Shown here piece by piece: positions 1 through 64,000 of a stretch of 64,000 nucleotides of DNA (its first letter is position 1; each line of letters opens with the position of its first letter). The DNA is taken from the NCBI RefSeq assembly GCF_006345805.1, contig NC_042997.1:185876001-185940000 (forward strand), given 5' to 3'. Under the pieces are notes generated by a model. The model worked only from the letters and a program-made list of their open reading frames with translations, was not told the origin of the DNA and made no database searches. A program made the translations under genes and the position numbers. The DNA is from Octopus sinensis (taxonomy: Eukaryota).

Positions 1-510
1 TGTGATTCTAGATTTTGCTGGCAAACTTAATCTGGCAGCAAATTCTAAACATAGAGCTAAGAACCGACGAAAAATAAAAATAAGAGATAATAATGTCTTG
101 GCCTGAAAACTCTCTGTAGATACAAGGGAACATATACTGAAAAGCTTCGTTCTAGTTGGTCAATACATGATTAATCATTGGATTTTTCTTCTGCAGTATA
201 TATGCTACCAACAAAAACAAACAACATAGAAATCAATAAGATTAAGAGCAAGAGTGAAAGATACTCAATAGATTAAAGTATTCACACAGGTTTTCGGTTT
301 CTCCTAATTTTAACTGTCTTCCTGTCAAAATGCTCCTATCTGTGAAATGTTACCCTTTGCGTGCCAGTTAGATCAAATGACCAATTATTTTCGATCAAAC
401 TATATTAACCCTTGCTTGACCTTTTTGGTGACTTTCTGCAAAGAAGCAACGTTCAAGCATACATAGTTGCTACTGGTTACTGCCAAAGCGATGCACAATA
501 GATAATCCTT

Positions 511-768
511 CCTTCTACAGTCACAAGGTCTGGAACCCTAGGGAAAGGGAATAGTCTCGATTGCAGTGCGTAACTGATTCTTATTTTCTCGACCACGAAA
601 GGGTGAAAGGCAAAATCGGCCTCATCAGAATTTAGACTCAGAACATAAGACAGACAAAATGCTTAGCAGCATTTTAGCCGTTCATTTGAATTCAGAAAAC
701 GCAGACTGATAAAATGCCGCTACGCATTTCAGCCGGCGTGATAAGAATTCTGCCAGTTCGCCGCTTTA
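511..768 (-). mobile_element. Degenerate SINE family A copy with partly duplicated head
   Basis: Reverse complement matches the family-A head (GGCGGCGAACTGGCAGAA...) and core (TTTGCCTTTCACCCTTTCGTGGTCGAG); many substitutions. Confidence 0.7.
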
Positions 769-878
769 TTTTTATACAAGAATAATCCACTCTCTTTTCT
801 TATTAACAATGTATTTATTACACCAATATATTGTGCTAAAATTCAAGCAAGATATAACAGTGTATATGTTGCTTGAAT

Positions 879-1109
879 AGGCGGCGAGCTGGCAGAAACT
901 TTAGCGGGCCGGGCGAAATGCTTAGCGGCATTTCGTCTGTCGTTACGCACTGATTTCAAATTCCGCCGAGGTCGACTTTGCCTTTCATCATCTCGGGGTC
1001 GATAAATAAAGTACCAGTTTCGCACTCGGTCGATGTAATCGACTTAATCCCTTTGCCTGTCCTTGTTTGTCCCCTCTATGTTTATCCCCTTGTGGGTAGT
1101 AAAGAAATA
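879..1109 (+). mobile_element. SINE family A, tail type 1 (A1), full-length monomer with ~16-bp TSD
   Basis: tRNA-like head with B-box-like TTTCAAATTCC (consensus GTTCAAATTCC), core GTCGACTTTGCCTTTCATC..GGGGTCGATAAATAAAGTACCAG, tail ending GTAAAGAAATA. Flanked by TATATGTTGCTTGAAT (863-878) and TATATGTTGCATTGAAT (1110-1126). Confidence 0.9.
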
Positions 1110-1561
1110 TATATGTTGCATTGAATTTGCCGAGAATTTCTCCAGTGTTCGATTATCATTAAATGAGAGAAAAAAAAAAGGAAGTTTTAAAAATTCATTT
1201 CATCAAGCATTCTAAGAATATATTACTTCGAAAAGAATCGAGTACAATGCCGTTTAAATTGAACGGAAAAATCTCACGCATGCTTCACCATTAGCAGTTT
1301 CCGTTTTAACTTGAGGTGTAAGCTTTACCTAAGCAAAAATTATCTATTCAAAATTATTCTTGGAGTTATTGACAGCTCTGTGATTATAAGCCGTTGTAGG
1401 CAAGCTGTACAATACCTATTCTTTAAACCTAGGTACTACTAGAAGGATGATTCAGGAAATATTCAGAAACTTTTAAAGCGCTATGGATCTTATTGATTCT
1501 GACAGTTATATATTTAATAGATTTTTCCCTTGCACAGTCGTATGTTCAATGAAATCGTAAG

Positions 1562-1623
1562 TAACTGATCCGCCTCCATTTTTCTTTTGTCCAAAGCCAG
1601 GAAATTTTCAGCTAACCTTCGTA
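1562..1623 (+). mobile_element. 3' terminus of mariner-derived MITE
   Basis: TAACTGATCC...CCAAAGCCAGGAAATTTTCAGC...TTCGTA matches the right end of the copies at 2820-3023 and 35797-35972. Confidence 0.6.
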
Positions 1624-1684
1624 TATTTATCATTTCAGTCTGCCCTTGAGTAATCCTGAAATTTCTGCCGATTACGTTGGAGTG

Positions 1685-1732
<48 letters not shown>

Positions 1733-2203
1733 ATATATATTATATATTATATATATACATACACACACACATATATATGTGTGTATGTAATGAATATATA
1801 TATATATAATATATATATATGAATGTGGGTGTATTCTCGTTTACTATATCGTTTGCATAACGATAACTTTCATTATCTACAATCGTATTCTTCAAATAAC
1901 GACTATATTGTCAACGAATATGATTATATATTGTATGTTATCCAATATGTTATAATATTCAAACATTTCCATTCTATATTATTAGATACAAAATTTTATG
2001 TTCCATTTCTCATAATAATACGAAAAACGGCAGCGTTTTATGAAATTTCATTTAACAATAAAATATATAACACTATTTTCATTGTCAAGTATTCAATTTA
2101 ATATTTTTTTTGCTCAACTTTTTTTTTTCTCTTTCACTTTCCCTGAGAAGCTAGACATATGTGTGCGCGCTCACTTGTGCGTGTGAGTATGCAGTATATA
2201 CAT

Positions 2204-2246
<43 letters not shown>

Positions 2247-2318
2247 GATATATAATAATATATATAGATATATATATATATTTTACATACATATTTATAT
2301 ATATACATACATACATAA

Positions 2319-2386
<68 letters not shown>

Positions 2387-2479
2387 AAATATTATTAGAG
2401 ACACAACCACTATTTTGCAAAACAAACAAGGAAAGACTTAATCAATACATAAAATTTTAATAAATAGTCAAAAAAAACG

Positions 2480-2522
2480 CCACTACAATCGTTTCTTGTC
2501 TTGATTGACAATCTTCAGGGGA
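2480..2522 (-). ncRNA. Minimal type I hammerhead ribozyme motif
   Basis: Minus strand TCCC-CTGAAGA-TTGTC/aatcaa/GACAA-GAAAC-gatt-GTA-GTGG: intact CUGANGA and GAAA cores, 5-bp helix II, GUA triplet; helix I has one mismatch. Confidence 0.7.
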
Positions 2523-2553
2523 CTTCCATAAGTCGAAACTGACTTATTGAAGT

Positions 2554-2595
2554 CCACCTGAAGATTGTCGATCAAGACAGAAACGATTGTATGGC
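2554..2595 (+). ncRNA. Minimal type I hammerhead ribozyme motif (mirror copy)
   Basis: CCAC-CTGAAGA(2558-64)-T-TGTC/gatcaa/GACA-GAAAC(2580-84)-gatt-GTA(2589-91)-TGGC; a 1-nt deletion in the helix I 3' strand relative to the other copy. Confidence 0.7.
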
Positions 2596-2819
2596 GTTTT
2601 TTTTTACTATTTATTAAAATTTTATGTATTGATTAAGTCTTTCCTTGTTGTTTTGGCAAATAGTGGTTTTGTCTCTAATTATTTTATAATATTTTACTAT
2701 TAAATTGGATTTAATCTAAATCTGATTTTTTTTCCCTGTAAATTTGGATTTATTCCCTAATATTTATTATTATATATATATAATAATATATATATATAAT
2801 ATATATATATATCTATAAA

Positions 2820-3023
2820 TACGAGGTTGCTGAAAATTTCTGTCTTTAGGGTGTCACCAAAGGCCTGGTTAGAGGCCTAGACTTCCGAGATGTTTTTACG
2901 GGGCTTAGAAAACGAAGGGCCGCTACGATTGGTGTGTGAATCTGAGAAGTGAATATGTTGAATAAATAATAATAATTAACTGATCCTCCTGTATTTTGCG
3001 TTACCCAAAGCCAGGAACTTCTC
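2820..3023 (+). mobile_element. Mariner-derived MITE retaining the transposase C-terminus
   Basis: TA-CGAGGTTGCTGAAAATTTCTGTCTTT left end and AAAGCCAGGAACTTCTCA right end. Internal frame FYGA*KTKGRYDWCVNLRSEYVE* resembles the mariner C-terminus FYxxGIxKLxxRWxKCVxxxGEYVE. Confidence 0.75.
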
Positions 3024-3730
3024 AAATATATATATGTATGTATATATATTTATGTATATATGTATGAGCATATATGAATGGATGAATATATATATATATA
3101 TATAGTTTTTGGATTTGGTTTGCAGGATTCTTTTTGTGAGTTGGTGTGTTAAAACATATTCTGTTGTGTCTGAGGAGAGTCATTCTCTTTTGGTGCCTTA
3201 TAATTTATCACACTCAACGGTAAAATGTTCCCCTTCTTTTCCTTTTCTAAAATTTTCGTTGCGTCTTGCAATGTTTTCAATATATATATATGCATACATT
3301 TGTATATCTACTTATTTACTTATCTATTGTCGTAGATGTTTTTGTTGTTGCAACATATAATATGTTTTTGTTGTTGCAATATATATAATATATATCACGA
3401 AATCTTTTTTTTTTTTATGAACGTGTAAAATTTCTAGAAACATGAAAATCATTCCTCTTTGTTGCAATAAAATATAATGAAATATAATTGGCAACAATAA
3501 AACGGCATTGAAACATAGAATGATGTCATAAATGTTAATATAGACATTTATAGATGCAAGCATCGCCTCTAGATAGGAAGCTTTCTTTACAACCACGTTG
3601 TTACAAGTTCAGTTCCACAACCTGGTATCTGGGACACGCATTCTCTACTATAACCCGGATTCGACCGACAGGTGTAAGGTAATTTGATAGACGGAACGTG
3701 TGTAGAAGACCGTTGTGTTTATGCACGCGT

Positions 3731-3769
<39 letters not shown>

Positions 3770-3888
3770 AGTGTGCGCGCGCGTGTGCATAGTAAGCCCT
3801 CAACTATCGCGGGCGTTACGTTCTAAAAACACCCGTGACAGATAAAATCCGTGAAGTAGGAACAATACTGCACTCTATTTTTATTTTT

Positions 3889-3966
<78 letters not shown>

Positions 3967-3967
3967 T

Positions 3968-4160
3968 TAATCCAAACAAGAAAACACAAAAAAACACAAC
4001 AACGCGAGGACGTGGAACAAATATAGTATTATTGGACGCTCAGGAAAGAAGGACGGTTTAACGTTTCGAGCGGAGCTCTTCATCGGAAACATAGAAGGAA
4101 AGACCAGAGAAGGGAAACAGAGGAAAAAAAAAATCGGCCAGCGGTACACACGAGGTCATA
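3968..4160 (-). mobile_element. PLE-derived short element with minimal hammerhead motif (4056-4090)
   Basis: Minus GTTT-CCGATGA-A-GAGC/tcc/GCTC-GAAAC-GT-T-AAAC (U4 to C mutation). Same family as 31300-31505; (TA)n on both sides. Confidence 0.7.
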
Positions 4161-4171
4161 TATATATATAT

Positions 4172-4242
<71 letters not shown>

Positions 4243-4822
4243 ATCATAAATGCAAAACAACATCACAGAGGAATCGACGTAAGCTTAAATAATAAACCAC
4301 GATAGTTGAACCGCGATATGGTGAAGGATTACTCTATCTGTGTTTTTTTGTGCTTGTGTTGGTCACTCCATTCTCTCGCAACCAGTATTCGCTTGCTTAC
4401 TTTCTCGTACACTAACCGTTCGGCATAAGGGTTCGATAAAATAGGTACCGGTTTTATAAGAAACGTATGTTCTGGGATCTATCTAAAATTCTTTTAAGCT
4501 GATGCCTCAGTATGGCACAGTCTTCGTATTTTGTAGCTTACGAATGATGATACCGAGTTAATGGTGCCATTCGAAAGCTACAACAATGTCCGTTAGAGGT
4601 TTTTCTCTTTGCAACAGAGTAACGAGAAATTAAGTATTTTGCTCATGAACAAGTTGCACCACCACTCTGGAAACCGAAACTACGATCCTGCGTTCGGGTG
4701 TGGAACACCCGTACCAGTAAGCCGCGTTCCTTCACATATATATATCTATACATACACACACATACATGTATATATATATTTACATACATACATTCACATA
4801 TGTATATATATATACACATATA

Positions 4823-5628
4823 TACTCTTTACTCTTTTACATGTTTCTGTCATGAGACTGTGGCCATGCTGGAGCACCGCCTTTAGTCGATCAAATCGAC
4901 CCCAGGACTTATTCATTGTAAGGCTAGTACTTATTCTATCGGTCTCTTTTGCCGAACAACTAAGTTACGGGAACTTAAACAAACCAGCCTCGGTTGTCAA
5001 ACGATGTTGGGGGGGAGGACACAGATACACAACATACATATATATAATCTATACTTATATTTATATTATCTTATATATATATTCTACTTATTATACATTA
5101 CTCTTTTATGTACACTTTTTTATGTACATTCCTTTATGTAGACTGATTTGTTCTGCTTTTTATATTTAACCCGACAGTCTCTTATGTGGTGGTTTAATAA
5201 AGTATGTGATTGAGTATTATCTGATAATTGATATTTGATTTAGATTATTTCTCCATTTTCTATCTTGTATTAGTAATTTGTAGTAAATCATTTTACCTTT
5301 GCCCATATATACAGTAAATGAATTGATTGCATCGCAATCATTAACATTTATGTATTAACTTTTTGGGTACTTCACTAGCAGTATATTGGATATATGTTAT
5401 CCACGGAGGGTTGCATTTACAACCCCTATCTCAATTTGTAACTATATATATACATATATACGAGGGGATTCTTTCAGTTTCCGTCCACCAAATCGACTCA
5501 CAAGGCTTCGGTCGGCCCGAGGCTATAGTAGAAGACACATGCCCAATGAACTGGGCATATATAGTTTTTGAACCCGGAACCATGTGGTTGGTAAGCAAGC
5601 TACTTACCACACAGCCACTCCTGCGCCC
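4823..5628 (-). mobile_element. SINE family B (tRNA head + CORE-like + microsatellite + tail) split by a ~400-bp insert in its central (TA)n
   Basis: Tail 4823-5030 and head 5455-5628 match intact B copies; unrelated AT-rich sequence occupies ~5060-5445. Confidence 0.85.
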
Positions 5629-5669
5629 ATATATATATATATATATACTAGTAAATACTGTCAGCTTCA

Positions 5670-5860
5670 AACTACACCACTTTCGAAATCTCGAGAAAAT
5701 GTTCTCAGTTGTACCTCAGTTTTTTAGCTGCTTGCCTAAAGAAATCAGATTCATAAAAGGAACATCTAACGACGATACCGGACTGGCCAAGAATCCAAGG
5801 ATACACTCACAGAAACTCAGCTGCTACACACCCAATGATAGATCAACTTCCAGCCATTAA
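5670..5860 (+). pseudogene. Possible LINE ORF2 C-terminal remnant
   Basis: Frame ...VPQFFSCLPKEIR... resembles the GPxLFNxLPxxIR motif near the 3' end of CR1/Jockey-group ORF2; short match. Confidence 0.3.
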
Positions 5861-6337
5861 GCAACAACAAATCTAAAAGAAAATAAATTAAGGCGGCGCT
5901 CCAGCATGACCGCAGTCCTACAACTGACACGATTTTAAAAATAAAAGAAAAACGGAATGTGTGTGTATGTGTGTGCGTTTGTGTGCGTGTATGAAATTAT
6001 GGGTGTGTAATATTAGACTCTACAAAAGCATTGCGTAAATTGGAAAGACAAATTTTCGTATTACATTTACTTCGAACGAGAACAGGCATTAAAATACTGG
6101 TGTGCAACTGGAGTGTTTGCTTTCATTGCTATAATATATATTTGAGCATATCTATGAAGCTATTAGCAACTATTTTTATGTGACAGCTTATATAAAAAAT
6201 TACGTCTCTATAATATATCTACAAAGAGTAAAAGAGAGAATAGTTACACGTTCATTCTAACACTAGTTTAAATCATCTAAAGCAGCTGTGTACAGGCTTT
6301 CCATATCCACATTGTTTAAGAATTGATGTGTAAATCG

Positions 6338-6572
6338 TTCCCACCTGATACGATCAACGGAACAACTTGCTCGTGAAATTAACGTATAAATGGCTGAGCA
6401 CTCCACAGATAAGTTTACCCAGAGAGATACAGCGTAAGACAGAATGTGACAAGATTGGCCCTTGGAAATACAGATACTACTCATTTTTGCCAGCTGATTG
6501 GACTGGAGCAACGGGAATTGAACCCACGACCTTATGATCGTGAGGCCACATAATCACTAGGCCGCGCTCCTT
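6338..6572 (-). mobile_element. SINE family E (E1 tail), internally deleted
   Basis: Matches 47957-48276 (TGATACGATCAACGGAACA.CTTGCTCGTGAAATTAACGT...GACTGGAGCAACG); tRNA-like head at the right end. Confidence 0.8.
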
Positions 6573-6576
6573 ATAC

Positions 6577-6667
<91 letters not shown>

Positions 6668-7062
6668 TATATAATATGTGACAATTATTCGGTAGCCAAA
6701 ATAAAAACTTCTGGGTTTCGGATGCCGAGATGGTGCCGTGGAAATCCACACCACCATCTCTTCGGTTATCCGGCCATCTGAAAAACGCTATGAAAAAAGA
6801 CCGTTATACAAAGGGAAATTACTGTGTTATAGATCGCTATTTATACAAAAGCACTAATTCGAATGACCGCTAATAAAGATAAGGTTAAGAGTTCATAGTA
6901 AATGCGTAAGCGCGCATATTCATACGTACACATGTGCGCTCGCACACCCACGTACGTACGCATACATCACTATGAAAACGTACACATCTTCACTCGCATC
7001 TTTCGCCAAATGTATATGCATATATATACAAACCCCACACACACACGCGCGCACTGTATGTA

Positions 7063-7190
7063 TATAGGCGTGGCTGTGTGGTAAGAAGCTGACTTCCCAA
7101 GCACATGGTCCCGGGTTCAGTCCCACTGTGTAGCACCTTAGGCAAGTGTCTTCTACTATAGACTCGGGCCGATCAAAGCCTTGTGAGTAT
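7063..7190 (+). mobile_element. SINE family B head/CORE fragment
   Basis: GGCGTGGCTGTGTGGTAAG...GGTTCAGTCCC...CCTTAGGCAAGTGTCTTCTACTATAG. Confidence 0.8.
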
Positions 7191-7917
7191 ATTTTGTGTG
7201 TGTGTGTGTGTGTGAGTATGTATATTCTATTATTCTTTTACTTGTTTCAGTCATTTGAGTGCAGGAGCACCACGTTCAAAAGTTTTTTTTAGTCGAACCA
7301 AATTCTTATTTTTAAGCTTACTACTTGTTCTGTCGGTTATCAAGCAATGATGGGAGAACAAAACCACACGTGCATACGTAGAAAATCCACCCACAAGGCT
7401 TTGGTGGGCCTGAGGCTATTGTAGAAGACACTTCTTGCGCAAAGCGCTACACATTGGCACCGAAGCCGGAACCCTGTGATTGGAAAGCCTGCGCCTAAGA
7501 TTATGTCTTACGAAGAATGCAACGTGTAAGATATCCTGGAAATGACAGACTCTGCAATACTTAGTCACACGCGCACACACTCTCACAGGCACATATACAT
7601 GCACACGTACGAATACGCACATATATGGATATGTAGATGTGAGTATATATATGTATGTTGCTTGCGTTATAAAAATCAATAAACATTCGGAAGAACGTGG
7701 AATAATTCTTTTTGTGAATTGAGTTTGAAGAACTGATAAAGTAATATAAGAATTTCTCTATATATTTTGAAGGCAAATGCTTACTAATTTGGAATTACTG
7801 TCAGCATTTTCCTTGCAAAACGTTTACAACAAAACATACACACACACCCTCACCTCACACACACACATATATATATATATGATAATCTAATTGGTTATAG
7901 ATATATACAAACACCTT

Positions 7918-7957
<40 letters not shown>

Positions 7958-9062
7958 CAAATTTTATATGGAAAATAGTTTGTCTATTGACTTTCTATAC
8001 ATGCTAGGCCACTGGTAGTGAAATTTCAAAAATTTCTCTACCCTACATTCTATGAATATGATTTTAGTAATTTCAGAAATTTAATTCGACATTAATTCAG
8101 CTACTGCCGATTGAAACCGCGCTTGCGCGGTGAATTTGAAAAATTATCATATATAATGATCAGACACGTGTTATTATTTCTGTCTCTAAATTATATCTTA
8201 ATGTTTTGGCGTAATCACTGATGAGAACTTTGTCTAGCAAATCATTTTATTTGCAAATTAGAGTTTAAAACCTAGGTATGGGTGTAAAAGGAAACAAGGT
8301 AAAAGTTTATATTTTTCATTCCCTTCAAAATTGCCCTTAAATGTGGTTTTGGTCGATTTGACTGCTACATCTAGCATGTAAGGCTGCCTGTTAAGGGTCG
8401 CCTCGTTTTGTGTTCAAATGTACACTAATCTTATATATATATATATACGTGTGTATACATAACTATCTTTTTTAGCATGAGTGTATGTATAAATTACATG
8501 CATGCGCACACAAATATACACAAACACATATATACATACATACATTCACTATTCACATTATACACACACGTGAATAAGAATGTATGTGAGTATATGAGTC
8601 TTTATAAGCACAAATAGACGTGTGCGAATAATATATGAACGGTGCTAGGAAGAGTATATGTATATGTAAAAATTTTGCATAAATTATGTACGCTTCGCTA
8701 ATCAAATTGTTACCATATTCTCGAAGCATCTGACATGGTGGTGATGGATTTGGGAGCACAATCCTGTCAGACCTACGGAACCATGGAGAAACAGATGTTA
8801 ATTAAAATCTTGATGATCTATGGATACAAGGTAGTGCGTGTTTAATAGTAGCATGTACGTGCTTGCGTGTGTAATAAGTTACGAGAGAACGAGCCAATGT
8901 GTGTTGCGCAGGTGAACGAAATGTTTAGCTGCAAAGGCATCTGAATGTTTGTGACTTAATCTATTTGTCATTTTCTGTTTGACTAGCGTTCCTTCGCTCA
9001 CCACATGTAACTTTATATACACTTACCTATACATACGTACATATACATATATACATATATAT

Positions 9063-9103
<41 letters not shown>

Positions 9104-9426
9104 TATATGTACATATACATAATTACACATAAAGACACATATATAGATATATATATACACACACAAATATATATATACATACATATATATGTATATACAT
9201 ACCTATATATATATTCATTTGACAAGTAAATAACACACGAATATACATTTACATAGATACATATACTTATTCACATAAATATATTTAGAGAGTGTATATG
9301 TGAGTAATAAACACACACATAAATATATACATATATATAAACATATATATATATACATGAAATATAAATATATACTCACACACATATGCATACATGTGCA
9401 TATATATATATGTGTGTATGTTACAT

Positions 9427-9641
9427 AAAATGAGAGAACAAAGCCATGGTTATGTGGAATTTTCAGGACATTTATAAAGAGTTAATCTTACAGCTGTTTC
9501 TGAGATGTTAGGGATATCCTATCATCAGAGACAATGTAAGATGACGGATCCCTAATATCCCAGGAACAGCTTTAAGATTAACTTTCTCTTCATAAATGTC
9601 CTGAAAATTCCACTCAGCCTTGGCTTTGTTGCTTCATTTTA
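9427..9641. mobile_element. Fold-back palindrome (~90-bp arms) with a minus-strand hammerhead motif at 9485-9532
   Basis: Arms 9427-9515 and 9549-9641 are inverted. Minus GTCT-CTGATGA-taggata...catctca-GAAAC-AGCT-GTA-AGAT; helix III ACAGCTGT is self-complementary. Confidence 0.8.
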
Positions 9642-9646
9642 TTTAA

Positions 9647-10320
9647 GGGTAGCCAAATCACGAATAAAAGCAATTTCAAAGGGAATGGAAATAGAAAATA
9701 TTTTTGTAGTTACCCTCAGACTCAAGTTTTTATATCGTCTTAGAGGTGCCTTGTATCAAAACAATATCATTCGTAGCAGACATTCTCTTGACATCGTTCA
9801 CATGCGTCTGTCTCGGGCTCTGAAATTACAGCCCGATTTGATATCAATAATCGTAAAAATTAAAAGCAATTCAAATTCAATGTTTTCTTGTATTAATAAA
9901 TTTCTATAGAGATTAGGATTTAAATTCCAATGTATGAAAAGGTTCCGTTCTACAATATTCTTAAAGGAACGAAAAATTATCCAGCAACTTGTGCTAATAC
10001 GAAGGAGCCTGGTAGGTGTAATATAATTTTCGGAATCCACCACGCAAGCGCAGTTACATCCGGCAGCACATAATAATCAAAAATTAAAACCGCATAAAAT
10101 TATAGTATGTAAGTATACAGCACGTGTGTTTTCGGTGCTATTTACTGCATAAATATGCATTAATTTTAGCAACCTCACTGATGAAGTGCAGATGGCAAAT
10201 TCATTTATTTACACATTGATATCTGTAGTTACCCTCAGACTCGAGTCTGAGGGTAACTACAAAAATATGTTTATTTCCATTCCCTTTGAAATTGCTTTTA
10301 TTCGTGGTTTGGCTACCCTT
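9647..10320. mobile_element. Element with ~80-bp inverted ends and a perfect 38-bp palindrome (10224-10261); probably PLE-derived
   Basis: 9647-9726 is the reverse complement of ~10237-10319. The ends carry (GAAAC)TCGA-GTC-TGAGGG, the hammerhead helix III/cleavage/helix I part. The internal minus frame CNCACVVDSENYITPTRLLRIS weakly resembles GIY-YIG. Confidence 0.6.
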
Positions 10321-10496
10321 TCTAGCACGTAAGGTGTCCTGTCAAAGGTTACCTCTTTCGTGTATAAATACTTAAATTGTTTATACACTACTATATATGA
10401 AAATATGTTGTCTATTGACGTTATTACGCATGCTAGATACCGGTATAAAGATTTTTCTACCCTTATTATTTTCACAGTGTACACACACACACACAC

Positions 10497-10548
<52 letters not shown>

Positions 10549-10575
10549 GTAATAATAATAATAATGATAATAATA

Positions 10576-11330
10576 ATTGTATGGATTGCCACTTGTGCAT
10601 GTAGGAAATCCAAATGACTACCTGAATGTAGTGTTGAAAATCATGTGACTTTTTGTTTCTTCCGTCTGTATTTTCCAGAAATCCGGTTGATAATAAATAA
10701 AACTAAGTCTGGGACAATAGCTAACAAACACACACACAACATTAAAGTAATTCTTTACAGATGTCCGTATGTTTCACACTTCACGAAGTTGTAAACGAAA
10801 GAAGAATTTGTTTTAATTGATAGCTTTCACAAAGTTTAAAACGTGAGTATTTTAAAAGAATTAAAGATATTTCATATAATTTTGAAAAGGGAGGGCATAG
10901 ACTTTTTTTCTGTTTATATAAGGTAAGTGATAAAACAAAATGGCTTGTCGATGTATATTTAGTTTTAATCACAAAGCATTGACATGTGTGTGTTAGCTCA
11001 GTTTTATTTATATCCAACCAAACTTCTAGAAAATACAGACGGAAGAAACAAAAGGTCACATGATTTTCATCACTACCTTCATGTAGTCATTTGGATTTCC
11101 TACATGCACAAGTGGCAATCCATACAAAGTTTGACACGGATCATACGCATCTATCAGGTTCACATCCAATTGCAGCTAGAATTATTGAAATGGTCACAAA
11201 ACGGTTTTCAACACCTATTCTTTTTACACCGTGCTCTTCAGAGAGATGTCAGATAAATATGCACATAAGGTGTACATTTGCTCGAAAGAGAGTAAAACAG
11301 TGAAGCAAGATCAGATATTTAGTGAAAGCA
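10576..11330 (+). pseudogene. Penelope-like element RT remnant with an inverted partial duplication upstream
   Basis: Plus frames give NFEKEGIDFFLFI*GK**NKMACR (cf. NYFEFDGxFYxQxxGTAMGTKMAP) and HLDFLH...IHTKFDTDHTHLSGSHP (cf. LxFLD...VYRKPTxTxxYLxxxSxHP). 10576-10710 is the reverse complement of ~10995-11128. Confidence 0.65.
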
Positions 11331-11361
11331 TGTCTACATATCTGTTAGCAATTGATATTTC

Positions 11362-11559
11362 TACTTTCACTTTTACTTTTACTTGTTTCAGTCATTTGAC
11401 TGTAGCCATGCTGGAGCATCACCTTTAGTCGAGCAAATCGCCCCCAGGACTTATTCTATCGATCTCTTTTGCTGAACCGCTAAGTTACGGGAAACGTAAA
11501 CACACCAGCATCGGTTCTCAAGCGATGTTGGGGGGATAAATGCAGACACACAAACATAT

Positions 11560-11612
<53 letters not shown>

Positions 11613-11830
11613 ACACACACACCACACACACACTCACACACACATATATATATCCCTTTATATATACGACGGACTTCTTTCAGTTTCCGTCTACCAAATC
11701 CACTCACAAGGCTTTGGTCGGCCCGAGGCTATAGTAGAAGATACTTGCCCAAGGTGCCACGCAGTGGGCCTGAACCCGGAACCATGTGGTTGGTAAGCAT
11801 ACTACTTACCACACAGCCACGCCTGCGCCT
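11362..11830 (-). mobile_element. SINE family B, full length
   Basis: Head AGGCGCAGGCGTGGCTGTGTGGTAAG, CORE-like CCTTGGGCAAG, (TA)n(TG)n, tail ending in GTAAAA repeats. Confidence 0.92.
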
Positions 11831-12631
11831 TACTGCTAATAAATGCATTAAACAATATTTCTTACAACTTGGATATTGTGTGATGTGTTCTGTATATCAT
11901 TATTTGACTTAAAAGAAACAACCTATCAAAACCTAGTATTTGTGCTTTTAACTGTATAATAGCTCTGGAGAGCATCAATCGCACTACCTTTTGTAACCAA
12001 AAGATCGCCAAACGCCCATGGTTACTTTAGTTATAATTGCAAATGCTGTGTTAATAATGCTTTCGTGTTTTTTTGTTTTTTATTTTTAGATTCCTTACTG
12101 AGTGTATTGCAGTTGTGGTTTATATCATCGTAGTCGTAGTAAACACCATTGTTATTGTTGCTGCTGCTATCATTGTTGATGCTACTGTTACTGTGATTGA
12201 TGTTGTTTGTTTATCCCGTGTAACAAGACTTCAACACTGTGTTGTTCTCACGATGACACCAGTTAAATTGGTTGGAATAACTACGTCTCAAACACAGACG
12301 CTATTTTCTTCCACTCTTGGTACGTCTTAGACATCTGGAATGTTTCATTATACTGAAATGTTAAAACATTTAAATAGGGTACATTTGTATGGACTTGAAT
12401 GTCTGTCTGTCTGTCAGTCTGTCTGTCTGTTTGTCTGTTTTCTGACAGTAGCACACACTTTTGTCTCTTTCTTATTTTCTCTTTCTTTCGCACAAATATT
12501 CTTTCTCTCTCTTACACTCTCTCCCTTCTCTATCTATCCCTACCAAGTAAAAAAAAAACGATAAACGTCGCCCTTTTCAAGCCTAGCGAGGCTCATGGGC
12601 CCGGTTTCCCGGTTTCTGTGGCGTAATGGGA

Positions 12632-12930
12632 AGACAACTGGAAGAGATATAACAGTTGAATACTAGTAAACTAGTAAAAGACTGATCTTCAACTATATCT
12701 ATACTCAAAAGTATTATTAAAGGCCAGATTCACATTACCAAATTGGCTTGCTACATCACAGACAGATCTTTTAACCAAGAACGACACAATTGTGTAGGCT
12801 AAAAGGTATAGATCAATTGCTTGTCTAAACATTATGGATAAGGTCTACAGAAGGCGTTTAAAAACAATTCCTGTGAATCCAAAAACAAACATAGTGACCG
12901 ATGGTCAGGCAGATAGAATGGAAGAGTTTG
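12632..12930 (+). pseudogene. R4/Dong-like non-LTR retrotransposon RT fragment (domains 0-2)
   Basis: LPNWLATSQTDLLTKNDTIV*AKRYRSIACLNIMDKVY matches PxWLxxGxTxLLPKxxxTxxxxNYRPIACLNxxYK; contains stops. Confidence 0.75.
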
Positions 12931-14269
12931 TCAGTGTCTGTCGTCTCCCAGTGTCTGTGGTTTCTTGTGTGCATTCTGAACAATTTTATCTGCTTCAAGC
13001 TTCTCTTATTTCGAGAGATGGTAGGTCGAATAAAAAATTCTGTTAAAAATTAACTACGAAACTGTTTTGCAGTTTTAACTGTATTTTCAAACTTCCAGCA
13101 GTAATTTAGGAAAACTTTCCCTAACACAAGATTTACTCTTTATTATTTTTAATAGATTAAATCTAAAAAGAGAAATGAAAATTGAGTTATCAGGTGTTAA
13201 AATGAGTGTACGTGTTTTGTAACACCTTATATACCTATGTGTGTGTGCGCGCATATGTGTGTGCAAATGTGTGTCTATACATATGGTTACATACGTATTA
13301 GTATATTCACGCTTGTATGCGTGTCTGCGTGTCAGAATTTGTGAGCAAGCATGTATGTATGTGAAATGTTTGCGTGTTTCGGTGCGTTTCTTCCATAAGG
13401 CACGTCTCCGAAATATTATCCATTAGTGCATTAAAAAGCTATCCAACGCCTAACTTGCTAAAAAGCAGACATGATGAAGATGACGACGACGACGACAACG
13501 ACTACGACGATGGTGATTATCAGGTGCAAAAGAATGGCGGAACCCAGAAAGATGAGCTCTGAAGAATGATGAGAAAGAAAAAAAAATTGGCAGCCCTTGC
13601 TTATGATAATCATAATATTTGGTAAGACCTTGTCATGCCCATCTTATTGTTATTGTGTTTTTTATTTTTATTCTTGTTTAGAGCAGCCCCGAATAATTAA
13701 GTCTGTAATGAATAATTTGATCGACTTGTCCTATTTTTCGAGAGCAGACTACACCGTAATTAATTAACTATTATTATTTGGAAATATTTCTGCCGAAATT
13801 TTCAACGTGTTTGAAACAGTTGTCCCTAATTATACAGTAAACATACAAATATGTATTCATACTAGCATACATACATACATGTCTAGACATGCAACTAAAT
13901 CCGTGAGAATACATACATAAAACAAAACATACAAATTGGCATACATACATGCAGACAGGCAGGCAGGCAGACAAAAACACCCTATTGATGTTATTGAAAT
14001 TGCAATGAAGGAGTCTTGAATCTATATTAGAAACCGGCTCTTTATTGGCAAGAGATCTTGAAATAAGACTGAGTAATGACATACATACATGCATTTATAC
14101 AAGCATGCATATATACATGCGTACGTACATACATACATACATACATACATAAATACATACATACATACAACACAAACTTATACATATGTATATATATTCC
14201 ACTAGCGAAACGTGAATTTCTTAACTTAAACGTTGCATCTATATATGCGTATGTATGTATGTATGTATG

Positions 14270-14303
<34 letters not shown>

Positions 14304-14514
14304 TGTATGTATGTATGTATGTATGTATGTATGTATGTATGTATGTATGTATGTATGTGTGTTTATGTGTGTACATGTGTGTGTCTATATGTGCATGCAT
14401 GTATGTATGTAAATGTTTTTTTTTTCTAGTTTCAGCTCAGAGCTGCGGCCATGATGATGCACCGCCGTTATTATATATTATATATTATATACATGTACGT
14501 ATATTTATTTATCT

Positions 14515-14728
14515 ACCACCGTGATTACCGTGACCGACCAGGCTATCAGAAGAAAGAGTGAGAGAAATTTGCGGTGAAAGAGTACAGCAGAGATCGCCAC
14601 CACTCCCTACCGGAGCCTCGTGAAAATTTTGGGTGTTTTCGCTCAATAAACACTCACAACGCCCGGTCTGGGAATTGAAGCTGCGATCTTACAACCGCTA
14701 GTCCGCTGCCCTAGCCACAGGGCCATGA
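14515..14728 (-). mobile_element. SINE family C copy
   Basis: The reverse complement has a tRNA-like head (TGGCCCTGTGGCTAGGGCAGCGGACTAGCGG...TTCAATTCCCAGACCGGGCG) shared with 25975, 32252 and 41213. Confidence 0.75.
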
Positions 14729-14790
14729 ACATATATACGCACACTCACAAATACACATTGGTAGACAGATATACGCACACACAAACACAC

Positions 14791-14840
<50 letters not shown>

Positions 14841-15445
14841 AATTGGTAGATGGATAGATGAATATATGGATGTACAGAGGGGTTTATGTATGTATATATG
14901 CTTGTGCGAGTACATATAGATGCACACACACATATACACATCTGTGCATGCACTTATGTATATGAATGTATTTATTATTTATGTATGTATTTATAAACAT
15001 ACAAACACCTCCCGTATTTGCATGTATAAGAATGAATGACAGACTTAGAAACCAAACCAACTCCCGTCCATTTTTGCGCTTTGAATTCGGTAACGTTTTT
15101 TTCATATTTTTCCATTTCAGCGCTTAGAGCAAACTGTTGTTTTAACCGTATCTTTGAAGGAAATAAAAACGTAAAAAATAATGGCAAAGATTAATAATTC
15201 AAGAATGCCAAACATGAAGATGGAAATGATGCAGAAAAGAAGATGACATTGATAGTTTGGTGCTATGAATGATGGGGACGAAACCTGTTGTGAAAGGAAG
15301 ATAGATGAGCATGTAATTATAACTGAAGGTAGAGAACATTATTTTCTCATCTTGAGGGAATTATCCAAATACATTTTGAATGAAAGACAAGAATTGTCTT
15401 ACGTCTTACCCATCCAGTAAGAATACGTAGGGTGACGCATGCATG

Positions 15446-15495
<50 letters not shown>

Positions 15496-15788
15496 CGCAA
15501 TACACACATACACATTTATACATGTATGCAAATATGCGTGTGCGTATATATTTATACATGTGTGTGTGTGTGTGGATGCATGGATGTAAATATGGACGTA
15601 TGTATCAAGCTGAGAAATTGACCATATCCTACTACTACTGCTCCTACTACTACTACTATTACAACAACAACTACTACTACCGCCACCACCGCCGCCACCC
15701 ACACAACCCCCCACCCTGCCCCCACCACCACTGCTACTACGATCACTACAGTTAATCCTCCTCACCCTCACTCTCTCTTCTCTCTCTG

Positions 15789-15864
<76 letters not shown>

Positions 15865-16084
15865 GCAGAATTATGTTCATCTACAAAATGTATATTTTAG
15901 TAGGCGTTCCGTTATGCCATATTGTTGTTGTATGTAAGTATAAAACGTCCTTTTTTTCCTGCCTGCCTCCCATTACTACAGACAAGCTTCCAAGATACTT
16001 TTAAAACTCCCCATCTAAGAATTTCAAACCTTTATGGAGTGCTTTGTAAAATATGTCTGAAGAGATCAGCGGTCAATAGCAATG

Positions 16085-16294
16085 ACAATTAATAATAATA
16101 ATAATGATGATGATAATACTACTACTACTAATAATAATAATAATAACAACAATAACAACAATAATAATAATAACAACAACAATAACAACAATAATAGTAA
16201 TAATAATAACAACAACAATAATAGTAATAATAATAACAACAACAATAATAGTAATAATAATAACAACAACAATAATAATAATAATAATAATAAA

Positions 16295-16325
<31 letters not shown>

Positions 16326-16385
16326 ACAACAATAATAATAATAATAATAATAATAATATTAATAATAATAATAATAATAATAATG
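16085..16385. repeat. (AAT/AAC)n trinucleotide microsatellite
   Basis: ~300 bp of AAT with interspersed AAC/AGT; explains the poly-N/L/I ORFs. Confidence 0.95.
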
Positions 16386-16394
16386 ATCTCTGCA

Positions 16395-16565
16395 TGCTTT
16401 CTACTGTAGGTCCAAGTCCTGAGATTTTTGGGTAAGAACCTAATCAGTTACATAGACTCCAGTCCTCAATTGGAACATATTGCATTGATCTTAAAGACAA
16501 AGTTGACCTCGGTAGAATTTGAACTAAGAATGTAAAGAGCCGCTAAGCATTTAGTCCGGTGCTCT
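16395..16565 (-). mobile_element. Degenerate SINE family A (tail type 2)
   Basis: AAAGTTGACCTCGGTAGAATTTGAACTAAGAATGTAAAG...GCTAAGCATTT matches the reverse of the A head/core. Confidence 0.65.
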
Positions 16566-16719
16566 ATGTAGAATGTAGAAACTGAAAATAGTAATTTTCT
16601 CTATAATAATAACTGTTTTCCATATAATGAAAAAATGCAACCAAATACTTAATCCTCTACTCCCTACCATGAGTTGCAAATATACACAACACGGTTGCAT
16701 AGAGTGACTTTTATACAAT

Positions 16720-17117
16720 ACTAGCAGTATCGCCCGGCGTTGCTCGGGTTTGTAAGGGAAATAACTATATAAGCATTTTTAGAGAGCTATAGCCAAAAAA
16801 TAGCAAAAAAAATGCATTAAAAATGGAAAAACAATGATGATAAATTTTTTTTTAAATCGTTGACTCATCGTAGACATTTTTAGAGAGTTACTTCCCTTAT
16901 ATAATAGCGAAAAAATGCATTAAAATGGAAAAAATGATGGTAATTTTTTTTTTAAATCGTAGACTCATCGTAGACGCGCGCTAATACCCAGAAGGGCTCG
17001 ATATGAATCACGACTAAGATACCCGGTTTTGGTTAAACTGCACCGCAAAATGTGGGAGTAGTTAGGAATCTAAATCGTAGGAGACAGACACACAACTTTA
17101 GTTTTATATATAAAGAT
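16720..17117 (+). mobile_element. Non-autonomous Helitron-like element (Lep1/DINE-type) with an internal ~100-bp tandem duplication
   Basis: Starts ACTAGCAGTATCGCCCGGCGTTGCTCGGG and ends TTTTATATATAAAGAT; two copies of TTTTAGAGAG...AAATGCATTAAAA.TGGAAAA...TAAATCGT.GACTCATCGTAGAC. Superfamily assignment is by recall of the termini. Confidence 0.6.
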
Positions 17118-17229
17118 AAATCACGAAAGCAAAACAACAACCTACACATGGTCAAACTCTCAGAGTTGGGCTCCATAATGCATTAAAAGCAAAGCAATAA
17201 AACAAGCCTACTGTAAAAATATAATATAA

Positions 17230-17780
17230 TAAACATAATATAACACGTAGGAAAGTGAAAACCTACAGAAACAATGCAAGAATAAGCAACGACTGAACAA
17301 TGGTAATGAATAAAGATTACAAGATTTAGAAGGCTCAAATATATCGGTGGGAGAACATAAATGGATTAATAGAGTAATATGAAAGTGATATAGGGCCAAA
17401 ATGCCATCATTAATAGAAATAAGGAAAAGAGCAAAATATTCTAAGCAATAAGATATGTTAATAACATTATGAAAAAGATGTAAATAAATATCACTGATAC
17501 CAATGACCTGTTATAAAGAAGAGCCATTCTTGTCTCAGAAATAGCAGATGGTGACTTGAACATAAAAGGTAAATGAATAGGGATATTGTGGAATAAAAGA
17601 GATTGGAAGGACAAGAAAACCGCATAAAAGACTTGAGACAGGCTTTTCAATTTCCGAAAAGAGATACCATAAACAAGATTTATGAAGTAATACAATTATA
17701 CAATTATGAATAACAAAAGAAAAATGATCTGAGTAACGGAATTGTTCTGAAAGGCAACAATGAAATGAAATGTCAGCTGC
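17230..17780 (+). pseudogene. R4/Dong-like LINE N-terminal (pre-RT) remnant
   Basis: INITDTNDLL*RRAILVSE and LWNKR/LEGQENRIKDL (with frameshifts) parallel NITEASNLIKAASIVVAE...PWWKRRIQAE in the 45890-47090 copy. Confidence 0.55.
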
Positions 17781-18277
17781 GGGGGGGGGGGGGGGAGAGA
17801 AATCAGAACTACGGCTCTGAGCTAACATATAGGGTGACAAACTGGAACATAAAAGAAATGCAAATTGATTATAATAGCTATGCATAGAAGGTTTTTGAAA
17901 CAAAAGAACGTCAGATCACACACATTTTAACAAAAGAAAAGAATGTGATGAAGCTACGGAGATACAAAAGAAATTTTAAGACTTTTGACTTTAAAAAAAA
18001 TTTCTCTATGTTGCTATTACCCAGGACTTTGCTCATTGCTAAACAGATGTATCATCATTGATGAGAAAAATGTTCAAATACAGGCTAACACAAAAGAAAT
18101 TAAAATCGGCAGTTACAGGCTAACATATGTGTGCTGCCCCTGTGGAATCAACAAAAACGCAGTTAGGATACATTCTTTTTTTTTACCAGAAACGAAATGT
18201 ATCTAGAGAATACGGCGAAAGATAATTTAGGCGTAAGAGAGGTGAACGATTGTATGTAGAGAGATAATTATTATATA

Positions 18278-18690
18278 TATTTCTTTACTACCCACAAGGG
18301 GCTAAGCACAGAGGGGGACAAACAAGGACAGACAAAGGGATTAAGTCGATTGCATCGATCCCAGTGCGTAACTGGTACTTAATTTATCGACTCCGAAAGG
18401 ATGAAAGGCAAAGTCGACCTCGGCGGAATTTGAACTCAGAACGTAAAGACAGACAAAATACTTATTTCTTTACTACCCACAAGGGCTAAACACAGAGAGG
18501 ACAAACAAGGACAGACAAACGGATTAAGTCGATTATATCGACCCCAGTGCGTAACTGGTACTTAATTTATCGACCCTGAAAGGATGAAAGGCAAAGTTGA
18601 CCTCGGCGGAATTTGAACCCAGAACGTAACGGCAGACGAAATACGGCTACGCATTTCGCCCGGCGTGCTAACGTTTCTGCCAGCTCGGCA
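18278..18690 (-). mobile_element. SINE A head-to-tail dimer (A1 + headless A1)
   Basis: Minus-strand junction ...GTAAAGAAATA|AGTATTTTGTCTG near 18462. Confidence 0.9.
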
Positions 18691-18903
18691 AAGGAAAGCT
18701 TGTGTGATTAAGGAGCTCAGCCCCACTGGAGGGTACACTTGACAAATGTCATCTGCTAGAGTCCCGAGACCACAAATCCATATGAGTAAATGTGGAAGAC
18801 TGAACTGTGTGGAAGCCGTTGTGTATATGTGTATATACGCGTGAGTCTTTGTGTTTGCCCCCATATTACTGCTTGACAACCGATACGGTTGTGCTCTCTC
18901 CTT

Positions 18904-19315
18904 GTGAAAGCGCATGGTTCAGTGGTTTGAGTATCGGGCTCACAATCATGACGTAATGAGTTCGATTATCGGACTGGGCTGTGTGTTGTGTTCTTGAGCA
19001 AGACACTTTGTTTCACATTGCTCCAGTTTACTCAGCTGTAGAAATGAGTCGCTACATCACTAGTGCCAAGCTGTATTGGTGCTTGCCTTTCCTTTTCTTT
19101 ACTGCTCACAAGGGGCTACACACAGAGGGGACAAACAAGGACAGACAAACGGACTTGCTTTTCCGTTGGATAACATCAGTGGCTTGGAGAGGGAAGGCCG
19201 GAATGCATAGGCGACTGCTGGTCTTCCATAAACAAACTTGCCCCGACTTGTGCCTCGGAAGAGAACTTTCTAGGTGAAATCACATGGTCATTCATGACCA
19301 AAGGGGGGTCTTTTT
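18904..19315 (+). mobile_element. SINE family E (E2 tail) with a nested 61-bp SINE-A1 tail (19093-19153, minus)
   Basis: tRNA head + TTCTTGAGCAAGACACTT CORE-like motif; the insert is flanked by CTTGCCTTTCC (19082-92) and CTTGCTTTTCC (19154-64). Confidence 0.8.
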
Positions 19316-19450
19316 TTATACTGTTGTGTCTTCTCCCTAATTTTGTGGTTCCTCAAAAGAAACGATAGAATAAGTACCAGAGCCACAAATAAGCACTGGG
19401 ATCGATTTATTACTATGTCTTCCCCCTAGCAATAAGTCTATTTTCAACCC

Positions 19451-19480
19451 TTAGCCTGATGAGCAATGCGAAACCGGTTC
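19451..19480 (+). ncRNA. Isolated minimal hammerhead core, helix I disrupted
   Basis: CTGATGA(19456-62)-GCAATGC-GAAAC-CG-GT-T; palindromic ACCGGT helix III; the flanks do not pair. Confidence 0.4.
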
Positions 19481-20668
19481 TTACTTTAATTATGTTCAAA
19501 GAACAAAATCTTATTCTGTACAAAATTATATAATATATTTATTACTATGACTCTAGCATATTCGTTAATACTGAAAAACAAATCTGTTGTTTTTCATCTT
19601 TTCTCTTTCTGTGTTTATGTGTGTTTGTGTGTGTAAATGTGTATTATGTATGTTCGTGTGTATATCTTTTTTTATTTTTTTTATTATTATATCTCTTCCA
19701 CCGAGGAGGGAGCCAGTTTCCAACATGGATACAAGGCTCCATCTTTGGGATATAGCTAACGCAGAAAAATTCACATTTGAGAAAAGTCTATGTATGTATG
19801 TATGTATGTATGTATGTATGTATGTATGTATGTATGTATGTATGCATGCATGCATGCATGCATGCATGCATGCATGCATGCATACATGTATGTATGTATA
19901 GGTTACGGGATTTCGAGCCGGTTGTGTCTCTTCTGTTAAAATTATTTCCATATCATTTAATGTAAACTAGAATTGTGGTTTATGTTTATAGAATTCAGAA
20001 ATTCAGCAAATACAATATTGATGCGTTCTGTTGTCTGCCATATCGATAAAAATTCATCGTGTGTACAAAGAACAGAACTAAATCAATGTTTCTTTTTAAG
20101 TGCAAATGATTTCCCCATCAATACAAACGAAAGAAAAACACAGAAAAATCAACAAAGAGTATGTATTCTAAAATTACAATTTGAGCGACGACAACAGAAT
20201 AGTATCTGAAGAAAATATAACTGTAGTTTCGCGCAGGTCGAATGTCAGCATATATGCTTGTTCGCTGTATATAACTACTTATATAAAGCAGATATCCAAC
20301 AATACAAAATTGAAAGACTACCTGAACTGGCACAAGGTACTGTAGCAAACTTCATATCTCATCATCTATGTTCCTAGTTACAAAGCTATAAAAGCATCAA
20401 TGAAAATTCAAAATCAATAAGATCGGTGGGAGAAGGGGTTTATGCGATGTAGCAAAATCCGAAAGGATGCTGTGAAGCCGACTGCCGTTCTGACCACCAG
20501 GTGGAGCATGCAGCTCAGTGTTCGAAAATTGTGGAGAAGAAGCATCGATAGTCTATGCTCCATTGGGTGCGAGGCCGCGAGATCTTAAATAGGTAAGCAG
20601 CAACAGACCAAATTTTATTTATCCGGCACCAACTATGATCAGCAAAATAATTTACTGTCATATACTAT

Positions 20669-21158
<490 letters not shown>

Positions 21159-22269
21159 GAGAGTGGAAAATGAAGATATTGCACCCTATTCAAATTGTCA
21201 CACTGTACTCTGTACAAGACAGTACGTTGCTATCTTGTACGTGGCCAAGGTACCCCACAGTGGTATTATAAACCCGGAACCCTATGATTGGTAAGTAACA
21301 TTTTTACCACACATCCACACATGTGCCTAAGTACATGAACATATATATTCACATAGAACGCAATAACATAAGACATCTCTTTAAAATCAGTGAAGTTTAC
21401 ACATATATGTAGGTGCAGGTAGAGCTAGGTGGTTAGGAGCGTCCCTTTTCAAGCGCTTGGTTCTAACTTCAGCCCGACTGCGCGGTATTTTGGGCAAGTA
21501 CGTTGCTCAAGTGTGCAACATAGTTAAGGGAATTCATAACTGGAGAAAGTGTATTAGCAGATACACTTAACGCGCCTCGTTGTTCAAGTGACCGACACGT
21601 GTACTATAAGATTGCTCGATCATTGCTGACGTGGAGCTAGACGGCAGCAACAACAAGATCAGGAAAAATATAAGTTCATTCTAAAAGAACTTTTACCGCT
21701 TTTCTGTCATTGAAGCGTGACTCATCGTTTCGTCTCAGCCACGCGTGTACCAACGCACACAGGATACACCGTGGCAAAAATACATAACACTAGTAAAAAG
21801 ACATACAAGTACACAGACTCACATATAACCCGACACACGTACACACACATAGCATTACATACATACATACATACATACAAAAATACATACATACATACAT
21901 ACATAATGCGGCACAACAGGCGCAGAAATATTTTTGGATAGGAGAAAAAAGTAGAGGAGAGTGAGCGTATGTACGTGTCTGGTAGGCAGAGCGTGTAGAA
22001 ATAGCTTTGACTCGTGATCTTTGTGTCAAATGTCAAAAGTAAGACATCAGCTGTTCTTTTAAGTCAACAAATGTCAACCCATTATTCCATCCAACAAACA
22101 CCGACCCCCGCGTCAGTATACCACTCATCAAGCCAATTCCATCATCTCCGCCAACACATCATCGCCTTAACACCATCACAACTTAATTCTTCACTGACTC
22201 ACTCACATATTTCAAAATTGTTCATTTTGTTTGTGGAGGGTTTGTGTAAAAGCACATAGAAGTGTTTGA

Positions 22270-22560
22270 TAGTATACATACATACATACATATATATATA
22301 TATTATATATATATATATATATATGTATAATATAGTATATATGTTCTATATGTATATATGTATATATGTAATATGTATATAATAATATATATGTATATGT
22401 ATATATGTATATATATATTATATATATAATATATGTATATATATATAATATATGTGTGGGTGTGTATGCATTTGTGTTGTGTATATATTAATAATATATA
22501 TATATATATATATGTATATTGTATATATAATATATATATATGTAATATATGATATATATG

Positions 22561-22592
<32 letters not shown>

Positions 22593-23150
22593 GTATATAT
22601 ATATTATATATGTATATATATTATATATGTATATATATGTATATATGTATATATATGTATAATGTATGAGATATATATAGATATAGGTATATATGTATAT
22701 ATGTATATATATATTTATATATATAATATATGTATATTATATATAATATAATGTGTGTGTGGGTGTGTATGCATGGTGTGTATGTGTATATATTAATAAA
22801 TATATATATATATATATATGTAATATGTATATATTATATATATATTATTGTATATATGTATATATATGTATATATATATTATATATTATATTATTATTAT
22901 GTATAATATATAGTATATATGTATATATATATTATATATATAATATATGTATATATATATAATATATGTATATATAGATAATATATATGTGTGTGGGTGT
23001 GTATGCATGTGTGTATGTGTATATATTAATAAATAAATAAATGTATATTTTATTTATTTACTAATATATATATGTATATATATACATATTCATGTATGTT
23101 TATATATGTGTGTATTTACATATATAAAACATGATTATATTTTATGTGTG
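22270..23150. repeat. Degenerate (TA)n-rich low-complexity tract with repeated TGTGGGTGTGTATGCAT blocks
   Basis: ~900 bp nearly all A/T; the block recurs near 22452, 22755 and 22990. Confidence 0.9.
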
Positions 23151-23305
23151 TATGTGTGTCGGTTGTGTGAGTGTGTCTGTTTGCATTTATGTACGTATGT
23201 GTGTTTTAATATGCGTACGCATGTGTGTATGCATGTATATTGCGGAGATATACAAAAGCGGAAAGTGTAATCAATTAATATAATACGGTTCACCTTCGGT
23301 TCCAG

Positions 23306-23428
23306 AGTTGTTGCTCATTCTATCTTTCCGACTTGTTTGCTCTGCGATCATTCAACGTTCAATCAATTGAGAGATCATGTACAGCGAGAAACACTGACGA
23401 ATATACTTACTTAGAAACATACATCCTG
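23306..23428 (+). other. Candidate orphan exon (123 nt, one open phase-0 frame)
   Basis: Acceptor TTCACCTTCGGTTCCAG|, donor CTG|GTGAGC; frame SCCSFYLSDLFALRSFNVQSIERSCTARNTDEYTYLETYIL; product not recognised. Confidence 0.25.
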
Positions 23429-23449
23429 GTGAGCTCGCATTAATTTTAT

Positions 23450-23612
23450 AGGTGCAGGAGTTGCTGTGTGGTAAGTAGCTTGCTTACCAACCACATGGTT
23501 CCGGGTTCAGTCCCACTGCATGGCATCTTGGGCAAGTGTCTTCTGCTATAGCCCCGGGCCGACCAATGCCTTGTGAGTGGATTTGGTAGACGGAAACTGA
23601 AAGAAGCCTGTC

Positions 23613-23644
<32 letters not shown>

Positions 23645-23880
23645 GTGTATGTGTGTGTGTGTGTGTGTTTGTGTGTCTGTGTTTGTCTCCCTAGCATTGC
23701 TTGACAACCGCTGCTGGTGTGTTTACGTCCCCGTAACTTAGCGGTTCGGCAAAAGAGACCGATAGAATAAGTACTGGGCTTACAAAAGAATAAGTCCCGG
23801 GGTCGAGTTGCTCGATTAAAGGTGGTGCTCCAGCATGGCCGCAGTCAAATGACTGAAACAAGTAAAAAAGTAAAAGAGTA
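23450..23880 (+). mobile_element. SINE family B, full length
   Basis: Head, CORE-like motif, (TA)n(TG)n and tail ending GTAAAAAAGTAAAAGAGTA. Confidence 0.92.
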
Positions 23881-24515
23881 TACAAACAAACATACATATA
23901 TATATATATATATACGCGCGCACGCACATGCACACCCACATACACGCACATACACACACACATATATATGTAGACGAATCAGGGACGACTGAAGAAGGGG
24001 AATATTCCTTGTGTTGTATGTCTTGTACTCTGCGGTTTTCGTTGTTTGAAAAAAAGTTCGTTTCCATATTTTTGTTTTATGATTTCGTTTCTCATTTTGT
24101 TCAACGTTTTCTTGATGTTCTGTACCCATATATGCTTATATATATATATATATTATATATATATATATATAATATAAATGTAGTTATGTACATATATGTA
24201 TGTATATATATGCATATATTTATATATTATTTACTGCTATTTCCGCCGCTGGTCATTTCCCCAACTTCAGCCAACGAATCTAGTCAACACACAAGACAGC
24301 TATTATGCACACCCCCCCCCACACAAAAAAACCACCACGTGGACTCTGTTGAGACTAGTAAGAAACAATCATGAACTTTTTTATTACACTTATATTTTTA
24401 AAATACTTTTGATAAGGTTGGTTTTTTCAAGAAAAACCGCAACATAAAAATTAAAATTTATCTTATATAGTGGCGTTTTCAAACTTCTTTATATATATAT
24501 ATATATATATATATA

Positions 24516-24571
24516 TGGTTAGGGTTCCTGGCTTTCACCCAAGCAGTTCGGGTTTGATTCCCGGCATGGGA
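24516..24571 (+). pseudogene. 5'-truncated tRNA-Glu(TTC) pseudogene
   Basis: TGGTTAGGGTTCCTGGCT-TTC(24534-36)-ACCCAAGCAGTTCGGGTTTGATTCCCGGCATGGGAA aligns with the 3' part of eukaryotic tRNA-Glu(TTC); the 5' acceptor/D-stem is replaced by (TA)n. Confidence 0.75.
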
Positions 24572-24789
24572 ACGCCTTCTTTAGGGGCAGAAGTGGGTGT
24601 GTGGTAAGTAGCTTCAGTGCTTCCCGAACCTCAGTGTTTCGGCAAAAGAAATAAATAGAATAAGTACTAGGTTTCAAGAAATAACCCTTGGTGTCGATTC
24701 ATTCGACTAAAATCTTTTGAAGGTAGTGCTCCAGCATGGCCGCAGTAAAATGACTGAAACAAGTAAAATATCAGTATAAAGTTGTCTAT

Positions 24790-25560
24790 GTGTATGCGCG
24801 TGTGTGTGTGAATTTGTGATTTTGTGCATGAGTGTGTGTGTATGTGCGTGAGTTTGTGCTTTTGTGCGTGTATGTGTGTGTGTGTGTTTGTGCTTTTGTG
24901 CGTGTGTGCGTGTGTTTGTGTGTGTGCGTTTGTGCTTTTGTGCGTGTTTGTGTGTGTTTGTGTGTGTGAGTTTGTGCTTTTGTGCATGTATGTGTGTGTG
25001 TGTTTGTGCTTTTGTGCGTGTGTGCATGTATGTGTGTGTGTGTTTGTGCTTTTGTGCGTGTTTGTGTGTGTTTGTGTGTGTGCGTTTGTGCTTTTGTGCG
25101 TGTTTGTTTGTGTGTGTGTGTGTCAGTTTGTGCAGTTGTGCATATGTGTTTGTGTGTGTGAGTTTGTGCTTTTGTACATGTGTGTGTGTGTGTGTTTATG
25201 TGTGTGTGTGTGAGTTTGTGCTTTTGTGCATGTGTGTGTGTTTGTGTGTGAGTGTGCTTTTGTACATGTGTCTGTGTGTGTGTTTATGTGTGTGTGTGTG
25301 AGTGTGCTTTTGTGCATGTGTGTGTGTTTGTTTGTTTGTGTGTGTGTCAGTTTGTGCTGTTGTGCATGTGTGTGTGTGTGTTTGTGTGTGTGTGAGTTTG
25401 TGCATGTATGTGTGTGTGAGTGTGCTTTTGTGCATGTGTGTGTGTGTGTGTGAGTTTGTACATTTGTTCATGTGTGTGTGTTTATGTGTGTGTTTGTATG
25501 TGCGTGAGCTTGTGCTTCTGTGCATGTGTGTACGCATATGCGCATGCGCCTATGCGTATG
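24790..25560. repeat. Compound minisatellite, unit ~TTTGTGCTTTTGTGCRTG(TG)n
   Basis: More than 20 copies of the TTTGTGCTTTTGTGC-like core separated by variable (TG)n. Confidence 0.9.
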
Positions 25561-25880
25561 TTACATATTTATGTTCAACAATGATCGTTTAGCATTTCTA
25601 GATAATAGGTATTAGTTATCGATGAGTAATTTATTGCCAATGATATTTTTTTCCTGAAGCACAAGACCGAATTCTAAAGGGAGGCTGTAATATGCAATGT
25701 AATCGATCTTGTTACTTTACGGGTATTTAACTTATCTACCCAGAAAGAGAAACGCAGGAAATTCAATTCCATCAGGAGTTGGATATTGGTTTATGGTCTT
25801 TGGATAAATCTTAGTGTCATAATTACTGATCATCACCATGGGAAACATGATTATCAAGATCATGATTATCATCGTCATCG

Positions 25881-25927
<47 letters not shown>

Positions 25928-25974
25928 GTCATCATCATCAATCACCATTACTATCATCATCAACAGCAGCAGCA

Positions 25975-26473
25975 GTGGAGGCGCAATGGCTCAGTGGTTA
26001 GGGCAGCGGACTCGCGGTCGTAAGAACGCGGTTTCGATTTCCAGACCGGGCATTGTAAGTGTTTATTGAGCAAAAACACTTAAGTTCCACGAGAAACCGG
26101 CGAGGGAAGGTTGTGAACCCTGCTGTACTCTTTCACCACAACTTTCTCTCACTCTTTATTCCTACTTCTGTCATAAAGCAGAGGAACCATGGTGTAACCT
26201 ACTATGGTGTGGTAAACTTTTAGACCCTAGTCTAGATTGTGAATACTCTGTAGCCTAGGATGGTTCAGCTCTCCACCCGTTAAAAGCCACGGAATAAGGA
26301 AAACAACATAGCTTTGGCACCCGTGCAACCGCCAGACAATCGTGTGTGGTGGGTGGATCTTCAAGTTGCCACACGCATTCTTAGTCGCTTAGAGTAGGCT
26401 CGAATTAGAGATTATTCCTTGTGGTTAATAGCGTGAGTCATGATCGGAATTAGAAGAAGAAGAAGAAGAAGAA
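25975..26473 (+). mobile_element. SINE C2: family-C tRNA head plus a distinct ~280-bp tail ending (GAA)n
   Basis: Collinear with 32252-32740 over its whole length. Confidence 0.85.
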
Positions 26474-26809
26474 AACAGCATTTTCGTCGTGGTTATACAA
26501 AGACTGCGTGTTCACTTATATTTATCTTATACCAAAGAAACTCTGCGAATACCTTTACTCTTTATCACCGTTGTCATCTCAACTCCTTGCTTCTTTAATA
26601 TAGTGTCCGACTATTGAAGGAACCCTATCTTTCCATTTCTGTCCATTTTGTTTCGTAGCTCAGAGTAGTGATTCTTATAACCAAGAGTACCCAATGCCTT
26701 TTATACACATGACAAATGTTTCAAAAATCTAACAGATCTCAAACTTCTTCAATTTTACATTTCTCTTTACGTTCTGAGTTCAAATTCTTCCGAGGTCTAC
26801 TTTGCCTTT

Positions 26810-27140
26810 CATCCTTTCATCCTTTGCGCTGTGCCCAATAAGGTTGCTTTTTGCAAGACATCAATCTTGCATAAGATTTCCAATTGCCTTAAGTTTTGAA
26901 GTTTCAATGGGATTGAGCCCAACGCTCTGATCGCCACTGGTATCACTTCTACATTATCCTCTCGCATTACATACAGTCTTGTCATTTCCACTTTTAATTC
27001 GGAGTACTTGGTGATTTTTTCAACCTCTTTACTCACAACATTCATGTCATTTGGTATGGCTACATCTGACAGTATTTGTCTCTCTTATTCAATATGACAA
27101 TATCCAGCCGATGGTGTTCGATTACACGGTTCGTTTGAAA
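26810..27140 (-). pseudogene. R4/Dong-like LINE endonuclease (RLE) C-terminal fragment
   Basis: SKEVEKITKYSELKVEMTRLY...VEVIPVAIRALG...VLQKATLLGTAQ. Confidence 0.8.
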
Positions 27141-27221
27141 TTATTATTGTTGTTGTTGCTGTTAGTGGTGTTGTTGTTGTTGGTGGTGGTGGCGTTTTTG
27201 TTATTATTATTTTTCTATTAT

Positions 27222-27425
27222 TAAATGAAAAGTCACAGCTTATTTTGCTGGGTATGACGGAAAGTGTCAGCCGTCCACAGCCAGCAGACTAAGGTGACAC
27301 TTCTTTACAGGTCATGCTTCAAGAATCCTGTGAAGAATTCTTGCAGTTCCAAGCAATGCTAATTTTTGTATGTGTTCTACCTTCACTCTTACACCAATGT
27401 TTTGTATCCATGCTGGTAGTTGAGT
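27222..27425 (-). pseudogene. R4/Dong-like LINE extreme 3' end plus 3' UTR, ending at (AAT)n
   Basis: Minus frame TQLPAWIQNIGVRVKVEHIQKLALLGTARILHRILEA*. Confidence 0.75.
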
Positions 27426-27820
27426 GGAGTAAAATGTACGAAGCCCAGTATACCCATCATGACAACCCGTCTAATAAGGGTACACCACGCACATGCATCA
27501 CGACCATATGTCCGCGACATGGTGATCTCATATCAAGATAAACAGCACATGACCTTGCAGGTGGGGCCCAGTTAGAAATTTTTTCAGGTCGAATAGCCCA
27601 TCCCGCTCAAAAGGTCCCTAAATAAGGATTGCTTAAGGATGTCGAACGAAACATCCATGTTTCCAAAGGTGAATTATTCAAACCCCTCACTACTTCTGCT
27701 CGTGATCAGAGATGCACATATCATCAGCCACAAAGGGACATGCTCAGCTGGTTAAGGTCAAGCAACTGAGCCCATTTTTTATACCAAGACAAAACCATGT
27801 ACATGATAACACTTCCTGAC
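27426..27820 (-). mobile_element. Family D retroposon (internally deleted), joined at its 3' end to the R4-like 3' end
   Basis: Collinear with 55215-55770 apart from a deletion. Confidence 0.8.
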
Positions 27821-27830
27821 TGGAAGTGTT

Positions 27831-28186
27831 AAGGCGGTGAGCTGGCAGAATCGTTAGCACGCCGGGCGAAATTCTTTGCGGTATTTCGTCTGCCATTACG
27901 TTCTGAGTTCAGATTCCGCCGAGGTCGACTTTGCCTTTCATCCTTTCGGGGTCGATTAAATAAGTACCAGTTACACACTGGGATCGATATAATCGACTTA
28001 ATCCGTTTGTCTGTCCTTGTTTGTCCTCTCTGTGTTTAGCCCCTTGTGGGTAGTAAAGAAATAAGTATTTCGTTTGGTCGACTTTTCCTGTCATCCTTTC
28101 GGAGTCGATACAATAAGTACTGGACTCAATGTAATCAACTTACCCTCCACTAAAATTTCAAGCCTTTTTCCTATAGTAGAAAGGAT
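27831..28186 (+). mobile_element. SINE A composite: A2-type head + A1 unit + deleted A2 unit
   Basis: Junction GTAAAGAAATA|AGTATTTCG at 28063; the last unit has tail 2 (AAAATTTCAAGCC...TAGTAGAAAGG). Confidence 0.88.
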
Positions 28187-28187
28187 G

Positions 28188-28261
<74 letters not shown>

Positions 28262-28280
28262 CATTATTATTATTATTATC

Positions 28281-28314
<34 letters not shown>

Positions 28315-28360
28315 TCATTATTATTATTATTATTATTATTGTTGTTGTTGTTGCTGTTGT
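28186..28360. repeat. (ATT)n microsatellite
   Basis: Direct inspection. Confidence 0.95.
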
Positions 28361-30067
28361 TGTATTTGTTCACCATGTACAAGTACGTGTGTATTCATCA
28401 TTATTCTATTTATTATATTCAATGTTAGAAAAATTGGAGTATGTCTTTGATAATTTCGGAGTGTATTGAACTTATTTTGTGCATGACCTTTAGTTCACCC
28501 TGTATACCATGTTCAGATATATGCATTCTATGTTCTTCGGTTATTTATCATTATACACTTAAGTGTTGCGGCTCTGTTCATGCTAAGAACAGTATTTGGA
28601 ATGTCGTAGTATCGTGTATTATTCGAATGCATTAAAATATCATAAAAGAAAAATACTTCAAAACAGAAGCATAACCATGAAATGGACGCGGGAGACTTGG
28701 ATTTTCCTTAATGTTTTAAAACAGTCGACACAAAAATTATTGATTTTTTTTCCTTAAATTTTAAGCAAAAGGCAATATAAAAGGAGGTCAATATCATCAT
28801 TAAAGGAGAGCAATATTATCAAAGGAATTGTAAGCTTTCTCCAGGCATTAGCATCGGAAGTGAAATAAATTATCTTCAGCCATGTAGTGAAACTAGGTCG
28901 CTGGAACTGGCTTTAAGCGTTGACCCTAACCTCCGCAGATTAAAAAATGCAAAAATAGAATGCTATGAATCTCTTGGTTGATGGACCACAAGTTCAGATT
29001 TATATTGCTGTGTATTCTCTAATAATCTTAGTCTCCAGTCAAGCTGGGAAACGGCGGTCATATTGCAAGAGAGAGAGCATTGGTTTCTGCAGGTCAAAGA
29101 AGCGTCGCCATAACAACATGCTCAGCGTGGAGGGGTTAAGAAAGAACATCTTTTGTTTCTTTGCAACAAGACAGATGGAGCCTTCTCTTGCCCTATCAAA
29201 TAATCTCTCACAATTTAAGTAAATGATATGGGGGGAAGTTTTCATCTTTCTTTCGTTTTCTTTCTCACTGTATATATTTTCTTTCATTCTTTCTCTCTCT
29301 CAGTCTCTCTGTCTTGTATACACATTCCTTCTCTCTCTTTCTTTCTTTCCCTCTTTCTGTCTCTGCGATTAATAAAGATGCATCACTTTGCAGATGACCC
29401 TTGTCCAGAAGACATGTCATTTCAGCAGTGACCTTTAACATCTATACACCCATTCTCTTTATGCATCTAATTTCACGTCAAACCAGTTTCTTTTTCTTTT
29501 TGCTTTTATTTATTCTTTTGCTTTCTTTCTTTGTTATCTTTAATTTTCATTATATCTTCTGTATTTTATTGTTTCTAAAATCTTCTTCACCCTGATTCCT
29601 CCCCCCTCTCTTTCTCTCTCTCTCTTCATTTGTATCTTTCTTTCTAATTCTTTCCGTTCATTTTAATTCCATTTTTTTTTTCATTTATTGATTATTTTTT
29701 TAAATCCATAAATATCCTCAGCTGAACCAAAGATTTCTCTCGATTAATTTGCGTTGCTTTTGTTTCTGTGATGCTTGAGAAGTGGGGGGGGGCGGTTGCG
29801 ATGATGGTGATGATGGCGATTGTTGTGGTGGATATTGGTTGTATTAATAGTTTTGCTGTTATTGATGTTTGTGAAGTTGGTGATCACTAATAGCGGTGAC
29901 GGCTGAGTTGGTGTTAATCGTTGCAATGGCGATTGTCCTGATGGTTGTGATTGTAAAGATGATAGATGTGATGCCAATGACTGTGATGATGCTAATTATG
30001 ATGATGGTGGTAGTGGTACTACTACTACTACTACTACTACTTACTACTAATAGCAGCAGTAGTAGTG

Positions 30068-30120
<53 letters not shown>

Positions 30121-30239
30121 TGTAGTAGTAGTAACGCTGATTGTGTTTTCATTCTGTTTTAATAGTTATATTCATGTTACTAATATTTACGACGGACTTG
30201 AAATTGTAGTAATGGCGGTGGTGGCGGTGCTGCTGCTGC

Positions 30240-30277
<38 letters not shown>

Positions 30278-30364
30278 AATCTGATTGTGTTTTGATTCTG
30301 TTTTAATAGTTATATTCGTGTTACTAATGTCTAAGACGGACATGAAATTGTAATAATGGTGGTG

Positions 30365-30416
<52 letters not shown>

Positions 30417-30655
30417 CAGCAGCAGCAACAGTAGTAGTTGCTATTGTTCAGTATATTATTGTCAATCATGATTGAGGAAAACCATGATCAAACGCTTTTC
30501 AACCGTGACCATCCAATCTCTCGAGGGATATATAACGCTACATTATCTAACGTAGCCTTTTCAGTATTTGGTTGTAATATGAGGAAAGTCCGAATGCTAC
30601 AGGCTGTGCTACTGGGTATTACCTAAGTCGTTTTTGAGATAATAATAATAATTGT

Positions 30656-30955
30656 AAGGCTGTTAGCTGGCAAAAACGTTAGCACGCCGGGTGAAATGCT
30701 TAGCGGTATTTCGTCTGCCGTTGCGTTGTGAGTTCAAATTCCGCCGAGGTCAACTTTGCCTTTCATCCTTTCGGGGTCGATAAATTAAGTACCAGTTACG
30801 CACTGGGGTCGATATAATCGACTTAATACCTATGTCTGTCCTTGTTTGTCCCCCTCTGTGTTTAGCCCCTTGTGGGTAGTAAAGAAATAGGCATTTCGTC
30901 TGTCTTTACGTTCTGAGTTCAAATTCCGCTGAGGTCGATTTTTTCCATTTCATCC
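30656..30955 (+). mobile_element. SINE A dimer (second unit truncated)
   Basis: Junction GTAAAGAAATA|GGCATTTCGTCTG at 30889. Confidence 0.88.
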
Positions 30956-31299
30956 AGAACTACTTACCTCCCTTACACATAATCTTTTTATTCAGGGACT
31001 AGTAGACCCAACACAATTTGGTAATCGGTGTGCATTCAAAGCCAGTGAAAAACAATTGACGAAACCGGTATGACTTTGAATCCCTTTAACAATTCATAAT
31101 AATGACTTTTATTCCTCATAACTCTACCTCAGTTCAATTAATTGTATATATTTATCGTTACTTTTCATTAAAAAGCCTTTACTTTTTTGATATCCAATGT
31201 GCATTTTCGCTTTTTTGCTTTTTACTTTCCTCATATCTTTTCTACGTATAGTTTCTATTTTCTGTTTGAAACATATTTCTATTATATATACATTCAAAA

Positions 31300-31503
31300 T
31301 GTGACCGCGTGTGTGCCGTTGGCGATTTTCTTTCTCCGTCTTCCCTTCCTTGGATCTCTCCTTTTCCTATGTTTCTGACGAAGAATTCCGCTCGAAACGT
31401 TAAATCCTCCTTTCTTTCCTTTTCTGAGCGTCCAATATCACTATACTTGCTCCACGTCCTCGCGTTGTTGTGTTTTCTCTTTGTGTTTTCATGCTTGGAT
31501 TAA

Positions 31504-31505
<2 letters not shown>
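31300..31505 (+). mobile_element. PLE-derived short element with minimal hammerhead motif (31371-31405)
   Basis: GTTT-CTGACGA-A-GAAT/tcc/GCTC-GAAAC-GT-T-AAAT; same family as 3968-4160; ends at (TA)n abutting a SINE-B head. Confidence 0.72.
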
Positions 31506-31534
<29 letters not shown>

Positions 31535-31539
<5 letters not shown>

Positions 31540-31682
31540 GACGGGCTTCTTCGTTTCCACTCACCAGGCTTTGGCTGGCCCGAGCCTATAGTAGAAAACA
31601 CTTGCCCAACATGACACGCAGCGAGAGTGAACTCGAAACCATGTGGCTGGGAACCAAGCTTCTTACCACGCAGCCTCGCCTG
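31535..31682 (-). mobile_element. SINE family B head fragment
   Basis: ACGACGGGCTTCTT...GAAAACACTTGCCCAA...CTTACCACGCAGCC. Confidence 0.7.
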
Positions 31683-32251
31683 TTATTGCAGTGCGGATTT
31701 CTGTTGCCTTTGTTTCTGTTGGTAGTGGTGGTAGCGGTGGTGATGATTGTGGTACTGGCGGTAGTGGAGATAGTGTTACTGATGCAACTATAGTAGCGTT
31801 AGTTTCTGTAGATTTTATTTCTCAGTTCCTTCTTTGATATGTTAGTTTCTTCATGCTTAGTTCTTCGTTATTAATTAATTAATTAAATTTTTTTAGATAT
31901 TTAATTATTTACTATTTTACTCATTTAAACAACTCGACTATAGTTTTCTTTAAACAAATACAATTACAAAAGTAAAACTGTTGCAAACTCAGTTGCCTTC
32001 ATCGTCGACAGCTGTCGCAGCGGTGATAGTGATGGCGGCAGCACCTCTAATTGCGACTGCAGCGTTAGAGGCGACACAGCGGCGGCAATAGCGGCGACAC
32101 AGCGGCGGCAGCACTGACACAGCATTGGTAGCGGCGGCAGCAGTGACATGGCGTTGGTAGCGGCGATATAGCAGCGACAGCGGTGATATGGCGGTGGCAG
32201 CGGCCAATTAGCGGCGGCAGCGGCCATGTAACAGTTGCAACAACAACAGAG

Positions 32252-32740
32252 GTGGAGGAGCAATGGCCCAGTGGTTAGAGCAACGGACTCGCGGTCGTAA
32301 GAACGCGGTTTCGATTCCCAGACCGGGCATTATGAGTGTTTATTGAGGAAAAACACCTAAGCTCCACGAGGCTTCGCGGGGAGGTTTGAACCCCGCTGTA
32401 CTCTTTCTCCATAACTTTCTTTCACTCTTTCTTCTTACTTCTGCCACAAAGCAGAGGAACCATGGTGTAACCCACTATGCTGTGGTAAACTTTCAGACCC
32501 TAGTCTAGATTGCGAAACCACTGTACCTCAGGATGGTTCAGCTCTCCACCCGTTAAAAGTCACCGTATACGGAATGAGGATAACAACGTAGCTTTCGCGC
32601 CCGTGCAACCGCCAGTCTATCGCGTGTGGTGGGTGGATCTTCAAGTTGCCACACGCATTCTAAGAAGCTTAGAGTAGGCTCGAATTAGAGATTATTCTTT
32701 GTGGCTAATGGCGTGAGTCCTGATTGGAAGAAGAAGAAGA
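32252..32740 (+). mobile_element. SINE C2 (second copy)
   Basis: Same head, body and (GAA)n-ending tail as 25975-26473. Confidence 0.85.
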
Positions 32741-33288
32741 CCACAGGGGGTGCAGCAGCGATATAGCGGCAGCAACGATAACGGCGGCGGTGGCATCGGT
32801 GGTGGAGCAGATGACGTTAGTGACGCAGCGGAGGAGGTGGCAACGCTAACGGCGCTGACGATGCGGACAGCGGAGGCGGCGGTAGATGTGATGTTGGTGG
32901 TTGTGGTGATGGTGGTGATGATGGTGGTCTTGGAGTGATGATAGGGTGAGACAAATGCTAATGAAACAAATATTTTCAACAACTCTGAAGTCAAGGAAAA
33001 AACAAGCAACAATACCAACAACATCGACATCAATAACAACAAAACAATATAAACATAAGGCGCCAAAACATTGACAATTATTAACACACTCACCCTAATC
33101 CACTAGAGAGAAATAAAATGTATTTGTGACATATTTTTGGTGAGAGGAGGGTGTATAAATACATATATATGAATATTAGTGTGTATACATACACACACAA
33201 ATATACATATATATATATGTATGTAGTATATGTATATATATGCATATTTATATATTATATATATGTATATATGTATATATATATATTA

Positions 33289-33336
<48 letters not shown>

Positions 33337-33987
33337 TATATATATGTATGTGTGTATGTGTATATAATATATATATATGTATGTAGGTATATGTATATAT
33401 ATATATATGTATATATATATATGTGTTTGCGTGTATATATATATATATATATACACATACATACATATATTTGCATGCATATATAAATATGTGTGTGTGT
33501 CTGTGTGTGTGTGTCTGTGTCTGTGTGTGTGTTTGTGTTATTTTAGTGTGTGTATAAGAATAATTAATAATTCCACTGTGGTTATTTTTAATAAATATTT
33601 TATACACTAGCATCGCTTAACTGTTTTTGTCTAGAACTGAAAACGACATTAATTCTTCATTTTCAATATTCATTTCTCATTAAGTTATCAGCTTATATTC
33701 ATTTATTCAATTATTTATTGTTTTACTTATTTATTCCATGTTTCATTATGCAGCTATCAATCCCTAGGTAGTAATGCTGACACAGTTTCAATCCCCAGTC
33801 GAAACTGGTGCAGTTAGTTTTCGAATCCTTTTAGTAACGCGAAAATGACAATGTTTTTTTTTTCCTACTTTGTAGCTCTCCTCCTTTGCATCCAAAATTT
33901 CTTTTATATAAACGTAACAAGTATAAGAATTTATCAATGTCAGAATAGTTTATATTGCTCAAAATATTCTGGTTATTATTGTTCTTA

Positions 33988-35040
33988 AGGTTTCGTCTGC
34001 CACTACGTTCTGAGTTCAATTTCCGCCGAGGTCGACTTTGCCTTTCATCATTTTTGGGTCGTTGAATTAAGTACCAGGGAAACACTGGGGTCGATGTAAT
34101 CGGCTTAATCCCTCCCCACAAATTCCAGGCCTTGTACCTAGAGTAGAAAGGAAAATTAATTTAACTATAAGGCGGTGAGCTAGCAGAAACTTTAACACGC
34201 CGGGCGAAATGCTTTGTGGTTTTTCGTATGTCTTTATGTTCTGAGTTCAAATTCGGCCGAGGTTGACTTTGCCTTTCATCCTTTCGGGGTCGATAAATTA
34301 TGTACCAGTGGAACACTGATTTCGATGTAATCGACTAGTCCCCTCCCGATAAATTTCAGGCCTCGTGCCTTTAATAGAAAATATTATTGTTGTCAGTGGT
34401 TTTTGTTGTGACTGATGCTGTCATATTTAATGAAGTTGTTTTGCCCCAAGCAACGCTGATGGAGCAATCTTATGATCATGAGTTTTCCAGCCGTAACCAT
34501 CCACTTGTTTTGTATATCAAGCAGTACATTGTCTAATCTATCCTCCGTTTGTTAAAACAAAGATAAGTTACGATGTGTGAGATTTAGCTCATTCTGTTTC
34601 ACGTGCTTTTGTTTTCTTTTTTACTGCAATTGTTTTAAATACTAATAGGCAGTATCGTTAGCACGCTGGGAAAAATGCTTAGCGGCATTTCGTCCGTTTT
34701 TACGTACTGAGTTCAAATTCCGTCGTGGTTGACCTTGACTTTCATCCTTTCACTTTCGGAACAGATAAACTGAGTTCCGGTTGAGTACTGGGGTCGATGT
34801 AATTGACTTTCGTTTCTCCATAAGACAGCTGACTTTAAGTCAAAATTTACAATTCATATCATTCGAGCGTTGTGGTATATATTCCGGCTTTTTAAGGTTC
34901 TGAATTCAAATCTCACCGAGGTTAGCTTGCCTTCCACCCTTTCGGGGTCGATAACATAATGCACTAGTCAAGTCATGTACTCGATGGTATCGACTTTTCT
35001 CCTATTCCACAATCTAGTCTTGTGCCTATTCGAGAAACAG
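33988..35040 (+). mobile_element. Cluster of four SINE A (tail type 2) copies (~33988-34150, 34168-34385, 34650-34840, 34880-35040)
   Basis: Each has the TTCTGAGTTCAAAT / TTGCCTTTCATCC / GGGGTCGAT modules; increasingly diverged. Confidence 0.8.
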
Positions 35041-35113
35041 TTACCAGTATTGTTGTTTGTTGTACCCTGTTTTTATGCCTTCCCAAATCAGTTCTAATCG
35101 AGAATATCAAAAG

Positions 35114-35242
35114 CAGTTATGAGCAACCTCTTTCGAGAAGTGGAACGCAAGGGAAATGGTTCATTAACTAAAAACATTCAAGCTAAATTTTCATTTGTGT
35201 GCCATTCATGAAGTCCCACGGGTCGCAAATTTTCGACGACTG
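35114..35242. mobile_element. hAT-type MITE (129 bp)
   Basis: CAGTTATGAGCAACCT...TTTCGACGACTG ends; 8-bp flanks ATCAAAAG / ATCTAAAG (7/8 identical). Confidence 0.55.
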
Positions 35243-35454
35243 ATCTAAAGTATAAAGTAAACAGACAACACATTAGTTTTCATTCTTTATATTCTGATTT
35301 GAAATTTTGCTAGGTTAGATCTTTTTCTCAATTTCCTGATATCGAATTCGTTAAATGTATCCCTGATCAAAAAATATGTTTTCTCCCCCAATATCAGAAA
35401 TTATAATTGGTATCTGTTACGTTCATTAAAACAGAAACAGAGAGTGATTAATAT

Positions 35455-35670
35455 ATTGGTTTCAGATTTTGGCACAAGGCCAGCGATCTCAGGATAAGGG
35501 GCTTAGTCGATTACGTCGATCCTTGTCTTCAACTGGTACTTATTTTATCGAACCCGAAAGGATGAACGGTAAAGTTAACGTCGGCGGAATTTGAACTCAG
35601 AACGTACAGACGGACGAAATGCCATCAAACATTTTGCACGGCGTGCTAACGGTTCGGCCGGCTCGCTGCC
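35455..35670 (-). mobile_element. SINE A (tail type 2)
   Basis: Reverse of head/core/tail 2. Confidence 0.8.
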
Positions 35671-35796
35671 CTACGGAGTGATTATGGTATTAGCCGTTTA
35701 ACATATTGACTCTTATGTTAATATTTCGAATACATTGCGTATGCATCTAAACAATCTTAATTCTGCATGCATGAATTCACACACACACATAAACTA

Positions 35797-35972
35797 CAGT
35801 AGGATCAGTTAATTATGATTTTTATTCAATATATTCCTCTCTCAGATTCACACATTTATTTTAGCGGTCCTACAGTTTTCCAAGCACTGTAAAAGAGCTC
35901 GGAAAGTTGGGCCTCTAACCATGGCTTTCGTGACACCCTTTAAGATAGGGACTTTTCAGGAAACCCTCCTAT
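35797..35972 (-). mobile_element. Mariner-derived MITE
   Basis: Reverse complement of the 2820-3023 family. Confidence 0.7.
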
Positions 35973-36555
35973 ATATATATATAATACAAAATGGGACAAG
36001 AACGCAAAACATCCAGGCAGTTAGGTGATACAAAAAATGAGCAACTAAACATCCAGATAGACGATACAAAGAAAACAAGGACAGGTCATTCGAAGTTTTC
36101 TATCCTCAGTCAAGCACCAGTTTGTACTCGCAATTTCGGCTGATTATTCTTGAGATTGCTCCAATCTGGCCACATATGCATACATACACACACGGGTGTG
36201 TGTGTTTATGCTGTACAGCTGAAATCTATAAGTTTTCTTAATTCTCTCTCTATTTTCTCTTGTTGAAGAGCGTAGGTTCCAAGCGTAAAAGACATTTTCG
36301 TTTTCCCGAGCGTCAAACTAATACATTTACTTGTTGTTCATACATCTGTCTTCATCTTTTGTCTTTCTGTAAATTTCAACCATCTATAGATATATATAGA
36401 GAGAGTCAAGTTCTAGAGTCAGCACCAGAGAGAAGACAAATAGACAAAATAAACTAGGAAAAAAATTATTGGATAATTGCAGATCCCGGATTTCTGATAT
36501 TGCATAAGAAATGCTTTGCCTCATCACTGGAATATATACAAAATATTATGTAAAT

Positions 36556-36614
<59 letters not shown>

Positions 36615-36813
36615 ATACATACACAGTATACGGATACTTACATATGCGCACGTATACACACATATATATGCACGTATGCACACCACCAGTTTAAATTGCC
36701 TGTCTAAACACCACATCCTATATGGTCAAAATACCACCGCAGTGAATATGACGAAGTAAATATATAAATTTATACAAATAATGATCTTAACCTTATTTAT
36801 ATAAATTTATATA

Positions 36814-36890
<77 letters not shown>

Positions 36891-37115
36891 ATATGTATAT
36901 GTATGTATGTATGTAATATATAAGATAGATAGATAGATTTGATTTTTAAAGCTAATTCTACGGATTTGCTATAGAAACTAGAGCCAGTATTAATAGTTAC
37001 GACGTTTCGTGTTCGAATACGTCTGTGTAAACAATGCGATCGAAGATGGAATAGGCAATGGTTGTATATGCATATCGATCGAGTCAATGTGCGCGAATAC
37101 ACGCATATACACATG

Positions 37116-37183
<68 letters not shown>

Positions 37184-37207
37184 ATATATATATATATATA
37201 ATATATA

Positions 37208-37246
<39 letters not shown>

Positions 37247-37262
37247 GCGCATATATATATAC

Positions 37263-37649
37263 AGGCGCAGGAGTGGCTGTGTGGTAAGTAGCTTGCTAAC
37301 CAACCACATGGTTCCGGGTTCAGTCCCACTGCATGGCACCTTGGGCAAATGTCTTCTGATATAGCCCCGGGCCAACCAAAGCCTTGTGAGTGGATTGGTA
37401 GACGGAACTGAAAGAAGCCTGTCGTATATATGTATATATATATATATGTGTATGTTTGTGTGTCTGTGTTTGTTCCCCTAGCATTGCTTGACAACCGATG
37501 CTGGTGTGTTTACGTCCCCGTCACTTAGCGGTTCAACAAAAAGAGACCGATAGAATAAGTACAAGGCTTACAAAAAGAATAAGTCCCAGGGTCGATTTGC
37601 TCGACTAAAGGTGGTGCTCCAGCATGGCTGCAGTAAAAGAGTAAAAGAG

Positions 37650-37652
<3 letters not shown>
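37263..37652 (+). mobile_element. SINE family B, full length
   Basis: All modules present; ends GAGTAAAAGAGTA. Confidence 0.92.
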
Positions 37653-37700
<48 letters not shown>

Positions 37701-37989
37701 ATAAATGTATGTGTTTATGTATGTATACAATATATGCACAAAGAGAGGGAGGAAGAAAAAGTGAGGGAGAGAGGGGGAGAAATAGTGAGAGAGAATATTT
37801 GATAGATTTTCTAGAAAAATTGCCGTCTTTGTTTCGGTAAACGACCTCAGCTAATTGATTGTTAAGCGAAAAAAAAAAATTAAATCTTTAATGGGCGCTT
37901 GGTTTATTTCAATTTCTGTAGCATTAAGATAATAAAAAGTAATAAAAAAAATAATTAAAATACTTTCCGTAAGATAAGACCTCAATCTA

Positions 37990-38230
37990 TCATACTTTTC
38001 CCAATGGAGAAGTTGAAGGTAGTTCATAAACAGAACGAAACTTAACATCGATTTTTCGCAGCTTGAAGCAGTGGAATATAACAACAGGTAAATGGGCGGA
38101 ATAGACGTGAGATAATGGCATTGCGCATAGTTTAGTCACTGTGCAGTTCTCGTAAGTATTGATAAATGCCAAAACTCTGGTGGCTTGACGAGAATCTACC
38201 GGACTCTCTTGGTTCTTTCTCATTTACTTT
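37990..38230 (+). pseudogene. piggyBac-like transposase remnant
   Basis: Frame NRTKLNIDFSQLEAVEYNNR*MGGID matches the IxQPxxVxxYNxxMGGVD motif; disrupted. Confidence 0.45.
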
Positions 38231-39084
38231 TAAACCCAGTTCAAAGATAAGCACTATTTTCCTTAAAGCGATAGCTTTAAGGAAAATTTAAGCAGAATAT
38301 TGCAACCCTATTAGTCGTGTCATCTTCAGAAATTGGTGTTTTGCCAAGAAATTGGCATGCCTAGGAACTGACTCTTAGCCAAAAAGAAATTGAAATACAA
38401 TTTGATGCCGTTTTTGTTTATCCCCAGGCAAGGATTGATCGACCAGGTTTATGAGGAAAATCGTTTAAGACACAATCGTTGTTTCTTATCAGGAATAGTA
38501 AATGATTATATCACAAAATGCAGACTTGTATTTTTTAAGAATGTACGTTGTGATTTGAGAGAGGATTGGTTGTTATTTCTACATGGTTTTTTTGGTAAAA
38601 AATATTAGTCAGTTCGATGGCATGTGTGTGTGTGTGTGTCTGTGTGTTTGTCATTTGGTTTATTGCACATGTTTGCGCATTAATCGTACTTTATAATCAA
38701 CCAATAATTTTCAGGCATAAAAAAAATGTACTGTTGTCAATTCATTCGACAAAAATTTCTCATGGAGGTGATCTAGCATGACCACGGTCAAATGGCTGAA
38801 ACAAATAAATGATAAATGATAACAAATACCTATGAAATCGATGTCTCAAGTAAGTATTCAGAGCGCAACAGAAAAAGTCCCCATATTTTACATGGCCATT
38901 AGTGTGAAATTAGATACAATAGGCAAGTATTAATGGTGTCTAAATGTAACTATTTCAGGAAAGGTTTATCAACCTGTAAAATGAGGGAGCATTTGTGCTT
39001 TTGTCTTTCTTGCATCCTGTATATCTTGAGCACCACAAAATAGTGCTACTTAAGAGGAAGCAAAACAGCAGGAAGATTACATAT

Positions 39085-39300
39085 TGATTTCAAATTTTGG
39101 CACAAGGCCTTCAATTTCGGAAGTGGGGGTAAATCAATTTCATTGACTCCAGTGCTCAACTGGTGCCTATTTTATCGAATTTGAAAGGATGAAAGGTAAA
39201 GTCGACCGCGATGGAATTTGAACTAAGAACATAAAGGCAGACGAAATGTCGCTAAGCTTTTTACCCGGTGTGCTAACGATTCTGCCTGCTCGCCGCGTTA
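39085..39300 (-). mobile_element. SINE A (tail type 2)
   Basis: Reverse of head/core/tail 2. Confidence 0.8.
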
Positions 39301-39444
39301 ATAGGGAAGTTAAATATTAGACTGCCATACTAATGGTAAAAAAGGTAAAGTCCCCCTTCAGTCATAAATGACCATGGGATTACACCTAACAATTTTCCCA
39401 CGGAGCCACAAGCCCAGGCAAAATTGTTTATGGATGACAAGTAG

Positions 39445-39480
39445 CTAATAGCTGGCTGGCTGGATGGCTGGCTGGCTGGA

Positions 39481-39518
<38 letters not shown>

Positions 39519-39550
39519 GATAGATAGATAGAGAGATAGACAGATAGATG

Positions 39551-39625
<75 letters not shown>
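39445..39625. repeat. (GGCT)n followed by (GATA)n tetranucleotide repeats
   Basis: Direct inspection. Confidence 0.95.
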
Positions 39626-41212
39626 GGAAGTTTCAGTCTTTTGAGAAGTATGGAACCAATTCTTAGCCATTAAACCGTAGTAGCAAACGTCAGGGTCCCA
39701 GCTAAGAGCTAATTAGCATGTTATGTGAGAAACTCCAAGCACAAACTGCCTTGACAGTGCCGTATGAAAGAAATAAGCTAAGAGAGTTAACGGAGGTAGA
39801 AAATCAAAGACTGGTATCTCTCAAGCGGTCCGGTGTCGACTCTATCAACTTTTGGCAGCTTTGAAGTTCATAGAGCTAGGAACAGGCCACGCTAATGTAA
39901 AGCGTGGCGAATGTAAAGTTTACTTTACTTGCTGATCACAGCTACTCTCTTAGCTAGTCGAGCCACTGTTGTCAGACCTCCAAGTCTAGAGGTTTGGATC
40001 AGATTGCGTGGACGGACTCTCTCTTTAAAACTACTAAACGCAGGCAAAAATAAAAGCCCTGCTTCGTCAAGGTTCGGTTTACGTAACCAATTGTGGGAGA
40101 CCGCTATACTTCACGATTTTCAGATACGAAGAAACTGCTATCATAGCTACATGTAGTCGCGTGCTATTATTACTATATTCCGGATATGCTAATACGATCA
40201 AATAACTAGAAATACTAAACAATGCAGACGATGTAAAATTACCACATCGGTGGTAGAATTTGTTGATATTCTGCTGCTAACAGTTGAGTGAAATTACGTA
40301 ATTGAATGAATAAGAAACAAAGTGACCGTCTGTCCGTAAATAATTGTTTGATTGATTAAGAGATACTAATGTCTCCTGGGTAATTAGCATTGGTCAAGAA
40401 TAACTAATATCAAGGAAAATTAGGATTGGTGTAGAATCATTAAAATTCCCAGAATAATTGTAATTGATTGAGAAGGACCAACATCCAAATCGGAATTAAG
40501 AGAAACACTAAAATAAAGATGGCAGTTAATGCAAATATAAACAAATGAAGGCAAGCTCGCAGTCAGTAGTAATGTTTGTATCTTTGATATATTTCCATTA
40601 TCGTCTTTTAATAAATAAATGCATGTATATTAATTTCATATACATATTCGTAATCGCGCTCAGTCATTCGTATGCATATATATGTACATATAGACTATAT
40701 ATATATATATAATTATATAGAGAGAGACACATATACATATACATATATAAACAGACAATTGTGTGTATGTGTTTGTGCGTGTGTGTGTGTGAGATCCTTA
40801 CGGAATTAAAGATGGCGCCTCCATTGCCGTATTTAAAACTTCGCAAAATCCCACCGCAGAACAGAAAAACAGAAGAGAAGCAGAAAATATCGCCTGCAAG
40901 GCTGGTACGATATTTGTCGTCAACGGATGGAGGAAATGTAAAGCTGACCCAACCGAGATTTGAACATACAACGCACGTAGCGGATACGAATGATGCACTG
41001 TAATCGATTTGATGCTCTAATGGCTCTGACAATTTGTCGATATGCAAATATATCTGTCATTGTGTGTGCGTATGTCAGTGTGTGTGTGTGTGTGTGTGTT
41101 TGTGCAACTACGGTAAGTGTTTTTCACTCGAATAAGTAAAGTTATTTCAAACTTTTCATATCGAAGAGACCAGAGTTCGAGTTTAATCTTATACATACAC
41201 AACATGTTTGTT

Positions 41213-41752
41213 GCTTCTCGAGCCACACCTGACTCATAAGGGCCGGTTTCCTTGGTGTATAGGTTCCCCACCTGGACGGGACGCCGGTCCATCGCAGGTG
41301 AGCTGCAAGGTGCAAGAGGAAAGAGTGAGAGAAAGTTGTGGCGAAAGAGTCAGCAGAAGTTCGCCATTACCTTCTGCCAGAGCTTCGTGGAGCTTAGGTG
41401 CTTCGCTCATAAACACACACATCGTCCGGCCTGAGATTCGAACCCGCTATCCCTCGACCACGAGTCCGCTTCTCTAACCACTAGGCCATGTGCCTCCACA
41501 AGTGCCTAAAATTATTGTTTTGTTTACTCCTTCTCGAGACACGCCTGGCTCATAAGGGCCGGTTTCCCGGTTTGCTTGGCGTATAGGTTCCCCACCTGGA
41601 CGGGTCGCCGGTCCGTCGCAGGTGAGCCTCAAGATGCAGGAGAAAAGAGTGAAAGAGAGTTGTGGCGAAAGAGTCAGCAGAAGTTCGCCATTACCTTCTG
41701 CCAGGTGTTTCGCTCATAAACACACACATCGCCCGATCTGAGATCCGAACCC
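41213..41752 (-). mobile_element. Two tandem SINE family C copies (41213-41499; 41527-41752, the second lacking its head end)
   Basis: Both carry CTCATAAGGGCCGGTTTCC...CCCCACCTGGACGGG...GAAGTTCGCCATTACCTTCTGCC. Confidence 0.85.
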
Positions 41753-42367
41753 GACATACACATCATAATGAAAAGTAAAGCTTTTTTCCAGCGTTACCCA
41801 TAAGGCCAGTTTCTGTGGCGTATATATTCCTTACTGGATGAAATGCCAGACCATCTCAGAATTACCCATTTTTACCAGTTGAATAGACTGGAACAACTTG
41901 ACATTAAGTGTCTTGCTCAAGAGTATAATGTGTTGCCCTATCAAGAATTTGAAACTAGAATCTTACAATCATGTGTCCAACACCCTTACTTACGCTTCTT
42001 CTTCCTTTTCTTCTTCTTCTTCTTCTCTTCTTCTTCTTCTTCTCTTCTTCTTCTTCTTCTTCTTCTTCTTTCTTCTTCTTCTTCTTCTTCTATTATTATT
42101 ATTATTATTATTCCTCTTCTTCTCTCTTTCACTTTCTCTTTCTCTCTCTCTCTCTCTCTCTCTACCTACCTATCTATATTCTATTATGCGTTTTAGCCCA
42201 AAGGGTGTGGCCACACTAGGGCACCGCCAGTAATGAACGTGTATCAGAAGACCGCAGAGAGGATACATATTCACATTATAAGGTATTAAAAATACTCCAC
42301 ATTTGTATTGTCTTCTGGCAAATCAACAGAGATTTAATATCTTTTGGCGTTAATACAGCTTCTGTCG

Positions 42368-42408
<41 letters not shown>

Positions 42409-42531
42409 CACACCCGCACATATACATACATACTTAAATACATGCATACATACATACATACTTACAAACATACATATATGTATACACACACATAGGCATG
42501 TATTTGTATGTTGATATTTAAAATAAAATTT

Positions 42532-43122
42532 AAGGCGGCGAGCTGGCAGAAACGTTAGACGTCGGGCGAAAAGCTTAGCGGTGGTATTTCGTCTGCCGTT
42601 ACGTTCTGAGTTCAAATTCCGCCGAGGTCGACTTTGCCGTTCATCCTTTCGGGGTCGATTAAATATGTACTAGTTACGCACTGGGGTCGATATAATCGAC
42701 TTAATCCCTTTGTCTGTCCTTGTTTGTCCTCTCTGTGTTTAACCCCTTGTGGATAGAAAAGAAATAGGTATTTCGTCTGCCGTTACGTTCTGAGTTCAAA
42801 TTCCGCCAAGGTCGACTTTGCCTTTCATCCTTTCGGGGTCGATTAAATTAAGTACCAGTTACGCACTGGGGTCAATATAATCGACTCAATCCCTTTGTCT
42901 GTCCTTGTTTGTCCTCTCTGTGTTTAGCCGCTTGTGGATAGTAAAGAAATAGGTATTTCGTCTGCCGCTACGTTCTGAGTTCAAATTCCGCCGATGTCGA
43001 CTTTGTCTTTCATCCTTTCGAGGTCGATAAATTAAGTACCATTTGCGCACTGGGGTCGATCTAATCGACTGGCCTCCTCCCCCAAAATTTCGGGCCTTGC
43101 GCATAGAGTAGAAAAGCATATT
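42532..43122 (+). mobile_element. SINE A trimer (head + A1 + A1 + tail-2 unit)
   Basis: Junctions AAAGAAATA|GGTATTTCGTCTG at 42766 and 42951 (185-bp unit); GGT duplication at 42580-42585 in the head at the same site. Confidence 0.92.
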
Positions 43123-43818
43123 AAAATAAAATTTGTTTCCTTCATGTGACACCATATTAGCCAGAAGGGCATGTGATGTTATTACCAGCAGGTAAATGTA
43201 TCTCTTACATACACTCGTATATGTATGCTCTACGACACAAAATATACGCGGAAACTCGCCCACGCGCACCAACATACATCTACGTCTATACATATTTGTA
43301 TGTGGGTGTAAATGTATGTTTTAAAGTACCTGAGCTCCTTCATACATTAATTTATCTGCACGCTAGAATGCATATATGCATGTGTGTGTGTGCATCTGTG
43401 AGTATATGTATCAATGTGTGCGTGTATGTGTGTGTATAGACAATCAGGTATGTATAGATATATTTCTTTATACGTACGCGGGTGTGTGTGTTTTTGCGTT
43501 TGTGTGTATGAGTGTGCGTATGTGTGAATGTATGTGTTTGTGTGTGTGTAAGTGTATGTGTGTGTGCGCATGTGTGTGTTTGTGTTTTTATGTGAGTGTG
43601 TGAATGTTTGAAAGTGCTGGCAGAAGGAACCGATGTGGTTTTACAATATTTTGAACCATTAAATCAAAGTGCCAACTTCAGGTGCTTACGTAACAATTGT
43701 GTTAGCATTTGACTTGTTATCCGTCTGAAATTTATACACCACATACTTTACTTTATTAATTTATAATAAATATATTTCTGTACGTGTGACATTTAATCAG
43801 TCAGTGAGTGCACCATCA

Positions 43819-43875
<57 letters not shown>

Positions 43876-44174
43876 GAAATAAATATATTTAGCCTCTGTT
43901 CAGACTGTCTTCCCGGTTTACAGCCTCTAATTCGAGAAAACAGATCTCGTTTTCACCTTGTAATGGCAAATTAGCAATGACACCTTTCAGCGAAGTCGTT
44001 TGATGCCAACCTCATGTGTGTGTATGGCTGTGTGTGTGCAATTCTGCTTGCAAACGTCGTATATACAAGAATAGAAACTTGTACATAATACAGCAACATA
44101 TATGCGTGTGTTAGTGTCTATATGCCTGTCTAGTCAAATTATGTGTGTGTGTGCGTGTATATATATATATATAT

Positions 44175-44218
<44 letters not shown>

Positions 44219-44296
44219 ATATATATATATATATATATATATATCTGTCTGTATATCTATCTGTCTGTCTCACTCTCTGTCTCTATCTTCTCTCCC

Positions 44297-44352
<56 letters not shown>

Positions 44353-44383
44353 ACTATCTCTATATGTCTATATAAATAGATAG

Positions 44384-44422
<39 letters not shown>

Positions 44423-44754
44423 AGCTACCTTCATCTCTGCTTCTTCCTTCTTTGTTATCTAATTAAATTAAAGGCATACCAGCGAAAACCACGAGTTTAC
44501 CATTGTTATTATATCCATTTTCTTCTTCTATATAACCTAAACTACTGTTTATCAACCGAACCACCTGCTACCGTACAACCTTACAAAATGACTGTACCTA
44601 CCCAGGTAATAACCAGGAGCGTCTTTTGATTTAATTATTCCTTAGAGGTATTAAACCCCTCTAACTGATACCTACACTATATATATATATATATATATAT
44701 ATACATAAATCTCTGAGCGAGGTATGAACAGTAGCTGCAACACATCGTGAAGCC

Positions 44755-44871
44755 TATTTGCCACTTAAATGTGGCTAACCCCTAAGACTCGAGTTTCTGG
44801 GTATTGACCCGTCGTCAGTGATCACCAATAGCATCCACCCTTAGGGGTTAGCCACATTTAAGTGGCAAATA
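44755..44871. mobile_element. Small fold-back element (32-bp inverted arms) with a minus-strand hammerhead core at 44781-44823
   Basis: TATTTGCCACTTAAATGTGGCTAACCCCTAAG / CTTAGGGGTTAGCCACATTTAAGTGGCAAATA; minus CTGACGA-c-GGG/tcaata/CCC-a-GAAAC-TCGA-GTC-TTAGG. Confidence 0.75.
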
Positions 44872-45226
44872 TAATTCACTATGTATGTATGTATGTATGT
44901 ATGTATGTATGTATGTATGTATGCATGTATGTATTACATGCATGTATGTATTACATGCATGCAAACATACACGTCTAGTTGCTAAAGTATATACAATTGC
45001 ACACATACATACTCTCCAGAACATGGTACTAAAATATTTTGATGTATTAAAAGTGACATACATCTAAGTAGCAATTATTTGTCCTTGTTTCAACTACTCT
45101 GTATGCAATGATAAATCGTTGAAGATCAGTGGAACATACACACACGTATATATTTACATGATGTTTCCTGTGACATTTGAAGCACGATGTAACAAAGCTG
45201 TTTGTTGCACAATTCTTTTCCTACAG

Positions 45227-45298
45227 GCGACCTGAATGCTTGTTCAAAAATAAACCTGAGATAGTTCTAAGATAATTTTTTGCACATTATCTTTCGCG
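45227..45298 (+). other. Candidate non-coding exon (72 nt, stops in all frames)
   Basis: Strong acceptor TTCTTTTCCTACAG| and donor GCG|GTGAGT. Confidence 0.25.
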
Positions 45299-45889
45299 GT
45301 GAGTAAAAATGTTTTGGTATATGTATTTTAATGAAGACCTGACAAATCCCTACAGGAAAAAAAAAAACATCACTCTTATGCCGAAATTATTTCAAAGGAA
45401 GCATATTAAAAATAATTTTAAGAGTTTTGATAAAATCAACATACCGAAATTCCTTTAGCCTTACAGTTGTTTACGAACTTCATCGAAAGAAAGAACTGAA
45501 TTTTTAAAACCTATTATTAAAATGAAACAAAATGAAAATGGATTTTTATGCATTCAAAAAACACATCTTTGATATGTTTCCTTGAAGTATTTTAATATTC
45601 TTCATTCAAAAAACTTTTGTACAAGAGTTTTTGGTTTGTCTTTCTTTATATACATTTTTTTTTGGTCGGAAAGAGCAATTGTAATATGGAGTTTTGTCGT
45701 CTCCCCTTATTTCAAGAAAAAAACAATTGCATTCTGTAAAGCTAAAACTAATTTTTTTAAATATATACTTTGAACTATTTTATTCAGTTTTGTTGCTCCT
45801 GAAGTAAATAACAGTAACTATTATCGATTAATATCATCATCATCTTCATCGTCATCATCATCATTATCACTATTATAAACATTCTTATT

Positions 45890-47090
45890 TATAGACTTTG
45901 CACAACTTCTAACGCTGGATATGTACTACGGTGCTAGCTGTTCACTACCAGTGAACTATGGTGACACCCCTTATTTTTCGAGCACCTTCCGGAGTATTCG
46001 AGCGATTCCAAACAGTGCTGTTTTCTGCAAGTTCCCCCCCCCTTTATTGCAGCCTCTATCTGTTCTATATACTTCTCAAGATTTTTACTCGCTGTTCTCA
46101 TGACTTCGACAATTATTGGTACTACTACCACCTTTTTCATCGACCACAACTGCTTAACCTCCCAAGCTAACCTGTCATATCCTTCGACTTTTCTTTCTTC
46201 CTTATCGCATACCTTGTTGTCAGCTGGGAATACTATATCTATGATCCAGCATCGTTTGCCTTCTTTCTCAGTTAACACTATGTCTGGTTTCCTATTCTCC
46301 TTCTCATGATCACACTGAATCATAAAATCCCATAGGATCTTTGCATTATTATTTTCGACGATGCCTTCGGATTTATCTTCATAGCACGTTTTTGCTCTGT
46401 AGCCTTGAATTCCATCTGGTCCCGCTTGTTTTAGTTCTTGCAACCATTCAGCATCCTTCTTGTGCTCCTTGTCTTTGCTCCAGATGCAACTCCCAAACCT
46501 TTGACTTTCAATGTTTTCTAGTATCAACTTTTCATCTGTACACCCTCCATTTATTTCTTTATAGAATCTCTTCTGATCTACTCTGTATAGCCTATCCTGC
46601 TGGTAGCACTTCATTCTTTGGTCGTATCTTACCATCTTTACTTTCTTTGCTACGAGGCGCTATTTCAGTTCCTCCATTACCGCTTTCAGTCCCTTTCTCT
46701 TTCAATATCACACTTTCTGTTCAGTGTCCTGTATTTTTGTTTGCTTTTAAGCTCCCCTTTCTCTTTTCGGTCTAACACAGAAGTGTCTTTCGAGACCACG
46801 TGTAACTCCGCCTGTATTCTTCTTTTCCACCATGGATATTTTCTTTTGTCACTACAATATTTCTTTTTCTTGACATTAGCAACCCACATTTTCTGCTACG
46901 ACAATACTTGCTGCCTTGATCAAATTGCTTGCTTCTGTGATATTTTTTGTTCTGATGTATTTCAGAATTTCATTGACATTTTTTCGTTTCTTGGTTCAAT
47001 TTCCAACAATCAACCTTTTTAAGGTTGCAAATAATGTCGCTATCGTTCTCAATCTTTTGTCGTAGATTGCCTTTTGCTCGTCTGTCTTGT
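45890..47090 (-). mobile_element. Internally deleted R4/Dong-like non-LTR retrotransposon (RT removed); 233-aa ORF 45934-46635 with RLE endonuclease
   Basis: Pre-RT motifs (YQQDRLYRVDQKRFYKEI, IWS..KEH.KDAEWL) joined via GPDGIQGY directly to ENNNAKILWDFMIQCD...RKPDIV...IIDIVFPAD...KEERK..YDRL...VPIIV. Confidence 0.88.
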
Positions 47091-47188
47091 CACCGTTAGT
47101 TTTATTGTCTCCTTCCAAACCGTCTATATGTCACTCTCGAGCATTATTATTATTGTTGTTGTTGTTGTTGTTGCTGTTGTTGATTTTG

Positions 47189-47267
<79 letters not shown>

Positions 47268-47290
47268 CAGTAGTAGTTGTTGTTGTAGTA

Positions 47291-47515
47291 AGGCAGCGGT
47301 AACCTGGCAGAATCGTTAGCACGCCGGGCAAAATTGCTTAGTGACATTACATCTGTCTTTACGTTCTGAGTTCAAATTCCGTTGAGGTCAACTTTTGCTT
47401 TTCATCCTTCCCAGGCCGATAAAATAAGTACCAGTTGATTACAGGGTCGATGATTATCAACTAGCATCCTCCCCCCCCCCCCGAAATTACTGACTTTGTT
47501 CCAAACTTGAAATCA
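47291..47515 (+). mobile_element. SINE A (tail type 2)
   Basis: Head GAATCGTTAGCACGCCGGG, core and tail 2; preceded by (AGT)n. Confidence 0.8.
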
Positions 47516-47956
47516 TTATTCTTATTAACCTGCATTAATATTGGAAGGTGCTGGAAATGGTTGACACAAGGCTCATTTACATAAGTTAACAAACCGTACA
47601 TGCGCCTTATTTGCAGGTCTTCACATTACAGATCTTCTGATGCAGCGTGTTTTGAATAGGGTTACAATAAAACTTATCATAAAACCACACTGTATAACAT
47701 ACATATTGATGACATTCAGTTACTTTTCTCACTTTTCTTTGGTATGATCCAATTCTTTATAAACTGTGTGTAGACAAACAAATTGCTTCTTATTGATGGC
47801 TTTTGATTTTCTTTTCGTTAACATGTCTAAGCAACACCAGACTAAATGGTTTTTCAGTCTATATTTAAGTTGACTTACTTTACGGAAAACCTTGCTCACA
47901 ATTCTTACTAGATATATGACAGTTACCCATCTCAATGCTCATTATAAAAAAAAAAA

Positions 47957-48276
47957 GACTCCGCCGGTTACGACGACGAGGGTCCCAGCTGATACGATCA
48001 ACGGAACAGCTTGCTCGTGAAATTAACGTGCAAATGGCTGAGCATTCCACAGACACGTGTACCCTTAACGTACTTCTCGGGGATAATCAGCGTGACACAG
48101 AGAGTGACAAGGCTGACCCTTTGAAATACAAGTACAACTCATTTTTGCCAGCTGAGTGGACTGGAGCAACGTGAAATAAAGTGTCTTGCTCAAGGACACA
48201 ACGTGTCGCCTGGAATCGAACTCACAACCTTACGATCATGAGCCGAATGCCCTAACCACTAAGCCACGCGCCCTCA
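47957..48276 (-). mobile_element. SINE family E (E1), full length
   Basis: Minus head GAGGGCGCGTGGCTTAGTGGTTAGGG...GAGTTCGATTCC, CORE-like CCTTGAGCAAGACACTT. Confidence 0.88.
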
Positions 48277-48618
48277 ACTAATGCTCATTATACTTCTAAA
48301 GCCATAAGCCTTTTTTTTTTTGAAGATCAAATGTCACCATTTGTGCTATGTCTAAATTCATTGAACTTTATACCACTACTTTCATATGAAATTAAAGTGT
48401 GTCGAATATCCGACATCGGTTTGAGACTATTACAGCGCCTAAAGAAAAAACTTTTTCCTTTCTAGTTTGTGAATTTATATTTAAAAAATAAGAAAGAGAT
48501 GGAGAATAAATGGGTCTGTAATTATTTAGGCACATCTCCCTCAAAACTACATGGGGGGAAGTATACTCGGAAGAAATGTGAAACAGACATTAAAAAAAAA
48601 CCACTGTCACACGTTAAC

Positions 48619-49045
48619 TACCGTAAATCTTCGAGTATAGTCCGCCCTTGAGTATAATACGCAGGGGATTTTTAGGGGGCTGTACCTCTGAAAAACCTAA
48701 ACCTTGTGTATAATACACACCCCTTCTCTAACTTGAGTCAAGGAGGTCTATATAACGCTCTTGGTTTGTAAAAATGTATATGGTAAAGTCCTTTATTATT
48801 GCCTTCTTGCCTTCTTTATCTTTGGCATCTGTTTAATTTCATCTTTATTTCTTCTCCATAACCTAACATTGCTTTCGTCAACATCAAATTTTCTTCCGGC
48901 GGCCATATTAACATACTCTTCAGCATATGATATAACTTCAAGTTTAAACATAGCCGAATAAGATCTACGAGGCATTTTATGGACATGTAATGTATAAAAT
49001 GTTTTATTGGAGATTATACTCATCATAACTGTCCGTTTCACTTGG
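48619..49045 (-). mobile_element. Internally deleted pogo/Tigger-like DNA transposon with an N-terminal Brinker-type DNA-binding domain ORF (48796-48975)
   Basis: MPRRSYSAMFKLEVISYAEEYVNMAAGRKFDVDESNVRLWRRNK; terminus TA-CCGTAAATCTTCGAGTATAG at 48619; the 5' end is lost next to family D copies. Confidence 0.75.
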
Positions 49046-49050
49046 TAAAC

Positions 49051-50070
49051 AAGGCACGTGCATCACAACCATGTGTGCGTGACATGGTGATATCATAGCA
49101 AGATAAACAGTGCATGACCTTGCAGGTGGTGCCAAGTTAATATTTTTTCCAGGTCAAAAGATCCCTGAATAAGAGTTATTTAAGGATGATGAACGAAACA
49201 CCCATGTTTCCAGAGGTGAATCATTCATACCCCAAAGAATTACTCTCAACAGTTGGCTATGATGCTCCCCCCACAACTTTTGCTCGTGATCAGAGATGCA
49301 CATATCGTCAGCCAATAAGAGACATGTTCACCTATTTAAGATCAAGCAACTGACGAGCAAATCTGGTAATGAGCAGAGTATTTGCTGTAGCCTATCTTTT
49401 ACACCAAGACAAAATATGTACATCATAACACTTCCAATCAGTTAAGATCAGAAACCATGAGAGCCGCTACCTGGTACTGCATCAAAGGATCAATATTATC
49501 ATAATTATCATGTGAAATTCATATTTTACTCCATTATCAAAGTAATACTGGAGTAAAATATATGAAGCCTAGAATACCCATCATGACTACTCGTCTTATA
49601 AGGGTACACCAGGCACATGCATTACAACTGTATGTGCACGACATGGCGATCTTATACCAAGATAAACAGCGCATGATCTTGCCGGTGGGGCACAGTTAAA
49701 ATTTTCTTCAGATCGAGTAGCCCATCCCACTCAAAAGGTCCATGATTAAAGGTTGTTTAAGGATGTTGAACGAAACAACCATGTTTACAGAAGTGAATCA
49801 TTGAAACCCCAAAGAATTCCTCACTACAGATTGCTATGATGCTCCCCCACCACTTCTGCTCCTGATTAGAGATTCACATATCGTCAGCCACCAAGGGACA
49901 CGCTCAAGTGGTTAAGGTCAAACAACTGACAAGAAAATGTGTGGCATTGAGCTGAAAATTTCCTGTAGCCCATCTTTTACACCAAGACAAAACAACATGT
50001 ACATGATAACACTTCCAATCATTTAAGATCAGAAGCCATGAGAGCCAGTGCCTGGTACTGCATCAGAGCA
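49051..50070 (-). mobile_element. Two tandem family D retroposons (49051-49492; 49547-50070)
   Basis: Each is the reverse complement of 55215-55770; the first lacks the 3' end and has an internal deletion. Confidence 0.85.
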
Positions 50071-50584
50071 TCAGTATTATCATTATTATTGTTCTGGTTG
50101 TTGTTGTTGTTTCTGGTGTTGTTGTTGCTGTTGTTTTTGTTGTTATTTGTTAACTTTCTGACTGCATATGAAAAAATAAAATACATAATAAGAGAGGTCC
50201 CAATAGTCTGACACAAATACATCGTATTGAAGAAAGAAAAAGAGTAAAAAAAAGAAAAAAGGAAGCAAATCTGAATGAAATAAATAAAATAATAAACCCC
50301 CCAAAAAATACAAAATGTAATACCTCAAACCCCATCATATTGGCATAAATTCAGCAATTCTCTTTTAGCATTTTCTCTGATACTATTGAACCACAAGTAG
50401 GTAAATTGCTCTGGAAGTTAAACATTGACCAGAATGCGTTTCCACTGACCAAAAACATTGTATTGCAAAATCGATAGTTTGGTTTAAAATCCAATCTCGC
50501 AAGCTGTCAGAAATTTAGATTGTGGTACTGACTGCTGTCGAACGTTCTGCTTACTCACTTAAGGGAGATTGCTTAAATAAACAA

Positions 50585-50597
50585 TACATTATTATTG

Positions 50598-50649
<52 letters not shown>

Positions 50650-50895
50650 CATTATTATTATTATTATTTTATTTATTATTATTATTATTATTTGTAGTAG
50701 TAGTAGTAATAGCAGTAGTGGTAGTAGTAGTAATAGCAGTAGTGGTAGTAGTAGTATCGTTGTTGTTGTTGTTGTTGCTGTTGCTGTTGTTACTGCTGTT
50801 GTCGTTGTTGTTCTGCTTGGTGTTTTTGCTGTGCATGTTATCTTTGTTAATACTATGAGTATTATTATTGTTATTATTATTATTATTATTATTAC

Positions 50896-50950
<55 letters not shown>

Positions 50951-51030
50951 GTTGTTGTTGTTGTTGTTGTTGTTTTATAATTATTATTATTATTATTTGT
51001 AGTAGTAGTAGTAGTAGTAGTAGTAGGGTA
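50585..51030. repeat. Compound (ATT)n/(AGT)n/(GTT)n microsatellite
   Basis: Direct inspection. Confidence 0.95.
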
Positions 51031-51350
51031 TGGGCGATGGGGGTAAATGATGGTGCTATGGTTGCTGCATCTACTTTGAATAATCTGATTATAAAGTTTG
51101 TTCCCTTGCACCAGATGGTGATTAATACCCATCACTTCAGCAGCAATAATCGAATCAACAACAACAACAATAATATAAATAACAAGAGCAGATGAAATCG
51201 CAGTAATTGAGGCAGAGGTAACAGTAGCAATTGCCACATTCACTACAGTAGCAGTAACAGCAACATTGGTTATTGCAAACCCAACACTAATATTACTGTG
51301 ATGGAAAACAGCAAAATAAGATTGGAATGAATATTAACAATATACAATAT

Positions 51351-51784
51351 AGGCGCAGGAGTGGCTGTGTGGTAAGTAGCTTGGTTACCAACCACATGGT
51401 TCCGGGTTAGAGTCCCATTGCGTGGCACCTTGGGCAAGTGTCTTCTACTATAGCCTCGGGCCGTCCAATGCCTTGTGAGTGGATTTGGTAGACGGAAACT
51501 GAAAGAAGCCCGTCATATATATGTATATATATGTGTGCGTGCGTGTGTGTGTGTGTGTGTGTATGTGTTTGTGCGTCTGTGTTTGTCCCCCCCCCAACAT
51601 CGCTTGACAACCGATGGTGGTGTGTTTACGTCCTCGTCACCTAGCGGTTCGGCAAAAAGAGACCGATTGAATAAGTACTAGGCTTACAAAGAATAAGTCC
51701 TGGGGTCGATTTGCTCGACTAAAGGTGGTGCTCCAACATGGCCACAGTCACATGACTGAAACTAGTAAAAGAGTAAAAGAGTAA
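51351..51784 (+). mobile_element. SINE family B, full length
   Basis: All modules present. Confidence 0.92.
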
Positions 51785-52024
51785 ATTCAATGAAGGCGAA
51801 AAGAACGTAAAACGTGCTAACAATTGATAGTAGGAAGAGGCGAGAGTACCTGGCTTTCATGCCTTTCTGAAAAGGTGTTAGCCATGTGTGTTAGTAAAAA
51901 GAAATTATTTCAAAGCTAGGAATTTACGCGAGGAGAGGAATTTACATCTTTGTACGAAGATACTGAATTTTAGAAGAGTTATGTTATCGGAAGCTGTGAC
52001 AAAAATGCTTCTTCCGAAAGATAT

Positions 52025-52225
52025 AGGTTTCAAATTTTGGCACAAGACCAGCAATTTCTGGGAGTAGAGTAAGTCGATTACATCAACCCCCGTGCTCAAC
52101 TCGTGCTTATTTTATCGACCCTGAAAGAATGAAAGGTGGAATTTGAAGTCAGAGCGGAAAGACAGATGAAATGCTACTCTAGCATTTAGCCCAACGGGGT
52201 AACGATTTTGCCAGCTCACCGCCAT
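52025..52225 (-). mobile_element. SINE A (tail type 2), diverged
   Basis: Reverse head/core/tail 2. Confidence 0.7.
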
Positions 52226-53191
52226 TCTTTCCTAGAGATAATACAAGGAATAAGTGAAGTGAAAAGACTTTAAAAAACGTTGGAAATTACGTTAATTTCG
52301 CGGTTTCCTATGTGCGTACCTGCGTACTTCATGCTTCATGATAATTGCTCCACAAGAGCTACAAAAGAGAGAAAAGCTTTTGGGCAAATATATACAAAGC
52401 TAACACTGTTTAAAAGAGAATGAATGAGAAGAGTGAACTTCGTTCAGAGTATAGTGGTTTAGTCGAGGGAAAGGAATTACATCCATTTGCATCTCATATA
52501 AACCTAGACTCGAAGTAACGATGCAGTTACTATTCAGCTACAAGACAAGAACTGCAACAGAAACATGATAGGAAAGGATTGGGTACAAGTGGTTGGTTCC
52601 TGTGCATCGGGGCTTGAAAAGAGAAACATTACAAAAGGCGAAGGTGTGTGGCCTAGTTTCGATTCTCATATTGACTGAGCAAAACACATAATTTCAGGTT
52701 ACTTCGAGCCATTCAGCTGTAAATAGGTAACCTTGAGACAAATTGGCGTACAAAGGTGGGATAGTGAGTCAGGAAAATCAACCTAACAGAGGTCTTGCAA
52801 GCCATGTTTTGTAGTCAACAATCGAAAGGATGAATAATACAACCTGTACTGTAAATCCCGACCGGTTGGGAATGGTTGCTCAACCACGTCGAAAGTCTGT
52901 CGTAGAAGACGACTGTATTTAATGTGTGTGGTTGGGGACGATAAGCAACCAGCAGAGATCATTGCAATAACAGTAGAAAAAGCAGAGTGACGAACATCGC
53001 TTCTGTAAGGAAAAGGTTGTATTGTACTGGTGAGTCACTCTTCGCCGATCAGTCGGGTGAAATTATTACATAGAGTACATGGAAAGGCTTACCGCTAGCA
53101 GGATTAGAAATATTGATTTCTTACATTGGCTAAAGTCCAAAAGCTTATCGTGACAGATAAACTTCAATTCATCATAATACTAACTAATTTC

Positions 53192-53400
53192 AAGGCGACG
53201 AGCTGGTAGAGCTATTAGCACGGTGGACAAACTACTTAGAGGCATTTCGTCCGTCTTTACGTTCTGAGTTCAAATTTCGCCTTGGTCGACTTTTTTTATT
53301 CAGGGTCGAAAAGATAAGTACCAGACAAGTACTGAGGTCGATGGAATCGAATTCGTCCTCCCCACAAGAATTGCTGGTCCCTATGCCAAAATTTGTAGCT
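53192..53400 (+). mobile_element. SINE A (tail type 2)
   Basis: AAGGCGACGAGCTGG...GTTCTGAGTTCAAAT...AAGTACCAG. Confidence 0.75.
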
Positions 53401-53864
53401 ATTATTAGTATTTATTTTAACAGTACCAATACGATTTCAACATAGTCTGTTATCTTTTGTTTGTATCAGTGAATGAACTGAGGTCATACACAAGCACACT
53501 TTGAAGGGTTTTAATCGAACTAGGCTTAGTACTCTAGGTCTGTTTTACGGAGACGTAAACAAACGATTACGGTTTTCCAGCGTTCAGAGACAGACAGACA
53601 GACACACACACACACACACACCACACACACATGTACACTACGTGCTTCTCTCAGTTTCCAACTACCTAATCCACTAGAAAGTTTTGGTTAACCTGAGTCT
53701 ACAGCATAAGATACGTGTCCGAGGTGACGTGCAGTGTAACTGAACCCATGTGATTGGGAATCATACCTGCCACCTAGTTAGATTAAATAATGTAACTTTA
53801 CTTCAATATAGGGTAACAGATTGCTAACGTCTATTCAAAGTACCACTCGAGTATTACCATAGAT

Positions 53865-54071
53865 TCTTCTTCTTCTTCTTCTTCTTCTTCTTCTTTTTCT
53901 TCTTCTTCTTCTTCTTCTTCTTCTTCTTCTTCTTCTTCTTCTTCTTCTTCTTCTTCTTCTTCTTCTTCTTCTTCTTCTTCTTCTTCTTCTTCTTCTTCTT
54001 CTTTCATTTAACTACCTATATATCTCTGTGTGTAATTTATCACTCTATCTATCTATCTATCTATCTGTCTG

Positions 54072-54136
<65 letters not shown>

Positions 54137-54137
54137 A

Positions 54138-54224
<87 letters not shown>

Positions 54225-54239
54225 TATCTATCTGTTTGC

Positions 54240-54280
<41 letters not shown>

Positions 54281-54300
54281 GATCTATCTATCTATCTATG
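53865..54300. repeat. (CTT)n followed by (TATC)n microsatellites
   Basis: Direct inspection. Confidence 0.95.
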
Positions 54301-55172
54301 AATATGATGTGTGTGTGTCTATCTATCGGTGGTGCCCCAGCATGGCCGCAGCTTTGAGTTGAAACCGATAAAAGAAAAAATATATATGTGCGTGTGTGTG
54401 TGTGTGTGTATGTATATACATATATTTTTTTTCAGCGAAATAACGTCTGTGACAGCTCCCCAGACAACGCTGAGTGCAACAGAACATTTGAATGTCATTG
54501 ACCAGACAAGACAAATTGCCTCGAATGGAATCCAAGAGTGGAAAATACTGATATTTGTTGTAGTTGTAGCAACAGTGTTGTTGCTGTTCTTGTTCATGTT
54601 GCCATTATTTTCGCTATTATTGTTTATTGTTTTTTGTTTTTGTTTTTCGTTTTTAGTGTTGATTTCATGTGAACATTAAACTCTCTTTCGGTACCTGAAA
54701 AGTCATTATTTTGTCATTTTGAAGCATCCATGTACAGGTGTGAATTGTTCTTCGTGGCTATATTGTATTTATTTATTTATTTATTTTATTGACTTTTTTT
54801 TTGTTTTTTTTTTTTGGTTAGTCATTTGTAAAAACAATCTCATTTACAAGTATGGGGACGTATCCTGCTTGTTGTTGCTATCATTGTTGCTGAATCGTCA
54901 ATACATTTTTTTTAATACGAAAGAAATTTAAAACAAATCGAACAGAAATTTTCTCATACAAAATGTCTTCAAAGGTGAAAAAAAAAAACAAAGACGAAAG
55001 TAAAATTAATGTAAATAAGACTTCATTTTTGAAATAGTTACATAAAAGGTAGTAACTTTTCCACACTTAAAACAAATGTAGTAATCCAAAATTTACAACG
55101 TCAACAATAAAAACAAAAAAAAAATTGATTCGAATAGAATGAAATAATAATAATAATAATAATGATAATAAA

Positions 55173-55214
<42 letters not shown>

Positions 55215-55218
<4 letters not shown>

Positions 55219-55770
55219 GCCCTGATGCAGTACCAGGCAGTGGCTCTCATGGCTTCTGATCTTAACTGATTGGAAGTGTTATCATGTACATTGTTTTGTC
55301 TTGGTATAAAAGATGGGCTACAGCAAATATTCTGCTCAATACCTCAGATGCTTGTGTCAGTTGTTTGACCTTAACCAGTTGAGCATGTCCCTTAGTGGCT
55401 GACGATATGTGCATCTCTGATCACGAGCAGAATTAGTGGGGGAGCATCATAGCCATGTGTTGAGAGGGATTCTTTGGGTTGAATAGTTCACCTCTGGAAA
55501 CAGGTTGTTGTTTCGTTCAACATCCTTAAAAACCCTTATTCAGGGACCGTTTGAGCGGGATGGGCTACTCAACCTGAAGAAAATTCTAACTGGGCCCCCA
55601 CCTGCAAGGTCATGTGTGTTTATCTTGATATGAGATCCCATGTCGCGCACATATGGTTGTGATGCATGTGCCTGGTGTACCTTTATCAGACGGGTAGTCA
55701 TGATGGGTATATTGGGCTTCGTATATTTTACCCCAGTGTCACTTTGATGGCATGCACTGCTCTCTCACTC
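55215..55770 (+). mobile_element. Family D retroposon, full length (~555 bp), embedded in (AAT)n
   Basis: (AAT)n-AAATGCCCTGATGCAGTACC...GCACTGCTCTCTCACTC-(AAT)n; no ORF; no A/B boxes seen. Confidence 0.85.
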
Positions 55771-55874
55771 AATAATAATAATAATAATAATATTTTTAAA
55801 AGGATTGACGTAACTCTTCACAAAGATAAACAGTCAAGACAAAGAGCGACAATCGAATCGCACTCTTCGTCTTG

Positions 55875-56282
55875 ACTCTTTTACTCTTTTACGTCTTTCA
55901 GTCATTTTACTGTGGCCATGCTGGAGCACCGCCTTTTAGTCGAGCAAATCGACCCCCAGGACTTGTTATTTGTAAGCCTCGTACTTATTCTATCGGTCTC
56001 TTTTGCCGAACTGCTAGATTACGGGGACGTAAACACACCAGCATCGGTTGTCAAACGATGTTGGGGGGACAAAGACAAACACATAAACACACACGCATAC
56101 ATATATATATACATATATACATATATACGACGGGCTTCTTTCAGTTTCCGTCTACCAAATCCACTCGCAAGGCTTTGGTCGGCCTTGTAGAAGACACTTG
56201 CCCAAGGTGCCACGCAGTGAGAATGAACCCGGAACCATGTGGTTGATAAGCAAGCTACTTACCACACAGCCACTCCTGCGCC

Positions 56283-56283
<1 letters not shown>
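55875..56283 (-). mobile_element. SINE family B, full length
   Basis: All modules present; the head abuts (TAA)n. Confidence 0.92.
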
Positions 56284-56350
<67 letters not shown>

Positions 56351-56499
56351 GTATAATAATAATGAGAAGAAGAAGAAGAAGAAGAAGAAGAACAATAATA
56401 ATAATTTTTTTTTCTAATATAGACACAAGGCCCGAAATTGGGTGAGAGGGAATACCAGATTACATGGACCCCAGTGCGTAACTTGGCACACTTTTCGCT

Positions 56500-56920
56500 A
56501 ACAAACTCCATCCCAATCTCATCACCAAATGCATCACCTTGAAGCTGTAACAGAGGGCAAAAATGTAACTATTCTTTGAAACTTTCCAGCTCATAGAGAC
56601 AGAACCATCAAAGGGGAAAAACGGATATTGTTCTAAACGACCAACACAGTAAAGTCTGTTTATTGATTGACATGAGTATATCTTATAAAAATATTTCGGC
56701 AAAAGGAGTTGAGAAGCTCAGAAATTATCAAGATTTGCTAATTGAAATCGTAAAAATGCGATTGTAGGAGCACTAGAAATTATCGAAAAAGGAACTGGAA
56801 ACTATTTGAAAATGATTCCCTGGCTTACCATTCCTGCAAGAAGTGCAATAGATTGGTTTAACTGGTAGGTGACACGTATTGAGAAGAGCCTTGTTGCTGT
56901 GAGGACGATTGCCATCCATG
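56500..56920 (+). pseudogene. R4/Dong-like RLE endonuclease remnant
   Basis: HHLEAVTEGKNVTIL*NFPAHRDRTIK / DIVLNDQHSKVCLLIDMSISYKNISAKGVEKLRNYQDLLIEI / IVGALEII (frameshifted). Confidence 0.8.
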
Positions 56921-57052
56921 TAAATAATTTTTGTAAATGAACAATTGGTCAGTTTATTTTAATGACCATCACTGTATACAAAGAGTTTCTTTCCCTAGGT
57001 ATCGGGAAGACACTCGGCAAGAAATGGAAACAAAATCGAATGAAGAAGACAA

Positions 57053-57111
<59 letters not shown>

Positions 57112-57438
57112 CACTACTACAGATAATAATAATTATAATAATAATGATAATAATAATAATAATGATAATAATAATAATAATGATAATAATAATAATGATA
57201 ATAATAACACCGGGGACGTTTTTAAGATGTAAGAAGGAAAATTCAGAGCTCCGAAATCTATCCATAAACATCGAAAACAAGGACATCCTATGGAGCCAAA
57301 GTTTTACTAACAAAGAATTGGACTGTATCCGAGTAAGTAATACTAATTGAAATTTATTACTATTTTCGAAACGAAATGATGTATTTTGACTCGATATCAT
57401 CTCCGCCTCTAACGCAACACATGTAAACATGCGTGGAA

Positions 57439-57538
57439 NNNNNNNNNNNNNNNNNNNNNNNNNNNNNNNNNNNNNNNNNNNNNNNNNNNNNNNNNNNNNN
57501 NNNNNNNNNNNNNNNNNNNNNNNNNNNNNNNNNNNNNN
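57439..57538. other. Assembly gap (100 N)
   Basis: Run of exactly 100 N, typical of a scaffolding placeholder of unknown true size. Confidence 0.99.
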
Positions 57539-57770
57539 GGTTGTTATGGAAAACCAGCATTCGCCCATGCATACCAGCCTCCCCTCTCCTACACGGATGT
57601 ATCCAAGGGAAAGCAAAGGCCGATACAGCAATTTATTGTAGATCATTGAAGCTGTTTATGACTGACGTAGGTTACACTCCCTAGAAAGACTACTAAATTT
57701 ATGGCAAGTAAACATGAGCCGTAGTGAAATAAAGTGTCTTGCTCAAGAACACAACACACAGCCTGAATTT
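57539..57770 (-). mobile_element. SINE family E (E2 tail) fragment
   Basis: Reverse complement of the 18985-19230 sequence without the nested insert. Confidence 0.65.
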
Positions 57771-58199
57771 TCGTAATTAGTATTCTTATTAGCAAGATTT
57801 TCTTTAAACTCTTGTTAGTTCAACGGTTTCATATGGAATGTAAGCTTCTTTCCATATATTTCATTACAAAGGTCATAATTTTTCAACGGTCTTTGGTTCA
57901 AAACTATAACGTAGATTTAAAAAATAATATTAAAAATTTTTTTTACTTTATTATTATTCTAATCTTTATATTTTTTCTTCACAGTTTTTTTAATTTGATA
58001 AAACCGGCTAGTTGCTACAATCTTGAATTGACTTCTTTCTTTACTTCCGCTTTTCCTTATTGTCCTTCCAAAATATACAAGCTTATGAAATTGCTTGGAT
58101 TCCTCCTGTATTTTAGTTGGATTGACAATAATTGTTTCCTTTACTAGTTAGCATTATTTTACTTTTTTGCAGCTCTTATTTCATTCTGTATCTTATTGC

Positions 58200-59240
58200 A
58201 GTAACATCAAGATACGTTTGCAGGAGCTCTAGTTGTATCACGAGATATTGCAGTATATCTTGATAAAACTATTAGTTTATGTCAACGGCATAACAGAAAC
58301 TTATGACATTTATAACTCTTTAAAATTTCTACAAACAAATAACAGTAAACAAGTATAGAAAATATTCTATTAGCATATTCAAGAAGTTTGGTTTTTATAT
58401 TACAGTAACCGCAAACAAAAGGAAACTGAACTCTCTAGATAAAACATCAGAGCTAGCATTTGATAGAATTTACCCATATAGACTGTCCTTACAAGGTGTT
58501 CTTGCATATAGATAAAAATTCTGCCTTTCCAATATATTATAATACTTACTTAGTAATATTGATATCTAATCTATTTTCAGGCAAGACAATCTGATATAAA
58601 ACAAACAATTATTACAATAATGCTTAAGAAAAAGCAATTTTAAAGAACAAATCAGTGTCTTACTCAAACGCATCTTCCTTCGGCAAAATCAAAATCAAAT
58701 GTAGATTGAAATTTCTTAAATCTAATATAGAAAAAACAGCTTAGAAACGTGGTAAAACACACTGTTTAACAAAATAGATGTCAACATCAGTTACAGCTGT
58801 AAGAAAAATGTTTGCAAGTATAATTAGTAATATTCGAGTAGCCAGTCAAAACAACATTGAATAAACTGAAAATAAGTGTTGAATAGAATAGAACTTTTTT
58901 TTCTCAACAAAATCAATAGTGAAGTCAGCCTGATATTCTTCGTCGGTACAATAGAAAAATGTATATATTAATTACATATCCAACTTTGGGAATCTAGAAT
59001 GAAAAAGTTCCACAACATTGTCTAGATATGTGTGCCATTTGAAAGACCGGCGTGTTGACCATGTTGACACCTACTGGACAATCGTTAGAAACTGCAGATC
59101 TTATAATAAGGAAAGACCACATTGACAACACTGCATAGCAGGAAAGCACAAGACACAAAGATGCTTCAAAATGCCTTTACTAAGACATTCTACCTGACGA
59201 ATTGTAACATTAAAATAGAATCAGATTGAAATAGTGAGCA
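58200..59240 (+). pseudogene. Decayed Penelope-like element (RT C-terminus to 3' end) with a degenerate hammerhead core near 59193
   Basis: IFKKFGFYITVTANKRKLNSLD (from 58375; cf. IFKxxGLxITIExNxKxVNFLD) and FNKIDVNISYSC (cf. FNxNTVKxSYSC); CTGACGA...GAAAT at the 3' end. Confidence 0.65.
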
Positions 59241-59367
59241 TAAAAAATAGGTCCAACCGGTTGTGTACAAAACACCGTCCCTAAATGTGCTTAATGTGTG
59301 TGACTGTGTATATAAGTGTGTGCACATGTGTGTACGAGTGCATGTATACATATAGGTGTATATATAT

Positions 59368-59783
59368 AAGGCGACGAGCTGGCAGAAACGTTAACGCGCC
59401 GGGCGAAATGCTTAGCGGTATTTTGTCTGTCGTTACGTTCTGAGTTCAAATTCCGCCGAGGTCGACTTTACCTTTCATCCTTTCGGGGTCGATAAATAAA
59501 GTACCAGTTTCGCACTGGGGTCGATGCAATCGCCGTAATCCTTTTGTCTGTCCTTGTTTGTCCCCTCTGTGTTTAGCACCTTGTGGGTAATAAAGAAATA
59601 GGTATTTTGTCTTTCGTTACGTTTTGAGTTCAAATTCCGCCGAGGTCGACTTTGCCTTTCATCCTTTCAGGGTCGATGAATAAAGTACCAGTTTCGCACT
59701 GGGGTCGATGCAATCGACTTAATCCCTTTGTCTGTCCTTGTTTGTCCCCTCTATGTTTAGCCTCTTGTGGGCAATAAAGAAAT
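59368..59783 (+). mobile_element. SINE A dimer inside an 18-bp TSD
   Basis: Junction AAAGAAATA|GGTATTTTG at 59600; ATATAGGTGTATATATAT at 59350-67 and 59784-801. Confidence 0.93.
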
Positions 59784-60609
59784 ATATAGGTGTATATATA
59801 TTAAACTTTGATGCTCTATCAATCTGAAAAGTGCTGCAGAATATTAAAATTTATACCAGTTATGAAGTTGTTCAGTGACTCAGAAACAATTTTTTTTTGC
59901 GAATATAGCTCTTCTCTTCCTACGAATTTTTGACTCGATGCCAATTCGGCAAATAAAAATAATTAAATTGATTGACTAACACCCTGCAACAACGAATTCG
60001 AGTACTGTGGTAGTTCTGCATGAAACAGTTGCCAAATCTCCCTCAAATGATACTTTACAGTAATAAAAAAAAAATACTTTGAAAAATGCACTCCCATGTT
60101 CACTACACATAAGAACAGGAAGAGATAGTTAAGAATAGAATGCTTTTGATCATAGATCTGCGCGGTTTAATTAACTTAAGGCTAAACACCAGGAACAAAA
60201 GCAAAACCTTCCTATAATTTCTATTTGTAGTGGACGAGATCAACAAGATACAAATGTTTTGGCCGCAGGAACAAAACGGCATCATTGAAATTATATATAA
60301 AATACAATAAATAATTGGCTAAAAATCTTATATTTCAGTAATTTCGTTATCAGGATCCATAGTTAGACTGGATACTTTCACTTCTTGGGCGATGTTATTT
60401 TTGTAGGAAAAAGATATGATTTGTGGAAATCCTAGCTAATATTCTTGAGCTTCAATGCATTTTGTAATTTTATCTACCGCTTTTACCTTCTTTTCCTTTG
60501 CGTTTCTTTATATATTTATTTATTAGGATTTTTTGGTAGTTCTTATTTTTTGGGATTCTTTTTTTCTCTTCAACGTTTAACGTGGTTATTGTTGTATTTA
60601 AGTTGTATT

Positions 60610-61192
60610 TACTCTTTTACTCTTTGCTCTTTTACTTCTTTCAGTCATTTGACTGTGGCCATGCTGGAGCACCGCGTTTAGTCGATCAAATCGACCCCAG
60701 GCTTATTCTTTGTAAGCCTAGTATTTTATTTTATTGGTCTCTCTTGCCGAACCGCTAGGTGATGGGGACTTAAGCACACCAGCATCGGGTGTCAAGCGAT
60801 GTTGGGGGAACAAACCAGACACACAAACTTATACACCCACCACACACACACCACACATATATATATATATATATATATAATATATTATATATATATAATA
60901 TATATATATATAATATATATATATATTATTTATATTTGAATAGTTGAATGATTATCTTATTATGGATAATTCGAAAGATAACCGATACCGTCCATGGGCT
61001 CCTTGAGGCGGTCAGCTAAAAGTTTTTTGTGTGCATTTTGATGTCGACATAAAGTTCCTTCATTTTCCTGATGAGAAATCTGCATAATGTACTCCTTATT
61101 CCTTCAGAATTAAGAATATGGCAGCCTCGAAACATATGTCGAGAATAAAGGATATTTGTTAACTAGTCGTTTCAACTCCATTCTTTCATATA

Positions 61193-61254
<62 letters not shown>

Positions 61255-61425
61255 TTATATACGACGGGCTTCTTTCAGCTTCCGTCTACCAAATCCACTC
61301 ACAAGGCTTTGGTCGGGCCCGAGGCTATAGTAGAAGACACTTGCCCAAGGTGCTACACATGGGACTGAACCGGGAACCATGTGGTTGGTAAGCAAGCTAC
61401 TTACCACACAGCCACTCCTACGCCT
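60610..61425 (-). mobile_element. SINE family B split by a PLE-like insert (~60930-61190) in its central (TA)n
   Basis: Tail 60610-60830 and head 61258-61425. Confidence 0.85.
61063..61145 (+). ncRNA. Type I hammerhead ribozyme with intact core and long helix II
   Basis: TTTTC-CTGATGA(61068-74)-long interrupted helix II (GA..CTGCATA / TATGGCAG..TC)-GAAAC-ATAT-GTC(61138-40)-GAGAA; 5-bp helix I, palindromic ACATATGT helix III, GUC triplet. Confidence 0.75.
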
Positions 61426-62879
61426 GTATATTTCTCCATTTTCTGTACTTCTTTACTTACCCCCTTACTACATTTTCTTACAGATATTTCATGCTAAGGA
61501 ATTGCTCACTTTTTGCTAACATACTTTTACTATATTTTTACCTGTGTTTCCTTTGTAAGCTTTTCAATATCATTCAATTTCAATAGCATTTAAACTAAAT
61601 TAATACATTAAACATACTATTTTCTAAAGTTAATTCTATTTTTCCCTAGTTGTCTAATTCCTACCGATAAGGCGATTACCTTAAATACGTCTACCTTCGT
61701 AAGTCTTCTCACATTACATCTAAAATACAAAACTATTAGGAATTGTTGACAATTTAGTTTTCGATTTCAATTCTTCAATCATCTCTTTTATAATCATCGC
61801 CAAATTTCTTTCTTTTCCTGCAATCTCTCTTTTCCCTTATCTTCTACTTCTTCCTACAACTTTCCCTCTTAGCCTATATTCCCAAAACAATCTCCATCGT
61901 TACACTATTTCCTTCTCCTTTTTTTCCCTCCGTCTCCTCTGCATTCAATTCTTCTATTTCTTCTTAATACTTTCCATGATTGAAGAGATAGCAATGTTTT
62001 CAAAGATTTCAGCATGTTCGTATTCTTGGAATAATTGCAAGCCGTTATGAAGTAGTGTACATTATCAACAAAGCAAACAGAGACAGCGAACAACGTTTCG
62101 TGCCTAGCTCAGGGACACTGCTGCACCACAGAATGGCTTTAAGATTTGTACTAATGGCATTATCCATAACCTTTGCCTTCAACTATATTCATCATACAAT
62201 TAAATATTAGCGTGATTGTATGTATGTATGTATGTATGTATGTATGTAGGTATGTGTGTATGTATGTATGTGTGTATGTATGTATGTATGTATGTATGTA
62301 TGCATGTGTGTATGTATGTATGTATATACATATATATTTAAATATATATATGTGTATATATATATGTATATATATATATATGTATATATATATATCTATA
62401 TATATATGTATATATATATATATGTATATGTATATATATATGTATATGTATATATATGTATATATATGTATATGTATATATATACACACAGAGGGATAAC
62501 TATATGTAATCACATAGACATACATAACTATGTATATTTGTACTGTGTGTGTGATTGATTGAGTGAGTGGAGAGAGAGAGAGACAGGGACAGACAGACAG
62601 ACAGATTGAGGGAGTGTACGAGTGTACATTGAAACGGTGTGTCGAACTAACATGCCTTGTTTTATTTCGAACCAATTCGGTTATACATTTTTTTTAATTC
62701 ACGCTCCACTTCATCTTTCATCTTTCTTCAGAGTTGATTTTAAAAAGTACAAGACGACCATACAATGTGCATGGGTCGATATGATCAACTAAACCTCTTG
62801 AAGGCGTTTTCAAAGCCTGGCTGCAGTTCAGAGACTGAAGCAATAGAAAGGAAGGCAGTAAGAACAAGAGTAAAGAATC

Positions 62880-63410
62880 AGATAGAGGAAGAGGAGGTAT
62901 GAGAGGCGAGGTAGCGAAGTGGAGGAGGAGGAGGAGGAGGAGGAAGAAGAAGAAGAAGAAGGAGAAGGAGAAGGAGGAGGAAAAGAAGAAGAAGAAGAAG
63001 AAGAAGAAGAAGGAGAGGGAGAAACAGAAAAAGAAGACGAAGAAGGCGTAGGAGGAGGAGGAGGAGGAAAGGAAGAAGTAGAAGAGGAAGAAGAAGAGGG
63101 AAGAGGGAGAGAGAAGAAGAAGAAGGAAGAATAAGAAGAAGAAGGAAAATAAACAGAAGAAGAAGATGAATCAAAGTAGAAGAAGAAGAGAAGAATAAGA
63201 AGAAAAGAAGAAGAAGAAGAAGGAAGGAAGAGGGAAGAGGTAAGAGAAGAAGAAGAAGGAAGGATGGAAGAGGTAGCGAAGAAGAAGAAGAAGAAGAAGA
63301 AGAAGAAGAAGAAGAAGGAATAAAAGAAAAAGAAAAGAAGAATCGAAGTGAAAGTAGGTAGAATCGGGAGAAAAGGAGTAAGGAGGAGGAGGAGTAGGAG
63401 GAGGCAGAGG
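62880..63410. repeat. Purine-rich (GAA/GGA)n low-complexity tract
   Basis: Explains the poly-E and poly-S/L ORFs. Confidence 0.95.
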
Positions 63411-63676
63411 AATGTGACAACGTCGACAACAATGGAAGTTTTCTGATTTTGAGATTAGCAGAAAAGTTTGCTTTTCTATTTTCTGGACTGAACAAATTCG
63501 TAGCAAAGACTGTCAATTTAATCGATGTACACCATCGGTCTCAGCCAAAGAACATTTTTGTATCGGCCGAAGATGAAGACGGTTGTGAGGGGGGGGTTGG
63601 GTGGGGGTGGCAACCAAAAGATTGTTGGAGCGAAGTAGAATGAATCGTGAGGAAAAATGTGTGTTCTTCATCTTCA

Positions 63677-63752
63677 TCAGATCGAGATAATATTTTGACA
63701 TCCTACGCTCATGGAACTTATCCTCCGCCTTGCTTTCTCCATGCTTGAAAGC
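63677..63752 (-). CDS. Probable terminal coding exon of an unidentified gene
   Basis: Acceptor ACAATTTGTAG|G; phase-compatible with the upstream exon, giving (R)LSSMEKARRRISSMSVGCQNIISI* (TGA 63679-63677). Confidence 0.45.
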
Positions 63753-63856
63753 CTACAAATTGTATTTATCGCAGACACTAATGACCAAAGAGACTTTTCC
63801 TTTCAGATATGAGTATCAGGGCTTTCACCCCCATCCTCCACCGTCACCCAACGCAC

Positions 63857-64000
63857 CTTGAGACGAATCGTCTCAAGTCGCCATCAGCGAGCAGAAACGG
63901 AATGCAATGAGACAGACTACGTGTGTCCGTCGTGAAACACACGTCCACATCGTATCGTGGAAGTGGTAGGCGTGGCGTTTCGGTGAATCCAGTTCGCAAA
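63857..64000 (-). CDS. Probable penultimate coding exon (runs off the window)
   Basis: Non-repetitive, GC-richer sequence; only one frame stays open to the donor CAAG|GTGCGT: LRTGFTETPRLPLPRYDVDVCFTTDTRSLSHCIPFLLADGDLRRFVS; 104-nt intron. Confidence 0.5.

What the first reader, a model, noticed from the sequence alone, without database searches (positions are those of the whole stretch)
42532..43122. SINE-A multimers with one fixed junction: possible site-specific self-insertion at the loop of its own hairpin
Seen: five of the six head-bearing copies containing an A1 tail are head-to-tail multimers (18278-18690, 27831-28186, 30656-30955, 42532-43122, 59368-59783). Every junction is ...AAAGAAATA|(G/A)G(T/C)ATTT, within 1 nt of the same site. 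In the monomer that site is 926/927, the 3' edge of the loop (TTAGCG) of an 11-bp extended anticodon-like stem (911-921 pairs with 928-938). The last unit can carry the other tail (tail 2; 27831, 42532). At 27831 the head has A2-type variants (GAATCGTTAG) while the inner unit is A1. At 42580 the head carries a GGT duplication at exactly this site. Established: TPRT leaves staggered nicks, and 5' junctions can be resolved by annealing cDNA to homologous target DNA, as in R2 elements. Inference: A1 RNA repeatedly integrates into existing A copies at this loop, and the cDNA anneals in register, producing ~185-bp tandem units. That would be a SINE using its own family as a preferred target. Alternatives: a dimeric master copy, or rolling-circle reverse transcription of a circularised RNA.
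Basis: partly seen in the sequence, partly recalled or inferred. Interest (0 to 1): 0.8.

Follow-up and report, generated by a model that had tools for sequence, protein, structure and literature searches.

The report
SINE tandem arrays, one fixed junction
A short retrotransposon (SINE) in this animal genome usually occurs as 2-3 head-to-tail units joined at the same nucleotide, the edge of a hairpin loop; this most likely arises when the reverse transcriptase copies several RNAs in series, not when the element inserts into its own copies.

Summary
Five of the six head-bearing copies with the "A1" tail are head-to-tail arrays. All six internal junctions join the exact SINE 3' end (...AAAGAAATA) to the first base of the 3' arm of an 11-13-bp hairpin.

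The five arrays are five different unit combinations, so the junction formed at least about four times independently. Its left side is always the precise RNA 3' end, so it was made during retrotransposition and not by DNA duplication.

- There is no hidden target duplication inside heterogeneous arrays.
- Heads are not older than first units.
- Normal A1 insertion sites start with TATA, whereas the junction is followed by GGTA.
- Two solo headless copies in non-SINE DNA start at the same position.
- Target-site duplications (TSDs) flank whole arrays.

Best reading (about 0.45): serial template copying. cDNA synthesis ends at the loop edge and re-initiates on another A1-tailed RNA, and the array inserts in one event.

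Multimeric source genes, blunt self-insertion and RNA-level ligation remain possible. No outside copies of the family could be retrieved, so the genome-wide census was not done. The architecture matches the SINE-derived tandem repeats already described in squamates.

The parts
42532..42582 (+). Head of the focal array (A-box-like region plus the 5' arm and loop of the hairpin); GGT duplication at 42580-42585
42583..42766 (+). Unit 1 (3' hairpin arm, B-box-like motif, body, A1 tail); ends ...AAAGAAATA
42767..42951 (+). Unit 2 (headless, A1 tail); shares the private variants GATTAAAT and GTGGATAG with unit 1
42952..43122 (+). Unit 3 (headless): A1-like body joined to tail 2 (43069-43122)
42514..42531 (.). 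5' target-site duplication of the whole trimer (ATATTTAAAATAAAATTT); the 3' copy is at 43118-43134
59368..59784 (+). Dimer: head 59368-59416, u1 59417-59600, u2 59601-59784. An 18-bp TSD at 59350-59367 and ~59783-59801 (its first bases overlap the SINE's terminal TA) flanks the whole dimer
18278..18690 (-). Dimer with a 5'-truncated head (18646-18689), u1 18463-18645, u2 18278-18462. The units belong to different subtypes
27831..28186 (+). Array: head 27831-27879, A1 unit 27880-28063, then a degenerate unit with two deletions and tail 2 (28064-28186), followed by (ATT)n. The 5' side joins a broken copy of another repeat through a 14-nt filler
30656..30955 (+). Array: head 30656-30704, u1 30705-30889, u2 30890-30955 (3'-truncated, older-type variants)
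880..1108 (+). The only A1-tailed monomer; hairpin at 911-938; 16-17-bp TSD TATATGTTGCwTTGAAT
33988..34157 (+). Solo headless copy (tail 2) that starts at the junction position in non-SINE DNA. It is followed after about 12 bp by the full-length copy 34169-34390. A possible shared TSD (TATTATTGTT) flanks the pair
26757..26818 (+). Headless fragment starting within about 2 nt of the junction position (CATTTC...)
34644..34995 (+). Older-subfamily head-to-tail pair; the second unit (34867-34995) restarts at profile position ~37-43, inside the 5' arm of the same hairpin
551..766 (-). Old copy with an internal duplication [2-84]+GAA+[33-163]; the restart is at the 5' base of the hairpin
19094..19153 (-). 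A1 tail module attached to a different repeat family (tail exchange)

Best explanation
The arrays are made at the RNA/cDNA stage of a single retrotransposition event, by serial template copying.

**Proposed steps**
1. The partner LINE's reverse transcriptase starts on one SINE RNA, which may carry any tail.
2. cDNA synthesis ends at a discrete point: the 3' edge of the loop of the long anticodon-like hairpin (monomer position 57/58). This happens either because the RNA is cut there or because the enzyme leaves the template there.
3. The cDNA 3' end is then used to initiate on the 3' end of another (or the same) A1-tailed SINE RNA. This initiation is at exactly the nucleotide used in normal target-primed initiation.
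4. The cycle repeats until a full-length RNA is copied to its 5' end.
5. The product (head + n headless units) is joined to the target, leaving one target-site duplication around the whole array.

The last six bases of the A1 tail (GAAAUA) mimic the 5' arm of the hairpin (GAAAUG) and can pair with the first bases of the headless unit (UAUUUC). That pairing may dock the acceptor RNA next to the stop point, which would explain why only A1 tails occur to the left of junctions.

**Shown**
- The junction is fixed.
- Its left side is the exact SINE 3' end.
- TSDs flank whole arrays.
- Units within arrays are heterogeneous.
- Arrays are specific to A1 tails.
- Solo headless copies share the same 5' end.

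**Inferred**
- The template jump itself.
- The cause of the stop at the loop edge.
- The docking role of the tail.

Some arrays may also be secondary copies of array-bearing source loci.
For: 1. The left side of all six junctions is the exact SINE 3' terminus ...GAAATA, the same terminus that abuts the TSD in regular insertions. Genomic DNA has nothing special at that base, so this points to an RNA-end or initiation event.
2. TSDs of 18-20 bp (59368) and 14-17 bp (42532) flank entire arrays.
3. The five arrays are five different unit combinations: X-Y', X-old tail 2, Y-old type, X'-X'-A1 body/tail 2, and Z'-Z'. This implies repeated de novo junction formation.
4. Solo headless copies in non-SINE DNA start at the same position (33988; about 26757). 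Roughly p = 0.05 for 2 of 6 truncated copies falling in a 10-nt window; this is my own estimate.
5. Other restart points in older copies (profile positions 33 and about 37-43) also lie in the hairpin.
6. Arrays follow only A1 tails: 5/6 versus 0/8, p = 0.003. The tail end GAAAUA is complementary to the only (T)ATTTC in the element, 2 nt beyond the junction.
7. Template switching is evidently frequent in this genome. The A body carries three different tails, the A1 tail also sits on another repeat, and the 27831 array has a snap-back-like filler at its 5' junction.
8. Experimental precedent: R2 proteins make longer TPRT products by jumping from completed cDNA to further 3'UTR RNA molecules, and head-to-tail tandem insertions joining a template 3' end to a full-length or truncated 5' end were recovered in cells (PMC11371274).
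Against: - No direct evidence exists for an RNA 5' end or an RT stop at position 58.
- An enzyme moving 3'->5' has already melted the 3' arm when it reaches the loop edge, so a simple stall is not an obvious cause.
- Unit counts peak at 2 (1, 4 and 1 arrays with 1, 2 and 3 units), not a geometric decline, although the exact test gives only p = 0.11.
- 18278_u1 and 27831_u1 share the variant AATCCG and an 'ATA|AG' junction. That could mean the junction was inherited from a common array-bearing source.
- The last units of 27831 and 30656 are more diverged than their first units, as a nested insertion would predict.
- The sample is only five arrays from one 64-kb window.
Confidence: 0.45

Rival explanations
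1. Multimeric source genes. The junction arose once or a few times, and dimeric or trimeric loci are then transcribed from the head's promoter and retrotransposed as units, as with dimeric Alu. Diversity would come from later recombination among arrays.
For: - TSDs flank whole arrays.
- The modal size is 2 units.
- 5 of 6 A1 copies are arrays.
- 18278_u1 and 27831_u1 share AATCCG plus the ATA|AG junction, and the second units of 18278 and 30656 share GTCTGTCTTTACG while their first units share GTCTGCCGTT.
- Units of 59368, and 42532 u1/u2, share private variants.
Against: - Five arrays give five unit combinations, with last units carrying an A1 tail, an old tail-2 unit, or an A1 body with tail 2. 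If array types were equally frequent, at least about 6 types would be needed for all five to differ; this is my own estimate.
- The model does not explain solo headless copies starting at the same base.
- It does not explain why the first junction formed at the loop edge.
Confidence: 0.2
2. One reading: A1 units insert, essentially bluntly, into existing family-A copies at the loop edge. This could be through an endonuclease preference or a structure-prone nick at the hairpin, so that the head and last unit belong to an older host element.
For: - Only A1 tails lie to the left of junctions, while last units can carry any tail.
- The last units of 27831 (12/77 differences plus two deletions) and 30656 (7/64) are more diverged than their first units (8/184 and 5/184).
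- The 27831 head has GAATC and GGCGGTGAGC, as older copies do.
- The GGT duplication at 42580-42585 could be a 3-bp target duplication.
Against: - There is no hidden TSD: the first 22 nt of the left unit differ from the right unit at 4/22 sites in 18278 and 30656, including diagnostic positions, whereas normal TSDs are 14-20 bp.
- The model needs both a site-specific target and an insert that always begins at position 58. No out-of-register product (a half head followed by a full copy) is seen.
- Normal A1 targets begin TATA (3/3) whereas this site begins GGTA.
- Heads are not older than first units, and there is no age asymmetry in 18278, 42532 or 59368.
- The 59368 units share a private variant.
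- Headless solo copies occur in non-SINE DNA.
Confidence: 0.12
3. RNA-level joining before reverse transcription. SINE RNA is cut in the anticodon-like loop, like a tRNA half. The 3' fragment is then ligated to the 3' end of another A1-tailed RNA, or to its own 3' end to form a circle, and the concatemer or circle is reverse-transcribed.
For: - The junction lies at the 3' edge of the loop of a tRNA-anticodon-like stem.
- The tail end GAAAUA can replace the 5' arm and would hold the two ends together as exon halves are held in a tRNA.
- This accounts for A1 specificity, heterogeneous units and whole-array TSDs.
- Ligation of a template RNA 5' end to another RNA before cDNA synthesis has been proposed for retroelement products (PMC11371274).
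Against: - There is no evidence for the cleavage or for suitable end chemistry.
- The head is not recognised as a tRNA by ARAGORN or Rfam.
- The rolling-circle version predicts identical units and headless arrays, whereas the units are heterogeneous and every array has a head.
Confidence: 0.08
4. DNA-level tandem duplication (replication slippage, unequal crossing-over, satellite-like amplification) of inserted monomers.
For: - This is the origin suggested for SINE-derived satellites in squamates (PMC10702118).
- It could account for the step from 2 to 3 units in 42532, where u1 and u2 share private variants.
Against: - The left breakpoint is always the exact last base of the SINE, which genomic DNA does not mark.
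- Slippage on the GAAAT direct repeats (positions 38 and 228 of the consensus) would give GAAAT|GCTTAGC, which is not what is observed.
- Chimeric arrays with different tails and subtypes cannot arise by duplicating one monomer.
- Intra-array distances are no smaller than inter-array distances.
Confidence: 0.03

Closest known systems
SINE-derived satellites (sSat) of squamate reptiles (Vassetzky et al. 2023, PMC10702118)
   Same: Both are tandem repeats of a part of a SINE (the 3' part of the head with box B, the body, and the LINE-derived region; 130-215 nt). Both have one longer terminal unit that reaches the SINE terminus, and the same unit boundary recurs at many loci.
   Different: Here arrays have only 2-3 units. 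Units within an array are often of different subtypes or tails. The arrays are flanked by TSDs like ordinary insertions. The boundary is exactly the SINE 3' end joined to a hairpin-loop edge. The squamate paper offers no RNA-stage mechanism, and the host here is a different, non-reptile lineage.
Multimeric full-length SINEs (B2, Dip/B1, Ves tandems; dimeric Alu)
   Same: Both are head-to-tail SINE units in a large share of copies. The origin of those multimers is openly debated between insertion into another copy's tail and retrotransposition of a dimeric template (PMC8466645).
   Different: Those multimers join complete units (tail to head). Here every non-first unit lacks the first 57 nt, and the joint lies inside the head.
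Serial template jumping by non-LTR reverse transcriptases (R2)
   Same: In vitro, R2 proteins extend TPRT products by jumping from finished cDNA to further RNA 3' ends. Head-to-tail tandem transgene insertions with full-length or truncated 5' ends were recovered in cells (PMC11371274). The end-to-end jumping work of Bibillo & Eickbush 2004 is cited in PMC2881922.
   Different: The partner LINE here is unknown. The donor end is an internal, reproducible position (the hairpin loop edge) and not the true RNA 5' end. The products are fixed in a genome as the dominant form of a SINE subfamily.
Cephalopod CORE-type tRNA-derived SINEs (e.g. octopus OR2)
   Same: From memory only: the body motif ...TTTCATCC..GGGGTCGATAAATTAAGTACC... 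resembles the CORE domain. Octopus OR2 is listed as a CORE-SINE in PMC4758252. The AT-rich, microsatellite-rich context fits a cephalopod.
   Different: This was not tested. No reference sequence was available, and the host species could not be identified.

Membership tests
LINE-mobilised SINE | Short, non-coding, dispersed multicopy element | tested here: met
   The monomer is about 230 bp. There are about 20 full or partial copies on both strands in 64 kb, with no meaningful ORF.
LINE-mobilised SINE | Variable-length target-site duplications directly flanking the element | tested here: met
   16-17 bp at 870, 18-20 bp at 59368, 14-17 bp at 42532, 9-10 bp at 35490.
LINE-mobilised SINE | Head derived from a tRNA, with pol III A and B boxes | tested here: inconclusive
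   B-box-like GAGTTCAAATTCC and A-box-like TGGCAGAAACG motifs and a cloverleaf-like fold are present. However, ARAGORN finds no tRNA in the window, and Rfam finds none at E<=10 on two heads.
LINE-mobilised SINE | 3' tail shared with a partner LINE | not testable with these tools
   No LINE carrying the A1 tail is in the window. The orphan A1 tail at 19094 sits on another short repeat, not on an ORF.
SINE-derived satellite (sSat) | Tandem units corresponding to part of a SINE, with an extended terminal unit reaching the SINE end | tested here: met
   The units are monomer positions 58-240, and the first unit carries the head.
SINE-derived satellite (sSat) | Arrays of four or more monomers, homogenised within loci, satellite-like chromosomal distribution | tested here: not met
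   The maximum is 3 units, and intra-array identity (93-94%) is no higher than between arrays. Chromosomal distribution is not testable.
Dimeric SINE propagated from a dimeric master (Alu-like) | Copies share the same unit composition, with position-specific diagnostic bases | tested here: inconclusive
   Five arrays give five combinations. However, 18278 and 30656 share a u1/u2-specific pattern at two sites, and 18278 and 27831 share a u1 variant plus the junction base. The sample is too small.
Site-specific (self-targeting) non-LTR insertion | Inserted unit bounded by a target duplication or deletion of host sequence, and host parts older than the insert | tested here: not met
   There is no hidden duplication in 18278 or 30656. 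Head versus first-unit divergence is not significant, and later units are not older in 3 of 5 arrays.
Site-specific (self-targeting) non-LTR insertion | Target sequence matches the element's usual insertion-site preference | tested here: not met
   Regular A1 3' ends are followed by TATA (3/3), whereas junctions are followed by GGTA, AGTA or GGCA. The sample is small.

The most novel reading that the evidence does not exclude
The SINE RNA is processed like a tRNA. It is cut at the 3' edge of its anticodon-like loop, and the 3' fragment is re-joined in trans. The A1 tail's last six bases imitate the missing 5' arm of the stem and present the two RNA ends to a tRNA-type ligase, or dock the acceptor RNA for the reverse transcriptase. 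The SINE would thereby have evolved a tail that makes it concatenate, multiplying its LINE-recognition tails and B boxes with each insertion.
Probability: 0.08. Interest if true: 0.8.

Novelty: new variant of a known kind. Interest (0 to 1): 0.45.

Why it matters
How SINE multimers and SINE-derived tandem repeats arise is an open question. The B2/Dip/Ves study states outright that the authors cannot tell insertion into another copy from retrotransposition of dimeric templates. The squamate sSat study offers only unequal recombination or repeated insertion at the same locus.

This family provides an unusually clean signature: the exact RNA 3' end joined to one nucleotide at a hairpin-loop edge, heterogeneous units, one TSD per array, and dependence on one tail type. 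That places junction formation at the reverse-transcription stage and makes the competing models testable with a genome assembly, population data and 5'-end RNA mapping.

If confirmed, it would give a natural, genome-scale example of serial template copying by a LINE reverse transcriptase. It would also give a route from interspersed repeats to tandem repeats.

Tried and rejected
**Attempts to obtain more copies of the family (all failed)**
- A protein search with the SINE's open minus-strand frame across a junction found nothing.
- The 233-aa retroelement ORF at 45934-46635(-) has only 64-69% identical relatives on ENA eukaryote contigs of another species. L001 was checked by blastn, and L001 and L002 by an exact core-motif search; neither shows the SINE.
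- Exact-pattern scans of metagenome and viral contigs gave only 19-31-bp chance matches.
- A literature search for the element's sequence gave nothing.

**Explanations rejected**
- Assembly artefact: the units differ by 5-7% and the only gap is at 57439-57538.
- Segmental duplication of one array: the flanks are unrelated to each other. The only repetitive flank is another repeat family next to 27831.
- Microhomology slippage on the GAAAT direct repeats: it predicts the wrong junction.
- Rolling-circle copying as a general explanation: the units are heterogeneous and every array has a head.

**A TSD candidate reinterpreted.** The candidate for 27831 (ACCATGTACA) lies inside a neighbouring repeat copy, so that locus was reinterpreted as an irregular or chimeric 5' junction.

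**Uninformative tests**
- Distance-based tests cannot separate the models, because a star-like young subfamily gives equal intra-array and inter-array distances.
- Rfam and ARAGORN gave no tRNA assignment for the head.
- Pfam gave nothing for the 233-aa ORF.

Full report
**What is there**

The window is AT-rich, microsatellite-rich eukaryotic DNA. It is densely populated by a ~230-bp SINE: 20 matches to its 23-nt core against 0 expected by chance.

A monomer at 880-1108 is flanked by a 16-17-bp target-site duplication. Its parts are:
- a head with A-box- and B-box-like motifs;
- a long hairpin;
- a conserved body;
- a 66-nt 'A1' tail ending ...GTAAAGAAATA.

The same head and body occur with two other tails, 'tail 2' and 'tail 3', in older copies.

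**Check of the observation**

All five multimers exist at the stated coordinates. In a profile built from 13 copies, every non-first unit starts at position 49/50, which is monomer position 58. All six junctions read AAAGAAATA|(G/A)G(T/C)ATTT.

The consensus hairpin CGGGCGAAAUGCU-UAGC-GGUAUUUCGUCUG folds at -16 kcal/mol, z = -3.6, and the repeated unit begins with the first base of its 3' arm. Pairing potential is kept in 85% of cells across 14 copies, against 40-55% in slid controls. There is no covariation beyond shuffles, so it is a conserved sequence feature and not demonstrably a selected structure.

The GGT duplication at 42580-42585 is real. Neither ARAGORN nor Rfam recognises the head as a tRNA, so 'tRNA-derived' rests on motifs alone.

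**The junction was formed repeatedly, at the retrotransposition stage**

The arrays are independent insertions. Their flanks are unrelated and their TSDs differ.

Subtype markers in body and tail define five different unit combinations in the five arrays:
- 18278: X then Y'.
- 27831: X then a degenerate old-type unit with tail 2.
- 30656: Y then an old-type unit.
- 42532: X', X', then an A1-like body with tail 2.
- 59368: Z' then Z'.

One or two ancestral dimers cannot give this without extensive later recombination.

The left side of every junction is the exact last base of the SINE, the same base that abuts the TSD in ordinary insertions. Genomic DNA does not mark that base, but an RNA 3' end or the RT initiation site does. 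This excludes DNA-level duplication as the origin. Slippage on the GAAAT direct repeats would in any case give a different joint.

1. *Hidden target duplication.* With staggered nicks and in-register annealing, the first ~15-20 nt of the inserted unit would be a host-derived duplication identical to the start of the next unit. In the two clearly heterogeneous arrays they differ at 4/22 positions, including the same two diagnostic sites. Normal TSDs here are 14-20 bp. Any nested insertion would therefore have to be blunt, and would also have to begin at position 58.
2. *Age asymmetry.* Heads are not significantly more diverged than first units. The only nominal case, 30656 (p = 0.04), disappears at non-CpG sites. 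In 18278, 42532 and 59368 later units are no older than first units. Only 27831_u2 and 30656_u2 look older or belong to another subfamily. The 27831 head is equidistant from the A1 and older consensus (4/49 each).
3. *Shared private variants.* Both units of 59368 share a private tail variant, and 42532 u1 and u2 share GTGGATAG. This is unexpected for a host plus an unrelated insert.
4. *Target preference.* All three scorable A1 3' ends are followed by TATA, whereas the junction is followed by GGTA, AGTA or GGCA.
5. *Headless copies.* Two headless copies in non-SINE DNA begin at the same position (33988 and about 26757). So position 58 is a preferred 5' end even without a SINE target. The copy at 33988 and the full-length copy at 34169 may share one TSD, in an order (headless, then full) that nested insertion cannot produce.
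6. *Out-of-register products.* None is seen (a half head followed by a full copy).

**What fits best**

One process explains the following together:
- the junction;
- the solo headless copies;
- the whole-array TSDs;
- the mixed unit types;
- the older restart points at profile positions 33 and ~37-43, which also lie in the hairpin.

In that process, cDNA synthesis ends at or in the hairpin and continues on the 3' end of another RNA. Serial template copying is documented for R2 proteins in vitro, and head-to-tail tandem insertions with truncated 5' ends have been recovered in cells (PMC11371274).

Template switching is evidently common in this genome:
- Tails are exchanged between families.
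- The 27831 array joins a broken copy of another repeat through a snap-back-like filler.

Arrays occur only after A1 tails (5/6 versus 0/8; p = 0.003). The A1 tail's last six bases, GAAAUA, mimic the 5' arm (GAAAUG) and are complementary to the only TATTTC in the element, 2 nt past the junction. I infer that this pairing helps place the acceptor RNA, but that step is not shown.

**What remains open**

Five arrays cannot separate de novo formation at each insertion from propagation of several array-bearing sources:
- Unit counts peak at two (exact p = 0.11 against a geometric model).
- Some variants are shared between arrays in a position-specific way.
- Pairwise distances are uninformative, because a young star-like subfamily gives equal intra-array and inter-array distances.

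A blunt self-insertion and an RNA-ligation route are not excluded. Every attempt to obtain further copies of the family from public collections failed.

**Comparison with what is known**

The architecture (partial-SINE tandem units with one extended terminal unit, and the same boundary at many loci) matches the SINE-derived satellites of squamates (PMC10702118). Multimeric SINEs in general are common and of debated origin (PMC8466645). What is new here:
- the host lineage;
- the short TSD-flanked arrays of mixed units;
- the precise joint between the RNA 3' end and a hairpin-loop edge;
- the dependence on one tail type.

I therefore rate it a new variant of a known kind, of moderate interest, mainly because it makes the mechanism question testable.

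Noticed in passing
27520-27830; also 49086-49435, 49645-50016, 55272-55637(-): A second SINE-like repeat family (~370 bp, ending ...GCAT + (ATT)n). Its copy next to the 27831 array is broken at 27815 and joined to the SINE-A head through a 14-nt filler, TGACTGGAAGTGTT. The filler contains an inverted copy of the preceding AACACTTCC, as in snap-back synthesis or template switching.
   Followed up: partly
19094-19480 (-); related pieces near 4893, 20774, 23714, 37498, 39352, 55966, 57544: The 60-nt A1 tail module is attached to an unrelated repeat that has several copies in the window. This indicates that tail modules are exchanged between SINE families.
   Followed up: partly
28144-28340, 34111-34160, 34342-34395, 43069-43134: All tail-2 copies end in ATT/TAA-rich simple repeats or abut (ATT)n microsatellites. 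This hints that their partner LINE initiates on, or targets, (TAA)n-type repeats. Not tested.
   Followed up: no
45934-46635 (-): A 233-aa ORF from a degraded retroelement: C-terminal region, no RT domain, no Pfam match. Its relatives are 64-69% identical and lie on megabase-scale ENA contigs of another eukaryote, in TE-rich neighbourhoods.
   Followed up: partly
33988-34390: A headless tail-2 copy and a full-length tail-2 copy lie about 12 bp apart, and the pair may be bounded by a single TSD (TATTATTGTT). That would be a tandem in the opposite order to the A1 arrays.
   Followed up: partly
551-766 (-): An old family-A copy with a 52-nt internal duplication (profile [2-84]+GAA+[33-163]). Its second hairpin has a different sequence that still pairs (AAAATGCT/AGCATTTT).
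   Followed up: partly
57439-57538: A 100-base run of N (assembly gap).
   Followed up: yes
30089-30416 and 24789-25531: A 144-bp tandem repeat (2.3 copies) just upstream of the 30656 array, and a ~700-bp GT-rich minisatellite with 34-82-bp periods. Their nature was not examined.
   Followed up: no
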